64,000 nucleotides of DNA from Escherichia phage vB_EcoM_E9.1, in the sequence record PP886230. One strand, given 5' to 3'. Position 1 is the first letter of the stretch; each line of letters opens with the position of its first letter. Below are positions 1 through 64,000 of this stretch, in pieces. The notes under the pieces were generated by a model, which saw only the letters and a list, made by a program, of their open reading frames with translations, did no database searches and was not told where the DNA came from. The position numbers and the translations under genes are program-made.

Positions 1-1
1 C

Positions 2-421
2 GACAACGGTCAGCTTGGTGAATTATTTGGTTTACGACAAAATATTTTTCAGGCTATTGGTGAAGACACAACCAACTTAGTAAAAGACCCAACCGATTTA
101 CAAAATCGTGGTCTATACGTTGATGCGATACCAAGTATCAGTGATGAAATGCTTGATACGGTTCCAAGATTTATGAATCACCCATACATTGAAGATGGTA
201 TACAGAAAAAATTCATGCCTATCATTCCAGTTGCATATTGTCAACCAGGGAAAGGTGAAGCATTTTTCAACACTTTACTTCAGAACAATGAACATGGTAC
301 AATGGTAGGTGTAGAGTTCGAAATCACATCGGTTGAATTCGGATACTTTTCGCATGAATCAGTGAATTATGTTTCAGATACATTTTTGATTACATTGCAA
401 AACAATAACATAGGAGGTTAA
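2..421 (+). CDS. hypothetical protein, 5' end cut by window edge
   Basis: Open frame from nt 2 with no upstream stop, continuous with track ORF 149..421. Confidence 0.5.
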   Translation, partial: DNGQLGELFGLRQNIFQAIGEDTTNLVKDPTDLQNRGLYVDAIPSISDEMLDTVPRFMNHPYIEDGIQKKFMPIIPVAYCQPGKGEAFFNTLLQNNEHGTMVGVEFEITSVEFGYFSHESVNYVSDTFLITLQNNNIGG

Positions 422-422
422 T

Positions 423-734
423 ATGTTTAATCCGTTTTTTGACCCGTCTGGAATGACGGAAAAAGAACTACAGTTAAAAATTAATGAACAGTCAATGCGT
501 TTGACTTCTGCTCGTGCTGCTGGCCTAAGCGACATGATTATTGGTAATATGCAAACTGTCTTAAATCAATGTTATGCTGAACTAGAACTTCGCCAAGGAC
601 AAAAAGAAAAAACTGTTTATGACGAAGAAGACCCATGTATCTTCGATATGGATTCATATCTAACTGACAACGAAGAGGCCCAGAAGAAGAAAAATGAAAG
701 TACAAGGAAACAGATTTATAAGTCCCAATGGTGA
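423..734 (+). CDS. hypothetical protein
   Basis: Track ORF; strong RBS AGGAGG upstream of ATG (aggaggttaatATG). Confidence 0.6.
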   Translation: MFNPFFDPSGMTEKELQLKINEQSMRLTSARAAGLSDMIIGNMQTVLNQCYAELELRQGQKEKTVYDEEDPCIFDMDSYLTDNEEAQKKKNESTRKQIYKSQW

Positions 735-1212
735 TGTGAAATGTAATCTTAACGCAGTTGTTTATGCAATCAATTGCGGTGCAGATATCCAGTACTTACA
801 ATTGCAGGAAATTGATGAACCTGAAAGGTTGAAATTCAATGATAACTGTAAAAAATTTGGCTTAGAACAACGTATGCTGGATTATACAATTGAGCATGAT
901 AAAAATCATGAACTGTGGCGATATGATCCAGTATACGACAATATAAATCTGCGTGACTTTTTCTTACAAAAATGCACATCCGATGAAGCACGAAAACGTG
1001 TTGAGTATGAACTTGATTTATATGAATATTATAATATGACAAAGCTACTAAGATGTATGATATGGCTTGTTGATTATATGGAAGAAAATGAGATCTTTTG
1101 GGGTCTAGGTCGTGGAAGCTCTGTTGCATCATACTGTTTGTTTTTGATTGGACTACATATGGTAGATTCATTGAAGTACGAACTTGATGTTAACGAATTT
1201 TTGAAATGGTAG
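694..1212 (+). CDS. hypothetical protein (start uncertain)
   Basis: Track ORF overlapping upstream gene by 41 nt; true start may be internal. Confidence 0.4.
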   Translation: MKVQGNRFISPNGDVKCNLNAVVYAINCGADIQYLQLQEIDEPERLKFNDNCKKFGLEQRMLDYTIEHDKNHELWRYDPVYDNINLRDFFLQKCTSDEARKRVEYELDLYEYYNMTKLLRCMIWLVDYMEENEIFWGLGRGSSVASYCLFLIGLHMVDSLKYELDVNEFLKW

Positions 1213-1230
1213 AAAAACATGTGATATAAT
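1201..1230 (+). promoter_or_regulatory. sigma70-like promoter, extended -10
   Basis: TTGAAA-N18-TGTGATATAAT upstream of CDS 1276. Confidence 0.5.
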
Positions 1231-1275
1231 GTTTATTGTAGGCTTATATCACACATACAATAAAAGGATTTTGAT

Positions 1276-1620
1276 ATGTCTAAACATACAACTTATCGTG
1301 GTACAACAATTGACATGGATATGCTCAAGTACCAAAATCAACATCAGGTAGCATTGGGTAATGCTAATCTAAACGCACGTGGTGATAAAATCGGTTCCGG
1401 TGGAACAATTATTAAAACTCGTGAAGAGTTGATTCAAGAAAAAGAACGAGAAATGCAAATTCCTGATTATATCCCTGAACATCAACTTCATAGTACTGAA
1501 CATGGTACGGATGAAGTATGGGATGATGAGAGTTTTGAAGTTAAGCCCGAAGAACAAGAAGCTGAGGTTTCTGAAGAGAAGAAAGCACCACGTCGAGCTA
1601 GAACCAAAGATCAGGAGTAA
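1276..1620 (+). CDS. hypothetical protein, acidic C-terminus
   Basis: Track ORF; RBS AAAGGA upstream. Confidence 0.55.
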   Translation: MSKHTTYRGTTIDMDMLKYQNQHQVALGNANLNARGDKIGSGGTIIKTREELIQEKEREMQIPDYIPEHQLHSTEHGTDEVWDDESFEVKPEEQEAEVSEEKKAPRRARTKDQE

Positions 1621-1628
1621 TATATTAA

Positions 1629-1955
1629 ATGACTAATAAAGTAATGACTGCATGTAAAGGTAAAGTACTGGTAACTGAACTGGAACATGGTGAACGCAAA
1701 ACAGCAGGTGGTATCGTTTTAACAAACGATGACGGTAAAATTAGAGGTATTCGTTCTCGCTGGGCAAAAGTTTATTCTGTAGGCGAAGACATTACTGATA
1801 TTAAAGAAGGTCAATGGATTTTAATTGATCATGGTCGATGGTCAAGAACTATTGAAGTTGATGGTATTGAATTAAACTTGGTTGATTATCCAGCCGCAGT
1901 TAGTTTAGTTTCAGATGAAGATCCACGAACTAAAATGCTAACCTTTGGTCGTTAA
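1629..1955 (+). CDS. GroES-like co-chaperonin (Cpn10 family)
   Basis: KVLV..ERKTAGGIVLT...VYSVGED...IEVDGIELNLV matches GroES mobile-loop and beta-barrel pattern; RBS CAGGAG. Confidence 0.65.
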   Translation: MTNKVMTACKGKVLVTELEHGERKTAGGIVLTNDDGKIRGIRSRWAKVYSVGEDITDIKEGQWILIDHGRWSRTIEVDGIELNLVDYPAAVSLVSDEDPRTKMLTFGR

Positions 1956-1970
1956 TAAAATATAATTAAA

Positions 1971-1995
1971 GCTCGGATGAATATCTGGGCTTTTT
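1971..1995 (+). terminator. putative intrinsic terminator
   Basis: GCTCGG-loop-CTGGGC hairpin (2 G-U pairs) followed by TTTTT, 16 nt after stop of 1629..1955. Confidence 0.4.
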
Positions 1996-2008
1996 ATTTG
2001 GACAGATT

Positions 2009-2281
2009 TTGATGATAACTGATGATGGAAAATTTAGTTTCAAGGATGTAACATTAGTATCTAAAAACGGAAGATTCATGTTTGAAGATAGAAAAAATAC
2101 CAAATATGTATATGAAGTTTCACATGATATGTTTAAAGTTTTATTAGTTGCATCAGCCCAAGCTGAAAGTACTGGGATTAAAAATAAGGCAAATTCTTTT
2201 AATTTTTTATTAAATCAATTGGAAATGACAGAAGAACTTTTCACGGCTTTATTATATAATTCAGCCGATTGGATTCTATAA
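2009..2281 (+). CDS. hypothetical protein
   Basis: Track ORF; weak RBS. Confidence 0.4.
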   Translation: MMITDDGKFSFKDVTLVSKNGRFMFEDRKNTKYVYEVSHDMFKVLLVASAQAESTGIKNKANSFNFLLNQLEMTEELFTALLYNSADWIL

Positions 2282-2304
2282 CACGTACACATAAGGAAAT
2301 ACAA

Positions 2305-3258
2305 ATGACCACACTATGGACTGAAAAATATCGCCCACAATCAATGGAAGATTATGTATCAAAAAACGATGCACTACGCCAGAAAATGGAAGAATGGATT
2401 AAGACTGGTGACATTCCACATATTGGGTTTTTTGGCCCAGCAGGAACTGGTAAAACATCTGCGATCAAAGTACTAATTAATGGACTAGTTCAAAATGGAC
2501 ACCTTGATCCAAGTGATGTGACCACGCTTAACATGTCCGATGAAGGCATTGATGCTGTTCGTGACAAAATCGATGCCGCAGCAAAGCTATCATGTTTTGG
2601 TAGATATCGTATTTTTGTTCTTGAAGAAATGGAGCAGATGAACCACAAAGCACAAGGTAGTTTGAAACGTGTAATGGAAGACTATCATGAAAATGCTCGC
2701 TTTATTTTAACAAGTAACGAACCACATAAAATTCAAAAACCTATCATTTCTCGTGTTCAAGTTATTACAATCGAAAAGCATGATATGGAACAATTCATGA
2801 CTCGAATTTATAATATTCTTCTAGCAGAAGGTGTTGATTTGAGTAGTGATGATAGTGTTGAACAAGTTCAAAAGTACATCAATGCTTCCTATCCTGATTT
2901 CCGTAAAACACTAAACGTATTGCAAAGTTCAGTTGTTGATGGTAAGCTAGTAAAACTTGAAGATAGTATTGAAAATTCAGCAGGGTATCGTACTGCAATT
3001 GTTGAAGCATTAAAGGCAGGCAACATTCGCCAAATGCGTGAACAAATTGTACAAAATATCCCTGATGATGAGATGGATGCATTTTTCTCTTACTTGTACA
3101 GAAATGCTGAAATGTTCAGTACTGATGAAATCACACTGATGAAGATTAAAGTTAAAATTCGTGATGCAGTTGTTAAGCAAGCAACAGTATCAGACCGTGA
3201 AATGAATCTTAGTGCTTTACTGTGTGAGATTGACCTAATTTGTTCGGGGAACATGTAA
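2305..3258 (+). CDS. clamp-loader ATPase, gp44 / RFC small-subunit type (AAA+)
   Basis: LWTEKYRP N-terminus, Walker A GPAGTGKTS, and ...NASYPDFRKTLNVLQ... resembling T4 gp44 ...KNFPDFRKT...; start moved to ATG 2305 behind RBS AAGGAAA. Confidence 0.75.
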   Translation: MTTLWTEKYRPQSMEDYVSKNDALRQKMEEWIKTGDIPHIGFFGPAGTGKTSAIKVLINGLVQNGHLDPSDVTTLNMSDEGIDAVRDKIDAAAKLSCFGRYRIFVLEEMEQMNHKAQGSLKRVMEDYHENARFILTSNEPHKIQKPIISRVQVITIEKHDMEQFMTRIYNILLAEGVDLSSDDSVEQVQKYINASYPDFRKTLNVLQSSVVDGKLVKLEDSIENSAGYRTAIVEALKAGNIRQMREQIVQNIPDDEMDAFFSYLYRNAEMFSTDEITLMKIKVKIRDAVVKQATVSDREMNLSALLCEIDLICSGNM

Positions 3259-3884
3259 TGAAACCACGTTGTATAGTTTTTGATTGTGATGAAGTTCTAT
3301 TGGACCATATGGGTATGCTTTCTGAGTTTGTAAAACAAACTTATAATATCACACCATCAACACCATACCCATTAGAATATGATTTATCAGACTGGTTGGG
3401 TGTTCCTCAACCTGAAGTTAAAAAGATTCTTGAACAGTTCAACCAACAATCATATTTGTTTGGGTTGTTAAAGCCAGTCGAACCAAATACAGTTGATATT
3501 GTACAAGAGCTACGTGATCGTTTTCATAAAGAAAAATTCGTAGTACTCACAAAATGTGGTAAAAAAGGCTATGGTGAAGTTTTACGAAATGTAAATCTAA
3601 TGCGTGAATTTGGTGAAAACTGCTTTGATGAGATTATTATCATAGAAATGAATGAATCAAAGAAAGAAGCATTAGAGGATTTACAAACACGATATGATGT
3701 AAAACTAATGATTGATGATTATATCAATAATATTGAAACTGCTATGGGTCTTGGTATTCCATCAGTTATGATGGGATGTTCTCATAATACTATGTATAAG
3801 AATCATAGTGGTTTTGAATATATCGAAAACTGGACAGAACTTAGACTGAAAATTTATTCAGTACTAGGTAAATATTACAAATAA
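3258..3884 (+). CDS. HAD-superfamily hydrolase, putative 5'(3')-deoxyribonucleotidase
   Basis: N-terminal CIVFDCDEVLLDH fits HAD motif I (DxDx[TV]); start ATG overlaps upstream stop (TAATG). Confidence 0.5.
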   Translation: MKPRCIVFDCDEVLLDHMGMLSEFVKQTYNITPSTPYPLEYDLSDWLGVPQPEVKKILEQFNQQSYLFGLLKPVEPNTVDIVQELRDRFHKEKFVVLTKCGKKGYGEVLRNVNLMREFGENCFDEIIIIEMNESKKEALEDLQTRYDVKLMIDDYINNIETAMGLGIPSVMMGCSHNTMYKNHSGFEYIENWTELRLKIYSVLGKYYK

Positions 3885-3896
3885 AACTTTTAAATT

Positions 3897-3920
3897 GGGG
3901 TTTGATTCAAACCCCTTTTG
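3897..3920 (+). terminator. intrinsic terminator
   Basis: GGGGTTTGA/TCAAACCCC hairpin followed by TTTTG. Confidence 0.7.
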
Positions 3921-3980
3921 TTGTATTTTAAAAGTAGTAAATAGTATTATATGTGCTAGTTTTTAAGGATAATATAAAAT

Positions 3981-4544
3981 ATGGACGATTTAGATTATAC
4001 AGATAATGCTATTCAGCAGTTGTATGATAACAGTGGTATGTTAGATATACTTCTTGCTGTAGAGAAATATTTCGATGATAATGATTTATATGCGTATAAA
4101 GGAATTATTGAGGGTGAGTTGGTAGAGGGGCCAATTGTAAGTAAGTATTGGTGTACTGTTACATTTAAATACTATCGTGAAAATTTTCCCGATCCTACCG
4201 CATTCTCTATTTTAGAGAAACATGGAACTAAAGTATATGTTAAAGCTGATTATGAAATAACTCCTATTAAAGAACCAAATCGTCAAGCTGACATGAAAAG
4301 TGTAGCGACACAATCTGGCTCTGTACGTATACCAAAAAATGAAAGAATCCCAGTACTATTGGTTAGAGTGCAGATTCCACGAAACTTGATTAATCCAGAA
4401 AGTTTTGATGAATATAAACTAATGGCAGCAGAATTCAATAGTAATCCAATGAATTCTCCTGAGAATATTGAAGAACCTGTAACTGGTGATGATGTGGATT
4501 TAGATGTAGAAGTAACGGATGAGACACAAGAAGGTGGAATGTAA
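3981..4544 (+). CDS. hypothetical protein
   Basis: Track ORF; RBS AAGGA. Confidence 0.55.
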   Translation: MDDLDYTDNAIQQLYDNSGMLDILLAVEKYFDDNDLYAYKGIIEGELVEGPIVSKYWCTVTFKYYRENFPDPTAFSILEKHGTKVYVKADYEITPIKEPNRQADMKSVATQSGSVRIPKNERIPVLLVRVQIPRNLINPESFDEYKLMAAEFNSNPMNSPENIEEPVTGDDVDLDVEVTDETQEGGM

Positions 4545-5224
4545 TGAAAAAGAAATTAAATGAACAAGGCTTACGTCCGCAAGTTCTCAAAGATTTGATT
4601 CATCCTATCATTAGTGTTGATGAATATACTCCTAAAATTGAAGATAGTAATATTGTTATTATGTTTCAGGTACTTAACAATTTTGATGCAGCATATGATT
4701 TATCTTCTTTTATTGAAAAATCACCTATTGATGTAGCTGATACAGAAGCAGCAGAAACACCAAATTTAGATGGTCGATATCAAGTTTATGTTGAAATGGA
4801 ACGAAATGCCGAATTCCCTGAAAAACTTTTACGTTTAATTAAAACTATTGAAAATATTTGTCCAGACCCAGGTTGGAAAATACAACTATATGGTGTTAAT
4901 GACCCAATCGATGTTGATTTTGAAGAAATACAGCAGAGAATTGATTTGGGTATTCCTAGTTCAATTAGTGAGTTCCTTGATTATGCTGGTGTTTCAGTAA
5001 TCAAAGAAGGAAACATGTTGACATTAAAAACAGCATATGGTAAATTACATTACAGTACTGGAAGCGGTTTTGTTTCAGAAACATATGTGAAAAAGTTATT
5101 AAAGAATGATACACAATTAGACACTTCGCGTCTTAGTTCCATACTAGGGGAAAGCTATACAGTACTACGAAGTGGTGATCAATATGTAATTGGAAGAAAC
5201 GGGAAATATTTGGTGTTGCGATGA
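4544..5224 (+). CDS. hypothetical protein
   Basis: Track ORF; start overlaps upstream stop (coupled). Confidence 0.55.
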   Translation: MKKKLNEQGLRPQVLKDLIHPIISVDEYTPKIEDSNIVIMFQVLNNFDAAYDLSSFIEKSPIDVADTEAAETPNLDGRYQVYVEMERNAEFPEKLLRLIKTIENICPDPGWKIQLYGVNDPIDVDFEEIQQRIDLGIPSSISEFLDYAGVSVIKEGNMLTLKTAYGKLHYSTGSGFVSETYVKKLLKNDTQLDTSRLSSILGESYTVLRSGDQYVIGRNGKYLVLR

Positions 5225-6039
5225 GAATTTTAAATATGCTTAAATCTCTTCACGAAACAACCAAATTACATCAGGATGAAAAGTATCGTCGCAGCCTTAC
5301 TAAAGATTTAGCATGTCGTATGTATATGCGTAGATTTGAAATTTCAAGAATTGGTAAAGGCTGGGATGATGTAAATCGTGAAGACATTGATCCAGATGCA
5401 ATTTTTAAAGCATACATGGCTAGAAAAGTTTTCATAAATGAAAAAACTTTTTATATTGATAGTGATAGAGAATTAGAAAATAAATTTACAAAAGGTTTAT
5501 GGAAGATATGGTGTGTTGAAGTATTCGGTGAAGTATTACCTGAGCCACCTGTTCCAGAAACTTATAAAGATTTAAAAAGTATTTTTGATAATGAACATAT
5601 ACATTCAAATTTCTCATTATATGATACTGTGTCAGAAGCTGTATTTTATGGTGAGTTACATGGTCATAACAAATACTTTGATAGTATGGTTAGTTTTGAT
5701 TTGTTTTGTCACTTGCCTGGTGTATCAAGTTGGACATGTGACCAACACAGAGCAAGTAAGATTGATAAGCGAAAATTCTCGGCCCAAAGATTTATGCAAG
5801 TTGCTATGAGTATGTATAAACTTGATTATCTTGGTTGTCCAGAACCATATAAACATTTTTGGAAAGAAAGAGCACAAAAATGTTTAAACTATTGTATAAT
5901 CCGTTTAATGGACACATACATTCTTAAGTTTAGAAATGCAACTGTATACGACATGCCTGAACCACCAAAGAATGAAAAATATCCACCTGTCAAGACATTT
6001 GTATGGTACAAGGATAAAAGTAACAAAAGGATGCACTAA
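5221..6039 (+). CDS. hypothetical protein
   Basis: Track ORF; ATGA overlap with upstream gene. Confidence 0.55.
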   Translation: MRILNMLKSLHETTKLHQDEKYRRSLTKDLACRMYMRRFEISRIGKGWDDVNREDIDPDAIFKAYMARKVFINEKTFYIDSDRELENKFTKGLWKIWCVEVFGEVLPEPPVPETYKDLKSIFDNEHIHSNFSLYDTVSEAVFYGELHGHNKYFDSMVSFDLFCHLPGVSSWTCDQHRASKIDKRKFSAQRFMQVAMSMYKLDYLGCPEPYKHFWKERAQKCLNYCIIRLMDTYILKFRNATVYDMPEPPKNEKYPPVKTFVWYKDKSNKRMH

Positions 6040-6054
6040 GGTGCGTCCTTTTTT
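6029..6054 (+). terminator. intrinsic terminator overlapping stop codon
   Basis: GGATGCAC-TAAG-GTGCGTCC hairpin followed by TTTTTT. Confidence 0.6.
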
Positions 6055-6065
6055 CTTTTCAGGTG

Positions 6066-6094
6066 TTGACATGTGTAGTCGAAGTATGTACAAT
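6066..6094 (+). promoter_or_regulatory. sigma70-like promoter
   Basis: TTGACA-N17-TACAAT upstream of CDS 6136. Confidence 0.55.
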
Positions 6095-6135
6095 ATCACC
6101 ATAGCGTAAATTTTAATTGATTATGAGGTTTTATA

Positions 6136-7263
6136 ATGAAAGGTAAATATTTTTTCATTGAAAATGGCAAAGAAGTTGAGATTCAAGAATTTAACTATAA
6201 TTATGTACTGAACTCTTTATTGAAACAATATGACCGTTCATCAAACAAAAAATACATTTACAATGTAATTGTACGTCGCACCTATGACTCGCTGGGTAAT
6301 CCGTTATTTGATGTAAAAACTCTGTCATTAGATGAAATCTATTTTGATAATAAACGTCTGAAAGTTCTTGATTTAATGAAGGATAAAATTCATTTTAGTA
6401 ATATTAGAATTGATCCTAACATGCCAGTACCGCCATTAGAGCGTGAATATCGTGAATGGAAAGAAGGTCGTGCCAAACCACGTTTAGACTTGGTACAAAC
6501 ATCACCAGATGTACCTGCACCTATTGTTCTTAAGAAAAAACCTATCAACCCAGACGATAGCAGAATTGATGACATTGAAAGATGGGTTGAATTCCCTAGT
6601 ACTATTGAAAAGAATTCAGTAAAAGTACTAGACTGGTTTGTAAACTTACCAGTTTGTGCACAAGAAATTGGAACTAAGATTCAACAAATTTCAGAACGTC
6701 AATTGGATCTTAACTCAGCATTACAACAGCATAGTGATTATATTAGAATGCTTATGAATAACCTTACTGTTGCGTTGGAGACGTTGTTCCCATTGAAGCC
6801 GACCTTTACACAGAAATTGTTTGGTAAAACTGATATCAAAGTGCAACCATCAGATTTGCCAAAAGTGATGAAAGCACTAAATGAAGCAGTTAAGTATGAC
6901 ACTAATAAGTTTAGTGGTCTTAGTACGATGTTTTCAGAACTTAGAAACGAAGTTAATGAAATCAAAAATGAACTTGAATATGGTAAGTTGGGTTGTGAAT
7001 ACGCACTACGTTGTGTGGATGATGCGTTTGAATATGAATTAACATTAGAACGTATTATGAAAATGGGAATCACCACCTCCATGACTGAAACGAGCATTAT
7101 TGCAACAAGTAAGCAATATCAAGTTGATATGAATCGTATGGTAGATATTCAAACTATTACTATTCCTTTGATTATCAATCGTTTACAATCACAGACAGGT
7201 AAAGCTGTGGATGAGAGTACTGTAGAAATTATTCGTAATCTGGCATATGGTAACAAAGAGTAA
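6136..7263 (+). CDS. hypothetical protein
   Basis: Track ORF 375 aa; RBS GAGG. Confidence 0.6.
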   Translation: MKGKYFFIENGKEVEIQEFNYNYVLNSLLKQYDRSSNKKYIYNVIVRRTYDSLGNPLFDVKTLSLDEIYFDNKRLKVLDLMKDKIHFSNIRIDPNMPVPPLEREYREWKEGRAKPRLDLVQTSPDVPAPIVLKKKPINPDDSRIDDIERWVEFPSTIEKNSVKVLDWFVNLPVCAQEIGTKIQQISERQLDLNSALQQHSDYIRMLMNNLTVALETLFPLKPTFTQKLFGKTDIKVQPSDLPKVMKALNEAVKYDTNKFSGLSTMFSELRNEVNEIKNELEYGKLGCEYALRCVDDAFEYELTLERIMKMGITTSMTETSIIATSKQYQVDMNRMVDIQTITIPLIINRLQSQTGKAVDESTVEIIRNLAYGNKE

Positions 7264-7271
7264 AAAAATAC

Positions 7272-7300
7272 TTGACTATCATACGTGCTGCCCGTATAAT
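7272..7300 (+). promoter_or_regulatory. sigma70-like promoter
   Basis: TTGACT-N17-TATAAT; inverted repeat GTGCTGC...GCAGCAC brackets the -10. Confidence 0.6.
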
Positions 7301-7348
7301 GTTTATCACAGAGCAGCACATCATATTAAATTAAACGAGGAATACTAA

Positions 7349-8485
7349 ATGTCCGAGAAAGAAATCAATCCTAAAAAAGCATCCACCGCAGCTAAATCAG
7401 CAAAACGCACTACTAAAACTGCGTCTAAAGGTCATACAATTGATGCAAGTGATATTTTTAACCAAACTACAAAATCACTACCAGTACTGAAAGATGTTAA
7501 GGGAAATACTATGTCTCTAACAGTTCAAAACATCAATACTGTTGGTACAACTGCTGGTGCTGCTGTTGGGCGTTTGGCTGATGAAATTATGTCTAAAGTT
7601 AATGTAACGGATGACAATACCGAGTTTGGTAAATCAATCACCACAATTCTTACGTTGACTCGTGCAGTTGATATTGACAGTCTTCAAGAAGATAAATCAA
7701 TTGTTGGTCGTATTAAGAAATTCTTTGTTAATGCTCAACAGAAAGTAGGTGATCAGTACAAAAACAGTAAAGAGCAAATTGACGAAATTATGAAAACTCT
7801 TCAAACTGGTATTAATCGCCAGCACGGAGAATGTGAATGGCTTGATAAAGCATATAATGAAAACAAAGAATATTTGTTTGAATTACGTGATACATTAGTT
7901 GGTTTAGAAGAAGTAACTAAAACACAAGATGCATTATTATTAGAAATGCAAGCAGACAAAAATGTAGACTCTTTTGCTATTCAAGAGCAAAAGATGATTT
8001 GTGAAGCACTTTCTAAACAAGAAGATAAGATTCGTCGTCTTATCATGATGTGCGAGCTAAGTGGTCCACGTTTGATGAGTATGAAAAAAGTAAACTTGAA
8101 CACTGTTTCTAAGTTTGAAGATTTAAAATCTGTTGTTATTCCAGCATGGAAGTCTCAATTGGCTGAACAGTTAATTTCCGAGCGTCAACGTAAGGATAAT
8201 GAACTAGGCAATCTAATTGATAATGAGACAAACCGTCTTTTGGAAACTAACTCTAAAATGGTTGCAGCAAATATGTTGGACGCAGCAAAGGCAAACAACC
8301 GTGGTATTGTGGATATTAAAACCTTGCGTAATGTACATAAAACGATGATTGACAGTATTGAAGCAGTTATTGAAGAAGAGAAAAAAGGTAAATTGGAACG
8401 TGAACGTGCTAAACAGGAAATTGCACAACTTTCCTATGAACTGGAAGACACTCTTCGTGAAATTGCCGAAAAAGCTAACAAGTAA
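7349..8485 (+). CDS. hypothetical coiled-coil protein (possibly TelA-like, not verifiable here)
   Basis: Track ORF 378 aa; RBS GAGGAA; family assignment is a guess. Confidence 0.55.
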   Translation: MSEKEINPKKASTAAKSAKRTTKTASKGHTIDASDIFNQTTKSLPVLKDVKGNTMSLTVQNINTVGTTAGAAVGRLADEIMSKVNVTDDNTEFGKSITTILTLTRAVDIDSLQEDKSIVGRIKKFFVNAQQKVGDQYKNSKEQIDEIMKTLQTGINRQHGECEWLDKAYNENKEYLFELRDTLVGLEEVTKTQDALLLEMQADKNVDSFAIQEQKMICEALSKQEDKIRRLIMMCELSGPRLMSMKKVNLNTVSKFEDLKSVVIPAWKSQLAEQLISERQRKDNELGNLIDNETNRLLETNSKMVAANMLDAAKANNRGIVDIKTLRNVHKTMIDSIEAVIEEEKKGKLERERAKQEIAQLSYELEDTLREIAEKANK

Positions 8486-8488
8486 TAG

Positions 8489-8517
8489 TTGACATATGAG
8501 TGCGTTTTTAATATAAT
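8489..8517 (+). promoter_or_regulatory. sigma70-like promoter
   Basis: TTGACA-N17-TATAAT upstream of CDS 8565. Confidence 0.55.
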
Positions 8518-8540
8518 CTTATTGAAAACGCACTCTTTTT
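8498..8540 (+). terminator. hairpin + T-run nested in the promoter
   Basis: GAGTGCGTTTT...AAAACGCACTC 11-bp stem, loop carries the -10, followed by TTTTT. Confidence 0.5.
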
Positions 8541-8564
8541 AATGTACAGATAAGGAACTAACTT

Positions 8565-9254
8565 ATGAAACGTCGTCATATTAGTGTTGATATTGAAGCT
8601 CTTGGAACACCTGAACTTTCCGGTTATGATATTATTATCCCAAATTACGCAGCAGTAGTAGTTCCAAGTAAACCTGAAAATGACATTCGTCAGTTCTTAT
8701 ATATTAAATTACCATACCAGGATCAAGTTGCTGCTGGTTTAAAATCAGACGCAGGTGCAATGGATTTTTGGATGAATACATGTCAGAAAGAATACCCTAA
8801 TGCATATTCTGAAGTTGCCAGTACTATGAAACTCAAAGCACCTGAACTGTATGGACCGAATGGTCAATCACGACGATTTTTTGCATACAGTAGTATTGTT
8901 GATTTCTGGAAAGAATTACGTTACAATGATTATGGTGAAGAAGTTCCTCATTCAGTCTGGGGCAACGGATGTAACTTCGATTGTAGTATTTTACAAGCAA
9001 ACCATTTAAAACTAATGAACGCTGGTGAGTTGTGGAAGTATGATGCACCTGAAAATGCACGCACATTGAAACGTTTATTGAATGAAGAAGCTCGTATTGA
9101 AATGGATGAAATCGTTTCGGTACAGTTGGATAAATTTATCACATATGCAAATACGTGTGGGATTAATGGGTTGGAGTTACATCACCCACTGTTTGATGCA
9201 GCACGTGAAGCAATCCAGATTTCATTCTGTCTAAACAAGCTTAAAATGGATTAA
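8565..9254 (+). CDS. DEDDh 3'-5' exonuclease (DnaQ-like; DexA-like)
   Basis: Exo motifs: SVDIEALGT (D-x-E), WGNGCNFDCSIL, HHPLFDAAREA (H-x4-D). Confidence 0.65.
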   Translation: MKRRHISVDIEALGTPELSGYDIIIPNYAAVVVPSKPENDIRQFLYIKLPYQDQVAAGLKSDAGAMDFWMNTCQKEYPNAYSEVASTMKLKAPELYGPNGQSRRFFAYSSIVDFWKELRYNDYGEEVPHSVWGNGCNFDCSILQANHLKLMNAGELWKYDAPENARTLKRLLNEEARIEMDEIVSVQLDKFITYANTCGINGLELHHPLFDAAREAIQISFCLNKLKMD

Positions 9255-9257
9255 TAC

Positions 9258-10352
9258 ATGAATTTCATTATTCTGTTAATACCTGCTCTTATCGTTGTAT
9301 TCGTTATGAAATACATGTACGATAAGCATATCAGTACTAAAGAACTATTGATTCATATTGGTTGTTGTCTGGTTGGTGCGGCTCTTGTTCTTGGTATTTC
9401 ATACGCAATCAACTATAGCCAGCTTTATGATGTTGAGATTCTGAATGGTCAAGTAACTTCAAAATACAGCCACAAAGAATATTGCACACAATCTAGTTCA
9501 TGTAAGCACTATACATGGCATGAGAAGTGCCATACGCGATATGATAGTAAAGGTAAATCACATCGTGAGTGTGAATCATATAAGGTTTTTGATTACTCAT
9601 ATGAAGTTGATTGGTATGTGAAAAGTACAGTAGGTGAGTTTGAGATTGAACGTGTGAACCGTCAAGGTACAATGACACCACCACGTTGGCAGCAAGTTAT
9701 GATTGGTGACTATGCCGCCGCAGAGAGTTCATATATCAACTATCTATTTGCTGATAAGAACTCATTGTTTAGTCCTGAAGAACTACACAACATGTATGAT
9801 GAAAAGTATCTTAGTACTATTCCAGAATACCCAAGTGTAGTTGATTATTACAAAACACATCACGTAATTAACACTACAAATTACAACGTTGATGGTTACG
9901 ATGAATACCTTCGTAATGAGCTAAAAACGATGGGTGCACGAAAGCAGGTAAACATCCAAGTACTAGTTTATGATTACAAAGATGTGGATTTTGTTGATGC
10001 TACCCTTGCATCGTGGCGTGGTGGTAAGAAGAATGATGTTATTATGTTCTTTGGTATTGACAATGATGGTAACGTTGTCAAATTTTACAGTACATCATTT
10101 GCACAAGGAATGAAGAATGAAGAGTTACATGCAAAGATGCGTATTGATGCATTAAATGAAAAATTAACTCTTGACTTACTAGTTAAAGAAGTACATAATA
10201 TTGACACACAGTTTGAGAGACTCTCTAATAAAGAGTTTGAGTACTTGTCAGTAAAAATGGAACCTAGAAAAGATGTTCTTATCGGTGCTTCCATTGTTTT
10301 GTTGATTCTGTCTATTTTCATTGGCCTTTATATGAGGGATAACGATTTATGA
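9258..10352 (+). CDS. membrane protein, Cys-rich ectodomain
   Basis: Track ORF; hydrophobic N- and C-terminal segments. Confidence 0.55.
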   Translation: MNFIILLIPALIVVFVMKYMYDKHISTKELLIHIGCCLVGAALVLGISYAINYSQLYDVEILNGQVTSKYSHKEYCTQSSSCKHYTWHEKCHTRYDSKGKSHRECESYKVFDYSYEVDWYVKSTVGEFEIERVNRQGTMTPPRWQQVMIGDYAAAESSYINYLFADKNSLFSPEELHNMYDEKYLSTIPEYPSVVDYYKTHHVINTTNYNVDGYDEYLRNELKTMGARKQVNIQVLVYDYKDVDFVDATLASWRGGKKNDVIMFFGIDNDGNVVKFYSTSFAQGMKNEELHAKMRIDALNEKLTLDLLVKEVHNIDTQFERLSNKEFEYLSVKMEPRKDVLIGASIVLLILSIFIGLYMRDNDL

Positions 10353-10903
10353 ATGGTAAACTCCTTGCGTTAATTGGTATTTTGGTAGTTATTGTACTAA
10401 TGGTGTTTGGTTCTATTAGTATGTATGTTGGTGCACATGATCGTGCAGTTGAGTTTGAAGGAAACATTAAAAAGTACTATGATGCATCTGAAAGTCAACT
10501 TAGCAATTATACTCTTACTATTCAAGATAAGGTTCAAGTAGCAGATAAGTACAAAAATGCGTTGAAAGAAACGATTGAGTCATACTTTAAAGGGCGTGAA
10601 GGTGTTGACCAGAAGTTTGTAATGTCACAGATTCAACAACAGGTTCCAAATCTTGATCCTAAAATTTATCAGGAATTGATGGTGACAATTGAAGCAGGAC
10701 GTACAAAGTTCAACAATCTTCAGAAAATGAAAATTGACCAGTGTACTGATTATGCTAAGTTCCGCAAAGGCTTCTGGAATTCCAAAATTCTTGATTCGAA
10801 TACGTTTCCAAGTGAAAATATTGAACACCTTTGTACAGTAGTATCTGATACACGTACCAAGAAAGCAATGGATACTGGTATTCAAGAATCAATTAAACTA
10901 TAA
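10349..10903 (+). CDS. membrane-anchored protein (LemA-like architecture, tentative)
   Basis: N-terminal TM helix then soluble domain; ATGA overlap with upstream gene. Confidence 0.5.
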   Translation: MNGKLLALIGILVVIVLMVFGSISMYVGAHDRAVEFEGNIKKYYDASESQLSNYTLTIQDKVQVADKYKNALKETIESYFKGREGVDQKFVMSQIQQQVPNLDPKIYQELMVTIEAGRTKFNNLQKMKIDQCTDYAKFRKGFWNSKILDSNTFPSENIEHLCTVVSDTRTKKAMDTGIQESIKL

Positions 10904-10912
10904 TTAAATGTT

Positions 10913-10937
10913 GGGAGTACTTTGTACTCCCCTTTTC
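10913..10937 (+). terminator. intrinsic terminator
   Basis: GGGAGTAC-TTT-GTACTCCC hairpin followed by CTTTTC. Confidence 0.7.
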
Positions 10938-10950
10938 TATGGGGTGTACT

Positions 10951-11538
10951 ATGTTTTTAAAAAATACTTATGAATTAATTAAAATGCTTCAAAATATGAA
11001 TTCCGGTGGCTTGTTTCCCTATTACTCTGAGGATGAAACTCATCGTTTAGTCCTTAAATTGGATGAAACTGGACGTATTATATCACTAAGAACAACAGTC
11101 CCCAGTGTAGAACCAGTAATTACCAAATCAACTCAAAATTCAGGAACTGCTGTTAAAACACCACAAACATACAACTCTAATTACCAACAACCACAAATGT
11201 ACACGATTAGCACTCCACCTATTAAACGAGTTGCTTGTATTGTGAATATAAAAGTATCTAAGGACTATCGCGACTTAATATCAGTTGAATGGTCAGAACT
11301 AACATCATCATTAGCAACAAATGGATTTGTAGTAACAAATACAGGTCTAGCACAAAATGTGAAAGAAGGACAACAGATCATGAGTGCATTGTATCTTAGT
11401 AATGGTTGTGTTATCATCAATGGTAAGTTGTATAGCGATGCCGACCCCACTGCATTCACTGAAGATTTGATTGGTGATAAAGAATACAGCATTCTTGAAA
11501 TTATGAATTTGAAAAAGGTATATGAAAACCATGACTAG
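10951..11538 (+). CDS. hypothetical protein
   Basis: Track ORF 10939..11538; start moved to ATG 10951 because 10939 abuts the terminator. Confidence 0.5.
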   Translation: MFLKNTYELIKMLQNMNSGGLFPYYSEDETHRLVLKLDETGRIISLRTTVPSVEPVITKSTQNSGTAVKTPQTYNSNYQQPQMYTISTPPIKRVACIVNIKVSKDYRDLISVEWSELTSSLATNGFVVTNTGLAQNVKEGQQIMSALYLSNGCVIINGKLYSDADPTAFTEDLIGDKEYSILEIMNLKKVYENHD

Positions 11539-12103
11539 ATTTCATCAAGATGATTTGCCATTTATACAAGAACTAGAAGAACTGGTGATAAGTATTATGG
11601 ATGAAATTAGTACTTGGGATATAACAGTTTTTCGAAATGTATATGATAAAGTGGTGAATTTTAAAAATGTTAATATTGAAGTAAAACATAATAATTTTTA
11701 CTTAACAAAACAATTCATTCTAACTCGACCAGGATCAAAGCCAGTTAAACGTAATTTATCATTCGGACACCTGATTGGTGCAGAAAATGTACATGATGAA
11801 TGGGTTGATTCAATCTATTCGTATACAAAAGAACTTATTCCTGATATTGAGAAAAAATATTATCTTAGTATCACATTAGATGAACAAGGAAAACTAAATG
11901 CGTATTCCATAAATTCATCAGCACACGTTCCATTACATTCAACGTCAATTGGTGATAAACAATTACTAATCGATTCATCAACATGGCACAATAGGGAAAG
12001 TTTCTCCGCTGAAACTTTTCAGTACTCGGTATCTGAACCAAAGTCTCCATTTGATTTTGTGTTTGTTAATAACATCCTTTTACGTTTTGGTGTAGGAGTC
12101 TAA
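11522..12103 (+). CDS. hypothetical protein
   Basis: Track ORF; weak ...AETFQYSVSE... resemblance to the EE-x-FFQ family. Confidence 0.5.
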   Translation: MKTMTRFHQDDLPFIQELEELVISIMDEISTWDITVFRNVYDKVVNFKNVNIEVKHNNFYLTKQFILTRPGSKPVKRNLSFGHLIGAENVHDEWVDSIYSYTKELIPDIEKKYYLSITLDEQGKLNAYSINSSAHVPLHSTSIGDKQLLIDSSTWHNRESFSAETFQYSVSEPKSPFDFVFVNNILLRFGVGV

Positions 12104-12105
12104 TT

Positions 12106-12459
12106 ATGCTAATTTATTTGAGTGTTCTTGTTATTTCATTACTGGTATCATTAGCAGTACTGAAAGCTGTTGCCATCGGTCGTAGTAAAATTGACAGTAC
12201 TGAAACGAGTTCCGTTCTAGATTTGATTATGGATCATCCTAAAGTCTGTGGTATTATTGTATTGTTTGTTATTCTGATTAATACGTATATTGTCAGGGAT
12301 CATTTATATAATATGTATGATTGTAGTGTTAGATCTATATCACAAGGTGTTGAAACTGACTATAGCTGGTACTATGAGAAATGTAGATTTAAAAATCAGC
12401 ATGGTATTTGGGTTGATTTTGACAAACTACGTGGAACTCCTTCAGGAGAAGAAGAATAA
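12106..12459 (+). CDS. membrane protein
   Basis: Track ORF; two hydrophobic segments. Confidence 0.5.
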   Translation: MLIYLSVLVISLLVSLAVLKAVAIGRSKIDSTETSSVLDLIMDHPKVCGIIVLFVILINTYIVRDHLYNMYDCSVRSISQGVETDYSWYYEKCRFKNQHGIWVDFDKLRGTPSGEEE

Positions 12460-12461
12460 TT

Positions 12462-12953
12462 ATGTTTGAGTTCCCAGAAGAGTCATTTGACTTTATTGAC
12501 CCTACTGATGATGGATACCGACACATTAACATTTATAGTAAAGCTAGAACTAAGTTAGGTAGAGATCTATCTAACTTTTCTTCACATAGCTTCACACTTG
12601 AACCATATGGTTGGTTCCCTTCAGTTGAAACATTTTACTTTTGGTTTTTAACTGGGCAAAAACATGATGACCTTAGAAAAGTATCTGGTGCAGCAGCAAA
12701 AGCAGCCGCTAACAAATATATGCATGATCGAATTGAAATGACGGATGATTGTATTTCTATTATTCAAGATGCTATTTGTGCTAAGATAATTCAAAATCCA
12801 GAGTTAGCCGAAAGATTAAGAAAAAGCAAGTTACCTTTTTACCATTACTATGTATATGGTGGTAAAGTTGTAGATGTATCCGACGAACATGATTGGTTTG
12901 TTAAAACATTCGAATATATAAGAACGGTGTTAAAGGAAAACTATAATGGGTAA
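12462..12953 (+). CDS. hypothetical protein, possible NADAR-like domain
   Basis: LSNFSSHSF...FPSVETFYFW resembles NADAR/YbiA core (FSNF...PTVEHYYQA); tentative. Confidence 0.45.
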   Translation: MFEFPEESFDFIDPTDDGYRHINIYSKARTKLGRDLSNFSSHSFTLEPYGWFPSVETFYFWFLTGQKHDDLRKVSGAAAKAAANKYMHDRIEMTDDCISIIQDAICAKIIQNPELAERLRKSKLPFYHYYVYGGKVVDVSDEHDWFVKTFEYIRTVLKENYNG

Positions 12954-13224
12954 ATGTTGGGTATGCTTCAAGGTGTTTGATGAAGAATATGAAATAATAT
13001 TAGATGTATTGCCACAGCAGTACATGGTGTGTAATGAAAAATACAAATTGGACACCTACCCGACCCCCAAGTACATGGGAATATGTCCTTTGTGTGATGC
13101 AAATGGCGTGTCCAATAGTGAGATTTCATTCACTAACCAAGCCACAACTAACTGTGTATCTGGGTATATAAGAGAGAATCGAGAATATTTTATTAGGAGA
13201 TTATATGAACGACAAAATCTTTGA
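12946..13224 (+). CDS. small Cys-rich (zinc-ribbon-like) protein
   Basis: CWVC...CPLCD cysteine pairs. Confidence 0.45.
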   Translation: MGKCWVCFKVFDEEYEIILDVLPQQYMVCNEKYKLDTYPTPKYMGICPLCDANGVSNSEISFTNQATTNCVSGYIRENREYFIRRLYERQNL

Positions 13225-13435
13225 TACATATGACATCGATACTTTACTAACACCATCTGATAACAGTACTGTTAAAATGGACATGTACTGGATTGTCGTT
13301 GATAAAAAAGTATTTAGACATAAAATTACTAAAGTTTGGCAATGTAATAAAAACAAATCTATTGTTGAAGGATTGGCACAATGCATTCCTAATGCAGAGG
13401 TTTTATTTTTACCATATGCATATACAAAGGAATAA
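13205..13435 (+). CDS. hypothetical protein
   Basis: Track ORF. Confidence 0.4.
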   Translation: MNDKIFDTYDIDTLLTPSDNSTVKMDMYWIVVDKKVFRHKITKVWQCNKNKSIVEGLAQCIPNAEVLFLPYAYTKE

Positions 13436-13436
13436 A

Positions 13437-13598
13437 ATGAAAAAAACTTGGAAAATATTCACAATACCTGCTATAATGTTGTTATTGGCACTTTTCACAC
13501 CGCAGAGTCATGTATTGTCTCTTAACATTGTGGAAATAATTCTTCTTGTAATTCACTGTGTCGTGTGTTATAATTATGTAAAAGGTGATAAAGAATGA
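13437..13598 (+). CDS. small membrane protein
   Basis: Internal ATG of track ORF 13293..13598 behind RBS AAGGAA; hydrophobic. Confidence 0.4.
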   Translation: MKKTWKIFTIPAIMLLLALFTPQSHVLSLNIVEIILLVIHCVVCYNYVKGDKE

Positions 13599-14017
13599 AG
13601 TTCTTTAAAATTCGAATTGGTGTAAGTTCTGGTTTATCTCATTGGGTATTTTATGATTTACCTGATAGTTATACTATTGATGATGTAATTGATTTATATA
13701 CCGAAGATCAACAATGGGTGTTAGATACCGAAACACATAGAATTGATTGTCAAGAGATTAGTGAAGAAGATTACAAACACGGAAAGCAAGCCATGAAGTA
13801 TTTTGAAACAAATATCAAAATGCTGACTGAAAACGTATTTCCAGTAAAAGAATGGGCGATTTTACTTGCTAATCCTAAAAAACCTGTTAGAATTGGTTAT
13901 CCAAATTTTCATATGGTGTATCGTATGAATGATAAGCGAGAGCTTAACTATCAATACGATTACGATTCATCTAAGTTTGGAGTTCTTAAACAATTTTTAA
14001 AGGCTTATCCAGTATGA
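13595..14017 (+). CDS. hypothetical protein
   Basis: Track ORF; ATGA overlap. Confidence 0.5.
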   Translation: MKFFKIRIGVSSGLSHWVFYDLPDSYTIDDVIDLYTEDQQWVLDTETHRIDCQEISEEDYKHGKQAMKYFETNIKMLTENVFPVKEWAILLANPKKPVRIGYPNFHMVYRMNDKRELNYQYDYDSSKFGVLKQFLKAYPV

Positions 14018-14349
14018 GTGAAGATAGTAAAGAGTATATTTTACGTTGTTCTTGTGGCGATAAAATGGAGCATTGCGTTCACATTGCACAATTTGACTTG
14101 ACAGAGGAATATGGAGATGATAAACTTGGTCAATGTCTGATAAGTATGCGTTTAAATCCTTTTTTAAAATGGTATAACCGTGTATGGGTTGCAGTAAAGT
14201 ATGTTTTTGGTGTAAACGACTATCAATATGTAGAAGCAACAATTGATGTTGACATTCTAAAAGAAGTTGTGTTACAATTAGAAGATACTAGAACTGATGA
14301 GGTTAAAAAAGAACAAAGAGAAAAACGTACTGATGTGAAGGTTTTATGA
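14014..14349 (+). CDS. hypothetical protein (Cys cluster)
   Basis: Track ORF; ATGA overlap. Confidence 0.5.
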   Translation: MSEDSKEYILRCSCGDKMEHCVHIAQFDLTEEYGDDKLGQCLISMRLNPFLKWYNRVWVAVKYVFGVNDYQYVEATIDVDILKEVVLQLEDTRTDEVKKEQREKRTDVKVL

Positions 14350-14540
14350 GTACTGAACTTTATGAAAAAAAGTACTGTACAAATTGCTCAACTGAGTATA
14401 CAATACAAGGTATGTTGATTTGTACAATATGTCAGTCAAAGAAATCAGCAACTTTCATCGTTGATGATAGATTTGGTGATTTGAAACAGTTTAAAGCAAA
14501 CCGCAATCTTCGTATTTTTAGCAATCTAAATAAGGAATAA
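14346..14540 (+). CDS. small zinc-ribbon-like protein
   Basis: CTNC...CTIC cysteine pairs. Confidence 0.45.
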   Translation: MSTELYEKKYCTNCSTEYTIQGMLICTICQSKKSATFIVDDRFGDLKQFKANRNLRIFSNLNKE

Positions 14541-14543
14541 TAT

Positions 14544-14972
14544 ATGAATATCGAACAAACTATCCGTGAACATTCTTTCTTCGCTCCAGAAACTGGTCGT
14601 GTTATTGAGAGCGTCAAAATCGAAGAACTAATGGTCAATGTTAAATACAAAGAACCAAATGATGAGATTAGCAGTACTTTTTGTGCTCTACGTGCACCAT
14701 TCCGTAATGAAAAAGCTAAGAAACCAGCATATGTTCTTGCCATTGCACTGGGTTGTGTTGTAAAACTTGCAGTTGATGAAAATCTTCTGAATATTAAAGT
14801 TGCACCAAGCAATGACGATGAAAACATTGATTTGAACTTTGATGGTTCTCTTGATGAAGATGTATTTTTCCAACAGTCACTTGTTTACGACTTCCGTACA
14901 GTGACACATTCTCACATCAAGTTCATTAATGAAATGGTTGAGATTGTTGCTGAATACGAAGAATCTCTCTAA
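14544..14972 (+). CDS. EE-x-FFQ family small protein
   Basis: C-terminal ...DEDVFFQQSLVYDF...; RBS AAGGAA. Confidence 0.6.
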   Translation: MNIEQTIREHSFFAPETGRVIESVKIEELMVNVKYKEPNDEISSTFCALRAPFRNEKAKKPAYVLAIALGCVVKLAVDENLLNIKVAPSNDDENIDLNFDGSLDEDVFFQQSLVYDFRTVTHSHIKFINEMVEIVAEYEESL

Positions 14973-14981
14973 GTAAATACA

Positions 14982-15006
14982 AAAGCCTCCATTATGGAGG
15001 CTTTTA
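14982..15006 (+). terminator. intrinsic terminator
   Basis: GCCTCCA-TTA-TGGAGGC hairpin followed by TTTT. Confidence 0.65.
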
Positions 15007-15025
15007 TCACATAAGGAAATGAAAT

Positions 15026-15577
15026 ATGATAGACCAAATTAAAATCCTTACAAAGCAAATCACTGATTTTCTTTCTGATAAAGATGGATTTAATACAGAA
15101 GTAAAAATGCACGGTGTTAGTGTTGATGTAATTGCACCAAATGGTAATGTAACAAGTTACGACATGTATGAATTACTTCTTTATACTCTAGCAGTACGTA
15201 AACTAGGTAGTGATATTGAACTCAATATCAATACTGATGAAAGTGGGAATAAAATTTTTGCAATCAACACCAGTGCTAAATTCGATATCAGTACTGAAAT
15301 TAAAAAAATAAATGAAAGTTTTATTGGCTTTAAGCATGAATCAATTCAAAGTGTTTTTATTGGAAAGCAAACTTCTAATAGTGAATGCCCATATTGTGTA
15401 ATGACTTTATATAAAGATGGAAACTGGATGCGTCAAGATTTAGTATTTGCTGAACTTCTGTATGCATTTACACATGAACTTAAAATCGAATTGGACGATA
15501 GTGTTTATTGCTTTAAGAAAATTCGAAATATAACTAAAGATATACAAACCCAACTTAAAGAATTAAATGATAAATAA
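15026..15577 (+). CDS. hypothetical protein
   Basis: Track ORF; RBS AAGGAAA. Confidence 0.55.
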   Translation: MIDQIKILTKQITDFLSDKDGFNTEVKMHGVSVDVIAPNGNVTSYDMYELLLYTLAVRKLGSDIELNINTDESGNKIFAINTSAKFDISTEIKKINESFIGFKHESIQSVFIGKQTSNSECPYCVMTLYKDGNWMRQDLVFAELLYAFTHELKIELDDSVYCFKKIRNITKDIQTQLKELNDK

Positions 15578-15693
15578 ATATACCAGAAATGGTTAACATA
15601 TCATGTTACTTTCCTCCCTTACATAATAATGATGCGTTATTATATTTTCATTTTGTTCTTATTCCCCTTTTGGTACAAAATCATTTTAGTACT

Positions 15694-15717
15694 GCCCCGA
15701 TCTTCGGGGCATTTTTC
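15694..15717 (+). terminator. intrinsic terminator
   Basis: GCCCCGA-TCT-TCGGGGC hairpin followed by ATTTTT. Confidence 0.7.
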
Positions 15718-15737
15718 TTATCTAAAATTGAGGATAT

Positions 15738-16133
15738 ATGAAGAACAATATTGGAACTTCAATAATTAAACCACTTTCTTATTACCTTGAAAAATTTAGA
15801 AGCACAAATGGTAATAAATTTAATAATATATTTCAGTTCTCTCATAAAGAATATATTACAATTGATCATTTTTCAAAGAAACTAATGTATGTAAATGATA
15901 ATAGTCATATTATTAAATTATCATTCGATATTGAGTTAGATAAATTAACATTTACTGAATACATTAATCAAAAAACTTCTTTTTTATGTCAATACAATAG
16001 GAAAGTATATAGTAATATTTCTATGTATCTAAATGATGAATATCACTTTCAACAATCTACAATAGAAGAAGTATTGTTCAGTACTGAAGAATTAAAAGAA
16101 CTATATTACTGGTATAATTATTTCACATCTTGA
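15738..16133 (+). CDS. EE-x-FFQ family small protein
   Basis: C-terminal ...NDEYHFQQSTIEEV...; RBS GAGGA. Confidence 0.55.
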   Translation: MKNNIGTSIIKPLSYYLEKFRSTNGNKFNNIFQFSHKEYITIDHFSKKLMYVNDNSHIIKLSFDIELDKLTFTEYINQKTSFLCQYNRKVYSNISMYLNDEYHFQQSTIEEVLFSTEELKELYYWYNYFTS

Positions 16134-16188
16134 CATTATTGTGGGTTTATCCTACAATACATGATGATGCTGCATTGAGGATAAATTT

Positions 16189-16599
16189 ATGAGTTTAGAT
16201 TTACACAATGAACTAAAATATTTTTTAGATTTGGACATATCAGAATTGAACCACCACGTCAATCATATGACTAGTACTGTATGGTGGTCTAATGAACAAG
16301 ACGACCCAATTATCCAACTAAGTGATGAATCGTCAATTATGCGATTTTATAAGATTAATTATAAAAAGAACATCAAGATCACATATGTACCATACAAAAA
16401 CATACTACTAGTCGAAACACTTAATCCAAGTTCTTTATTAAAAATCACCGATTTAGATACATTACAAACAAGTGAATCTTTATTCCAACGTTCATTAGTT
16501 GATGATCTTGGTGGTATTACTTTTGAAGATATATTACAATTGAAGAATATGTATAGTGAATTGTTGGAGATTAAAAACACTTTAGTAATGGGGAATTGA
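16189..16599 (+). CDS. EE-x-FFQ family small protein
   Basis: C-terminal ...SESLFQRSLVDDLGGITFEDILQL... Confidence 0.6.
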   Translation: MSLDLHNELKYFLDLDISELNHHVNHMTSTVWWSNEQDDPIIQLSDESSIMRFYKINYKKNIKITYVPYKNILLVETLNPSSLLKITDLDTLQTSESLFQRSLVDDLGGITFEDILQLKNMYSELLEIKNTLVMGN

Positions 16600-16600
16600 T

Positions 16601-17005
16601 ATGGTAAGTTTACTAGATATTGATAATACCAGTTTAGTGCTGGTGAAAAAAGGTTTAATTCCAAATTCTAAAAAAATTGATTATGCTGTTATTGAAACAA
16701 ATATTGGAAATATCTGGTACGACTCTGAAAGGGATATTGTGTTTAGCTGTGTAGACAGTGATCGTTCTGAATGTTGTAGAGTCGGTCATGACGGACAATT
16801 TGTTTTTGAATTTCGTTATTGGAAGGACGCAAAATTTCACCAAGAACTGGTTGCTTTGTCAAATGAACTATATACAGAAGAATCGTTCTTCATGGCTAGT
16901 ACTATTAATGATTTTGGTTCAGTTACATTTGAGTACTATAAAAAAATATACGCACTATCCAGAGAAGTTATGAAAATTATCAGAACTGCTGAAGGTAAAG
17001 AATAA
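16601..17005 (+). CDS. EE-x-FFQ family small protein
   Basis: C-terminal ...EESFFMASTINDFGSVTFEYY... Confidence 0.6.
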   Translation: MVSLLDIDNTSLVLVKKGLIPNSKKIDYAVIETNIGNIWYDSERDIVFSCVDSDRSECCRVGHDGQFVFEFRYWKDAKFHQELVALSNELYTEESFFMASTINDFGSVTFEYYKKIYALSREVMKIIRTAEGKE

Positions 17006-17006
17006 C

Positions 17007-17384
17007 ATGACTACTATATATGATATTTTGGGTGTTCTGAGTAGAAATATAGATGATGATTTTGTTATTGTTCAAGATACTAGAAATACATTTCAACTAC
17101 CAATAGGTTCACCAGATAGGTTAATTTTTAATAGATACTCAAATGAACTAACTTACATCCATGATGGGATTGCAATTGTATCAGTTTCTATAAACGACTA
17201 TACAATACGATATGTATATGACTTCAACGATTATTGTACAAGAATCCACAGTATTGATATTTCCGAAGAGGAACTATTCCAATTGTCATTGATTGAGAAA
17301 AATGTAATAGGAATTACAGAAATTGGTATTATTAAAAAAGCATTAAACTATACAAATATAAGAATTAATGGTGGGTGCGGATGA
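17007..17384 (+). CDS. EE-x-FFQ family small protein
   Basis: C-terminal ...EEELFQLSLIEKNVIGITEIGII... Confidence 0.6.
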   Translation: MTTIYDILGVLSRNIDDDFVIVQDTRNTFQLPIGSPDRLIFNRYSNELTYIHDGIAIVSVSINDYTIRYVYDFNDYCTRIHSIDISEEELFQLSLIEKNVIGITEIGIIKKALNYTNIRINGGCG

Positions 17385-17836
17385 ATGTTGACGAAATAAA
17401 AAATCATTTTGAAATTGCAATGTCATGTGAATTTGACACACAACGTGTTCATGACCCGAAAGAACATATACGCATTTGTTGTGAATTGTCAGATGATTGT
17501 AATATTTTTATTGGAAAAACCTATGACATGATCGATCTTTCATGTATAGATCCATTGGAAAGAAAAACAAAATATTTATATCTGTACAACACAACATCAG
17601 ATACGATTGCAATACAACTAATATCAACCACAACATCCCAAAGTTATTATAACATAACTGAGGTTAGTAGTTTAACGTTAACCGAAGAAGGATTCTTTCA
17701 ACAATCGCTTATTCGTGAAATTGGTGTTAGTTATGATGAGTTAAATGTATTAGTAGATTGTTTCGAAAAATTGAGTACTTTTGTATTATCCCTTTTTAAT
17801 ATACAGTCGCAAAATCCAATGGTGGTGAAATGCTAA
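17375..17836 (+). CDS. EE-x-FFQ family small protein
   Basis: C-terminal ...EEGFFQQSLIREIGVSYDELNVL... Confidence 0.6.
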   Translation: MRMNVDEIKNHFEIAMSCEFDTQRVHDPKEHIRICCELSDDCNIFIGKTYDMIDLSCIDPLERKTKYLYLYNTTSDTIAIQLISTTTSQSYYNITEVSSLTLTEEGFFQQSLIREIGVSYDELNVLVDCFEKLSTFVLSLFNIQSQNPMVVKC

Positions 17837-18270
17837 ATCCAAGTAAATTTCTCCACTTACTTTCGATAACATCAATACCGGATCTTACCAGTGAAACTAA
17901 TGAATATCGTGAAGCTGGGGTGGTGTCTATGGAACTCGATACATTTGACCACAAATGCTATGTGACATATGACCCACCGCGTTATGGTAAAGAACATTCT
18001 TCTTTTATTTTTGTATTCGTATACACTGTATATGATAATACAACACTTGATGATGTTTGTATTGACACTTACGAAATTTGTGATAATATCATAACTGATG
18101 ACAACAATAATTCATTTGATATGTCACTATATAACACAGAAGAATCGTTGTTTCAACTTAGTACTGTTATTGATGCACCATCATTAGAAGATATAAAACA
18201 ATTTCAAGAACATCTTGACGCAGTTCGTGAGATGTTCTATAATCATTATCCAGAAGTAGAGTTCAATTAA
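17830..18270 (+). CDS. EE-x-FFQ family small protein
   Basis: C-terminal ...EESLFQLSTVIDAPSLEDIKQF... Confidence 0.6.
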   Translation: MLNPSKFLHLLSITSIPDLTSETNEYREAGVVSMELDTFDHKCYVTYDPPRYGKEHSSFIFVFVYTVYDNTTLDDVCIDTYEICDNIITDDNNNSFDMSLYNTEESLFQLSTVIDAPSLEDIKQFQEHLDAVREMFYNHYPEVEFN

Positions 18271-18284
18271 CTAAAGGTAATAAG

Positions 18285-18545
18285 ATGACTAAAGTAGTTC
18301 GTAAACGCCACATGATGAACATGGATGAATTTCGCACATTTGACAAATATCGTACTATGTTTCGTATGCTTTCACAGGGCCGTCCAATCGTCATTGTAAC
18401 AGAGAATTACATGTCACCTGAGATTATGTTTGGTAATTATGAAAAGGTCTTCATGTTGTACGTGAAGCGTGGATTACTTACAATCAAGACATTAGCTGAA
18501 GCAACTGATGAAGATATGGATGGTGATAATACCTTTACCATGTGA
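18285..18545 (+). CDS. hypothetical protein
   Basis: Track ORF; RBS AAGG. Confidence 0.5.
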   Translation: MTKVVRKRHMMNMDEFRTFDKYRTMFRMLSQGRPIVIVTENYMSPEIMFGNYEKVFMLYVKRGLLTIKTLAEATDEDMDGDNTFTM

Positions 18546-18620
18546 GGAAATATATGTCTGAAAAGCCAAAAGAACCATTAGATCGTGATGATGATTTTTA
18601 TGACGAACGATATGGAGATG

Positions 18621-18875
18621 ATGATGAGTGAACATAGTGATGTGCTTAAAAAGATTTTAAAGGAACTTGATGGTGAGTTTAATGTCACAGAAGAAGAATA
18701 TGAGCATTGGAAGAAAGGTTTTGAACAACTAACCGAGTATGATAAAGTGTTCAATATGATTGGCGTAATTAGCCAGTACTTACTCGGTGGAGGACGTGCA
18801 AGTGCTTCAATTCTGGCATCTGCAATCATCTGTACATCACGATGGTGTGATGAAAAAAGTTTGGAAGATTTCTAA
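18621..18875 (+). CDS. hypothetical protein (start uncertain)
   Basis: Track ORF 18585..18875; run of ATG codons after GGAG at 18614-17. Confidence 0.4.
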   Translation: MMSEHSDVLKKILKELDGEFNVTEEEYEHWKKGFEQLTEYDKVFNMIGVISQYLLGGGRASASILASAIICTSRWCDEKSLEDF

Positions 18876-18890
18876 ATAAGATGCTATAAT
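18861..18890 (+). promoter_or_regulatory. sigma70-like promoter, extended -10
   Basis: TTGGAA-N18-TGcTATAAT upstream of the methyltransferase gene. Confidence 0.45.
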
Positions 18891-18927
18891 ATATTATAGT
18901 ACCTTAACAATATAAAAAGGATTTTAT

Positions 18928-19788
18928 ATGAAACCTATCCGAGTACTTTCTCTTTTTAATGGAATGAGTGTGGGATATATGGCATTGCAAGATGCTGGTA
19001 TCCCAGTTGAAAAATATTATTCATCCGAAATTGACAAGTACGCAATAGCTGAATCTCAAGCTAACTTTCCTGATATTATCCAATTGGGTGATGTAACTAA
19101 GTGGAGAGAATGGGATATTGAGTGGGATAAAATAGATTTATTAATGGGTGGTTTCCCATGTCAAGCCTGGTCAGTTGCAGGTAAACAGGGTGGTTTAAAT
19201 GATATACGTGGGCAGTTATTTTTAGTAATGGTTGAAATTTTTGATCATATCAAAAGTCTCAATCCTAACTTGAAATTTCTGTTTGAAAATGTTAAAATGA
19301 AGGAAGATTTCAAAGAATACATTAATAGTATTTTAGGAATCACGCCAGTACTGATAAACTCCCAGCATTATACGCCTCACTTCAGGCAGAGATATTACTG
19401 GTACAGTACTGATAAGCTTTTTATACCACCTGCATTATCCAATGCACCTAAACTTCAAGATATTATTGAAGATGGTTGGTACACTGACAGAACCGCTTCG
19501 TACTGTATAGATGCTAACTATTTTAAAGGTGGTGATTGTAACCAGTACTTTAATAAATCCAGACGACAATTGGTGTTTCGTGACCCAGTGATCAGTCGTC
19601 AATATCTATTAGAGAATGGCAAAAGAAATATTGACTATAGACACTTAAGTGTAGTAGAATGTTGTAAATTACAGGGTGTTCCTGAAGATTTCTTTAAAGT
19701 GTCTAGTAAGACACAAGCATACAAAATGCTTGGGAATGGATGGACTATGCCAGTTATATCACATTTACTAAGAGAGATATTCTTTTGA
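18928..19788 (+). CDS. DNA (cytosine-5)-methyltransferase
   Basis: Motif I LFNGMSVG, motif IV GGFPCQAWS (PCQ), motif VI ENV, motif VIII FRQRYYW, C-terminal GNGWTMP; RBS AAAGGA. Confidence 0.8.
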   Translation: MKPIRVLSLFNGMSVGYMALQDAGIPVEKYYSSEIDKYAIAESQANFPDIIQLGDVTKWREWDIEWDKIDLLMGGFPCQAWSVAGKQGGLNDIRGQLFLVMVEIFDHIKSLNPNLKFLFENVKMKEDFKEYINSILGITPVLINSQHYTPHFRQRYYWYSTDKLFIPPALSNAPKLQDIIEDGWYTDRTASYCIDANYFKGGDCNQYFNKSRRQLVFRDPVISRQYLLENGKRNIDYRHLSVVECCKLQGVPEDFFKVSSKTQAYKMLGNGWTMPVISHLLREIFF

Positions 19789-20270
19789 ACATAAACAAAT
19801 ACCAAACTTATATAAAACGTACAGAAAGTTTCAAACGGCTGGCTGTAAAATCTGAATTAGAATTTAATTTGTATTATCCTAATATTGGTGATGAGGTATT
19901 TTATTGCTCTCATTCAAAGAATGGAACTTTACTTAAATCGGGTAAAGGAACTATTGTTGATATGACCGCAAATTTCAGAGGTAAACTTAATGTAATGTAC
20001 AAAGTACAAGATTCAAGTACTGAGTGTATTCATGAAGTGATGCATAACATACCTGCATATCCAAAAGATTTTGTTCAGCTAATATCTCGAAGGGAGAAAC
20101 CTATGTTTTATTGTGGTTACGACAAATTAACCAAACAAATTATTCCTAATACTATGGGAAAATTTAAAAGTGATGTGAAATCTGAACTTGAAAAGAAATT
20201 TGGCACGTCATGGGAAACTGAAAACGAGTTTATCGAAATTCGTTTAATTGAAATTACTATACTTGAATAA
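19740..20270 (+). CDS. hypothetical protein (start uncertain)
   Basis: Track ORF overlapping the methyltransferase 3' end by 48 nt; alternative TTG start at 19785. Confidence 0.5.
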   Translation: MDYASYITFTKRDILLNINKYQTYIKRTESFKRLAVKSELEFNLYYPNIGDEVFYCSHSKNGTLLKSGKGTIVDMTANFRGKLNVMYKVQDSSTECIHEVMHNIPAYPKDFVQLISRREKPMFYCGYDKLTKQIIPNTMGKFKSDVKSELEKKFGTSWETENEFIEIRLIEITILE

Positions 20271-20274
20271 TTAC

Positions 20275-20299
20275 AAATCCACGCATTGCGTGGATTTTT
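20275..20299 (+). terminator. intrinsic terminator
   Basis: ATCCACGC-ATT-GCGTGGAT hairpin followed by TTTTT. Confidence 0.65.
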
Positions 20300-20312
20300 C
20301 ACAGGTGCATAT

Positions 20313-20828
20313 ATGCCAATTCCTTATGTTAAAATTATTAATAATATTCTCGATTCATGGGAAGATGTTATTACGGGTAAAAAGCAACCATCACCAGTAC
20401 ATGCTTTATCTGGGAAACTTCAATTCAGAATGTCAAACCAAACTGAAACATTTAATAATCATGATATTTGCATTACATTAAAAACACCTATTAGTATTGT
20501 AATTAAAAAAAATAAAGATGATGAATTGACATTATCTATTGGTCGTGATAAAATCATTTTAAGTAATTTGTCTGAAGAAGAATTCTTTCAAAGAAGTACT
20601 ATTATCGATATGAAAGATTTCACATATGAATCATTGGTTGAACTCAATACACGTTTTAACGATATTCAGGAACGATTGCGACCAATTCTTCGTATCGAAG
20701 AAGAAGCCTGGATTGAAAGTATTAGGAAGATGCAAGAAATGTTGAAAGAAAATATTAACAATCTGGGTAAAGCTACAATGGAATTTGGTAAAACTTTTAA
20801 ACTGAACTTTTCAAAGGATCGTAAATGA
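20313..20828 (+). CDS. EE-x-FFQ family small protein
   Basis: C-terminal ...EEEFFQRSTIIDMKDFTYESLVEL...; start moved to ATG 20313 downstream of terminator, RBS AGGTG. Confidence 0.6.
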   Translation: MPIPYVKIINNILDSWEDVITGKKQPSPVHALSGKLQFRMSNQTETFNNHDICITLKTPISIVIKKNKDDELTLSIGRDKIILSNLSEEEFFQRSTIIDMKDFTYESLVELNTRFNDIQERLRPILRIEEEAWIESIRKMQEMLKENINNLGKATMEFGKTFKLNFSKDRK

Positions 20829-21280
20829 AAATTGATAATTTGATTCATGTTTTAGGATCTTTACATAAAATATTATCACATCTACATGAGATAAAGAAAC
20901 TGGGATTTAACATCTCAAATTCAATTGAAACTACATTTAAATATCAATCAATTACTGGTGATGGTTATTACATAATCGAATATACTTATGAAACCGATCC
21001 AGACTTCTATCCTCTTACGTTGAGAATTTATCCAACAAATCCGAGAGGAATTCACGACATATCATCAATTTCACTTGATCCAGATGGTGAAACGAGTATT
21101 GAATACAATAATGATTCAAAACCAGAATTTTACATTGATGATATTAAAATGATGTTCAACGATGAATATGTGTTCCAGCAAAGTACAGTGCATGATGTTG
21201 GAAGTACTAATGGACAATTTTGGAATACATGTTATTATCATATGATTGAAATTTGTAAATTACTAAAAGGTGATGATTAA
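20825..21280 (+). CDS. EE-x-FFQ family small protein
   Basis: C-terminal ...NDEYVFQQSTVHDVGS...; ATGA overlap. Confidence 0.6.
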   Translation: MKIDNLIHVLGSLHKILSHLHEIKKLGFNISNSIETTFKYQSITGDGYYIIEYTYETDPDFYPLTLRIYPTNPRGIHDISSISLDPDGETSIEYNNDSKPEFYIDDIKMMFNDEYVFQQSTVHDVGSTNGQFWNTCYYHMIEICKLLKGDD

Positions 21281-21663
21281 TGAAATACAGCATTGAAGTA
21301 CATTACACTACAGGGGACACTGAAACTGAAGATTCAGTTACCAATACATTGGATGTTCAATGGGAATCAAAGGATGAGGCAGTTGTAGCATTACAGTCTT
21401 TGAAAGAGCATTGGGTATTCTTTAAGAAACTCGATGATGCATATAGTAACGAACGTGCGACAATAATCGATGAAGCCAAACATAAAGAATGGTTTGATCC
21501 AATGTCATGTGAATTCTCTTTCTTTGTAAAAATTGGAGATAAAAAAATTCCAGTACGAACACCGTGGAACGGCTACTTTGAAACTCTTCATAATGCACGA
21601 GTTGTCGCTGTTGATAATCCTGAGCAAATCGATTTCGATTCATTGGACTGGAAAAAACTATGA
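21280..21663 (+). CDS. hypothetical protein
   Basis: Track ORF; coupled start. Confidence 0.55.
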   Translation: MKYSIEVHYTTGDTETEDSVTNTLDVQWESKDEAVVALQSLKEHWVFFKKLDDAYSNERATIIDEAKHKEWFDPMSCEFSFFVKIGDKKIPVRTPWNGYFETLHNARVVAVDNPEQIDFDSLDWKKL

Positions 21664-22103
21664 CAGTACTGCACCAATTGAAGAAGGTTAAGCATCCAGT
21701 TGTATACGAGGATTGGAAACGACAGAAGTTGATGGGTGATTTTTATTTCCCAAAATCTAAAGTACTAGCAACGTCAAAAGCTATATACTTGAAATATAAG
21801 GATGAAGATTGTTTGTGTATTCAAATGGGATTCCATCCTAAAGTTGGTTTGTTTACAACAAATCAAACATTTTATAAATTTAGAATTCAAAAAGATACAT
21901 TTAGTATTCATATCGAAAAACATGATGTACAAGATACAATTTATCGTGTGGAAAGTGAGCCTTTGAATCTTGTTGAGATCCCGTACAATAATTTAGAAGA
22001 AATGTACTTTCAGCAGTTGACAATACAAGAAGACTTTGGTATGATAGGACTTCAAGAGTTAGAGATGATTAAACAAATTCGTGATATCTACTTTAAGGAG
22101 TAA
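21660..22103 (+). CDS. EE-x-FFQ family small protein
   Basis: C-terminal ...EEMYFQQLTIQEDFGMIGLQELEMI... Confidence 0.6.
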   Translation: MTVLHQLKKVKHPVVYEDWKRQKLMGDFYFPKSKVLATSKAIYLKYKDEDCLCIQMGFHPKVGLFTTNQTFYKFRIQKDTFSIHIEKHDVQDTIYRVESEPLNLVEIPYNNLEEMYFQQLTIQEDFGMIGLQELEMIKQIRDIYFKE

Positions 22104-22105
22104 CT

Positions 22106-22249
22106 ATGCCAGTACGTAACAGTACTTCACGCTTTACGCTTCAACAGAAAGCAGATCTTTTGAATATGGCAAACAAAGATTCTAATTTTCACTATCTAGT
22201 GCTCGGTGGGTCAGTAGAAAAGATTGACCTACGTGAGTGTATGAAATAA
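22106..22249 (+). CDS. small protein (47 aa)
   Basis: Below track cutoff; ATG 7 nt after strong RBS AAGGAG. Confidence 0.45.
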   Translation: MPVRNSTSRFTLQQKADLLNMANKDSNFHYLVLGGSVEKIDLRECMK

Positions 22250-22263
22250 CAAAAGGGGCTAAA

Positions 22264-22434
22264 ATGAGTTTACGTGAATCATGGGAACAATTTAAAGAAG
22301 AGATTGGTTATCGTGGTGTTAAGATTGAACCAATCAATCGTACTGAAAGCATCAAAGCTAGTACTAATGGTACTACCTATGATCGTTATGATGAAAAGTA
22401 TGGTTTACATTCTAAACCAAAGGATACTGAGTAA
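22264..22434 (+). CDS. small protein
   Basis: Internal ATG of track ORF 22237..22434 behind RBS AAGGGG. Confidence 0.4.
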   Translation: MSLRESWEQFKEEIGYRGVKIEPINRTESIKASTNGTTYDRYDEKYGLHSKPKDTE

Positions 22435-22577
22435 TGGTGTATACTAATATTTTTACTGGTATTATGCGTAAATTTATTAATGGTACTGGATACGTATCTA
22501 ATGACAACGGTAGTACATGGGTAAAAAATAATACGTCTGAATCTTTAGTAAAAAGTCTTCCGTATTATAAAGCTTGA
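22434..22577 (+). CDS. small protein (47 aa)
   Basis: Below track cutoff; TAATG coupling to upstream gene. Confidence 0.35.
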   Translation: MVYTNIFTGIMRKFINGTGYVSNDNGSTWVKNNTSESLVKSLPYYKA

Positions 22578-22634
22578 CACATGAAAATGGAGTATATATA
22601 ATACTCCTATATTAATTAAACGAGGATATACGAA

Positions 22635-23207
22635 ATGGCTGGTGTTGATAAAATTTGTGAATTCAGTTCAGATTATGAAGGTTACGAGATGTACAAGTCC
22701 AAGCGTAATCACATTCAAGTACTGTCAAAGTACCGTAAAGAATTCCGAGGACACAAAGCAACATTGTATGTTTTTGAGAATGGATATTCTGAAGTTTTCA
22801 CAAGTGGTGGGTACAGTACAGCTAACATGGCACATATCAACCCAAACCCAACTGAAGATGATTGGAATAGTGGTAACGCTTTTCGTATTTCAATTTTGAA
22901 TAAAATGAATCGTTACGACCGTTATTGTACATTCTTTGAAAATATTTCAGAATACAAGCAAGCATTAAAGAAATATAATCAACGCTTACTAATGAATTAT
23001 GATTACATTCTTCATGTGCCAACTGTTCCAGGTCAGGTTAATGGTCTGTATACGAATAGTACACATGATTTAACTGCGGTGAAGCGTCGCCTCAAACGTA
23101 TGTTGGGTTGTCGTAATTTAACAATCAAGGTTGTGCGTAATGAATCAATGTATAACTTTTTAGATGTACTACACTACACATTGAAGGATAATAATGGAAA
23201 CGATTAA
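22635..23207 (+). CDS. hypothetical protein
   Basis: Track ORF; RBS GAGGA. Confidence 0.55.
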   Translation: MAGVDKICEFSSDYEGYEMYKSKRNHIQVLSKYRKEFRGHKATLYVFENGYSEVFTSGGYSTANMAHINPNPTEDDWNSGNAFRISILNKMNRYDRYCTFFENISEYKQALKKYNQRLLMNYDYILHVPTVPGQVNGLYTNSTHDLTAVKRRLKRMLGCRNLTIKVVRNESMYNFLDVLHYTLKDNNGND

Positions 23208-23391
23208 GTTTATGTTTGAGGTGTTTGTTGCATTCATCTTATGTGCTGTGTCTATTACTATTGCTTTAATCCCAGTAATCGTTTACCAAGTTAATGGTGG
23301 GACAGATCCAACAATTGATATTTTACTTCGTTGTTTCGGGTTTTTTATATGGTTGGCGATGTTTATGTACTACATGCATCTTGAGGATTGA
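23194..23391 (+). CDS. small membrane protein
   Basis: Track ORF; two hydrophobic helices. Confidence 0.45.
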   Translation: METIKFMFEVFVAFILCAVSITIALIPVIVYQVNGGTDPTIDILLRCFGFFIWLAMFMYYMHLED

Positions 23392-24224
23392 TTATGTCAT
23401 TAGAAAAAATAATCATTTCTGAATTCCGAAAGTATATCATGGATTGTGATAGAGATGTACAGCGTAAGTTCAATGAGTACCTTGACAAATATCCGTATTT
23501 GATGTTTAATCCGTTTGAAACTGATGATGATTTATATCTTGGTTTTTACATAGGATTTACTCAACGAATTCTTCATAAAGATGAAATGAAACAATCTGAG
23601 ATTTGGGTAGAAACTGACTCATCAGAGTCTAATGTTTTTTATCTTTATACATATTATGCCGAAATTGTTAGAGATACGACACCTGATGGTTGTCTATTTG
23701 TACAATCTTCTGATATTGAAAGAATATATATCGAACCTGTATCTTTGGATATGGTGGCACAGCTTCCAACTATCCAAGAACTAGGTGCAGACGAATTAAC
23801 TTATTCTGTATTTGAATATCTAAATAGAGATGATTTGACTCAAGAAATTGATAAAATGGTTTCTAGATATACTTCATCACTTATTTCGAATGGTAAACTT
23901 AAATTAGAATTAATTTTTGAAGATACTAGTATTAATCCAGTAAGAGGGGTTACAATTGGAAAAGTTACCATACGTGTTGTTTACGATAATGAAGTACTAG
24001 GATATATTTCAAAACGTGGACATGATTTATGTATAATTAGTACATTCGTTATTTCTCGTAAAAAATGGAATGATTTAATGCAAAAAATCGTGGACGGCAG
24101 TAAAATTCGTGATATAATATGTAATGACATGGTAATTATGAATCCTGATGTTGACTGTGATGTATATTTTCCAGTTCCTGGATTTACACGAGAAAACTTT
24201 AGTAAATTGAAGGATACGAAATGA
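23388..24224 (+). CDS. hypothetical protein
   Basis: Track ORF; ATGA overlap. Confidence 0.55.
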   Translation: MIMSLEKIIISEFRKYIMDCDRDVQRKFNEYLDKYPYLMFNPFETDDDLYLGFYIGFTQRILHKDEMKQSEIWVETDSSESNVFYLYTYYAEIVRDTTPDGCLFVQSSDIERIYIEPVSLDMVAQLPTIQELGADELTYSVFEYLNRDDLTQEIDKMVSRYTSSLISNGKLKLELIFEDTSINPVRGVTIGKVTIRVVYDNEVLGYISKRGHDLCIISTFVISRKKWNDLMQKIVDGSKIRDIICNDMVIMNPDVDCDVYFPVPGFTRENFSKLKDTK

Positions 24225-24511
24225 AAATTTTAGAAGTCTTGCTAGAAAAAGATGCATCTGGTACTCTTTATGTTGGTAATGAGTTCAGTCCAGATCCAAT
24301 TGATATGTTACAGAGAATCCAAACACTGACTCAAAACATCTCGGTTAAAAAACCGTTTCAGAAAGAATTGGAAATCTTTTGTGATAAAGATATTGAACAG
24401 CATGATAATGTGATTTCAGATATTAAAAGTCTATTGACAAAAAATGGTTATGTAGAGTATAATCCTCCTATCGTAATCGTTATTCCAGACTTCATGAAAG
24501 GAACAATCTAA
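24221..24511 (+). CDS. hypothetical protein
   Basis: Track ORF; ATGA overlap. Confidence 0.5.
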   Translation: MKILEVLLEKDASGTLYVGNEFSPDPIDMLQRIQTLTQNISVKKPFQKELEIFCDKDIEQHDNVISDIKSLLTKNGYVEYNPPIVIVIPDFMKGTI

Positions 24512-24780
24512 TGACTAAAGACGAAATGAAATCTCGCTTAAGCGAACTGAAGAAAGAACGTAAACTAGTACGTTTAGACTGGGATATCCTTAACAGGAAA
24601 GATGAGCAATCATATGCTAACTGGAGTTCTGATAAAGTACGAAATGACCGTTCTAAAGAAGATGCAAAGCAATTCATGGCATTATCGAAGCGACTATCAT
24701 CTTTGAACAGTGAAATTACTGGCCTTCAGAAAGAGATCATTTCCATTCTTAAAGCGGAGATTGAATCACTCTATGAATAA
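24511..24780 (+). CDS. hypothetical coiled-coil protein
   Basis: Track ORF. Confidence 0.5.
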   Translation: MTKDEMKSRLSELKKERKLVRLDWDILNRKDEQSYANWSSDKVRNDRSKEDAKQFMALSKRLSSLNSEITGLQKEIISILKAEIESLYE

Positions 24781-25069
24781 ACATGAAGTAATTCATTTTG
24801 ATGATAAGATCTATATTCCAAATATTGATAGTACTGAAACATATTACCTAATCAATAAGATTATGGCTGAAACAAATACGTGTTGTCGTCAACAGCCAGG
24901 AAAATATGAGTTCAGTCAGACTATTGGTTATTACCGATATGATATGTTAGAATCATTTACAATTGATAAGTCTAAAGTTATTGACATTCTTGTACAGAAT
25001 GGATATAATGAACAACGTGTAAATGATACAGATTTACCAGTTTCAAAAATTGTTCTTTCTAATAATTAA
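24773..25069 (+). CDS. hypothetical protein
   Basis: Internal ATG of track ORF 24710..25069. Confidence 0.45.
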   Translation: MNKHEVIHFDDKIYIPNIDSTETYYLINKIMAETNTCCRQQPGKYEFSQTIGYYRYDMLESFTIDKSKVIDILVQNGYNEQRVNDTDLPVSKIVLSNN

Positions 25070-25072
25070 AAA

Positions 25073-25101
25073 TTGGACAAGAACAGATATTGTGATATAA
25101 T
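25073..25101 (+). promoter_or_regulatory. sigma70-like promoter, extended -10
   Basis: TTGGAC-N17-TGTGATATAAT. Confidence 0.5.
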
Positions 25102-25136
25102 GTTTGTTATCGGCAGATATTAAAATGCAAACCATT

Positions 25137-25156
25137 CCTCAATGATGAGGGTTTTT
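25137..25156 (+). promoter_or_regulatory. leader hairpin + T-run (possible attenuator)
   Basis: CCTCA-ATGA-TGAGG followed by GTTTTT, between promoter 25073 and CDS 25185. Confidence 0.3.
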
Positions 25157-25184
25157 CATAAAAAAGAAATAAAAGGGTATTAAA

Positions 25185-25394
25185 ATGGCTAAAGAAACTA
25201 ACGCACAAGTACTAGATATCACCGACTTCGACCGCACTGTGAACTACATTCAATTCCAGATTCATCAAGCAGAAGAAGCTCTAGCAGTATTCCACGGTAC
25301 TGGTGCAAGGCCAATCCGTTTTGCTCACTTGATTGCATGGAAGAAAAGTCTTCAAGAAGAACTATCTGAACTGCGTAAAGCAAATCGTAAGTAA
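25185..25394 (+). CDS. hypothetical protein
   Basis: Track ORF; RBS AAAGGG. Confidence 0.5.
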   Translation: MAKETNAQVLDITDFDRTVNYIQFQIHQAEEALAVFHGTGARPIRFAHLIAWKKSLQEELSELRKANRK

Positions 25395-25405
25395 TTTATC
25401 TTACC

Positions 25406-25432
25406 GCCTCATCATTTTTGATGGGGCATTTT
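25406..25432 (+). terminator. intrinsic terminator
   Basis: GCCTCATCA-TTTT-TGATGGGGC hairpin followed by ATTTT. Confidence 0.6.
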
Positions 25433-25459
25433 AATCATATAAAGTAAGAGGATTTATAA

Positions 25460-25966
25460 ATGAGTGTTGAATATTGGTTTTTGTTTGTGTGTATTGGTAC
25501 ACTTGCATTAATCACCATTGGATTGATTTTCAATACCATGATTAGTGGAAGTAAGTACTTTAAGACATTCCAACTTTTAATGTCTGCTATGCCATATAGT
25601 GCTGATGCCGAAAAAACAATTTCTCTAATTTTAGATAAGTTCGATGCAAATCTTTTGGTGGCTAAAATTTCAGCATGTGATACAAATATTTCATTCTACT
25701 CGGTAGACACGGATCTAGATGGAATTGATACACAATACTCAAATCCAGTAGTTGCTGAAATTTTCATTGGTTCAAAATATTATGCCTATGGATATGTAAG
25801 AAAATATTATTCAGAAGCAAAAGCTGAGTTGACGAAGAAGCGACCATCAATAAAAACTTTAAAACGCATCATTGCGTTGGAAAAATCACTTCGTGGTCAA
25901 ACAAGCGTTAATGAGCCACCATCAGTGATTAAATCCAAAAAAAGTAATGTTGTGGAGTTGGAGTAA
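25460..25966 (+). CDS. membrane-anchored protein
   Basis: Track ORF; N-terminal TM; RBS AAGAGGA. Confidence 0.5.
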   Translation: MSVEYWFLFVCIGTLALITIGLIFNTMISGSKYFKTFQLLMSAMPYSADAEKTISLILDKFDANLLVAKISACDTNISFYSVDTDLDGIDTQYSNPVVAEIFIGSKYYAYGYVRKYYSEAKAELTKKRPSIKTLKRIIALEKSLRGQTSVNEPPSVIKSKKSNVVELE

Positions 25967-26256
25967 TGGAACCAGAAAAATCAAGAAAAATTCTTATTGA
26001 TGTCCAAACTAAATTACTAGATATTATGGAAATCATCAATGAGTTACCACAGGGTTATCAGTACAAAGTTCGTGAAATGTTATCTTGTGCCGAAACCGTT
26101 GTTTCTATGTACGATGATATTCAACATGGTATTATCCCTGATATTCTCAAAGATGACGTAAATATTAACACTGAGGTAAAAGAAACTAAATTAGAATCAG
26201 AAACAGTATCTAATAAAAAAGTTCTAGACCTTAGTGGTATAAAAATTAATATCTAA
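25966..26256 (+). CDS. hypothetical protein
   Basis: Track ORF; coupled start. Confidence 0.5.
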   Translation: MEPEKSRKILIDVQTKLLDIMEIINELPQGYQYKVREMLSCAETVVSMYDDIQHGIIPDILKDDVNINTEVKETKLESETVSNKKVLDLSGIKINI

Positions 26257-26278
26257 AAAACATCCAATAGGAGAAGTA

Positions 26279-26428
26279 ATGAGTAATCAAAAAATCGACT
26301 TAGTAGTAAAACTTCAAGAGATTCAAGCACTAGCTAAAGACCTTGATAACACACGTGCATCAGTAGTTGATTCACTATGTGCAACAATCCTGACTGTTTT
26401 TACAGATTACGAAAAGAAATCTGATTAA
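26279..26428 (+). CDS. small protein (49 aa)
   Basis: Below track cutoff; RBS AGGAGAAG then ATG. Confidence 0.4.
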   Translation: MSNQKIDLVVKLQEIQALAKDLDNTRASVVDSLCATILTVFTDYEKKSD

Positions 26429-26440
26429 ACGTTACTTTGT

Positions 26441-26470
26441 AAATACCCAGTCAAGTACTGGGTATTTTTA
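26441..26470 (+). terminator. intrinsic terminator
   Basis: AAATACCCAGT-loop-ACTGGGTATTT hairpin followed by TTTAT. Confidence 0.65.
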
Positions 26471-26482
26471 TAAGGAAATAAA

Positions 26483-26875
26483 ATGACTGAATCAGAACTA
26501 CACGAAATGATAGATTTCATTTATGAAATGGTACAAGATAAAAATAACATCAATACAATTGCATCAGGCCCAAGACAAATTGGTAACCAAATAACATATT
26601 CTTTGTCCTTATGGTTACACCCGTGCATTAAGGTTGATTGTTTGTATTTCCGTCCTGATATTGATGCTTATTATTTTGTCAATCATGATGCATTAATGAA
26701 ACCACATAATCGTCCAGTTGATGATACCTTTGTGACACACCCATTTTACCTGGCTGATTCCGAAGAAGATGAGTTTCAAAAGAACACAACGTTAAGCCCA
26801 GGTGAAATTTGCATCCCTTACACACTAAAAGATAAAATGATTTACATCACAGAAGTTATGAAAACATGCTGGTAG
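26483..26875 (+). CDS. EE-x-FFQ family small protein (divergent)
   Basis: C-terminal ...SEEDEFQKNTTLSPGE... Confidence 0.5.
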   Translation: MTESELHEMIDFIYEMVQDKNNINTIASGPRQIGNQITYSLSLWLHPCIKVDCLYFRPDIDAYYFVNHDALMKPHNRPVDDTFVTHPFYLADSEEDEFQKNTTLSPGEICIPYTLKDKMIYITEVMKTCW

Positions 26876-26922
26876 ATGCAATGAAACTCTGATATAATAC
26901 TATGACTTACTAAGGAGAACAT

Positions 26923-27492
26923 ATGAACTTTATTAAATTCAACACATATGAGTCAGAAGCATACTTTAATACAAATAATAAATTTAATATTATTCTTAAA
27001 GACGGAACGGTTGTTATCGGAGTATCATTGCTTTCATTTGATGGCGAAAAACTCAAAACTGTTTATAAATTCACCAATCTTGATGGTGATTACTGGGATA
27101 CGTCAGATGTATCTAAAATTTGCACACATTATGTATTTGAATCTATTGAAGTTGGTGATGGCTGGGCATTGACCTGTAATGGTAATAAAGTATTTTCTGG
27201 TAACATATTTGGAGTAATTTCCAGTAAAGAAATCGTAGACCATCATCTTCATGTTCTCAATAATAACGCCAACACTTATACACCTGATAATATCAAAATT
27301 CACGATATTGTAACATATACTGATTATAATGGTTTCAGACATAAAGCAATCGTAACTGAAGTTAAAAAACCAAAAAATTATTTCGACCACGGTTTAATTG
27401 AAGTATATATGGTAGGTGGCGAAAAACAATACTTTGATCATTTCACTTATACTGGTTGGGATAGATTCCTAACCGTTATTGAGGAATACTAA
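26923..27492 (+). CDS. hypothetical protein
   Basis: Track ORF; RBS AAGGAG. Confidence 0.55.
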   Translation: MNFIKFNTYESEAYFNTNNKFNIILKDGTVVIGVSLLSFDGEKLKTVYKFTNLDGDYWDTSDVSKICTHYVFESIEVGDGWALTCNGNKVFSGNIFGVISSKEIVDHHLHVLNNNANTYTPDNIKIHDIVTYTDYNGFRHKAIVTEVKKPKNYFDHGLIEVYMVGGEKQYFDHFTYTGWDRFLTVIEEY

Positions 27493-27493
27493 C

Positions 27494-27982
27494 ATGCCGA
27501 TTCGTGGTGTCCCAGAACCATTAATGGAAGTTATTAAGCATGTTCGCATTGGAGATCGAGAAGTTAATCTTCGCCGTAATAACATTTATTACTTTAAAAC
27601 TTCAGAAATGAGTTCTGTGCAGATTGTCATTGGTACATCTATTAAGATTACTCGTGTACTTGATGGTAGTACTGACTTCGTTGAATATAATGTACTTACT
27701 AATAAAGTAACGCATATATATAAATGGAGTGGGTATAAAACTATTAAGTATGAATTTGACTTAGCTAGAACTGAAGAAGAACGATTTATGCTGAGTACTA
27801 TCAATCCGGCAAACTATCCCGATCTTGATGCATTTTTGCTAATTTTAAAATTGTATAATGAAGCAAATCAGAAAGCTAAAGAGTATGATAGAATCATGTA
27901 TGAACGCCGAAAAGAACGTGCACAAAAAAGTTATGATCTGTATGATAGCCCATACGTGAAATATAGTAAGGGGTCGAAATGA
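27494..27982 (+). CDS. EE-x-FFQ family small protein (divergent)
   Basis: ...RTEEERFMLSTINPANYPDLDAF...; start moved to ATG 27494 behind GAGGAA. Confidence 0.5.
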   Translation: MPIRGVPEPLMEVIKHVRIGDREVNLRRNNIYYFKTSEMSSVQIVIGTSIKITRVLDGSTDFVEYNVLTNKVTHIYKWSGYKTIKYEFDLARTEEERFMLSTINPANYPDLDAFLLILKLYNEANQKAKEYDRIMYERRKERAQKSYDLYDSPYVKYSKGSK

Positions 27983-28383
27983 ATAACGAAGTTCAAATTG
28001 TCATTACTCCACCTATACAAAGTCTGGATGTATCCATTAGTGATTTTTTGGAAAAATACTATGAATGGTTTAATGAAGATTCAGTAATTTATAACCATTC
28101 ATTACCTGATGGTTTCGTTGAGCTTATTGAATTAAATGCCAAATCACTATACTTCTGTGTTGAATATAATGATTATATGACAGATGAAGCATATCGTTTT
28201 CGTTGTACATTGTATCCTAACCATTTTTCCATTGGTTATAAAGACTATCAGTACTGTACCACTAACTATAGTGTTGAGGAAGAATTTCAGTACAATTTAC
28301 TTTATCCTGATTTAGATTATACGATTGCAGTACTGTTGACTAAAATCATGGATTTTTATAAAGATAAATATAATGCAGCCTAA
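27979..28383 (+). CDS. EE-x-FFQ family small protein (divergent)
   Basis: ...SVEEEFQYNLLYPDLDYTIAVL...; ATGA overlap. Confidence 0.5.
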   Translation: MNNEVQIVITPPIQSLDVSISDFLEKYYEWFNEDSVIYNHSLPDGFVELIELNAKSLYFCVEYNDYMTDEAYRFRCTLYPNHFSIGYKDYQYCTTNYSVEEEFQYNLLYPDLDYTIAVLLTKIMDFYKDKYNAA

Positions 28384-28558
28384 GACATTTGATGAGTGGT
28401 TTAATCTACACTATAATATAAATGCAGCAGATATATACTATTTTAAGCTTGAATTGTATATATCATTGCGTAACCCAATTGAGTACTATAACAACATTAT
28501 CAATTGTGATGATTTTGGTACATATTTTAGTATAGCCGTTATGGATATTAAGAGATGA
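28373..28558 (+). CDS. hypothetical small protein
   Basis: Track ORF. Confidence 0.35.
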   Translation: MQPKTFDEWFNLHYNINAADIYYFKLELYISLRNPIEYYNNIINCDDFGTYFSIAVMDIKR

Positions 28559-28734
28559 CACATGAAGAATGGATGGCAATGATGAAAAAACGTTATGACC
28601 AGTTTGGAAATGGATTTATTGATGGTCATTTCGATATTTTACGAGACAAATATAAGTTCGAATCATATGTACTAGATGAGAATGGAAATCGTTGGTTCAT
28701 CTATGAGCTTGCGGTTAGAGACAAAAAAATATAA
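28555..28734 (+). CDS. MTHEEWM-family small protein (59 aa)
   Basis: Below track cutoff; MTHEEWMAMMKKRYDQFGNGFIDGHFDILRDKYKFESYVLDENGNRWFIYELAVRDKKI. Confidence 0.5.
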   Translation: MTHEEWMAMMKKRYDQFGNGFIDGHFDILRDKYKFESYVLDENGNRWFIYELAVRDKKI

Positions 28735-28760
28735 TAACCTTTTCCATTGTCCATTGCAAT

Positions 28761-28989
28761 GCTTTCTTTACAGAAGAATAAATGAAACACTTAATTGAAC
28801 TGGATACATAAAATGACACACAAAGAATGGATAGATGAACTAAAATTCAAACATAATCCTTTTGGTTTTGGTATACGCCAAGGTCATTATGATGTGTTAA
28901 AAGATAAACAACTTTTCAAATCATTTGTACTTGATGCGGATAGCAACCACTGGTTCATCTATGAGCTTGCAATTAGAGACAAAAAATAG
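28761..28989 (+). repeat. duplicated segment, copy A (pairs with 29280..29514)
   Basis: gctttctttacaGaagaa...cttaattgAactggatacataaaATGacacac... near-identical to the copy at 29280; extends through the paralogous gene. Confidence 0.6.
28813..28989 (+). CDS. MTHEEWM-family small protein
   Basis: MTHKEWIDELKFKHNPFGFGIRQGHYDVLKDKQLFKSFVLDADSNHWFIYELAIRDKK; ATG 28813 inside track ORF 28795..28989. Confidence 0.5.
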   Translation: MTHKEWIDELKFKHNPFGFGIRQGHYDVLKDKQLFKSFVLDADSNHWFIYELAIRDKK

Positions 28990-28994
28990 TAAGA

Positions 28995-29330
<336 letters not shown>

Positions 29331-29331
29331 A

Positions 29332-29514
29332 ATGACACACGAAGAATGGATGTCCAAACAGCATAAAGAACATGACTGCTTTGGGAATGGCATTCGTCAG
29401 GTACATTATGATATATTAAGAGATGAAAATCTTTTCAGGTCATATGTTTTGGATACCAGAAAACCCTGGTTTATATGCGAACTGGCATTTAGAAAGTCAA
29501 ATAATCAAAACTAA
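29332..29514 (+). CDS. MTHEEWM-family small protein
   Basis: MTHEEWMSKQHKEHDCFGNGIRQVHYDILRDENLFRSYVLDTRKPWFICELAFRK...; ATG 29332 inside track ORF 29314..29514. Confidence 0.5.
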   Translation: MTHEEWMSKQHKEHDCFGNGIRQVHYDILRDENLFRSYVLDTRKPWFICELAFRKSNNQN

Positions 29515-29530
29515 ACAAGGAATACAAAAA

Positions 29531-29749
29531 ATGGAAACAACTTTATTTGAAGTTATTCAATCATTAAAACCTGAAGATGAGGTTCAAGTACTACTACATG
29601 GTTATCGTGTAAAAGGTACTGTGGTTTTAGTCAATGATACAACATTGGTTATTACAGAAACAAACCCATATGATAGTAATCAACTTGTCAATATCCATAT
29701 CGATATCACTGGAATTATTGGTGTCGGTGTATCTAAAACACTTGCATAA
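29531..29749 (+). CDS. hypothetical protein
   Basis: Internal ATG of track ORF 29423..29749 behind RBS AAGGAA. Confidence 0.45.
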   Translation: METTLFEVIQSLKPEDEVQVLLHGYRVKGTVVLVNDTTLVITETNPYDSNQLVNIHIDITGIIGVGVSKTLA

Positions 29750-29802
29750 ATCATTAATTCATTATATAATGATTATCACTGGTTCTAGATGAGGATAATA
29801 TT

Positions 29803-30075
29803 ATGCATTTTGAAAAATTCAACGTAAATCGTAACACACGCATTGAAGTTCTTTATGAAACTCAAGACACCATTAGTATTCGTACAAGTAGTGGGGATGT
29901 ATATCATGACTGTACGATTGGCTGGGAACAGGGAAGAACGCGTAGTGCAGTATTTGATAATTATCGCTTTTATCAAGGAGACACTACGATTTGGCCTGAA
30001 TACGTAGAAGATATTGCGTTTGAAGATGAACATAAAGATGAATTTATCAAATTTAATCCTCAAACTGAATCATAA
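29803..30075 (+). CDS. hypothetical protein
   Basis: Track ORF; RBS GAGGA. Confidence 0.5.
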   Translation: MHFEKFNVNRNTRIEVLYETQDTISIRTSSGDVYHDCTIGWEQGRTRSAVFDNYRFYQGDTTIWPEYVEDIAFEDEHKDEFIKFNPQTES

Positions 30076-30079
30076 ATAA

Positions 30080-30208
<129 letters not shown>

Positions 30209-30212
30209 AAAT

Positions 30213-30314
<102 letters not shown>

Positions 30315-30318
30315 AACC

Positions 30319-30479
30319 ATGACGCATGAAGAATGGATGAATGACATTAATTTTAGATATGCAGGTTTCGGTAACTGGAGAAAGTATCATTGGGAAATCA
30401 TGTCAGACCCAGCAGAATACGATAAACTTATAAACCATGAAGCGTATCCGTGGTTCTTTATTGAAATAATGGTACGAAC

Positions 30480-30483
<4 letters not shown>
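30319..30483 (+). CDS. MTHEEWM-family small protein (54 aa)
   Basis: Below track cutoff; MTHEEWMNDINFRYAGFGNWRKYHWEIMSDPAEYDKLINHEAYPWFFIEIMVRT. Confidence 0.5.
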
Positions 30484-30645
<162 letters not shown>

Positions 30646-30653
30646 AAAAAAAG

Positions 30654-31067
<414 letters not shown>

Positions 31068-31124
31068 CTAAATAATTCAGTACTGAGGATATTAATATGT
31101 TTAAAGATGAACGTCCAGATTTGT

Positions 31125-31162
<38 letters not shown>

Positions 31163-31168
31163 GAATTC

Positions 31169-31510
31169 CACAATCAGACGTATATGGTGTAAGTTACGTC
31201 GATGCAATCCAGAACAAGATCTCTGGTACTCTAGGAAGTGGTGAATGTTAACCTAGACGGGTTTGATAATTGGACGATAGGCAATTATTACTTGACTAGC
31301 AGGTTTAAACTAGAGGTGACTATCCTTCACCAAACTGGAAAACCGGATGGACTTTTATTTAAAAGGGTAAGGCGTGGAAATATGTTTACAGTAGTTGCTT
31401 TTAGTATCCTGTACGCCCCACGTCAAGGTAGCCGAAAGGCAAGTTAAAACGGGTGGTTATAAAGCTGAATTAACAGCGACGTTTAAAAGCGTCACCATCC
31501 ATTTTTTTTT
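31169..31510 (+). ncRNA. candidate structured RNA or leader
   Basis: ~340 nt GC-richer stretch between promoter 31134 and a 9-T run at 31502-31510; only a doubtful 69-aa ORF (31238..31447). Confidence 0.25.
31478..31510 (+). terminator. putative terminator (weak stem, long T-run)
   Basis: GACG-loop-CGTC then ACCATCCA + TTTTTTTTT. Confidence 0.4.
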
Positions 31511-31526
31511 AATTAAAGTTGGTGAT

Positions 31527-32164
<638 letters not shown>

Positions 32165-32165
32165 T

Positions 32166-32335
<170 letters not shown>

Positions 32336-32358
32336 CGAAATTACAATAGGAAATTAAA

Positions 32359-32544
32359 ATGCAACTTTTAATTCTTTCAATATTGTATATTATTATAATG
32401 GTTCCGATATCAATACGTTTAATTACAGTTGAACGATTTTTATCGAAACATGGAAATAGATCTATGATCTTTGTACCAATTGGGCTTATATTGTTTGGTA
32501 TTTTTGCATTTATAATGGGAATTAACGCTACATTCATTTCATAG
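32359..32544 (+). CDS. small membrane protein
   Basis: Track ORF; two hydrophobic helices; RBS TAGGAAA. Confidence 0.4.
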   Translation: MQLLILSILYIIIMVPISIRLITVERFLSKHGNRSMIFVPIGLILFGIFAFIMGINATFIS

Positions 32545-32553
32545 GAAACAAAT

Positions 32554-32811
<258 letters not shown>

Positions 32812-32814
32812 CTA

Positions 32815-33015
32815 ATGTCAAAATTTATTAACCGTAAGAAAAGAAAAAAACGTTCTAAAGAAGAAATTCTTCAGTTAATTAAACAAAACAAGAAAGAATT
32901 GATACTTGATGAATATGTTTTCCAATACGGAATGAAAAGTGGTTTAGTGAAAGAATGTAATAATAAGTACAGTACTGAGCATTTTGATCTTATTAAAAAT
33001 ATTCTTTTAAAATAA
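32815..33015 (+). CDS. small basic protein
   Basis: Track ORF; K/R-rich N-terminus. Confidence 0.45.
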   Translation: MSKFINRKKRKKRSKEEILQLIKQNKKELILDEYVFQYGMKSGLVKECNNKYSTEHFDLIKNILLK

Positions 33016-33183
33016 AAGTATTTTTTGGATTAATTATGAGATTAACACTTGAAGAAAAAGAAGCTATTCGAGTACTGGTACGGTAAAAAGAAATTGACAA
33101 AATATGTCATTTCACCTAAACTACGTGGTAAGACTTCACTTGGTGTATTCAACGCCGCAGACTTAAACTACTAGCGGGTATTA

Positions 33184-33525
<342 letters not shown>

Positions 33526-33550
33526 GGACGTAGGATGTAAGTATTCAGTT

Positions 33551-33734
<184 letters not shown>

Positions 33735-33736
33735 TA

Positions 33737-33793
<57 letters not shown>

Positions 33794-33794
33794 A

Positions 33795-33826
<32 letters not shown>

Positions 33827-33878
33827 TACCAAGCAGCTTGAAGAACTTTGTAGTGCTGCACCTATGCCGACTCTTGGC

Positions 33879-33979
<101 letters not shown>

Positions 33980-33991
33980 TATCTTACTTCT

Positions 33992-34081
<90 letters not shown>

Positions 34082-34087
34082 TACACT

Positions 34088-34513
34088 ATGACATACAACA
34101 TTGTTAAAATGGTGAACTATGTATTAAAAAACAACGCATGGTCACTGCATGATGTACAATTAGAAGATATTGGTGAAGTTAGAGTATTTTGCTATGATCC
34201 AGATTTGAATCAAACCACAGATTTGAGTAAATGTTTTAATATTTTTCTTGGTTATGAATTCAATAATCATTTTTATTCATTTGATGTGTATTTTGAAAAA
34301 GTTATATTCAGAAGTTATGAATGTGATAATGAAGATTATGATTATGATGATGAATCAATTGAATTGAATGTTAACGATATTGATACTGAAGAAAAATTCT
34401 TCCAGTACTGCCTCCTTAACGACATATTAGGATTAACATTTGAGGACATTAAAGCTATACTTAAAGTTCAAAAGTTGATTCCAGAAGAGGTTCTAAATCC
34501 ATTAAATGACTAG
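34088..34513 (+). CDS. EE-x-FFQ family small protein
   Basis: C-terminal ...TEEKFFQYCLLNDILGLTFEDIKAIL... Confidence 0.6.
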   Translation: MTYNIVKMVNYVLKNNAWSLHDVQLEDIGEVRVFCYDPDLNQTTDLSKCFNIFLGYEFNNHFYSFDVYFEKVIFRSYECDNEDYDYDDESIELNVNDIDTEEKFFQYCLLNDILGLTFEDIKAILKVQKLIPEEVLNPLND

Positions 34514-34871
34514 TCTAATAGTACGTATAATGCAAGATGTTTGTAATAACCTTTATACAGGCAATTTTGACGATCCGAACATAAAAATATTATGTTATGA
34601 TGGTTTTACAATGGTACATCCATCCTATTCAAATAATATCTACGTAGCATATACAGGTGAAAATCTATTATATCAATTTGATATATATAGTACAATGACA
34701 AAGATAATTTTGGATGCCTCTAAACCAGCAATCTTTATTGCTTCTCATGATTACCATTACACTGAAGAATCACTATTTCAGTACTCAATGATTAATGACA
34801 TTGGTGGGTTGACATTGGATGAGGTTAATGCTATACTAGCTGTCTCACGTTTAGTTAAAACCCACAATTAG
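34506..34871 (+). CDS. EE-x-FFQ family small protein
   Basis: C-terminal ...TEESLFQYSMINDIGGLTLDEVNAIL... Confidence 0.6.
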   Translation: MTSLIVRIMQDVCNNLYTGNFDDPNIKILCYDGFTMVHPSYSNNIYVAYTGENLLYQFDIYSTMTKIILDASKPAIFIASHDYHYTEESLFQYSMINDIGGLTLDEVNAILAVSRLVKTHN

Positions 34872-34880
34872 GAGATTCAT

Positions 34881-35072
34881 ATGTTCTGGAATTTATTATG
34901 CTTGTTTGGTCGTACATTGGTTCTTGCTATTATTCATACACCTGGTATTCGTAATTATGTTTCTTATGAATTTAAGAAAAATTATCACAACAATACTGAA
35001 GTTCGTACAACTAAGATGTGCAAAGACTTCAAGGTAGATGTTCCACCATTCAAGAAGTACGAGGATGAATAA
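34881..35072 (+). CDS. small protein
   Basis: Track ORF; RBS AGGAG. Confidence 0.4.
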   Translation: MFWNLLCLFGRTLVLAIIHTPGIRNYVSYEFKKNYHNNTEVRTTKMCKDFKVDVPPFKKYEDE

Positions 35073-35356
35073 TGGAATTCATTGTTGCACCTGATGAACT
35101 TAAAACATTCACGTTCAGAGATAATAACAATTATCCTTATACAAATCATTCATTGAATTCATTACATGTTATTTCAATCATTGCATCTGAATACAGGGAT
35201 AATCCATGTATTGATTTTAAAACCACTGATGGTGAATATACATGGGTGATCCCAAAAGATAAATATAGTTATCAAGGGGCAGTAGAAATTCGTGACTCGA
35301 TTCTAAAACAAATCGAAGATGGAAATACTCATCCTAAACTAAACACTCAGTACTGA
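35072..35356 (+). CDS. hypothetical protein
   Basis: Track ORF; TAATG coupling. Confidence 0.5.
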   Translation: MEFIVAPDELKTFTFRDNNNYPYTNHSLNSLHVISIIASEYRDNPCIDFKTTDGEYTWVIPKDKYSYQGAVEIRDSILKQIEDGNTHPKLNTQY

Positions 35357-35369
35357 AATCGTTTAACCC

Positions 35370-35424
35370 GATAGCTTCTAGTCAGTACTGATTCCTCCTT
35401 ATGTATAGAAGCTATCACTTTTTT
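35370..35424 (+). terminator. long-loop hairpin + T-run
   Basis: GATAGCTTCTA...TAGAAGCTATC 11-bp stem, 25-nt loop, then ACTTTTTT. Confidence 0.5.
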
Positions 35425-35544
35425 ACGTATAATGATATTACCCTCAAATTCATTATATTCGTTACCCTCTAACAGTATCTTTTTATTCCTCTTGGATGCT
35501 GTAATTTAGAAGTTGACTTTTTAACTTCTACTGTGTTATACTTA

Positions 35545-35573
35545 AGGCTGATTCGATGAATCGGCCTTTTTTC
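35545..35573 (+). terminator. intrinsic terminator
   Basis: GGCTGATTC-GAT-GAATCGGCC hairpin followed by TTTTTT. Confidence 0.6.
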
Positions 35574-35590
35574 TTATATAGGTGAATGCA

Positions 35591-36010
35591 ATGAGTTATT
35601 TGTTTACTTTAATTGATAAGTATGTTGACATTGTATACTGTCAAGTTTGTAGTGATACGTTTGAAACAAAAAACCCAATTAGAGATGGCTTTTTTGATGT
35701 TGTCGTTGGATCATTTTTGAATGGATACACCGAGACATTATACAACAGTAATAATATTTTTATTTCAGTTCAATCCAGACATACATCAGACTATGCTGTT
35801 AGCATTGATATTTGGGAAAATAATATAGAAATAGATATAACGGAACATACTAACATTCATGTTGATGATACATTTAATCAATTAACTGAAGAAATGTACT
35901 TGCAGTTGAATTTTGTACATGATCTTACAAATATCAGTTATGATACATTAAGGAAAATATGTTTTCTTAGTGGGGTGATCCGTAGTAATATGAGTAAGGA
36001 TGGGAAGTGA
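35591..36010 (+). CDS. EE-x-FFQ family small protein
   Basis: ...TEEMYLQLNFVHDLTNISYDTLRKI...; start moved to ATG 35591 behind AGGTGA. Confidence 0.55.
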   Translation: MSYLFTLIDKYVDIVYCQVCSDTFETKNPIRDGFFDVVVGSFLNGYTETLYNSNNIFISVQSRHTSDYAVSIDIWENNIEIDITEHTNIHVDDTFNQLTEEMYLQLNFVHDLTNISYDTLRKICFLSGVIRSNMSKDGK

Positions 36011-36011
36011 A

Positions 36012-36428
36012 ATGTTAAAAATTCCACCTAAGTCGTTAACACATCTTATTGAATGTGGTGTAATATTTTCCGAAGGTGATACCTCATCATACACATTGGT
36101 CGATGAACCTTATAATTTTTCATACCAATCTTATAAAAATAATTCTAAAATTTCTTGTAGATATGCTGAAAACATATTAATAGATGTTTCGTTACATAAT
36201 GTTCCGAAATTTTACATTGATATCTTTGGTGATTCTTTGACAATTCGAACATATGATTATTTTATTAATAAAGACCTCTTGAGTCTTCCAATTGAACATG
36301 ATACTATAGATTCAGAGATGTTCTTTCAACTATCAACAGTTTACGATTTACAGGGTTTAACTGTTGAGCAGTTGAATGGAATATTTGAGATTTCACGAAA
36401 CATACGAAGCAGGAATAAAAATGTCTAA
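36012..36428 (+). CDS. EE-x-FFQ family small protein
   Basis: ...DSEMFFQLSTVYDLQGLTVEQLNGIF...; ATG 36012. Confidence 0.6.
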   Translation: MLKIPPKSLTHLIECGVIFSEGDTSSYTLVDEPYNFSYQSYKNNSKISCRYAENILIDVSLHNVPKFYIDIFGDSLTIRTYDYFINKDLLSLPIEHDTIDSEMFFQLSTVYDLQGLTVEQLNGIFEISRNIRSRNKNV

Positions 36429-36831
36429 TATTTTAAATGAAAAAACAGTTGATGTTGTTATTGGTGTTCTTAACACCGCAACTTCATTTCAGAAGAAACA
36501 CAGTGTTGTATACTTTGGTGAAGATTGTTGGCTGAACTATACTAATAATTCGTTTATAATTCGTGTAGAGGCTGATGATATTGGATTAACCGTTCAGGTA
36601 GGATGTACCAAAACTGACAAACAAATCACTGTCATTGTTGATAAACTTACGTCTTCTTTTTATGATAGTATAGATGATTGTGAACACTGTAGTTCAACAT
36701 TTTATGATACAGAAGAAGAACATTTTATGGAAAGTACTGTTCAAGAGTTAGCTATTCCATATAAGCTAATGAAAGCAGTGAGTGATTTAATTTTAAAATA
36801 TAAAAAAATAGGAGTTACTAATGCAATTTAA
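36421..36831 (+). CDS. EE-x-FFQ family small protein
   Basis: ...TEEEHFMESTVQELAIPYKLMKAV...; internal ATG 36421 behind AGGAATAAAA. Confidence 0.55.
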   Translation: MSNILNEKTVDVVIGVLNTATSFQKKHSVVYFGEDCWLNYTNNSFIIRVEADDIGLTVQVGCTKTDKQITVIVDKLTSSFYDSIDDCEHCSSTFYDTEEEHFMESTVQELAIPYKLMKAVSDLILKYKKIGVTNAI

Positions 36832-37267
36832 TGGTAAAGTTTCCAAAGTAGGTTTGGTTTTTGAAAACTGTGAATTTGTTGATATTGATGTAAAGAATGT
36901 TTTATGGATGCATATTGCTGATGAGAAGACTCTTTGTAGCCGTTTTTCAAACGGTCTGACAATTAGTACTGTTATCGGTGAGTTCGGTATTGCATTACGC
37001 AGCAATACACCATCGGATTTCATGGACAACTCTACACTGTTAGACCGTTTAAAAATGCGTGACGTTACACACGTTTATCTATATGATACTAACGGTGTTG
37101 AACAGCGTTATGTAGTTGAATGGGCTAATTATAACCTTAGTGATCAATATTCAGTAAACCAGCGTGTTCAAATCACCCCTGGTGGTAATATTGTGTTTGT
37201 TAGTTCAACTGGTAAATTAATCAGTGTAGATGATAAAAACATTGACCTATTCACAGCATATAACTAA
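36821..37267 (+). CDS. hypothetical protein
   Basis: Track ORF. Confidence 0.55.
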   Translation: MQFNGKVSKVGLVFENCEFVDIDVKNVLWMHIADEKTLCSRFSNGLTISTVIGEFGIALRSNTPSDFMDNSTLLDRLKMRDVTHVYLYDTNGVEQRYVVEWANYNLSDQYSVNQRVQITPGGNIVFVSSTGKLISVDDKNIDLFTAYN

Positions 37268-37278
37268 TACGAGCTTCC

Positions 37279-37698
37279 ATGAAAACAATCAAAATTCATT
37301 TCAAAGACACTTGGACAGAAGTAAGTACTGGTAATATTCAGGATATTTTATATAGTACTGAAACTATTCATGTTTATGATGAAGAGACTGCTACCGAGCA
37401 GTTAAAAGTTTTGCATCGTAGTGTTGGTGTGCACACCGAATATGGCATTAAACATACTCGTGAATTACTTAATACTAATCACATTGAAACCCGTAAAGCA
37501 AACTTATCAAAAGAAGAAATGTTCGATTTCATCCTGAACCATAAAGTTCATATTGAGCCTGATGGGTCTATATGGGAGAACACTGCTGGACAAAAAGTGC
37601 TGAAAAAATATCATGTTTCAATTGATAATGTAAAAATGTCAGGGTATGATTTGGAAGATGCAATTAATGAATATGTATCTAGGCAGAGGGCAAATTGA
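37279..37698 (+). CDS. hypothetical protein
   Basis: Track ORF. Confidence 0.55.
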   Translation: MKTIKIHFKDTWTEVSTGNIQDILYSTETIHVYDEETATEQLKVLHRSVGVHTEYGIKHTRELLNTNHIETRKANLSKEEMFDFILNHKVHIEPDGSIWENTAGQKVLKKYHVSIDNVKMSGYDLEDAINEYVSRQRAN

Positions 37699-38069
37699 TG
37701 AGCTTGATAACATTTACAATTATTTGTTGCATTACTATTGTACTTTGTCGCCTGATTCATGTATACTCATATCATAAAGCGTTGCGAATCGAACAAGAGA
37801 TTTACAACGAAAACCGAGAACCAGAACCAGTCAAGAAGCCACCATCACCTTATGGGTTGAAACGTGAGATGCATTCTCAAAGTAAAAAGTGGGGTTATGC
37901 AATTACTAAAAATGGCTACATCTATACTGCAAGTAATGGTTATTTTCAAATTCACCACGAATTAGAAGTGGCAGTTCAAATTTTGTGGGAGATGGAGGAC
38001 ATTGGTGGTTATGAGCGTACTAAGTTTGAATTCATATCAAATGATCCAGGAACTTCACGAGAAACATGA
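37695..38069 (+). CDS. membrane-anchored protein
   Basis: Track ORF; N-terminal TM; ATGA overlap. Confidence 0.5.
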   Translation: MMSLITFTIICCITIVLCRLIHVYSYHKALRIEQEIYNENREPEPVKKPPSPYGLKREMHSQSKKWGYAITKNGYIYTASNGYFQIHHELEVAVQILWEMEDIGGYERTKFEFISNDPGTSRET

Positions 38070-38214
38070 TATAATTGTTGATGTGAAGAAGAAGGAAGTC
38101 GTTATGAAAAAGCAAGCATATAGAATTTTAGAAGACTTCCATCTAAAAGCATTTATAATGAAGTTCTGTACAGATGAACATCTTACCGGACGAGTAATAC
38201 GTAAGGAGTTGTAA

Positions 38215-38556
38215 ATGAACTTAAGTTCAACAATTCAGTACTTGAGCAGTAACTTCGAGAAAATTATTTCTCGCGGTGGGATGATTGTACACCCAGAAAC
38301 AGAGGAAATGTACATCATTGGATTTGATAAAAATTCTTATGATCAAGTACTTGTAATTTCCAAGTTAGAAAGTTATAATGAAGTTGTTCAGTTTTGCTGT
38401 ACCGAATTTGGTATCTATATTAAAGACGCTGAAACTAATACAATTTCGCATTATTTTTACCACACACTGATGGGTACTAAAGACTTCGGCTTGAAGTTCG
38501 ATGATTTAGTACAATGTCACTATATGTTTAAAACCTTCCCAGCTAGTGGGCATTAA
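38215..38556 (+). CDS. hypothetical protein
   Basis: Track ORF; RBS AAGGAG. Confidence 0.5.
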   Translation: MNLSSTIQYLSSNFEKIISRGGMIVHPETEEMYIIGFDKNSYDQVLVISKLESYNEVVQFCCTEFGIYIKDAETNTISHYFYHTLMGTKDFGLKFDDLVQCHYMFKTFPASGH

Positions 38557-38569
38557 GGAGTATATCAAT

Positions 38570-39358
38570 ATGAGCAACATTTTCTTCAAAACTATTTCTT
38601 TCAAAAAAGCATCTTACTCCTACGCCTACGTTGATGGTAAAGTGCTTAATATTGTACTGGATGGTGTTGACGTACCAGTTGAATTTAAAACACATGAAGA
38701 AGCAGTTGAAGGTGCTAAAGAATTGAATTCAATTCTTAATGGTGAAGTAAGTCAAAAACAACATGTAAAATCTGATTTAGATGTACTTTTGGAAAAAATC
38801 AAAACTGGTGAAGTATTAGAAATTTTAGACAACTGTAATGAAAAACTTCGTAATGTAGTTAATAATGTTCGTGACCAGATTCAAGAAAAAGCACTAGAGC
38901 AAGCATTCAAACATGTATCCAAGAATGCTGAATCTCGTATTGACGGTATGGTTAAAAATCTTGATGATGTACTATCTCATCTCTTTACTAAAGAATACGA
39001 ACAAGAAGTTGAAGAAGAACCAGTAAAAGAAACTAAAAAAGAAAAACGTAGCTTTGGCTCAGGTGATGATGTGTTTGGTTTTACGAATGTCCGAACAAGT
39101 GCAGATGAACCAAAAGAAATTAGTGAGATGCTCATTGGTGACATGACAACTAAGCAGCTTCGTAATGAAATTGACAAGTTTGTAACTAGTTGTATCAAAT
39201 CAGAACGTGCACAAAGTATGTTTAAAAGCATTAGTGAGAACTTTGGTCCAGAAGCAACTGAGCAGGCACTAACTGCATTTAAAGAATTGATTTATAATGT
39301 AGCCATTAGCAATCCAGATAAAACACTTGAAGAAGTTCTACGTGACAATTTCAAATAA
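38570..39358 (+). CDS. hypothetical protein
   Basis: Track ORF 38546..39358 (GTG); start moved to ATG 38570 behind AAGGAG. Confidence 0.55.
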   Translation: MSNIFFKTISFKKASYSYAYVDGKVLNIVLDGVDVPVEFKTHEEAVEGAKELNSILNGEVSQKQHVKSDLDVLLEKIKTGEVLEILDNCNEKLRNVVNNVRDQIQEKALEQAFKHVSKNAESRIDGMVKNLDDVLSHLFTKEYEQEVEEEPVKETKKEKRSFGSGDDVFGFTNVRTSADEPKEISEMLIGDMTTKQLRNEIDKFVTSCIKSERAQSMFKSISENFGPEATEQALTAFKELIYNVAISNPDKTLEEVLRDNFK

Positions 39359-39370
39359 TTAGATAAAATT

Positions 39371-39398
39371 AAAGCCACTACAATGTAGTGGCTTTTTT
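39371..39398. terminator. bidirectional terminator between convergent genes
   Basis: AAAGCCACTAC-loop-GTAGTGGCTTT hairpin with A-run on one side and T-run on the other. Confidence 0.65.
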
Positions 39399-39400
39399 TA

Positions 39401-40555
39401 TTATGCGTTGTAACCAACTATTACGACTGAGCAGTCAAGCGGTTCTACTACTTTAAGAATTACATTATCATCTTCATCCACTTGTATTTCACTATGAACT
39501 ACATGATTGTCTGAAGAATATAATTGAACTTGTGGTAGTGCTTTACCATGTTCAGTTACTGGAACTGAGATAGAGTACATAGAGTCTTCACCGAGAACCC
39601 ACTCACTTAAAGTATATTCTTTATGGAAAGGAGTAGTATGCAGTGTTTTTCCGATTATACTCAAAGAAACAGGTAAATTATCAGTTTGATACACAGTAAT
39701 ATTACCTTCTGCGTCTACAGAAAGATCTACACCAACTTGATATAAGTCACCACTGTATGCTTGAAGTGCTAAGTACTGTCCACGATCATGAACATCAAAT
39801 GGAACAACCGCAGAAAATACACCTTCCGAAACAGGTTCAAATTGGGATAGAAGAACTGATGTAACAAAATCAATATCCTCACCACTTTCAAGAACATCAA
39901 ATTCCACCACTTTAGTGTTATAATATGGAGAAGTGAGCGTAGCAGTACCTTTCCCTGATTGTGTGATAACATCAACTGGAATTGTAAATGCATCATTAAC
40001 AAATTGGGTAGTAAAGTATTCTGTCCCGTCTGGTAATACGATTGTTATTACCATACCGTTAGTATCAATTTCTGAACCAGTGTTGAATAATTTACCACTA
40101 ATTGAGTCATTACCAACAAATACTGGTGAAATGAGAATATTATCTATATCACGATCTATAATACCACATTCAGGTGTATACATATGATACAAGGTTTGTG
40201 AACTACCTAAAATTGTTTTATGTAGCATAAATTTATATACAAATCCAGTATCAGTTTCTTGTGGCTCTTCAGAATATCCACGAACAAAGAAACAATTTTT
40301 ATTAATTTCACTTAATAGTTGGTCATTAGTTTTATTGTAATTTAATAGATAACCTTTATTATCTTTAGTTGTTATTTGTACTTTACGATATATTATATTA
40401 GTTCTTGGATCAACTAAATCATATAATCTATGGCTTCTTTGGCGATAGATTCTAATATTTTTTAGTCTAGTTCCATCGTTGAGGATTGCACCATCAACAA
40501 CATAACCACATTCACCAAACTTATAGCGTCCAGCCGCAGCAATTGACCTTGACAT
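39401..40555 (-). CDS. hypothetical protein (384 aa), the only substantial minus-strand gene
   Basis: Track ORF on minus strand; GGAGG 5 nt upstream of its ATG, TATAAT-like -10 further upstream on minus strand; no recognisable motif. Confidence 0.6.
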   Translation of the reverse strand: MSRSIAAAGRYKFGECGYVVDGAILNDGTRLKNIRIYRQRSHRLYDLVDPRTNIIYRKVQITTKDNKGYLLNYNKTNDQLLSEINKNCFFVRGYSEEPQETDTGFVYKFMLHKTILGSSQTLYHMYTPECGIIDRDIDNILISPVFVGNDSISGKLFNTGSEIDTNGMVITIVLPDGTEYFTTQFVNDAFTIPVDVITQSGKGTATLTSPYYNTKVVEFDVLESGEDIDFVTSVLLSQFEPVSEGVFSAVVPFDVHDRGQYLALQAYSGDLYQVGVDLSVDAEGNITVYQTDNLPVSLSIIGKTLHTTPFHKEYTLSEWVLGEDSMYSISVPVTEHGKALPQVQLYSSDNHVVHSEIQVDEDDNVILKVVEPLDCSVVIVGYNA

Positions 40556-40615
40556 TTATCCCTCCATTGGTATAATTATTATAACGTATTTATTATGCAT
40601 ATCCAAAAAATGAGC

Positions 40616-40644
40616 TTGACTGGTGTATGATTTGGTGTTATCAT
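40616..40644 (+). promoter_or_regulatory. sigma70-like promoter
   Basis: TTGACT-N17-TATCAT with TG just upstream; divergent from the minus-strand gene. Confidence 0.45.
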
Positions 40645-40671
40645 GTAGTGAATGAATAATGAGGTGTTTTT

Positions 40672-41256
40672 ATGAATGTTATTGATAATAGATTAGTACT
40701 GAAAAATGGAAAAATGACTGTTAAGTTATATAAAGATGAAGCTGATTCTTTTATGGCAAAAGCGATTGAAAAATCAGAACGATATAAACTTTTGGCTCCA
40801 GCAAGTAAATCGCCATATGGTTTTAATCATGCACATAGTCATTTTGTTGGTATGGTGTGTGAGCACGCATCTTTAGTACTTTTTAATGAAATTGAAAACA
40901 ATACTGGTATTAAACTTAATATCGATCCAGCATTCCAAAATGAAGCACGTGACGGTGAATGTGATATTAAGGTAAACAACCTTCGTATTGAAGTAAAAGG
41001 TATCAAGTATAAATCATGGACTGACTTTGGACCATGTGTTAGTACTCGACAGTTAAAAAATATCCAGAAAAAAGCTGACGTAATACTATGGGTATTGTAT
41101 AATGAGAAAAAACAAGAGTTCACGTTTGAGGGATTCAACTATGTAAAAGATATTAGTTCTATCCCAGTTATCCTCACTGGTGTACCAGGGCGACCAATGA
41201 TTGAAAATCACCCAGTACTCGGTATTATGAAACCACTACAGGAGTTACCATTGTGA
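40672..41256 (+). CDS. hypothetical protein
   Basis: Track ORF; RBS TGAGGTG. Confidence 0.55.
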   Translation: MNVIDNRLVLKNGKMTVKLYKDEADSFMAKAIEKSERYKLLAPASKSPYGFNHAHSHFVGMVCEHASLVLFNEIENNTGIKLNIDPAFQNEARDGECDIKVNNLRIEVKGIKYKSWTDFGPCVSTRQLKNIQKKADVILWVLYNEKKQEFTFEGFNYVKDISSIPVILTGVPGRPMIENHPVLGIMKPLQELPL

Positions 41257-41480
41257 TTACTGCAACTGTATATCAAGATATCAATGAAGAATTTCATTCT
41301 AAAATTGCGTTCTTATCATTTCCTGTACTCCCAGTAGTTGGGTCAACGTTGAATCTTACCATTTGTGGGTTTGAGAAATATTATAAAGTTCTAGATATTG
41401 AGTACTGTGCTGATGTATATTCATGTAATAGTGAAATTGCAATTCCAGTATCAATCGATATTATTGTAAAAGAGGTTTGA
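41253..41480 (+). CDS. hypothetical protein
   Basis: Track ORF; GTGA overlap. Confidence 0.45.
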   Translation: MITATVYQDINEEFHSKIAFLSFPVLPVVGSTLNLTICGFEKYYKVLDIEYCADVYSCNSEIAIPVSIDIIVKEV

Positions 41481-41938
41481 TTATGTTTAAGAATTTTATG
41501 GTTATCGTAGCAGTACTGTTTGGTACATCATGTTTTATTTCCCCAGTACACGCAGAAGAACAACGTCAAACTATTAAAACTATTGGGACTGGTAAAACTC
41601 CCCCTAAACGTACTGCTGACGAATACATGCCTGAAATGCGTGAACGTTATCGTCAGACATACAGGGAAAAACATGCTAATGATAAACCCATCAAGAAGCA
41701 TAAATGGGAAGTTGTTAAATCTCCTTCATTTTGTGCTGGATATGCTAAAGTAAAGATTGAGCAGCACAAAAACCAGTACTATAAAGATATGTATTCCTTC
41801 TATGACTCCAGAATTTCTGACACAGATATGATGGCAGGGAAGGTTGATAAAGAAGAATTTCTACAAGGCTATGATATGATGGACGATGACAAAATCATGG
41901 AATGCGTTGAAGTGTATGAAAAATACAGAGGCTTCTGA
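41477..41938 (+). CDS. secreted protein (signal peptide)
   Basis: N-terminal MIMFKNFMVIVAVLFGTSCFISPVHA. Confidence 0.5.
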   Translation: MIMFKNFMVIVAVLFGTSCFISPVHAEEQRQTIKTIGTGKTPPKRTADEYMPEMRERYRQTYREKHANDKPIKKHKWEVVKSPSFCAGYAKVKIEQHKNQYYKDMYSFYDSRISDTDMMAGKVDKEEFLQGYDMMDDDKIMECVEVYEKYRGF

Positions 41939-42414
41939 TGTTAACAATAGTGTTGTTGGTAAGTCCATTTGTGTATTTTGTGCTGTATAATATTTTTAGT
42001 AATGCTAATCATTTTAAATATGCACAAACAATTGCAAAGTATGAAGGTTTTTGGAATTTTTTCCCAGCATTACTATGCTCATATCTATACCATGAACGCT
42101 ATTTCATTTTTCCTGAATATAAAAATTATGGTTATGATTCTAAAGTAAATGGTATAATTGAGTACTGTATAAGAAATTATCTTAATAATAATGATAACGT
42201 CCAAGTAAGAATAGGAAATGGTAATATATCAAGAATAGTTTTCATACCTGATATACAAGATCCAATATACTTATATCCATATGATTATAGTATTAGTGTA
42301 GGTTGTTCGATACATGGTAGTAAATCTATGTACGATTACTTTATCTTACCACCAACACAAATTAGATTAATAGAAAAATATTTGAGGGAAAAGTTTGACA
42401 ACAAAGATTCTTAG
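41938..42414 (+). CDS. membrane-anchored protein
   Basis: Track ORF; N-terminal TM. Confidence 0.5.
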   Translation: MLTIVLLVSPFVYFVLYNIFSNANHFKYAQTIAKYEGFWNFFPALLCSYLYHERYFIFPEYKNYGYDSKVNGIIEYCIRNYLNNNDNVQVRIGNGNISRIVFIPDIQDPIYLYPYDYSISVGCSIHGSKSMYDYFILPPTQIRLIEKYLREKFDNKDS

Positions 42415-42455
42415 TATTATAATTAACACACCAAGTAACCCAAGGGGGATGGAAA

Positions 42456-42914
42456 ATGGATGTATTAGCTACAAATTTCAAACGTAATGTTGAAGAGCGT
42501 GAAGGTTATTTTAGTATTAGTGAAGTTGTCGATGACAATTTTAAACAATACATTTTTAATAGTGCAATTAAATTAAAATGCACAAAAGATTCACCTGATC
42601 GTAGCTTTACTAAATGGATTGCGTATTGGGAAGATTCACCAGTTGCAATTGAAATGACTGTGATTACAACAGTACTTGAAACTGGTTACATCAAAGCCAT
42701 TATAGTTGATAAGAAAGTCCGTACTCTTGATGAAATTAATCCATATCCAGCCCGAAATTCTAAAGTTTTTGGTGTGTTGGTTGATGGTAAATTTATGATA
42801 GAAAAAGATGCAAAGGAATATGTAATTAATAAACTTCAAACTACATCAGAAAAAAAGGAAGTAGTGGACCAAAACTCTGTTGATGCAATCAAAAAAGCAT
42901 GGGGATTAAAGTAA
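42456..42914 (+). CDS. hypothetical protein
   Basis: Track ORF; RBS AGGGGGA. Confidence 0.55.
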   Translation: MDVLATNFKRNVEEREGYFSISEVVDDNFKQYIFNSAIKLKCTKDSPDRSFTKWIAYWEDSPVAIEMTVITTVLETGYIKAIIVDKKVRTLDEINPYPARNSKVFGVLVDGKFMIEKDAKEYVINKLQTTSEKKEVVDQNSVDAIKKAWGLK

Positions 42915-42915
42915 T

Positions 42916-43338
42916 ATGTTCACACTAAGTAATGCAAAATATCTTTTTCTTATTAGTATTATTGGTTGGGTTATGGCTCCAGTGCTAAATGCACTGGGGT
43001 TTTCCGATGAACATAAACTTTTAAATGTTTCAGGTTTAATTCAGGGTATTTCATGGTATACATTAATTACATTTTCAGTGTGCATCAATACATTTGCCCG
43101 TGATTATCGACGTTTGTTATATCTGAAAGTATTTGGAACTACACGATATAGTTTTGTTTACACTTTCATTTTAGTACCGTGTATGTTATATGCATTTGTA
43201 TTTGATTACTATACATATCTATGGGTATGTGGAACTATGTTTGTTATGTTGGAATACATCAGAACTGTTCAAAACTCATATGCCGATGAGTTTCATGATC
43301 TAGAAGTTAAACGAAAATTAACGGAGCTAAACAAATGA
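42916..43338 (+). CDS. integral membrane protein
   Basis: Track ORF; about four hydrophobic segments. Confidence 0.5.
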   Translation: MFTLSNAKYLFLISIIGWVMAPVLNALGFSDEHKLLNVSGLIQGISWYTLITFSVCINTFARDYRRLLYLKVFGTTRYSFVYTFILVPCMLYAFVFDYYTYLWVCGTMFVMLEYIRTVQNSYADEFHDLEVKRKLTELNK

Positions 43339-43760
43339 GAGGCTATAATAAGATTTGTATTTTTGTATTTTTAGTTTGTGCATTCAATTCGTTTGGTTAC
43401 TACTGTACAGAAAATAATATTTCATATGGTTTAAATCCTTTGTGGTTTACAATTTCCAATGTAGCACAAATTGGTATTGCTCTTATGTCTGCACTTATGT
43501 TCTGTCCAATTGTCACTATGGATACTGATCATGAAAGGCTTGGATTTCTCCGTGATACTGGAGACGAACCTTACAGTAGATTGATTGTGTTGTATCCATT
43601 TATTGTTATTTTAGGTACTAACATCCAACTTGGGTCATTATCTAATAGTGTTACATCAGCAGCTATTGCTATATTTGCATTCACATTTTTTATGGTACAC
43701 AAATCAGTACTTAATTGGTATATCACAAAAATGGCAGAAGAAGGTACTAAAAATACTTGA
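43335..43760 (+). CDS. integral membrane protein
   Basis: Track ORF; ATGA overlap. Confidence 0.5.
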   Translation: MRGYNKICIFVFLVCAFNSFGYYCTENNISYGLNPLWFTISNVAQIGIALMSALMFCPIVTMDTDHERLGFLRDTGDEPYSRLIVLYPFIVILGTNIQLGSLSNSVTSAAIAIFAFTFFMVHKSVLNWYITKMAEEGTKNT

Positions 43761-43785
43761 CATAATTTAGTATGTTATATATAAT
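43757..43785 (+). promoter_or_regulatory. sigma70-like promoter
   Basis: TTGACA-N17-TATAAT; -35 overlaps upstream stop codon. Confidence 0.6.
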
Positions 43786-43819
43786 TATTTTGTTAAAAAC
43801 AAATTAGAGTAAGGAACTT

Positions 43820-44071
43820 ATGAACATCGATAAGGTCAAAGAACTTAGTGCTGCACTAATTAAGAATGAAGAAGTTTGTGAAGAACTTCGCAGTACTATC
43901 AAAGTTGAGTACGCACGACTCCAAGGTATGCTTCAAGAATCAGAATGGGTAGTAACTAAATCTATCGAAGCAATCTATAAGGATATCGAATCCCTTTTCA
44001 ACAAGAAAAGTAAGATTGAATCTGATTCATATAACAAACGTAAAGAGTTATCTACTGCACTTGGTATCTAA
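43820..44071 (+). CDS. hypothetical protein
   Basis: Track ORF; RBS AAGGAA. Confidence 0.5.
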   Translation: MNIDKVKELSAALIKNEEVCEELRSTIKVEYARLQGMLQESEWVVTKSIEAIYKDIESLFNKKSKIESDSYNKRKELSTALGI

Positions 44072-44077
44072 AAGTAT

Positions 44078-44106
44078 TTGACATAACAAATAATATGGAG
44101 TACAAT
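44078..44106 (+). promoter_or_regulatory. sigma70-like promoter
   Basis: TTGACA-N17-TACAAT. Confidence 0.55.
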
Positions 44107-44145
44107 GTGCTCCTAATTTAATTATCAGCTAAAAAGGAAAACATT

Positions 44146-44406
44146 ATGAAATCTATTCTCGTTGCAGTTAACCTGGTTGCTTCCCCATCTTTCAACTTCA
44201 AACAAGTTGTTGCTGATAATCTGAAGAAGATCTGTCCAAACGCTGAATTAACTTTCTGTGTGTTTGATTCAGAAAAAGTAACTAAAGTTGATCTAAACTA
44301 TCTTTTGAACGAAGTAAAAAGCGTTTCTGGTGAAAGTAACTTAAAAGTTCTTCATGATATTGCAGAAGATTATGATGACACTCTAGTAATTTCGGAGAAA
44401 TTCTAA
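44146..44406 (+). CDS. hypothetical protein
   Basis: Track ORF; RBS AAAGGAAA. Confidence 0.5.
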   Translation: MKSILVAVNLVASPSFNFKQVVADNLKKICPNAELTFCVFDSEKVTKVDLNYLLNEVKSVSGESNLKVLHDIAEDYDDTLVISEKF

Positions 44407-44411
44407 ATCAA

Positions 44412-44831
44412 ATGATTACATTCATTCAGTACTTAATCATTAAATTTTTTGGCTATTATACGATTGAAGGCAAAGCTACACTCGCACATAAAATCTTTGT
44501 AGCATTATGTACGGGTGATTATGACGTATTGAATAAGTACTGTAAATCGCAAGCATGTATTGATATAATGGCACTTCGTATCTATGAGTGCCAGTTCAAT
44601 AGATATAATTTTTACCAGTACAGATTTGATAAAGAAGAATTTGATAGCATCAAAATGCTAAAGAATTTATGTAACAATAAAAAGAATATGCATATATCAG
44701 AATTTGTTGCTTTGTATTTTTATTTAAAAAGTTCATTGTATATGAACACGATGCAAAGATTCGATACTAGAATTAATGTATTCACCGATAAAGAATTTTA
44801 TATATACGATAAATTCTTAGATAAGGTTTAA
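44412..44831 (+). CDS. hypothetical protein
   Basis: Track ORF. Confidence 0.5.
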   Translation: MITFIQYLIIKFFGYYTIEGKATLAHKIFVALCTGDYDVLNKYCKSQACIDIMALRIYECQFNRYNFYQYRFDKEEFDSIKMLKNLCNNKKNMHISEFVALYFYLKSSLYMNTMQRFDTRINVFTDKEFYIYDKFLDKV

Positions 44832-44832
44832 T

Positions 44833-45330
44833 ATGACAACTGTTTATATTGATAAACGATTAAATTTATTGATTACCGATTCTAGAGTTACGTCAACTAT
44901 ACCACGAAACTTATTTGGTTTTTTCCCACTAAGACCAAAATATCAATATGGAGTTGTTAATCAAAAAACTTTATATGTACATGACCGTTTATTCAGTGCT
45001 AGTGGGGTAGTAAGTGAAATTGATAAAGTACTGGATTGGTTAATTAATAAAGTACCAGTTATACCTGACAGAAAGTTAAGTTGCCATTGTGTGCTTCTTT
45101 CTAAAGATTATGTTATTCATATGATTTTAACTAAAGGAAAGTTTATTAAAAAACTTGAATATCTACATGAAGACTACACTTTCTTTATGGGAAGTGGTGG
45201 TGAATACATGCTAGATGCTGCTATTCATGAAGAACATACAACTTTATATGATAAAGTGTTTAGTACTTTCATGGATGTGCACAACCATGATTGCTTCACA
45301 GATGATAATATTAATGTATATCGATTTTGA
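44833..45330 (+). CDS. hypothetical protein
   Basis: Track ORF. Confidence 0.5.
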   Translation: MTTVYIDKRLNLLITDSRVTSTIPRNLFGFFPLRPKYQYGVVNQKTLYVHDRLFSASGVVSEIDKVLDWLINKVPVIPDRKLSCHCVLLSKDYVIHMILTKGKFIKKLEYLHEDYTFFMGSGGEYMLDAAIHEEHTTLYDKVFSTFMDVHNHDCFTDDNINVYRF

Positions 45331-45351
45331 TTTCGTCATTAGGAGATGTAA

Positions 45352-46317
45352 GTGAAAAAGCTTGATTTAAATACAATTGCCGAAGAAGTTCTGGATGAAT
45401 GTTTTGCTAATGAAGAAGTCAACACACTAGAAGCCTTAGATTTCGTTGAAGATAAAGATGATAATGAAGGTAAAGTACAAAGCAGTTTCAAATATAATAT
45501 TACACTTAAGCGACCACCAAATGTTTCCAATGAAGATCTAATTCGTGATATTCAAGCTGGTATCAATGTAAAGAAAAACACTGAACTGTTAGTTCGTTAC
45601 AATTATGGACTGATTATTGATGTAGCAAGTAAATGTACTTGTTATATCCCATTTGAAGATAAGATTTCATATGGTGTTGAGGGGTTCATGAGAGCACTAA
45701 AAACCTTTGATCTTAATAAGAATGTTAAGTTCATTACCTATGCTTCTTCTAGTATTTACATGACAGTCTATAACGAAAGTTCTGACGCTAACTATATGGT
45801 ACACTTCCCACGTTATATGAGTGTTCATAAGATCAAAGTAAAAAGATTCTGCCAGGAATATATGCGTAAACATGGTGTTCGCCCAACACCTGAAATAATC
45901 TCAGAGGGTACTGGGATTGAGATTCAGCATGTTAATAATTGTTTGTTATTTCAAAGCGAATACACTTCGCTGGATGCACCATTAGACGGTGTTACAGATG
46001 GTACATTAGGTGACATTATTCATTCACCTGCTTCTGATTTTAACCTCAATGTTGATAGTATCCGTGCACCTTTGCGTTATGCTATCAATGAACTGACCAA
46101 CGAATTGAGTACTAAAGAACGTGAGATTATCCAGCGTGTTCATGGTCTAGGTGAATATGAACCTGAAACGCTTCGTGAGATTGCTGATAATGGTTTTGTT
46201 GATGATAATGGAAAATATGTTAAATCCCGTTCATCAATACATCGAAAGTACAGTGAAGCTATGCAAAAGCTTAAGAAGTTAGTACTTGCAAAAGGGTACG
46301 AATACGAAGATTTCTAA
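45352..46317 (+). CDS. sigma-70-family RNA polymerase sigma factor
   Basis: Region 2-like ELLVRYNYGLIIDVASKC...VEGFMRALKTFD...FITYASSSIY...HFPRYM; region 4-like KEREIIQRVHGLGEYEPETLREIADN; GTG start 6 nt after AGGAG. Confidence 0.65.
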   Translation: MKKLDLNTIAEEVLDECFANEEVNTLEALDFVEDKDDNEGKVQSSFKYNITLKRPPNVSNEDLIRDIQAGINVKKNTELLVRYNYGLIIDVASKCTCYIPFEDKISYGVEGFMRALKTFDLNKNVKFITYASSSIYMTVYNESSDANYMVHFPRYMSVHKIKVKRFCQEYMRKHGVRPTPEIISEGTGIEIQHVNNCLLFQSEYTSLDAPLDGVTDGTLGDIIHSPASDFNLNVDSIRAPLRYAINELTNELSTKEREIIQRVHGLGEYEPETLREIADNGFVDDNGKYVKSRSSIHRKYSEAMQKLKKLVLAKGYEYEDF

Positions 46318-46324
46318 AGAACAA

Positions 46325-46350
46325 GGGTTGGCTTATGCCAACCTTTTTTT
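46325..46350 (+). terminator. intrinsic terminator
   Basis: AAGGGTTGGC-TTAT-GCCAACCTT hairpin followed by TTTTTTT. Confidence 0.7.
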
Positions 46351-46351
46351 A

Positions 46352-46380
46352 TGGGATGAAGTAAAAGTTTGTGATATAAT
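46352..46380 (+). promoter_or_regulatory. promoter, extended -10 with TGGGAT -35-like element
   Basis: TGGGAT-N17-TGTGATATAAT; same architecture as the tRNA-Ser promoter at 30080. Confidence 0.45.
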
Positions 46381-46874
46381 TATCTTGTACAATTCTGTTG
46401 GCATGATATTCATGTACCTGATCCACTCGAAAACGTAGAGGGCAGTTGAGCAGTCCGACAGTGCGAACAGCAAAAGAAACCCGTTAGATGTGGGCATAGT
46501 TTGAACCCCTCACGGCAATGCGGCTGTATAAAGAACCACGTTAGGATAGCTGGTGGTTCCTTGATAGACATATAAGGATAACACCTTACGAATTATCTAA
46601 GGGAGAGTTATCGAATTTTGTACAGGAAAGTTGCGTCCAAAATTTGAGTACTCACATTAAGTATTTGATTGCATAGATACTTAATGAAGATACACTATGT
46701 TTAAAAGTGTAGACCGTCATATGAAACTGAAGTAGAGAGAAACAGGATGACCCGCTTTCGCACTCTTTATGAGTAATCTTCAATGCAATAGCTCTGATAC
46801 CATCAGCGTCAAATTTCCCTCCTTGTGGGGGGAAGAAAAATCCCTTCCTCAAATCCCGTCAATATTAAAAGTCC
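46381..46874 (+). ncRNA. candidate large structured ncRNA (identity unknown)
   Basis: ~490 nt with stops in all three + frames, visibly GC-richer than flanks, local hairpins (e.g. GAACCAC...GTGGTTC), bounded by promoters at 46352 and 46875. Confidence 0.3.
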
Positions 46875-46903
46875 TTGACAGTTATTAATCATTCGCGTAG
46901 AAT
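46875..46903 (+). promoter_or_regulatory. sigma70-like promoter
   Basis: TTGACA-N17-TAGAAT upstream of CDS 46968. Confidence 0.5.
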
Positions 46904-46967
46904 ACGTAGTATTAGAAGCGAACAGACATCTCGAAGAGATGGATGATTAACCATTAAGGAATATCAA

Positions 46968-47177
46968 ATGAATTCAGTAATCTTTTTAGTAGTCGCTTTC
47001 TCTGTTAATTCCGGTGTACAAATAACCCCAATGAATTCCATGAATCAATGCATAGCAGTACGTGATAGTACATACGAACAAGTAAACAAAGATATTTGGA
47101 TTACAGTTAGTAAAGAACAAATGTGGTGTTACAATAGTAATACTAACACAAAGCTTATTGTAGGACAAACTCAATGA
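46968..47177 (+). CDS. small protein with N-terminal hydrophobic segment
   Basis: Track ORF; RBS AAGGAA. Confidence 0.4.
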   Translation: MNSVIFLVVAFSVNSGVQITPMNSMNQCIAVRDSTYEQVNKDIWITVSKEQMWCYNSNTNTKLIVGQTQ

Positions 47178-47404
47178 GTTATGGCGTTCGTTTTGAGATT
47201 CGTTCTATTGTCATCAATGCAGAGAAACAAGTATCGTTGGATGGTGATATACGTGAAATTTATCTATCATGTATCCGTGCGAAATCTGAAGCAGATGCCT
47301 TAGTACAAATGTATAGTTTTAACTTTTCAAATGGATTCTATTTGGTACGAGTTATTGAAGTGAAAAAAGTACTTATTGGTTGTAGCATAGAAGGATTAAT
47401 GTAA
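47174..47404 (+). CDS. hypothetical protein
   Basis: Track ORF; ATGA overlap. Confidence 0.45.
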   Translation: MSYGVRFEIRSIVINAEKQVSLDGDIREIYLSCIRAKSEADALVQMYSFNFSNGFYLVRVIEVKKVLIGCSIEGLM

Positions 47405-47405
47405 A

Positions 47406-48194
47406 ATGAGCACTATAGATGAACTGATTCGACGGAATTCAAAATATTACCAACCATCAGAAATTGTAGGTAACATTACCAAATCAGAGTTTGGTCCAAA
47501 TACTCGAAAACTCATTCATGTAATGTCACGTGATGGCTTTAAATGTGATTGTTGCGGTGAATCTAATGTAGTATTCACTTTACACAAGCACAGTACTAAA
47601 GATCGTTATAAATTCAGACCTTATGTACTTAAAGGGAAACGCCTTGTACGCATGACGTTAGACCATAATGTACTGGACTGTCTTCAGGGCGGTAATGATA
47701 AAGAGAACATGACTGCACTGTGTGAAGATTGTAACGCATTACGCCAGCATAAGTTTGCTGAATACAGTGAGTTTAAACACTGGTATCATAACGCGGATCG
47801 TTCAATCGAGCCTGACGTTAACTACTGCTTCATTGAGTACATTAAGAATGCCAAAGATACATACATTCTTAAATCAATGTCACCTATTACCGTGTTTCCT
47901 GAGAACCTATTCACTACATTAAAGAATAGTTTTATTGTGGGTGATATTGATGCATTCAAGTATTTTGACAAAGGTGCAAAACATTTTGAAATTCAATGTC
48001 TTAGTACTGCACTATGTGAACTCATTAAAATTTACATAAAAGAGTATTTGGGTATTGACAATGTACGTGTACCAGAGTATACTTTTTCTATTGAATTCGA
48101 TTGTGAATCAATCAAAGAGTTTGGAATTCTTTTCAATAAACAAATAGAACTTGCAATTCAAAACGAAATCAAGTACTATACTACTAACATTTAA
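47406..48194 (+). CDS. HNH endonuclease (homing-endonuclease-like)
   Basis: FKCDCCGE...TLDHNVLDCLQGGNDKENMTALCEDCNALRQH fits the HNH Cys/His/Asn pattern. Confidence 0.7.
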   Translation: MSTIDELIRRNSKYYQPSEIVGNITKSEFGPNTRKLIHVMSRDGFKCDCCGESNVVFTLHKHSTKDRYKFRPYVLKGKRLVRMTLDHNVLDCLQGGNDKENMTALCEDCNALRQHKFAEYSEFKHWYHNADRSIEPDVNYCFIEYIKNAKDTYILKSMSPITVFPENLFTTLKNSFIVGDIDAFKYFDKGAKHFEIQCLSTALCELIKIYIKEYLGIDNVRVPEYTFSIEFDCESIKEFGILFNKQIELAIQNEIKYYTTNI

Positions 48195-48209
48195 TCAGAG
48201 GAAATTATC

Positions 48210-48392
48210 ATGCAAATTATCATTCTTATCGTTGGCATCATGCTGGGTGTTTACGGTCACTCCTGGATGAACGAGAAGTTTCCTAATACGCGTCCTGAGT
48301 ATTGCAGTACTAATGTATTCCAGAATGGTGAGAAACCAAAGGAAAGCATTGGTAAAAAGCTGGATAAAGTACTTGATGTGATCAATGAATAA
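48210..48392 (+). CDS. small membrane-anchored protein
   Basis: Track ORF; RBS GAGGAAA. Confidence 0.4.
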   Translation: MQIIILIVGIMLGVYGHSWMNEKFPNTRPEYCSTNVFQNGEKPKESIGKKLDKVLDVINE

Positions 48393-48402
48393 GGGCCATA
48401 AA

Positions 48403-48603
48403 ATGTTTAAACCGAATTCCAATGTTGGTAAGAAAGTTCAATTACTTGAAGATGTATCCACCATGAGTGGAATTTTCCCAAGAGGTCACATCATGACTAT
48501 TATTGCCGAAACATCCCGTGGGTGGGATTTGGAAGATGCTGATGGTAATCGCATCCTTGAGGCTGGATTCTATGGTCATCGTGAATATAAAATCGTTGAT
48601 TAA
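48403..48603 (+). CDS. hypothetical protein
   Basis: Internal ATG of track ORF 48385..48603 behind AAGGG. Confidence 0.45.
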   Translation: MFKPNSNVGKKVQLLEDVSTMSGIFPRGHIMTIIAETSRGWDLEDADGNRILEAGFYGHREYKIVD

Positions 48604-48612
48604 GGATACAAC

Positions 48613-48696
48613 ATGACTTTAGAGATTGTCTTTGGTATTGTTAGCTTAGTCGTCTGTGTGGGTTGGTTTGGGTATCTGATGATTTTTGGTGATTAA
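48613..48696 (+). CDS. small hydrophobic peptide (27 aa)
   Basis: Below track cutoff; RBS AAGGA; MTLEIVFGIVSLVVCVGWFGYLMIFGD. Confidence 0.35.
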   Translation: MTLEIVFGIVSLVVCVGWFGYLMIFGD

Positions 48697-48699
48697 TAC

Positions 48700-48727
48700 T
48701 TGACATAAGATATCAGTACTGTATAAT
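48700..48727 (+). promoter_or_regulatory. sigma70-like promoter
   Basis: TTGACA-N16-TGTATAAT. Confidence 0.6.
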
Positions 48728-48772
48728 GTTTATATCAAACGAAATCCACTTTAACAAATGATAGGAAATATT

Positions 48773-49051
48773 ATGTCTTTTTCTAAAGAAGAACGTGACC
48801 TTATTAAAAAAGCAATTTGGTTTTATGCTAATGAAGGGAAGTGCGATGAAGAAAAAGCACGTGAACTGTGTAATATTCTTGAGAAGAAACAAGAACTGAA
48901 AGTGTATCGTATCCGTGATTTGGATGAAGGAGATCGTATTGTCCTAGCTGAAACAAAAGAAGAAGCAGAACAAATCTTCACTGATAAAAACGAAAATCCA
49001 CATTGGATGGAAGAAGTCTGTGATGTTAAAAAAGGTACTTATATCGATTGA
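48773..49051 (+). CDS. hypothetical protein
   Basis: Track ORF 48758..49051; ATG 48773 behind TAGGAAA. Confidence 0.5.
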   Translation: MSFSKEERDLIKKAIWFYANEGKCDEEKARELCNILEKKQELKVYRIRDLDEGDRIVLAETKEEAEQIFTDKNENPHWMEEVCDVKKGTYID

Positions 49052-49170
49052 CAGTACTGAATAATAGCAGTATTATGTTTTATATAAAAGGGAATGCAGT
49101 GAAAGGAAAGACAGCATAATCGTACTCGTCACTGCGTTCCCGCCCTTTTAAATTAAATGAGGAATTAACT

Positions 49171-49479
49171 ATGTTTCAAACTAACACTCAAGGTTTTGTA
49201 ATCATCGATTTGAATCAAAACAGCGGTCATTGGATGAAACCTACTGACGCATGTATGCAGTTTGATTTCTTAGGTTACAAAATTAGTGTAAGTACTGGTG
49301 CTTCTGTACTGAGAGGTGGTTGTATCGTTGAACATCTGGTAACTGATCCAGAAGGTCGTGAGTATGAAATCGCAGGTTCAGTACAAGATGCCATTATGTT
49401 TGTATGTCAGCGTGAAATGAATGGTTCGAATTCAAATGCACTGACTCATGCTCTTTCTCAAGAAGTGGAGGTTCGTTAA
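49171..49479 (+). CDS. hypothetical protein
   Basis: Track ORF; RBS TGAGGAA. Confidence 0.5.
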   Translation: MFQTNTQGFVIIDLNQNSGHWMKPTDACMQFDFLGYKISVSTGASVLRGGCIVEHLVTDPEGREYEIAGSVQDAIMFVCQREMNGSNSNALTHALSQEVEVR

Positions 49480-49724
49480 TGAAATACATTGTAGCAGTAC
49501 TCGTCGCATTTCTACTCACTGCATGTGATGCTTCTACCAAAGAACGTACAAGTGATTTTGTTCTACCTGCTGAATTAAAAGAAGCAGGGTGTAAGATTTA
49601 TCGTATGCAACAAGATGGTGCTGGTGCGACTTTATACACTGTGTACTGTCCTAATGCAAATACAAGTACTGGATACACTAGCGGTAAAACACGAATCAAC
49701 ACTTCCGTAATTCATGGAGAATAA
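49479..49724 (+). CDS. putative lipoprotein
   Basis: Signal peptide + lipobox MKYIVAVLVAFLLTAC. Confidence 0.5.
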   Translation: MKYIVAVLVAFLLTACDASTKERTSDFVLPAELKEAGCKIYRMQQDGAGATLYTVYCPNANTSTGYTSGKTRINTSVIHGE

Positions 49725-49726
49725 CA

Positions 49727-50095
49727 ATGAGCCTTGATACAACACGTGCAGCAGATTTATTAACTCGTCTGAATGATGAAGAATATCTTGCTGAGATAAA
49801 GTACAAGCTTGACAAACTTGTTCGAAGTGCTGAAGTAATTGAAGTTGAAGGTCACTTACCGATGGATCAATACCATAGGTTCAAGGAAGATATGGTTTAT
49901 TATCCTAATGAAATTTGGATTGAGTGGCAACATTGGACTAACAAAACTCTTCGCATTGAAGGGTATTGTGTGAAGTATGAAAGTTCACCTGGTGATGTTA
50001 CAAAAACTCTATCAATTTGGTGTACAAAAACAAATGAACTCGTTGAGGTGAATTTGAATTATATGAATGGATTCCGTTGGGGTGATGTTAAATGA
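49727..50095 (+). CDS. hypothetical protein
   Basis: Track ORF. Confidence 0.5.
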   Translation: MSLDTTRAADLLTRLNDEEYLAEIKYKLDKLVRSAEVIEVEGHLPMDQYHRFKEDMVYYPNEIWIEWQHWTNKTLRIEGYCVKYESSPGDVTKTLSIWCTKTNELVEVNLNYMNGFRWGDVK

Positions 50096-50367
50096 TTAAA
50101 AAACTCTTGACTGGAATCATTGTGTGCAGTACAATGTTTCTTACAGCATGTAATGATGACGGCAGGTTTAGTGCAAAAGACTTAGTTCGTCAGGATTGTA
50201 CATTCACAGGTAAGTCTTTTATTAACGAGTATGAAATATGTACACAATCAGGTCGTATCTGTGGTGGTTGGGAAAAACGACAGGAGCGATTGTATGTATA
50301 TGAATGCCCTGGACATCACAACAAAGTACTAAGCACACACAAACTTGTTTATGATAAGGTTGAATAA
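50092..50367 (+). CDS. putative lipoprotein
   Basis: Signal peptide + lipobox ...VCSTMFLTAC. Confidence 0.5.
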   Translation: MIKKLLTGIIVCSTMFLTACNDDGRFSAKDLVRQDCTFTGKSFINEYEICTQSGRICGGWEKRQERLYVYECPGHHNKVLSTHKLVYDKVE

Positions 50368-50582
50368 TGACTACCAATGAAATGATGCAGGTTATTTGGG
50401 ATAAAGGTTGTGATATTAAAATCACTAGTACTGATGTTCGTGTATTCAAAACTGAATATATGGAGTACTTGGACCTTGATACTTATAATAATATTGTATC
50501 AATTGAACACAAAGGTGCAGTACTGGAAACCATTGACGTAGTACTCAAGAAAGCTACCGACCTATTAGGAGTGGCAGTGTGA
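50367..50582 (+). CDS. hypothetical protein
   Basis: Track ORF; TAATG coupling. Confidence 0.45.
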   Translation: MTTNEMMQVIWDKGCDIKITSTDVRVFKTEYMEYLDLDTYNNIVSIEHKGAVLETIDVVLKKATDLLGVAV

Positions 50583-50735
50583 ATAACAAAGAGTGGGAAG
50601 ATTACCGCAAGAAGTGCAGGGAGTTTGATAAAGAACTTACTGGTACAGTGAATGCAGTAATGTGGGTATCTGTAATTATTGCAGTTCTTGCGTTGGGTGC
50701 TATTATTATTAATAAATTATTCTAAGGCGAATATC

Positions 50736-50936
50736 ATGTTTACTTTATATCTCGCAGTAGTTCTCACCAATGGTGAAATCACTCGTACTATTGGTGAAGG
50801 TGTATATAAAACACCAGACCAGTGCTACTCTGCCACTCATTGGCCTCGCGATAGTGGGGATGAAACTCGCACTGAATTCAAATGCATGAAAGTAAAAGGT
50901 GATTTTGTTAACCTTAAGGTTATCGAGGCGAAATAA
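50736..50936 (+). CDS. small protein with N-terminal hydrophobic segment
   Basis: Internal ATG of track ORF 50679..50936 behind AAGGCGA. Confidence 0.45.
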   Translation: MFTLYLAVVLTNGEITRTIGEGVYKTPDQCYSATHWPRDSGDETRTEFKCMKVKGDFVNLKVIEAK

Positions 50937-51454
50937 TGGATATTAATGAGTTGTTGAAATTAGTGTTTAATCGTGAACGCCGCGATACAAGACCAATTGA
51001 ATATCAAGATGTGATACGCATTGAAACTGATTTCTGTTATGGTAAAACAACTCATGACCTTTTGAATCTCTCTGGAAAACGCTATGCTGATGTTTGTTTT
51101 TCAGAGAGAAGTGATGGTTCAGAAATAACGAGTACTGATATTGTTTGTTACGCACGCAGTGCTGATAAATCTTATGAAATAGAACTTATATATTCCCCTA
51201 GTTCTAAAACAAATCATCACCGCCATATTTTATATGATGTTTATACACCACCTGGTATTGCTGAATATTTTGTTATTGATTATAGTACTGAAGAAAATGT
51301 GTTTCAACAAAGTTTGATTCATAACTTTGAGGTGAATGATCCATTAGTACCAAAGTTGTTCAAACTACTTGACACCATAGATGTTGATTTTGAATTTGTT
51401 ATGTGCATTAGAACTTCTTTATTCAATGAATTCATGGAACTTTTTAATATATGA
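50936..51454 (+). CDS. EE-x-FFQ family protein
   Basis: ...TEENVFQQSLIHNFEVNDPLVPKLFKLL... Confidence 0.55.
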   Translation: MDINELLKLVFNRERRDTRPIEYQDVIRIETDFCYGKTTHDLLNLSGKRYADVCFSERSDGSEITSTDIVCYARSADKSYEIELIYSPSSKTNHHRHILYDVYTPPGIAEYFVIDYSTEENVFQQSLIHNFEVNDPLVPKLFKLLDTIDVDFEFVMCIRTSLFNEFMELFNI

Positions 51455-51672
51455 ATAGATACTATGTTGTGTATGAACACGTCTCTGAATTTAATAACAT
51501 ACGCGGGTTTTCCAGAGTAGTCACCAAGATGGATGTATTCATTCGTGCTCTTAGTGAAGTAGATGCACTGTTTAAATTGTTTGATGAAATTACAAAGTAT
51601 AACACACCTAAAACACACCGCTATGTGGAAACTGTACATAGCATTATGCTAACTGAAAGTGATGAGGAATGA
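51451..51672 (+). CDS. hypothetical protein
   Basis: Track ORF; ATGA overlap. Confidence 0.45.
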   Translation: MNRYYVVYEHVSEFNNIRGFSRVVTKMDVFIRALSEVDALFKLFDEITKYNTPKTHRYVETVHSIMLTESDEE

Positions 51673-51675
51673 TAA

Positions 51676-51894
51676 ATGAATTTATATCTAGTTGAAGGTT
51701 TAGTACAAGTCTATAAACCAGAAGGTGAAGGTCAACGTTTTTCACACGTAGAAGAATTTAAGTACGTTGTACAGGCTGATGGTCAGTACGATGCGGAAAT
51801 TCAAGTAGATGAATCATTCCGTAAGAAAAATGAAATTGGTAAATTTCAATACCAGAACTTACAATATAAAGTATGGCCTAGTATAAATGACTAA
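51676..51894 (+). CDS. hypothetical protein
   Basis: Track ORF. Confidence 0.45.
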   Translation: MNLYLVEGLVQVYKPEGEGQRFSHVEEFKYVVQADGQYDAEIQVDESFRKKNEIGKFQYQNLQYKVWPSIND

Positions 51895-52102
51895 GATGTG
51901 GTGGTGTCATGGTGTATATAACGTGTATGTAAATGGTAGATATAAAATGTCTAGTACCTATGCAAGACGTGTTAATGCGAACAACCAAGTTGATGCTGCT
52001 TGTGAGATCATTGAGTGGTATGCTGAGTTCAATGCACCTGACTATATGTACGAAATAGTTACAATAAATGTTGTACAAATCGATACATCTTTGATACAAT
52101 AA
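51887..52102 (+). CDS. hypothetical protein
   Basis: Track ORF. Confidence 0.45.
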   Translation: MTKMWWCHGVYNVYVNGRYKMSSTYARRVNANNQVDAACEIIEWYAEFNAPDYMYEIVTINVVQIDTSLIQ

Positions 52103-52134
52103 CCACATCAAAAAAATTGCATCTGAGGATACTT

Positions 52135-52797
52135 ATGTTAGTTAATCTTAATTTCATCACTTCACCTGACTGGGCATTACGTGGAGTTTCTTTAAACTTC
52201 AAGGAAACTATGTTTGACTACATTGGTGAGTGTACATTGGTAAATGCAACTTTTGATCCAAATCATCCGTTTTGGGCTGAAATTCATGATCCAAATGTAA
52301 ACAACAATACATCTGTTATGACTATTGTCCAGACTAAACATGCAGGTATCCTTGCAGGTTATCGACCTGCACATGCAATTGAACACTTCACTGATTACGA
52401 TGTCGTGGATGAATACCCAATGATCCATGAAGATGGAAGTCTATACACATCTGAAGACTTCCGTGCTATCTTTAATAGTACTGATGATATTCTACCAAGT
52501 GGACGTCCACGTCCTGAGTCTTATCTTATGCATCCATCTTATGGTGTAGCAGATACGCTTGAACAGATTATGAATAAGTACAAGAACCTAATTGAAGGTC
52601 CAGAAGAAATTGTCCTGTGCTATCACCCAGTACTGAAGTCTGAACAACCAAAGGATGGTGGATGGCGTTGGCATAAGAATGGTGAGTATATCGGTACTAA
52701 ACGAAGTAAAGAACGTTTTGAGTACTTGTATGATGAGCCAGATGTTGATGTGGTTTTGTGTTATAATTTTATTAAGGTGAAAAAGAAATGTATCTAG
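52135..52797 (+). CDS. hypothetical protein
   Basis: Track ORF 52117..52797 (TTG); ATG 52135 behind GAGGA. Confidence 0.55.
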   Translation: MLVNLNFITSPDWALRGVSLNFKETMFDYIGECTLVNATFDPNHPFWAEIHDPNVNNNTSVMTIVQTKHAGILAGYRPAHAIEHFTDYDVVDEYPMIHEDGSLYTSEDFRAIFNSTDDILPSGRPRPESYLMHPSYGVADTLEQIMNKYKNLIEGPEEIVLCYHPVLKSEQPKDGGWRWHKNGEYIGTKRSKERFEYLYDEPDVDVVLCYNFIKVKKKCI

Positions 52798-53030
52798 TAC
52801 TAAGTTTTGTTGTTGCACTATTGTTTATGTTCTATCCTACACTAGTGGCATTAGCCACTAGGCGAACGATGGTAGATCTCACTACTGTATTCTTGCTAAA
52901 CGTGGCATTAGTACTGGTGTCTATTATCATTCCAGTGAGCTTTACAGTTATTGATATTATTTCGGTATTACTCTTCGTGTTAAGTTATCTTATGCTTATT
53001 GAAGAAACAAATGTTGACAAACGTTCGTAG
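52788..53030 (+). CDS. small membrane protein
   Basis: Track ORF; hydrophobic. Confidence 0.45.
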   Translation: MYLVLSFVVALLFMFYPTLVALATRRTMVDLTTVFLLNVALVLVSIIIPVSFTVIDIISVLLFVLSYLMLIEETNVDKRS

Positions 53031-53041
53031 TACTGTATAAT
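53014..53041 (+). promoter_or_regulatory. sigma70-like promoter
   Basis: TTGACA-N16-TGTATAAT overlapping the end of CDS 52788..53030. Confidence 0.55.
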
Positions 53042-53088
53042 GGTTCCTGTAGTCTGAAACTTAACACTTAAACTTGAGGTAAAAAAAT

Positions 53089-53415
53089 ATGCTATCAGTA
53101 CTAATTTCAATTCCGTCTTTAATTCTGATTTGGCTTCTGGTTTACGAATGCTTTATTACTGATGATAATGATAAAAAAGAGTTCTCTGAGTTGTTTATGC
53201 TTGATTCACCGATTGTGCGTATTTTCTATACAGTCGTTGTGGTTTCAGTAATTGTATGGATTTTGAGTTTTATCTTCCCACTCGGTGCAGTAGTTAAAAC
53301 TTTGGATTTAGTTGAGAACTTTGTTGCAATTATGTGGCTAATCAAAGCACTATTTGCAGGAAATGTTAAAATTTGGATTGATATTATCAAATTCAAGTTC
53401 ACGAATAAGATGTAA
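53089..53415 (+). CDS. membrane protein
   Basis: Track ORF; RBS TGAGGTAAA. Confidence 0.5.
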   Translation: MLSVLISIPSLILIWLLVYECFITDDNDKKEFSELFMLDSPIVRIFYTVVVVSVIVWILSFIFPLGAVVKTLDLVENFVAIMWLIKALFAGNVKIWIDIIKFKFTNKM

Positions 53416-53493
53416 CAGTGAAAATATCTCTATAGTATTAAATACTTCTGTACATATATATAGTACAGAAGTATTTCTCGTTAGAGGTTTGTT

Positions 53494-53853
53494 ATGAAGA
53501 GTTATATAAAATTAATAGCACTTGTGTGTGCATTATTTTCATGTTTTAGTTATGGTGCAGCAGCAGAAACATATTGTCGTAGTACTAAGGGAACGTGGCA
53601 TGTATTGACTAACGACCCTAGAAATGGTAAAAATATAGTTGTTGATGGTGTGATTTATCGTTTTAAAGTAGAAAGTATTATCGGTAATAAAAAAATCTCG
53701 ACTTATAGAGATGATTCTGGTACATTAGCAAACGTAATATTAATTGTAGACCCAAGAACTGGTAATGGTGATATCTATATAGTAATTTACTTGGACTCAT
53801 CGGTACGCCGTGACCTAGATATAGATAAATTGAACTTACACTGTGAAATATAG
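53494..53853 (+). CDS. secreted protein (signal peptide)
   Basis: N-terminal MKSYIKLIALVCALFSCFSYGAAA. Confidence 0.5.
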   Translation: MKSYIKLIALVCALFSCFSYGAAAETYCRSTKGTWHVLTNDPRNGKNIVVDGVIYRFKVESIIGNKKISTYRDDSGTLANVILIVDPRTGNGDIYIVIYLDSSVRRDLDIDKLNLHCEI

Positions 53854-53864
53854 GACTTAAAAAA

Positions 53865-54242
53865 ATGGTAAACACTATTTTACTTTTGTTGTTGAATATT
53901 CCAATTATTCTGTCTTTTTTAATTTCTATTTTTATGGCAGGATATTGTTTAGTTGCAGTAATTCATTTCATTTTAACAAACAAATATGTCCTAATTTCTA
54001 AGCTTGATTCTATTTTTGCTTGCGATTCGATTGCTTATAACTTGTGGTTAATTTGTTCTTGCATTATGGGAGTAACTTTCCTTCTGTATGTATTTGATGT
54101 CCTTGACCAAAAGTTCGTATACATCAGTACTGGATTGGCTCTTTATCCTGCTACGTGGTACTTGATTTACGTTGGTGATATATGGTATAGTACTTATAAA
54201 GAATATCAGTACAAGAAATCACTTAACGTTGGAGGAAAATAA
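53865..54242 (+). CDS. integral membrane protein
   Basis: Track ORF; multiple hydrophobic segments. Confidence 0.5.
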   Translation: MVNTILLLLLNIPIILSFLISIFMAGYCLVAVIHFILTNKYVLISKLDSIFACDSIAYNLWLICSCIMGVTFLLYVFDVLDQKFVYISTGLALYPATWYLIYVGDIWYSTYKEYQYKKSLNVGGK

Positions 54243-54244
54243 TC

Positions 54245-54595
54245 ATGAAAATTATTTTATTTTTTGTATGTATGTTAATGTGTGGATTGTCATATGCTGA
54301 ACCATTGGAAGGTTTAGTTTGTACAGATGGTAATATTAAACATATCTATCAAGGTGATAGTGACGATCGAGATATTGTATATATTGATGGACAATCATAT
54401 ACGTTTGTTAAAGAGCATACAGTAGGCGACATTAGCTTCACTGAGTTTTCTAACGACACAGACCCTAACTTCTTAGCGTTTATTGAAGTAGATGTATATG
54501 AAGATAGTAATGGCACACAATATGCTAAATTAGTTATGATGCGTCGTGGTGCTAAAGAAACTAGTTTTGGTGGCTTGTGTAAATATAAGGATTGA
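54245..54595 (+). CDS. secreted protein (signal peptide)
   Basis: N-terminal MKIILFFVCMLMCGLSYA. Confidence 0.5.
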   Translation: MKIILFFVCMLMCGLSYAEPLEGLVCTDGNIKHIYQGDSDDRDIVYIDGQSYTFVKEHTVGDISFTEFSNDTDPNFLAFIEVDVYEDSNGTQYAKLVMMRRGAKETSFGGLCKYKD

Positions 54596-54599
54596 TATT

Positions 54600-54791
54600 A
54601 TGTTGATTTATCAAAGTGATAATATTCGTGTTATGCAGCATCCCTACTTACAAATCTTTGATGTGCAGCAGTATATGGAAGGTGATGACCCAAGAACCTA
54701 TGGTCGTAAGTATGATTACTTCACTGTAAAGCAGTGTAAAAATATTAACGAAGTACGACAATTAGTTCAAGAACTTCAAAACAAAGGTTGA
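54600..54791 (+). CDS. hypothetical small protein
   Basis: Internal ATG of track ORF 54546..54791 behind AAGGA. Confidence 0.4.
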   Translation: MLIYQSDNIRVMQHPYLQIFDVQQYMEGDDPRTYGRKYDYFTVKQCKNINEVRQLVQELQNKG

Positions 54792-54817
54792 CTTCGGTCA
54801 GCCTTTTTTGTTATAAT
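54784..54817 (+). terminator. terminator-promoter cassette, copy 1 of 5
   Basis: AAGGTTGAC-TTCG-GTCAGCCTT hairpin + TTTTTT overlapping stop codon; TTGACT in the stem and TATAAT 18 nt downstream. Confidence 0.6.
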
Positions 54818-54845
54818 TCTCTTAATAAATTAGAGGATTTTAATT

Positions 54846-55286
54846 ATGTATGTATATCGTTTTGAACTTAAATTTAGTTACATTGAACCTAACTTAGATC
54901 CTGCACGAACTGTAGGTCCGTTTGCACGGTATTCAACTAGATACAGTACTAAAAATGGATTTGACCGTTTGCTTATGACTACACCTTCTCAATTCCAACC
55001 TGAACCAACTGAGGATGGGATCTATTCAATCAAAAGTGGATGGGTATTTGGCTGTCAAAGTTTGAAAGATTTGTTCAGATTCTTCACTATGGACTTGGGT
55101 AAATTGCATCGTGCTGGGTTTGCTATATCTGTATATGAAGTTCCAGACCACCATGTAGACATTGGTCGTAATCAGGTTCAGTACTATTGCGGTAGTGCTA
55201 AATTAGTTCGTATCATGTCAGTTAAGGAAGCAAAGGATGAGTTCCGACAAAGTAAAAGAGAAACACATGAGGTAATATATGGATAA
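54846..55286 (+). CDS. hypothetical protein
   Basis: Track ORF; RBS AGAGGA. Confidence 0.5.
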   Translation: MYVYRFELKFSYIEPNLDPARTVGPFARYSTRYSTKNGFDRLLMTTPSQFQPEPTEDGIYSIKSGWVFGCQSLKDLFRFFTMDLGKLHRAGFAISVYEVPDHHVDIGRNQVQYYCGSAKLVRIMSVKEAKDEFRQSKRETHEVIYG

Positions 55287-55623
55287 AACTCAAATAGAAT
55301 TAAAGAAATTTGTTTCATTCTATTTTCCTGATGACCCACGTAATTCACAAAAAGATATTGAATATTATAATATCCTATCTAAACAGTTAATGAGAAAGTT
55401 TCAACAGTGTTTAACTATATTCAATACAGATGGAAGACGTAGATACCGAATCGTTTCAATGAATGATGAAAACGCAAATTTCTTTGATTACGATGTAGTT
55501 TTTAGAGCATATAATGATGATCGTATAAAATTAAATTATGATCAAATTATACTTGACCTGAATGTTATATGTGTTATAATCACTCACGTAGCCGAACTTA
55601 ATGGTTTTAAAGAATGGTATTGA
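55279..55623 (+). CDS. hypothetical protein
   Basis: Track ORF. Confidence 0.5.
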   Translation: MDKTQIELKKFVSFYFPDDPRNSQKDIEYYNILSKQLMRKFQQCLTIFNTDGRRRYRIVSMNDENANFFDYDVVFRAYNDDRIKLNYDQIILDLNVICVIITHVAELNGFKEWY

Positions 55624-55637
55624 ATAGAGGATAACAT

Positions 55638-55904
55638 ATGAAGCTTAAATTACAATATAATGGATTTACTTTACGTAATGATACTGAATTTATTAATCGT
55701 TCTCCTGGTGCTGAACTGTTTTTACGAGAGATGAACATTCCTTTCATCATTACTACAGTGGGCGACCGTGAAGTTCTACAATATGCAGAGCATCCGATTA
55801 TTGATGTTCCTTGGTACTCTGAGCATATGTACATGGATATGGCACGTCGCTACAACTGTAAGTTCGTAGTTGAAGGTGATAAAATTACAGTCGAATTTAA
55901 ATAA
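55638..55904 (+). CDS. hypothetical protein
   Basis: Track ORF; RBS AGAGGA. Confidence 0.5.
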   Translation: MKLKLQYNGFTLRNDTEFINRSPGAELFLREMNIPFIITTVGDREVLQYAEHPIIDVPWYSEHMYMDMARRYNCKFVVEGDKITVEFK

Positions 55905-55916
55905 GGTAAATTAAAA

Positions 55917-56210
55917 ATGATCAGTACTTCAGTTAATGAAAGCATCGTCGCTGACGTAGAAATGGTTAAAGAATGTGCAGATGAAACTCTTCGTGATATG
56001 TACATTAATGATTTAATTACTGAATACGGTAGTCGTGGTGTACACGAATTTATTCGTTTAAGTGGAGAGTTGATGAAAAATCGAATTCGTATGAAGCTTA
56101 ACGTACATCCAAAAGCATGGGCATTTACATTAAAATACGCAGAAGATATTGTGAATTTGCGTCGAACTGAAGTATATGAACGTTTGCACAATGGTATGTT
56201 AGATAAATGA
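55917..56210 (+). CDS. hypothetical protein
   Basis: Track ORF. Confidence 0.5.
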   Translation: MISTSVNESIVADVEMVKECADETLRDMYINDLITEYGSRGVHEFIRLSGELMKNRIRMKLNVHPKAWAFTLKYAEDIVNLRRTEVYERLHNGMLDK

Positions 56211-56262
56211 TTGTAAAAAAGGAATTCTTAAATGAATTCCTTTTTGTTTATAAGGTATAGTA

Positions 56263-56484
56263 ATGAAATATATAGTACTTGTACTGATATTATTCAGTAC
56301 TGTTGTAAGTGCTAAACAAAAAGAATATGTTAAATGTATAAATTATGAAGAGAAATATGTTGAAACATATAAAAAAAGTATAATTAAAAACGTTTCGATT
56401 ACTAACAGAGCAACAATCATTGTACTTAAAAATGGGTTAATTATGCTATATAAACCACACGTTAAATGTGAAATTATTAATTGA
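56263..56484 (+). CDS. small secreted protein
   Basis: N-terminal MKYIVLVLILFSTVVSA. Confidence 0.45.
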   Translation: MKYIVLVLILFSTVVSAKQKEYVKCINYEEKYVETYKKSIIKNVSITNRATIIVLKNGLIMLYKPHVKCEIIN

Positions 56485-56491
56485 GGAAATT

Positions 56492-57064
56492 ATGAATCGT
56501 AAAGGTCGTTTTAAAGTATCAAAAAAGAACAAAAGTTCTAGGTTTAAACCTATTGTTTTAACAGTTAAATCTAACAAAGAATTAACTGCACTTAGTAAAA
56601 AGATAATTTCATCTAAGATTGAAGTATCATACGTAAATTCATTAAAATATATGAATGTCAAACCACTGGACCAACTCATTTCACTTATATTTGAACGTAA
56701 TGATTTTGAGATATCAGTAGATGATTATAGAGCCTATAATGCTGGTTTCATTAATGTTACTTGTAATAAAAAACTAACTGAGTTGGAAAATTTGTCATGT
56801 ATAATAAATCTAGATAAAGGTGTTGTGAAGTACCATTTTGTACATTTCACTAATATCAATAATGGAATGGGTGTACAATCCAGACCTATAGTGCCTACGT
56901 GTGATGTTACTAAATTAGCAAAGCTCAATGATGAAGAATATTTTCAAGAAAGCATTGTAACTGAGCATTTAGATGATATAATAGCTACTTACAAAGAATG
57001 CATATGGGTGTTGAATGCTATAAAACCTAAATTGTGTTTAATGAATATTGTTCGTGATTTATGA
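56492..57064 (+). CDS. EE-x-FFQ family protein
   Basis: ...NDEEYFQESIVTEHLDDIIATYKE...; ATG 56492 behind GAGGAAA. Confidence 0.55.
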   Translation: MNRKGRFKVSKKNKSSRFKPIVLTVKSNKELTALSKKIISSKIEVSYVNSLKYMNVKPLDQLISLIFERNDFEISVDDYRAYNAGFINVTCNKKLTELENLSCIINLDKGVVKYHFVHFTNINNGMGVQSRPIVPTCDVTKLAKLNDEEYFQESIVTEHLDDIIATYKECIWVLNAIKPKLCLMNIVRDL

Positions 57065-57077
57065 ATGGGGAATCGTA

Positions 57078-57521
57078 ATGAGTTGGGTAAATGTTAATAG
57101 TATTGAACTTAACGAACAAGATATTTTTGCATTTGTAAATTTAACTAATAACACAGTACTAAAAGGGCGTTTGTTCAGTGCTAGTGATGGGTACAAATGG
57201 ATCTCTTTGATGGATGATAGTGGTGTGATTTATAATGTAATGCAATTACCCCAATGGGTATATAGTAACACTGCTGACGATGTTCTTACCGCAGTTATGC
57301 GTGAGTTTGAAAAACTCCCAGGTGGTGATATCAAAAACAAAGTTTTTAATGCAGAACGTAAAAATTATACAGCACAGCAGTTGGAATCCCTTGCCATTGC
57401 TGCTTATCAAGCTGCTATTAAGAAGCCAGAGTGCGTTATTCTTAAGTATGTACCAGACTTAAAACTTACGTTGGAAGACATGGATGCATTCATTTTTACA
57501 TCTGAACTTGATCAGTACTAA
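57078..57521 (+). CDS. hypothetical protein
   Basis: Track ORF 57048..57521 (TTG); ATG 57078 behind GGGGAA. Confidence 0.5.
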   Translation: MSWVNVNSIELNEQDIFAFVNLTNNTVLKGRLFSASDGYKWISLMDDSGVIYNVMQLPQWVYSNTADDVLTAVMREFEKLPGGDIKNKVFNAERKNYTAQQLESLAIAAYQAAIKKPECVILKYVPDLKLTLEDMDAFIFTSELDQY

Positions 57522-57528
57522 TTTAACT

Positions 57529-57558
57529 TTGGGACAACCATTCTTATTATGATATAAT
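57529..57558 (+). promoter_or_regulatory. promoter, extended -10 with TTGGGA -35-like element
   Basis: TTGGGAC-N17/18-TATGATATAAT; ~80-nt leader with hairpin TGTCATT...AATGACA. Confidence 0.45.
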
Positions 57559-57636
57559 GTTTTATGTCATTCGATATAAATGACAACGGAACTATAAATA
57601 TTATAGTAAAATTTATCTCTTATAGGAGTTATAAAA

Positions 57637-58020
57637 ATGGTTGATAAATGGAATAAGAAAGATCCATCACATGATGTTGATATTTCTGGTCTAGACAATG
57701 CACATAAGCACAAGTATCTAGATTCACTAGGTCTTCTAAAACCAGACCAAAGTCTTGCACATGATCGTCCATCCCGTGAAAAAGCATTTAGCCTAGAATC
57801 ACTAGGTCATGAGCTTAATCGTGTGTTTGAGGATCACCCAATCTATGTACGTGATATTATCGAGAAACTTAAAGTAACTCCTAAAGAGCACTTTAAAGCA
57901 ACTGTACACTCTGCATTCCGTGCATTACATGAATCTCTAAAGAAAACTCACAATCTTCGTAAAATTCATGATGAAATCGTGAATGCAATCGAAAGTGAAA
58001 AACATAAGTTCAAGAAGTAA
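57637..58020 (+). CDS. hypothetical protein (shares SLGLL motif with 58266..59543)
   Basis: Track ORF; RBS TAGGAG; ...HKHKYLDSLGLLKPDQ... Confidence 0.5.
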   Translation: MVDKWNKKDPSHDVDISGLDNAHKHKYLDSLGLLKPDQSLAHDRPSREKAFSLESLGHELNRVFEDHPIYVRDIIEKLKVTPKEHFKATVHSAFRALHESLKKTHNLRKIHDEIVNAIESEKHKFKK

Positions 58021-58025
58021 TAAAA

Positions 58026-58060
58026 AGGGGTTGACTAAGGTCAGCCCTTTGTTGTATCAT
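58026..58060 (+). terminator. terminator-promoter cassette, copy 2 of 5 (variant loop TAAG)
   Basis: GGGTTGAC-TAAG-GTCAGCCC hairpin + TTTGTTG; TTGACT in the stem, TATCAT downstream. Confidence 0.5.
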
Positions 58061-58089
58061 AAATTCTCAATATAACTGAGGTATCATAT

Positions 58090-58203
58090 ATGCAAGGTTT
58101 GAAATTTGTAGTTGCTGCACTCATCGCCGCAGTACTGGTTGGTGGTGTATTCTATGTAGTGGATCAAAAAGTAAATCCACCTGCACAAGAACAATCTAAG
58201 TAA
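58090..58203 (+). CDS. small membrane peptide (37 aa)
   Basis: Below track cutoff; RBS TGAGG; MQGLKFVVAALIAAVLVGGVFYVV... Confidence 0.4.
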   Translation: MQGLKFVVAALIAAVLVGGVFYVVDQKVNPPAQEQSK

Positions 58204-58209
58204 CAAAAT

Positions 58210-58242
58210 AAGGTTGACTTCGGTCAGCCTTTTCTTTATACT
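58210..58242 (+). terminator. terminator-promoter cassette, copy 3 of 5
   Basis: AAGGTTGAC-TTCG-GTCAGCCTT hairpin + TTTCTTT; TTGACT-N17-TATACT. Confidence 0.55.
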
Positions 58243-58265
58243 ATAAATATAGACATAGAGAAAAA

Positions 58266-59543
58266 ATGAAATCTATGGAGAGAAATCAAATGCCAAGTAA
58301 TTTTACTGATAAAAATGGTGGTAACATGGCTGGTCACTCTGATAAATGGAGTGAACGCAACCGCCGTCCAAATAGTTATCAAGCAGGTCAAGGTTCACGT
58401 GGATCACGTAACCAAGGAACTGGTCTAGCTGGTAAAGCAAACGCAGAAGCAGGTGAAGTTAAGAGTACTGAGAACATGACTGAGCTAGAAAAGCTACGTT
58501 ATGTTAATTCATTGGGACTTCTTAATGCTACACAAAAACAACGCCTAGCTGATATGGAACGTGAAGAAAAAGAAAAATCTGCTCCTGCTAAAGAAGAACC
58601 AAAACAAGAAGCACCAAAGGCGGTTAACCCTGTCAAAGAACTGTCGGATAAGTTAGGTAAGATTTTTGCTAATAAACCACAACTTATCCAAGGTATTGTG
58701 AAAGAATTGCAATCTGTACCTAAAGAAGAATTAAAAGTCAAAGCACAAGCTGTGCTTGATGCAATGAGTGGAAATACCAGTACTGAACCAACTGAAGTAT
58801 TCAGTACTATAATGCGTGCACTTGAAGGTACGCAACAAGGTGATGTGCCTGCACAAGAGGAAGTAAGTCTTGAAAGCGTACTTAAAACATTTGATAGTAT
58901 TGGTAAAGAAGACCGTGCTAATGCTCAACAAGTTAAGAATGTACTAGCTAAGTTAGAAAACCGTCTGGAAGGTAAAGACGATAAGATTAAATTAGTATCT
59001 GATGCAGTTAACGATGCACTTAAATCTTATGTACAAGGTGAAAAGAGTCGTTTTGTAACTGCAATGGATGCTGCATTCAATACTATGAAAAAGTATGAAG
59101 CTGATCATGGTGAGAAGGTTACACGAGATGGTTATCTGATGCGTGATGATGAAGAAGGTGCAGTAGAACAGAACGATGTTCATTCAGACGAAGAAATTGA
59201 TGACATGGAAGCTGAACTGTCACAAGACCGCCAAATGACTGAAAAATCCCATAACGAACTACAGAAATTAATGCAATGGGTTGCAGATGTTGGTGAAAAA
59301 GCTGGTGCTGATAAGAAGAGTATAAACCGAAATCTTAGTTGGATTAAAGATAAAGTTGGTAACAACGCTCGTAAACTACAAAAAGCGTGGACTGATGTAG
59401 TGAATGGTGCTGTTGACATTGATGTTGAATCCGGTGAGGCATATGATTATGCATTGACTACACTTGATGACTCTTTCCGTGATTACGAAAATGGAAATGT
59501 AACTCCTTGGGAAAAGGACATCATGAGCAAATACGGTAAATGA
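58266..59543 (+). CDS. hypothetical protein (425 aa), Gly/Ser-rich N-terminus, acidic coiled-coil rest
   Basis: Track ORF; ...LEKLRYVNSLGLLNATQ... paralogous to 57637 motif. Confidence 0.55.
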   Translation: MKSMERNQMPSNFTDKNGGNMAGHSDKWSERNRRPNSYQAGQGSRGSRNQGTGLAGKANAEAGEVKSTENMTELEKLRYVNSLGLLNATQKQRLADMEREEKEKSAPAKEEPKQEAPKAVNPVKELSDKLGKIFANKPQLIQGIVKELQSVPKEELKVKAQAVLDAMSGNTSTEPTEVFSTIMRALEGTQQGDVPAQEEVSLESVLKTFDSIGKEDRANAQQVKNVLAKLENRLEGKDDKIKLVSDAVNDALKSYVQGEKSRFVTAMDAAFNTMKKYEADHGEKVTRDGYLMRDDEEGAVEQNDVHSDEEIDDMEAELSQDRQMTEKSHNELQKLMQWVADVGEKAGADKKSINRNLSWIKDKVGNNARKLQKAWTDVVNGAVDIDVESGEAYDYALTTLDDSFRDYENGNVTPWEKDIMSKYGK

Positions 59544-59551
59544 TAAAACAA

Positions 59552-59584
59552 AAGGTTGACTTCGGTCAGCCTTTTTTTGTAAAT
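59552..59584 (+). terminator. terminator-promoter cassette, copy 4 of 5
   Basis: AAGGTTGAC-TTCG-GTCAGCCTT hairpin + TTTTTTT overlapping stop; TTGACT in stem. Confidence 0.6.
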
Positions 59585-59614
59585 ACAAAAGAGGAATTAA
59601 GAAGAGGGATTACA

Positions 59615-59866
59615 ATGAAAAAATATATTATATTTGGAATTGTATTATTTTCCAGTACTGCTTATGGTGCAGATTATCATTGCTCCGTAGCAAGGCAGGA
59701 TTTCAGAAATGGGGAGTTCTATACTACCTCATACACAAAAGGAATAATACACGACACCGACAGAACTATTGGATTTAATGCGTTTGACAACAAAGATTCA
59801 TATACTTCAGGTATACTATCTGAGCGTAAGACTGATGTAATGGGAATAGAAAAAGAGTTCCGGTGA
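59615..59866 (+). CDS. secreted protein (signal peptide)
   Basis: Internal ATG of track ORF 59540..59866 behind AGAGGGA; MKKYIIFGIVLFSSTAYGA. Confidence 0.5.
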   Translation: MKKYIIFGIVLFSSTAYGADYHCSVARQDFRNGEFYTTSYTKGIIHDTDRTIGFNAFDNKDSYTSGILSERKTDVMGIEKEFR

Positions 59867-59876
59867 TTCAGTAGCA

Positions 59877-60176
59877 ATGTGCAATGGCATTGAAAGTACT
59901 AAAACAATTTATTATAATAATGAACGTAACTATCGTTTTCATAATTTAACCACAAATAAAAGTTTACTATTTTACAATTGTAAAGAAGTAATACTCCCAT
60001 CAGACAATAGCTGTACTCCAACTAATCAACCCCCAGCACAATGTAATACTCCCTCTGAACCTGATAAAAATAAAAAAGACAAAAAACCTTTAAAAGATAA
60101 AAAGAAAGATAAAAAACCTAATCCGTTTAAAAATAATAAACAAGCACAACCCGATATGACGTGTAAAATAAAATAA
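59877..60176 (+). CDS. hypothetical protein with Lys-rich low-complexity tail
   Basis: Track ORF; ...DKNKKDKKPLKDKKKDKKPNPF... Confidence 0.35.
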   Translation: MCNGIESTKTIYYNNERNYRFHNLTTNKSLLFYNCKEVILPSDNSCTPTNQPPAQCNTPSEPDKNKKDKKPLKDKKKDKKPNPFKNNKQAQPDMTCKIK

Positions 60177-60185
60177 GGATATATA

Positions 60186-60605
60186 ATGAAAAAGATTTTT
60201 TTAAGTATTATTTTAGTACTTTTTAGTTTTAATGTATATGCAGCAGATGCTAAACAGGTTGCAAATACAGTAAAAGATGTTATAGTAGATAATGCTCCTA
60301 CATTAGAGGAAATTGGGGTAAAAACTTGTGATATAGTAATATATAATTTAGTTAATGATGAACGAGTTATGTTGAATACGTATGAACAAGTAGTCCCATT
60401 GGTTGAATCTGGTGATGCTTTTAGCTTTACATATAAAGTTAAATTAACAGGAGGGGTTGAAGTTAATCTTGACATTGATACCGCTTCAGTACTAAAAGAT
60501 AAACTAGGATATGTGTTCAATCGTATTCGTGAAGAAGGTCATCTTAAGTATGTTTATGAAAGTAAAATACTAAAACGTGCAATAGTTATAGAAAACTGTA
60601 AATGA
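60186..60605 (+). CDS. secreted protein (signal peptide)
   Basis: N-terminal MKKIFLSIILVLFSFNVYAADA. Confidence 0.5.
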   Translation: MKKIFLSIILVLFSFNVYAADAKQVANTVKDVIVDNAPTLEEIGVKTCDIVIYNLVNDERVMLNTYEQVVPLVESGDAFSFTYKVKLTGGVEVNLDIDTASVLKDKLGYVFNRIREEGHLKYVYESKILKRAIVIENCK

Positions 60606-60611
60606 TAATAA

Positions 60612-60646
60612 AAGGGTTGACTTCGGTCAGCCTTTTTTGTTATGAT
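60612..60646 (+). terminator. terminator-promoter cassette, copy 5 of 5
   Basis: AAGGGTTGAC-TTCG-GTCAGCCTT hairpin + TTTTTT; TTGACT-N18-TATGAT. Confidence 0.6.
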
Positions 60647-60674
60647 GTTGGTATTAACTACAGAGGATAAAGTA

Positions 60675-61316
60675 ATGACTAAGCAAGACATATTCAAAAC
60701 TTTAATTGACATTTTGCGTCCATCAAAAACTCGTTGTGCGATGGAGTTTGATATTCCTTATGCTGAACGCGTAATCTTTCCACAAGTTAAAGCTGCTGGA
60801 CTTACTTTGCTTGGAATGGGGATGTACTCTGTAGTAGTTGAACATAAAAACTATCCTGGGCGTGCATTTAAAGTAACCACTTCACGCTGGGATGGTTTTC
60901 GTGCTTATGCAAAGTACTGCATTGAAAACGCAGGAACCAAGTTTCTTCCAGTGATCTACAGTGCAAACGAACAAGGAAACTTTGGATGGTATGAGATGGA
61001 CAAGTACTATCCTATAATTAAACAAAAAAATAATTATGATGACTTTGTTAGTACTAAAATTGGAGATTTATATTCTTATGCACATGCTGGTCAGTACGCT
61101 ACTTCAGTGAATGATATGCGTGGAAATTCTGAAGAGATTGCTATTGCGACGGTCGCTGCTAACATCATGAAAGAGTTTCACGGGCGTTTTGTACCAGACA
61201 TTCATTCCAGTAATGTCATGATGGATAAAGATGGCAATGTATTCATTACTGATCCTCTTTCGTGTGATGTACGTAGAGAAATACCAGTTACTGAAGAAGA
61301 TCCAGTTTTTTATTGA
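60675..61316 (+). CDS. hypothetical protein, possible protein-kinase-like fold
   Basis: ...FVPDIHSSNVMMDKDGNVFITDPLS... resembles kinase catalytic loop (D-x-H-x2-N) plus metal-binding Asp; ATG 60675 behind AGAGGA. Confidence 0.45.
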   Translation: MTKQDIFKTLIDILRPSKTRCAMEFDIPYAERVIFPQVKAAGLTLLGMGMYSVVVEHKNYPGRAFKVTTSRWDGFRAYAKYCIENAGTKFLPVIYSANEQGNFGWYEMDKYYPIIKQKNNYDDFVSTKIGDLYSYAHAGQYATSVNDMRGNSEEIAIATVAANIMKEFHGRFVPDIHSSNVMMDKDGNVFITDPLSCDVRREIPVTEEDPVFY

Positions 61317-61377
61317 CAGAACTGATGTTCTGGTGTATTCTTAATAAACCATAAAAATTGCGGTAAAGGATAAAATC

Positions 61378-61659
61378 ATGCGTTCATTTGAAAACTTAAT
61401 AGGTAAGCATCTTTTATCTGAAATTGATGCAGACGTTAAAGAATTATCCAAATCAAAAAGTTACATTCATTTGGATGAACTGTTTATTAAGTACGGTGAG
61501 ATTGGTTTTAAGTCATTATTTGTTTTTACTATGAAAGTACATAGTTTAAAGTACTTCGATTTGAGTGCTAAAGATGGTGAACCGAATCTATATTACATGT
61601 ATTACCTTAAGAACAAAGATGAAGCTAATACATTACTCTCTGAATATATATTGGGGTAA
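61378..61659 (+). CDS. hypothetical protein
   Basis: Track ORF; RBS AAAGGA. Confidence 0.5.
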   Translation: MRSFENLIGKHLLSEIDADVKELSKSKSYIHLDELFIKYGEIGFKSLFVFTMKVHSLKYFDLSAKDGEPNLYYMYYLKNKDEANTLLSEYILG

Positions 61660-61661
61660 AA

Positions 61662-62000
61662 ATGGAACAATATTTTGAATTAATAAACAAAGTATCATTT
61701 TATGTAGTATCTTTGGTTTGGGTGTATTATATGTTTTGCTACATTATTGCATTCTTCCGATACACTACTTTATATGAACGTATCTATTATGATGCCCCAA
61801 TTTCATTCTTGATGTTTTGTGCATGTACGTGGGGAATATTAGAAGTACTGATATGTGGGTATAGTACTGATGAATTAAATCTGGTATCGGTCTTGACTGG
61901 GTTTTCATTTGTTGTTATGATAGCTGCCGTTCCAGTATGGTTGTTCTTTGGACTAGTTCATCGCATTGATATATGGCGTTCTAATATCCCTGAAAAGTAA
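61662..62000 (+). CDS. membrane protein, tandem paralog 1 of 3
   Basis: Hydrophobic; C-terminal ...RSNIPEK. Confidence 0.5.
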   Translation: MEQYFELINKVSFYVVSLVWVYYMFCYIIAFFRYTTLYERIYYDAPISFLMFCACTWGILEVLICGYSTDELNLVSVLTGFSFVVMIAAVPVWLFFGLVHRIDIWRSNIPEK

Positions 62001-62009
62001 GGATTGGTA

Positions 62010-62351
62010 ATGATTTATTACACTAACATGTTTGCCTATGCTGTTGCTTGCATTTACATTGTGTACTTCTTATTCGGTGGAGTACTGTGCTTCTTTAAGT
62101 ACAAAACGTTGTTCAACCGAATGTACCCAAATCATCCAATTGTGGTTGTACTTTTGATTCTTTCAGTTTCTCAAATAATAGTTGAAACTACAATGGGTAT
62201 CAGTAGTGTACATTATAGTTTTGGTACTATAGTAATTATTACTATGCTTATTGCATACATTTTAGTACTTGGATATGGTATCTTTGGTAATATTGGTATG
62301 AAAATGTATCATCGAATTAAAACATTACGTGATAATCTACCGGAGCGTTGA
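62010..62351 (+). CDS. membrane protein, tandem paralog 2 of 3
   Basis: ATG 62010 inside track ORF 62004..62351; C-terminal ...RDNLPER. Confidence 0.5.
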   Translation: MIYYTNMFAYAVACIYIVYFLFGGVLCFFKYKTLFNRMYPNHPIVVVLLILSVSQIIVETTMGISSVHYSFGTIVIITMLIAYILVLGYGIFGNIGMKMYHRIKTLRDNLPER

Positions 62352-62352
62352 T

Positions 62353-62697
62353 ATGTATAATTTGAACCTAATCTCATATATTATAACAACACTGTTTACA
62401 TTCTATGCCTTTGTTGGTATAATCCTACTGTACTTTAAATTTTATAAAGTGTTTAACCGTTTCTATCCTTCAATGGAGAATGAGTTTTTCTTTGTGTTGT
62501 ACGTAGGTTACACATTAATGGCTACATGTTTCACTGTAGCCGATGGTGTCATCGGCATTAAAACTGATTCCCCAAATGGTAGTACGCTGGTTGCATTTAT
62601 TCTTACTGGATTCCTTGCAACTTATATTGCCTTCATTACAACATGGTCAGTGGTTGAATTTCTCTTGCGACTACGAAAGAATATGCCGAATCGATAG
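62353..62697 (+). CDS. membrane protein, tandem paralog 3 of 3
   Basis: ATG 62353 inside track ORF 62329..62697; C-terminal ...RKNMPNR. Confidence 0.5.
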   Translation: MYNLNLISYIITTLFTFYAFVGIILLYFKFYKVFNRFYPSMENEFFFVLYVGYTLMATCFTVADGVIGIKTDSPNGSTLVAFILTGFLATYIAFITTWSVVEFLLRLRKNMPNR

Positions 62698-62706
62698 GAG
62701 ACATAT

Positions 62707-62961
62707 ATGTTTGCGTTGCGTAATAAAAACACTAAAGAATTATTATGTATTGATACCGTATGGGATTGTGCGGGGTCAACTACAGTTCTTGAAGAAGGAA
62801 CTGGATATTGCGTGTTTGTTGTACATGATAGGAATGAACTCGAATTATTACTTGCTGAGTTCAATGCTGGTGGTAATCCTAACAGTACTGAATACCCTGA
62901 GATTATCAATCCAGCACCACCAGGCTCTTATGAAATTCTACAACTGTGGGAGTTGAAGTAA
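62707..62961 (+). CDS. hypothetical protein
   Basis: Track ORF; RBS TAGGAGA. Confidence 0.5.
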   Translation: MFALRNKNTKELLCIDTVWDCAGSTTVLEEGTGYCVFVVHDRNELELLLAEFNAGGNPNSTEYPEIINPAPPGSYEILQLWELK

Positions 62962-63341
62962 TGCGTCAAATGCACAAAGTAACCGAGCTAAACAAGCGTC
63001 TGGTTAAACAATCAATGTTCGAGGATAAAGAGTCTTATTATAACTTTAAACGTGCTGTAGAGGCTGCTATCCACATTCAGAAGCTTAAAGAACGTGGTTG
63101 TATTATTCTGGAAAATGGGTCGGAAGTTGTAACGGATGACTTTAGTGTAGCGTTTGATGTTTCACCTGACGGGACGCTATCAATGCCCCGCTTAGGAACT
63201 GGAAACATGACTGTTTGGGTTGGCTTCACTATGGGGAATGTACCTGGTACTGTGTACGTAGATGATGCGGAATTGAAAGACAGTTTCAAAAACTTATCTT
63301 ATCTTGAACCACAATACGCACATGAAATGAATTTATTTTGA
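62961..63341 (+). CDS. hypothetical protein
   Basis: ATG 62961 inside track ORF 62946..63341; TAATG coupling. Confidence 0.5.
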   Translation: MRQMHKVTELNKRLVKQSMFEDKESYYNFKRAVEAAIHIQKLKERGCIILENGSEVVTDDFSVAFDVSPDGTLSMPRLGTGNMTVWVGFTMGNVPGTVYVDDAELKDSFKNLSYLEPQYAHEMNLF

Positions 63342-63342
63342 G

Positions 63343-63370
63343 TTGACAAACACATTCAGTACTGTATAAT
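63343..63370 (+). promoter_or_regulatory. sigma70-like promoter
   Basis: TTGACA-N16-TGTATAAT upstream of CDS 63418. Confidence 0.6.
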
Positions 63371-63417
63371 GCTTATCAAGGGGATGAACTTCTCATCCCT
63401 ACAATCGAGGAACTACC

Positions 63418-63972
63418 ATGATTACTTTTAAGAAAACTGCTAACCACATCCATGAAATCTACATTAACGGTCACAAAGCTGGCCTTCTTCGTTTACTCGC
63501 CCATCATCCTGATGTTACCGTATCTGATAATGAACCTAAAGATTGGCGTGTATTTTTCTTTGGAAAGTACAGTGATTTTCAAGTATCAAACCTGAAGAAC
63601 ATTCGTTCAGTATGCACGTTAACTGAAATTAAAGAAAAGTTAGAAAAAGCATTGAAAACTAATCCAGATGGTGTTCTTCCACCTGATAACTTTGTAGAGA
63701 AAGGTTATGCATTAGCTCATTTCAAAGATGGTACTATTCAATCTATCAGTACTGAATATGAATATCAATGGACTGAGTACTTCACTTATGGATCGCGTAA
63801 TACATTGATGGCTTCACGTAGTAAATTGGAAGAAGTACTGACTCGTATGAATGAACGCGAGCGTCAATTTTATGACAAACCAGAAATGTGGAGTTCAACT
63901 TACATTGACCGTATTGACTATGTTATTATGACTCCAATCTTTGACACTGCTTACTATGATTCTTTGAAATAA
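63418..63972 (+). CDS. hypothetical protein
   Basis: Track ORF; RBS GAGGAA. Confidence 0.55.
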   Translation: MITFKKTANHIHEIYINGHKAGLLRLLAHHPDVTVSDNEPKDWRVFFFGKYSDFQVSNLKNIRSVCTLTEIKEKLEKALKTNPDGVLPPDNFVEKGYALAHFKDGTIQSISTEYEYQWTEYFTYGSRNTLMASRSKLEEVLTRMNERERQFYDKPEMWSSTYIDRIDYVIMTPIFDTAYYDSLK

Positions 63973-63983
63973 GGATAACTTAT

Positions 63984-64000
63984 ATGAAACTACGTACTCG
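63984..64000 (+). CDS. start of next gene (3' end beyond window)
   Basis: ATG behind RBS AAGGA; only 5 codons visible. Confidence 0.3.

What the first reader, a model, noticed from the sequence alone, without database searches (positions are those of the whole stretch)
60675..61316. Possible phage-encoded protein kinase
The C-terminal segment FVPDIHSSNVMMDKDGNVFITDP resembles the catalytic loop plus metal-binding Asp of protein-kinase-like enzymes. It lies behind one of the terminator-promoter cassettes. Tentative.
Basis: inference. Interest (0 to 1): 0.4.

Follow-up and report, generated by a model that had tools for sequence, protein, structure and literature searches.

The report
T7-type protein kinase in jumbo phage
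The gene really does encode a small protein kinase, a stand-alone copy of the kinase domain of phage T7's gp0.7, but near-identical copies in related jumbo coliphages are already annotated and discussed in the literature, so it is a correct call and not a new one.

Summary
The window is an Asteriusvirus jumbo phage: 99.4% DNA identity to Escherichia phage JP4. The protein is 98.6-100% identical to proteins already annotated "protein kinase" in 121Q gp205, PBECO4, phAPEC6 gp031c, G17 and JP4. It belongs to the T7 gp0.7 (T7K) kinase family: PHROG 2828 E=8e-17, profile-profile probability 99.8% (E=2e-29). All catalytic positions are invariant in its own clade: G47-x-G49, K66, D175-x-H177-x-x-N180 and D193-P194. 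An AlphaFold2 model (pLDDT 93) matches only kinases in the PDB, and T7-like phage kinases in BFVD at TM 0.7. It lacks T7K's C-terminal shutoff/DNA-binding domain and ends 20 residues after the DFG-equivalent Asp. It sits behind a hairpin whose 5' arm is the -35 box of a sigma-70-like promoter. The whole unit is missing at the syntenic site in the congeneric phage fEgEco12. Two papers (Sharanji 2025; Bartolec et al., Nature 2026) already name this jumbo-phage kinase. Its activity, substrates and promiscuity remain untested. Verdict: interpretation supported, already known, low interest.

The parts
60610..60638 (+). Intrinsic-terminator-like hairpin: A-run, stem GGGTTGAC / GTCAGCC(T) around a C(UUCG)G tetraloop, then a T-run. 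It lies 5 nt after the stop of the upstream gene (60186-60605).
   Evidence: Exact 22-mer repeated 4 times, plus one copy with 3 mismatches, in 54.7-60.7 kb; 0 expected. RNA fold -17.4 kcal/mol, z=-5.35. The same element is annotated 'terminator' in phage G17.
60617..60646 (+). Sigma-70-like promoter TTGACT-N18-(TG)n-TATGAT. The -35 hexamer is the 5' arm of the hairpin, and the upstream A-run could act as an UP element (inference).
   Evidence: Consensus scan, 10 of 12 matches with a TG extension. Alignment of the five cassettes shows a TATAAT-like box after each T-run. Function not shown; the promoter scan as a whole is not enriched over shuffles.
60663..60666 (+). Shine-Dalgarno GAGG, 8 nt before the ATG.
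   Evidence: Read directly from the sequence.
60675..61316 (+). CDS, 213 aa: T7K-family (gp0.7-like) protein kinase, kinase domain only.
60813..60830 (+). Gly-rich (P-) loop G47-M-G49-M-Y51-S52, between beta1 and beta2.
   Evidence: G47, G49 and Y51 are invariant in 22 homologues. They align with T7K G74-N-G76-H-F-S79. Strands E44-48 and E52-56 in the model.
60870..60872 (+). K66, the beta3 ATP-anchoring lysine (AFK66V).
   Evidence: Invariant. Aligns with T7K K93. Lies in strand E63-68.
61197..61214 (+). Catalytic loop D175-I-H177-S-S-N180.
   Evidence: D175, H177 and N180 are invariant. They align with T7K D195-M-H197-S-G-N200 and, below threshold, with the PAK4 HRD loop.
61251..61262 (+). 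DFG-equivalent D193-P194-L195, followed by S196 (the position of T7K S216).
   Evidence: D193 and P194 are invariant and L195 nearly so. They align with T7K D213-P-V-S216. The DPV motif is described in PMC13645617.
61313..61341 (+). Weak hairpin (61317-61332) nested in a promoter-like TTGACA-N17-TATTCT, directly after the kinase stop codon and ahead of the next gene (61378-61659).
   Evidence: -8.6 kcal/mol, z=-1.8; not significant by itself.

Best explanation
The gene encodes a stand-alone member of the phage T7 gp0.7 (T7K) protein-kinase family, carried by an Asteriusvirus jumbo coliphage. The protein is a minimal kinase. It has an N-terminal three-helix extension, then a canonical five-strand N-lobe with a Gly-rich loop and the beta3 Lys66. 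Its C-lobe is reduced to two helices, the catalytic loop (Asp175 as base, Asn180) and the Mg-binding Asp193 in a DPL motif that replaces DFG. It has no activation segment, no alphaF-alphaI helices and no shutoff/DNA-binding domain. The most likely mechanism (inferred) is this: after infection it is transcribed by host sigma-70 RNA polymerase from its own promoter, binds Mg-ATP, and phosphorylates Ser/Thr (possibly Tyr) residues of host proteins. By analogy with T7K and JSS1_004, this would redirect host functions or weaken defence systems. Without the DNA-binding domain it should lack T7K's bias towards nucleic-acid-bound substrates and T7K's transcription shutoff activity. Shown here: the ORF, family membership, conservation of catalytic residues, the predicted fold, and the promoter/terminator-like context. 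Inferred: catalytic activity, substrates, timing and biological role.
For: Sequence. PHROG 15752 E=4e-91 and PHROG 2828 E=8e-17. tblastn finds 728 phage records, mostly Autographiviridae 'protein kinase' genes at 25-32% identity. BLASTP to T7 gp0.7 gives E=5e-9 with motif-for-motif alignment. hhalign of the jumbo-clade alignment against a T7K alignment gives probability 99.8%, E=2.1e-29, 165 columns. Catalytic residues. G47, G49, K66, D73, E107, D175, H177, N180, D193 and P194 are invariant over 22 homologues down to 40% identity. The D175->N180 (+5) and D175->D193 (+18) spacing is that of PKA D166/N171/D184 (established knowledge). Fold. AF2 pLDDT 93.2, pTM 0.88. Foldseek PDB gives 200 hits at E<=1e-3; the listed ones are APH(3')-IIIa, ROCK1/2, aPKC, MEK1 and CHK1. 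Foldseek BFVD gives a Munch-type orthologue at TM 0.91 and Autographiviridae protein kinases at TMq 0.63-0.74. Family biochemistry. T7K and four Autographiviridae homologues are hyperpromiscuous Ser/Thr/Tyr kinases that disarm defences; jumbo-phage homologues (G17, Munch) are listed as SO-less relatives (PMC13645617). JSS1_004 is a further example (PMC12345140). Context. Own sigma-70-like promoter and RBS. The phAPEC6 orthologue gp031c is not among the 62 virion proteins, which fits an intracellular enzyme made after infection.
Against: [quoted passage not shown] Identity to T7K is only 24-26%. TM-scores to solved kinases are modest (TMq 0.35-0.46), because half of a canonical C-lobe is absent. 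The DPV valine is Leu here. The SO domain, which JSS1_004 needs for full anti-Dnd activity in vivo and which gives T7K its substrate bias, is missing. Early timing is not established: two neighbouring genes behind the same type of cassette encode virion proteins in phAPEC6. The window's proteins show no obvious Ser/Thr/Tyr depletion of the kind reported for T7-like early proteins (17.6% overall), but this test is uncontrolled. The gene is dispensable, being absent at the syntenic site in fEgEco12.
Confidence: 0.85

Rival explanations
1. It is an active T7K-family protein kinase but not a promiscuous one. Having lost the DNA-binding SO domain, it phosphorylates one or a few specific host or phage targets, as in the classical picture of gp0.7 acting on RNA polymerase, RNase III and RNase E, and so acts as a regulator and not as a broad anti-defence weapon.
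For: The SO domain that drives high-stoichiometry phosphorylation of nucleic-acid-binding proteins is absent. The Val of DPV, proposed to help lock T7K in an active state, is Leu. The clade has a conserved N-terminal helical extension and a conserved acidic C-terminal tail (REIPVTEEDP) that could be docking elements. There is no obvious S/T/Y depletion in neighbouring proteins. P1 Doc shows that phage kinases can be narrow.
Against: There is no activation segment or substrate-binding C-lobe that would confer specificity. Every T7K homologue assayed so far is hyperpromiscuous. The S/T/Y test is uncontrolled for the 33% G+C content of the genome.
Confidence: 0.3
2. It is a small-molecule kinase of the protein-kinase-like superfamily (aminoglycoside, choline or sugar phosphotransferase-like) and not a protein kinase.
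For: The best PDB Foldseek hit is APH(3')-IIIa (E=1.5e-5). The C-lobe lacks the activation segment and the APE/alphaF elements typical of protein kinases.
Against: E-values for APH and for ROCK, aPKC and MEK are essentially equal. Homology to the T7K family, whose members are experimentally protein kinases, is far stronger. The helical substrate-binding subdomain of APH/ChoK enzymes is absent: only 20 residues follow D193.
Confidence: 0.04
3. It is a catalytically dead pseudokinase or ATP-binding scaffold retained for a non-enzymatic role.
For: The C-lobe is very truncated. The gene is dispensable within the genus. No activity data exist for the clade.
Against: All residues needed for catalysis (Gly loop, K66, D175, N180, D193) are invariant across 22 sequences down to 40% identity, the signature of purifying selection on an active site. 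T7K has the same truncated architecture and is highly active.
Confidence: 0.05

Closest known systems
Orthologues in Asteriusvirus jumbo coliphages: 121Q gp205, PBECO4, phAPEC6 gp031c, G17 G17_00108 (QBO61604.1), Sharanji gp144 (WNN14432.1), JP4
   Same: 98.6-100% amino-acid identity, same 213-aa length, and same genomic position behind the same terminator/promoter cassette. Annotated 'protein kinase' (PHA00451; K11 gp0.7-like). Sharanji gp144 is discussed as a T7 kinase homologue and G17 is named as a jumbophage T7K homologue.
   Different: Essentially nothing; this is the same gene. Some records (the SD-x Salmonella phages, SP27, slurp01, Sharanji) still label it 'hypothetical protein'.
Phage T7 gp0.7 protein kinase (T7K, UniProt P00513), kinase domain
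   Same: Same family: hhalign 99.8%, E=2e-29. Same Gly loop, beta3 Lys, D-x-H-x-x-N catalytic loop and DP[V/L]S motif, with Ser at the T7K S216 autophosphorylation position. Similar predicted fold: TM about 0.7 to Autographiviridae kinases. Same minimal C-lobe that ends shortly after the DFG-equivalent.
   Different: 24-26% identity. No C-terminal shutoff/DNA-binding domain (213 aa against 359 aa). DPL instead of DPV. A different N-terminal extension that does not align. Host genome is a roughly 350-kb myovirus, not a 40-kb podovirus. Activity untested.
JSS1_004 of Salmonella phage JSS1 (T7-like), an anti-DndFGH/multi-defence kinase
   Same: Same T7K family by inference: it shows 54% similarity to gp0.7 and has an N-terminal Ser/Thr/Tyr kinase domain.
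   Different: JSS1_004 has the SO domain and needs both domains for full anti-Dnd activity in vivo; the protein here has only the kinase part.
Munch-type jumbo-phage kinases (Salmonella phages Munch gp521, SE_PL gp448, 7t3; Klebsiella fENko-Kae01; Erwinia Hallingskeid)
   Same: Same SO-less 211-236-aa architecture and same invariant catalytic residues; 45-62% identity; BFVD model TM 0.91.
   Different: The residue after DPL is Ala or Gly instead of Ser. In Munch the gene sits inside an operon without its own cassette. The Hallingskeid-type members carry an insertion of about 20 residues before helix alphaE.
Eukaryotic-like protein kinases and aminoglycoside phosphotransferases (protein-kinase-like superfamily)
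   Same: Bilobal ATP-grasp-like kinase fold and the same catalytic constellation, G-loop / Lys / Asp...Asn / Asp.
   Different: No significant sequence match to any PDB chain or to the Pfam kinase models. No activation segment, APE motif or alphaF-alphaI helices. His replaces the HRD-loop Lys, and DPL replaces DFG.

Membership tests
T7K / gp0.7 protein-kinase family (PHROG 2828; CDD PHA00451) | [quoted passage not shown] | tested here: met
   PHROG 2828 E=7.8e-17. BLASTP to T7 gp0.7 E=5e-9 over residues 41-210. hhalign probability 99.8%, E=2.1e-29.
T7K / gp0.7 protein-kinase family (PHROG 2828; CDD PHA00451) | Gly-rich loop and beta3 lysine (T7K G74/G76, K93) | tested here: met
   G47, G49 and K66 are invariant and aligned to the T7K positions.
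T7K / gp0.7 protein-kinase family (PHROG 2828; CDD PHA00451) | Catalytic loop D-x-H-x-x-N (T7K D195/H197/N200) | tested here: met
   D175, H177 and N180 are invariant in 22 homologues and aligned to T7K.
T7K / gp0.7 protein-kinase family (PHROG 2828; CDD PHA00451) | DPV motif in place of DFG (T7K 213-215), followed by Ser216 | tested here: met
   D193-P194-L195-S196. Asp and Pro are invariant and Val is replaced by Leu, as Bartolec et al. report for jumbophage variants.
T7K / gp0.7 protein-kinase family (PHROG 2828; CDD PHA00451) | C-terminal shutoff (SO) DNA-binding domain (full-length T7K architecture) | tested here: not met
   The protein ends at residue 213, 20 residues after D193, and nothing aligns to T7K 232-359. 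It is a member of the kinase-domain family but not of the two-domain gp0.7 architecture.
T7K / gp0.7 protein-kinase family (PHROG 2828; CDD PHA00451) | Ser/Thr/Tyr protein-kinase activity, hyperpromiscuous | not testable with these tools
   Needs biochemistry or phosphoproteomics. Reported as unknown for jumbophage homologues.
T7K / gp0.7 protein-kinase family (PHROG 2828; CDD PHA00451) | Early expression by host RNA polymerase | tested here: inconclusive
   A sigma-70-like promoter with a TG extension lies at 60617-60646. However, promoter-like hits in the region are not enriched over shuffles, and the same cassette precedes virion-protein genes.
Protein-kinase-like fold superfamily (ePK / APH) | Bilobal kinase fold with a nucleotide pocket | tested here: met
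   AF2 pLDDT 93.2. Foldseek PDB gives 200 hits at E<=1e-3; the 50 listed are all kinases, at probability 1.00. This rests on a predicted structure only.
Canonical eukaryotic-type protein kinase domain (Pfam Pkinase) | Match to the Pkinase/PK_Tyr models; activation segment with APE; alphaF-alphaI C-lobe | tested here: not met
   No Pfam hit at E<=10. T7 gp0.7 itself also has no hit in this Pfam copy. PDB sequence matches to PAK4 and GRK2 reach only E about 1. Only one short strand follows D193.
Pfam PF27024 | Family hit | not testable with these tools
   All 28 close homologues carry a precomputed PF27024.1 hit, but the local Pfam copy does not report this family, so its name and definition could not be read.

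The most novel reading that the evidence does not exclude
The kinase-only, SO-less T7K homologue could be a self-contained 'moron': its own promoter plus one gene, 772 nt in all. It is present in most Asteriusvirus phages but missing at the syntenic site in the fEgEco12 lineage. On this reading it is a constitutively active, hyperpromiscuous kinase that serves as a broad anti-defence factor for a non-nucleus-forming jumbo phage and contributes to host-range differences within the genus. That would show that T7K-type mass phosphorylation works without DNA tethering and outside the Autographiviridae.
Probability: 0.35. Interest if true: 0.5.

Novelty: already known. Interest (0 to 1): 0.2.

Why it matters
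T7-type kinases have recently been shown to be hyperpromiscuous enzymes that phosphorylate most of the host proteome and disarm several defence systems. The jumbo-phage copies consist of the kinase domain alone, and their activity is an explicitly open question. This window adds no new gene to that picture. It does confirm the annotation with a confident model and complete conservation of the active site. It also points to a natural presence/absence comparison within one genus (PBECO4-like phages against fEgEco12-like phages) that could be used to test what the kinase does. For genome annotation, several deposited records (the SD-x Salmonella phages, SP27, slurp01, Sharanji) still call it 'hypothetical protein' and could be corrected.

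Tried and rejected
1. The Pfam scan gave no hit. This is uninformative, because T7 gp0.7 itself gives none in this Pfam copy.

2. The NCBIfam scan gave only noise: SurA, E=0.04, far below the cutoff.

3. Sequence searches of the PDB, with the single sequence and with the profile, gave only sub-threshold kinase hits and a spurious spectrin hit. No T7K-family structure has been solved.

4. A second word-indexed homologue search with the alignment added only one sequence. The exhaustive HMM search was needed to see the wider family: 1479 clusters at E<=1e-3.

5. The longer ORF from ATG 60642 (224 aa, as called in some assemblies) was rejected. That ATG lies in the -10 box after the terminator T-run and has no RBS.

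6. I looked for Ser/Thr/Tyr depletion as a proxy for kinase promiscuity. The content is 17.6% over 131 crude + strand ORFs, 16.5% in the 54-64 kb stretch, and 17.4% in the kinase itself. There is no obvious depletion, but the test is not controlled for the 33% G+C content, so it is inconclusive.

7. The idea that the kinase is a virion-packaged (injected) protein was rejected. The phAPEC6 orthologue gp031c is absent from the 62-protein virion proteome, although its neighbours gp035c and gp037c are present.

8. The MAFFT placement of part of the fEgEco12 sequence against 61334-61345 was judged spurious. tblastn shows that those bases encode the C-terminus of the upstream gene's homologue.

Full report
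**1. The observation**

The ORF is real. It runs from ATG 60675 to TGA 61314-61316 on the + strand and encodes 213 aa.

A longer reading from ATG 60642 (224 aa) appears in the ORF list and in some assembly gene calls. That ATG sits inside the -10 hexamer directly after a terminator T-run and has no ribosome-binding site. GAGG at 60663-60666 lies 8 nt before the 60675 ATG, and homologues and GenBank annotations are 213 aa. I take 60675 as the start.

**2. Where the window comes from**

The 8 kb around the gene is 99.4% identical to Escherichia phage JP4. It is 96-99% identical to phAPEC6, SP27, G17, PBECO4, 121Q and Sharanji, all jumbo myoviruses of 320-373 kb in the genus Asteriusvirus.

The protein is 100% identical to JP4, BAU.Micro_ELP-22 and three SD-x Salmonella phages. 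It is 99.1% identical to 121Q gp205 and PBECO4, and 98.6% identical to G17 and Sharanji. Many of these records already annotate it as a protein kinase:
- G17: "conserved domain PHA00451 protein kinase".
- phAPEC6 gp031c: "Klebsiella phage K11 gp0.7; PKc_like".

Others still say "hypothetical protein".

**3. What the protein is**

- **Family searches.** PHROGs gives phrog_15752 at E=4e-91 (annotated with T7 gp0.7-type functions) and phrog_2828, the T7K family, at E=8e-17.
- **Phage records.** tblastn finds 728 phage records. About 29 are jumbo phages at 45-100% identity. The rest are mostly Autographiviridae "protein kinase" genes at 25-32% identity.
- **Direct comparison with T7 gp0.7.** BLASTP gives E=5e-9 with motif-for-motif correspondence: LGMGMYS/LGNGHFS, AFKV/VIKV, DIHSSN/DMHSGN, ITDPLS/ITDPVS.
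- **Profile comparison.** An alignment of 22 jumbo-clade sequences against 20 T7K-type sequences gives probability 99.8%, E=2.1e-29, over 165 columns.
- **Conservation.** Within the jumbo clade, down to 40% identity, these positions are invariant: G47, G49, Y51, K66, D73, E107, D175, H177, N180, D193 and P194. The D175->N180 (+5) and D175->D193 (+18) spacing equals that of PKA D166/N171/D184 (established knowledge).
- **Negative results that do not count against this.** Pfam and NCBIfam gave nothing, but T7 gp0.7 itself has no hit in this Pfam copy. Homologues carry a precomputed PF27024 hit that I could not read.

**4. Predicted structure**

AlphaFold2 on the 22-sequence alignment gives pLDDT 93.2 and pTM 0.88. 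The order of secondary-structure elements is:
- three N-terminal helices (residues 3-40);
- beta1 to beta3 (44-48, 52-56, 63-68);
- a helix at 75-84 in the alphaC position;
- beta4 and beta5 (94-100, 103-109);
- two helices (127-141, 152-168);
- four short strands that bracket the catalytic loop and the DPL motif;
- then the chain ends.

Foldseek against the PDB gives 200 matches at E<=1e-3. The 50 listed are all kinases: APH(3')-IIIa at 1.5e-5, then ROCK1/2, aPKC, MEK1 and CHK1, with TMq 0.35-0.46. Against BFVD, the best match is a Munch-type orthologue (TM 0.91), followed by Autographiviridae protein kinases (TMq 0.63-0.74).

So the fold is kinase-like but minimal. Only 20 residues follow the DFG-equivalent Asp, so there is no activation segment, no APE motif and no alphaF-alphaI helices. 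T7K shares this truncation and is nevertheless highly active. D73 aligns with the invariant T7K D100, just before the alphaC-like helix. It is the likely partner of K66, but this is inference because I could not inspect model coordinates.

**5. How it differs from T7 gp0.7**

- The protein stops where T7K's linker to the shutoff (SO) DNA-binding domain begins. Nothing aligns to T7K 232-359.
- The motif is DPL instead of DPV, as Bartolec et al. report for jumbo-phage variants.
- Ser196, at the position of T7K's inhibitory autophosphorylation site S216, is kept here and in G17. It is Ala in Munch, SE_PL and Hallingskeid, and Gly or Ala in most metagenomic relatives. This does not fit the paper's statement that the Ser is conserved in all variants.

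**6. Genomic context**

The gene lies 5 nt downstream of a hairpin at 60610-60638, which consists of an A-run, the stem GGGTTGAC/GTCAGCC(T) around a C(UUCG)G tetraloop, and a T-run. The hairpin folds at -17.4 kcal/mol, z=-5.35. The 22-mer core occurs five times between 54.7 and 60.7 kb, against 0 expected.

The 5' arm of the stem is a TTGACT -35 box. A TG-extended TATGAT -10 box follows the T-run (60617-60646). G17 annotates the same element as a terminator.

Whether this makes the kinase an early gene is open. Two other genes behind such cassettes (57637-58020 and 58266-59543) are orthologues of phAPEC6 gp037c and gp035c, which are virion proteins by mass spectrometry. The kinase orthologue gp031c is not in the virion list.

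After the kinase stop codon there is a weak hairpin nested in a TTGACA-N17-TATTCT promoter-like site.

The whole 772-nt unit (cassette plus kinase, 60606-61377) is absent from the congeneric phage fEgEco12. There the homologues of the flanking genes, g558 and g559, are 11 nt apart. WPEC3 and WPEC5 look the same by coverage and annotation, and none of the three appears among the close protein hits.

More distant jumbo phages (Munch, SE_PL, fENko-Kae01, EJP2, Hallingskeid) do have the kinase. In Munch it sits inside an operon in a partly rearranged neighbourhood. The gene is therefore old in this phage group but dispensable.

**7. Most likely mechanism**

The protein is probably an active Mg-ATP-dependent protein kinase of the T7K family. 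It would be made inside the infected cell and would phosphorylate host proteins, and perhaps phage proteins, on Ser/Thr and possibly Tyr.

By analogy with T7K, Bas64-68 and JSS1_004, the purpose would be host takeover and weakening of defence systems. Without the SO domain it should neither shut off transcription nor be concentrated on DNA-bound substrates.

Family membership, fold and active-site conservation are shown here. Activity, substrates, promiscuity and timing are inferred.

Rivals:
- A narrow-specificity regulator within the same family: plausible, about 0.3.
- A small-molecule kinase: unlikely. APH is the top PDB hit, but its score is no better than those of the protein kinases, and the APH substrate-binding subdomain is missing.
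- A pseudokinase: unlikely, given the invariant catalytic residues.

A crude look for Ser/Thr/Tyr depletion in the window's proteins, the signature reported for T7-like early proteins, found none: 17.6% overall and 16.5% in the 54-64 kb stretch. The test is not controlled for the 33% G+C content of the genome.

**8. Comparison with what is known, and novelty**

This is the same gene as 121Q gp205, PBECO4, phAPEC6 gp031c, the G17 putative protein kinase and Sharanji gp144.

The Sharanji paper calls WNN14432.1 a homologue of the T7 protein kinase and suggests an anti-defence role. Bartolec et al. (Nature 2026) list jumbo-phage T7K homologues from G17 and Munch. [quoted passage not shown]

The finding is therefore correct but already known.
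- a confident model;
- explicit mapping of the catalytic residues;
- the promoter-in-hairpin architecture;
- the presence/absence polymorphism within the genus;
- the non-conservation of the S216-equivalent Ser.

**9. Verdict**

- Observation: confirmed.
- Novelty: already known.
- Interest: 0.2.
- Most novel reading not excluded: a stand-alone, hyperpromiscuous anti-defence kinase "moron" that shapes host range in Asteriusvirus (probability about 0.35, interest if true about 0.5).

Noticed in passing
window 54786-54807, 58029-58050, 58212-58233, 59554-59575, 60615-60636 (+): A compact dual-purpose element is repeated five times in 6 kb: A-run, GGTTGAC-TTCG-GTCAGCC hairpin with a C(UUCG)G tetraloop, T-run, then a TATAAT-like box. 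The 5' arm of the stem is itself a TTGACT -35 hexamer, so terminator and promoter share sequence. Some of these elements precede genes whose phAPEC6 orthologues are virion proteins, so their timing class is unclear.
   Followed up: partly
window 60606-61377 against L005 (fEgEco12 PP777464) 5053-5065: The whole kinase unit (cassette plus ORF, 772 nt) is absent at the syntenic site in the congeneric phage fEgEco12, where the flanking gene homologues g558 and g559 are 11 nt apart. WPEC3 and WPEC5 appear the same. This is a natural presence/absence polymorphism within Asteriusvirus.
   Followed up: partly
window 61662-62000, 62004-62351, 62353-62697 (+): Three tandem paralogous hydrophobic proteins of about 113 aa lie just downstream of the kinase. 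Each ends in a similar basic tail (..RSNIPEK..RDNLPER..RKNMPNR). Cross-matches run at 23-33% identity, and the genes are conserved in G17 and fEgEco12. Function unknown.
   Followed up: no
window 59612-59866 and 60186-60605 (+): Small proteins with signal-peptide-like N-termini (MKKYIIFGIVLFSSTAYG.., MKKIFLSIILVLFSFNVYA..) lie directly upstream of the kinase. The fEgEco12 homologue of the first is annotated 'lytic conversion lipoprotein'. The second is only 41% identical between the two phages, while its neighbours are 80-98% identical.
   Followed up: no
window 57637-58020 and 58266-59543 (+): These are orthologues of phAPEC6 gp037c and gp035c, both detected in the virion by mass spectrometry. 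The 425-aa protein has a low-complexity Gly/Ser/Asn/Gln-rich N-terminus, is annotated variously as 'virion structural protein' or 'chromosome segregation protein', and varies in length between phages (1254-1521 nt).
   Followed up: partly
residue 196 of the kinase (window 61260-61262); L006 Munch, L002 SE_PL, L007 Hallingskeid: The Ser that follows the DP[V/L] motif (T7K S216, the reported inhibitory autophosphorylation site) is Ser here and in G17. It is Ala in Munch, SE_PL and Hallingskeid, and Gly or Ala in most metagenomic jumbo-clade homologues. This is at odds with the statement in PMC13645617 that it is conserved in all variants.
   Followed up: yes
proteins P0036, P0037, P0039, P0040, P0053, P0055, P0080: The exhaustive profile search found proteins of 776-1343 aa with several separate stretches matching the T7K-like kinase profile (up to 9 stretches in P0036). 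They have no credible Pfam domain: one protein gave only sub-cutoff hits and the others none. These could be multi-domain or repeated kinase-like architectures of unknown origin.
   Followed up: no
L001 (Salmonella phage SD-6_S16) and relatives against window 56000-64000: The four SD-x Salmonella phage records are 310-326 kb long and cover only 86-88% of this 8-kb stretch, in 2-4 pieces. Their gene calls upstream of the kinase differ: short ORFs, some on the opposite strand. This suggests deletions or assembly and annotation problems in those records.
   Followed up: no
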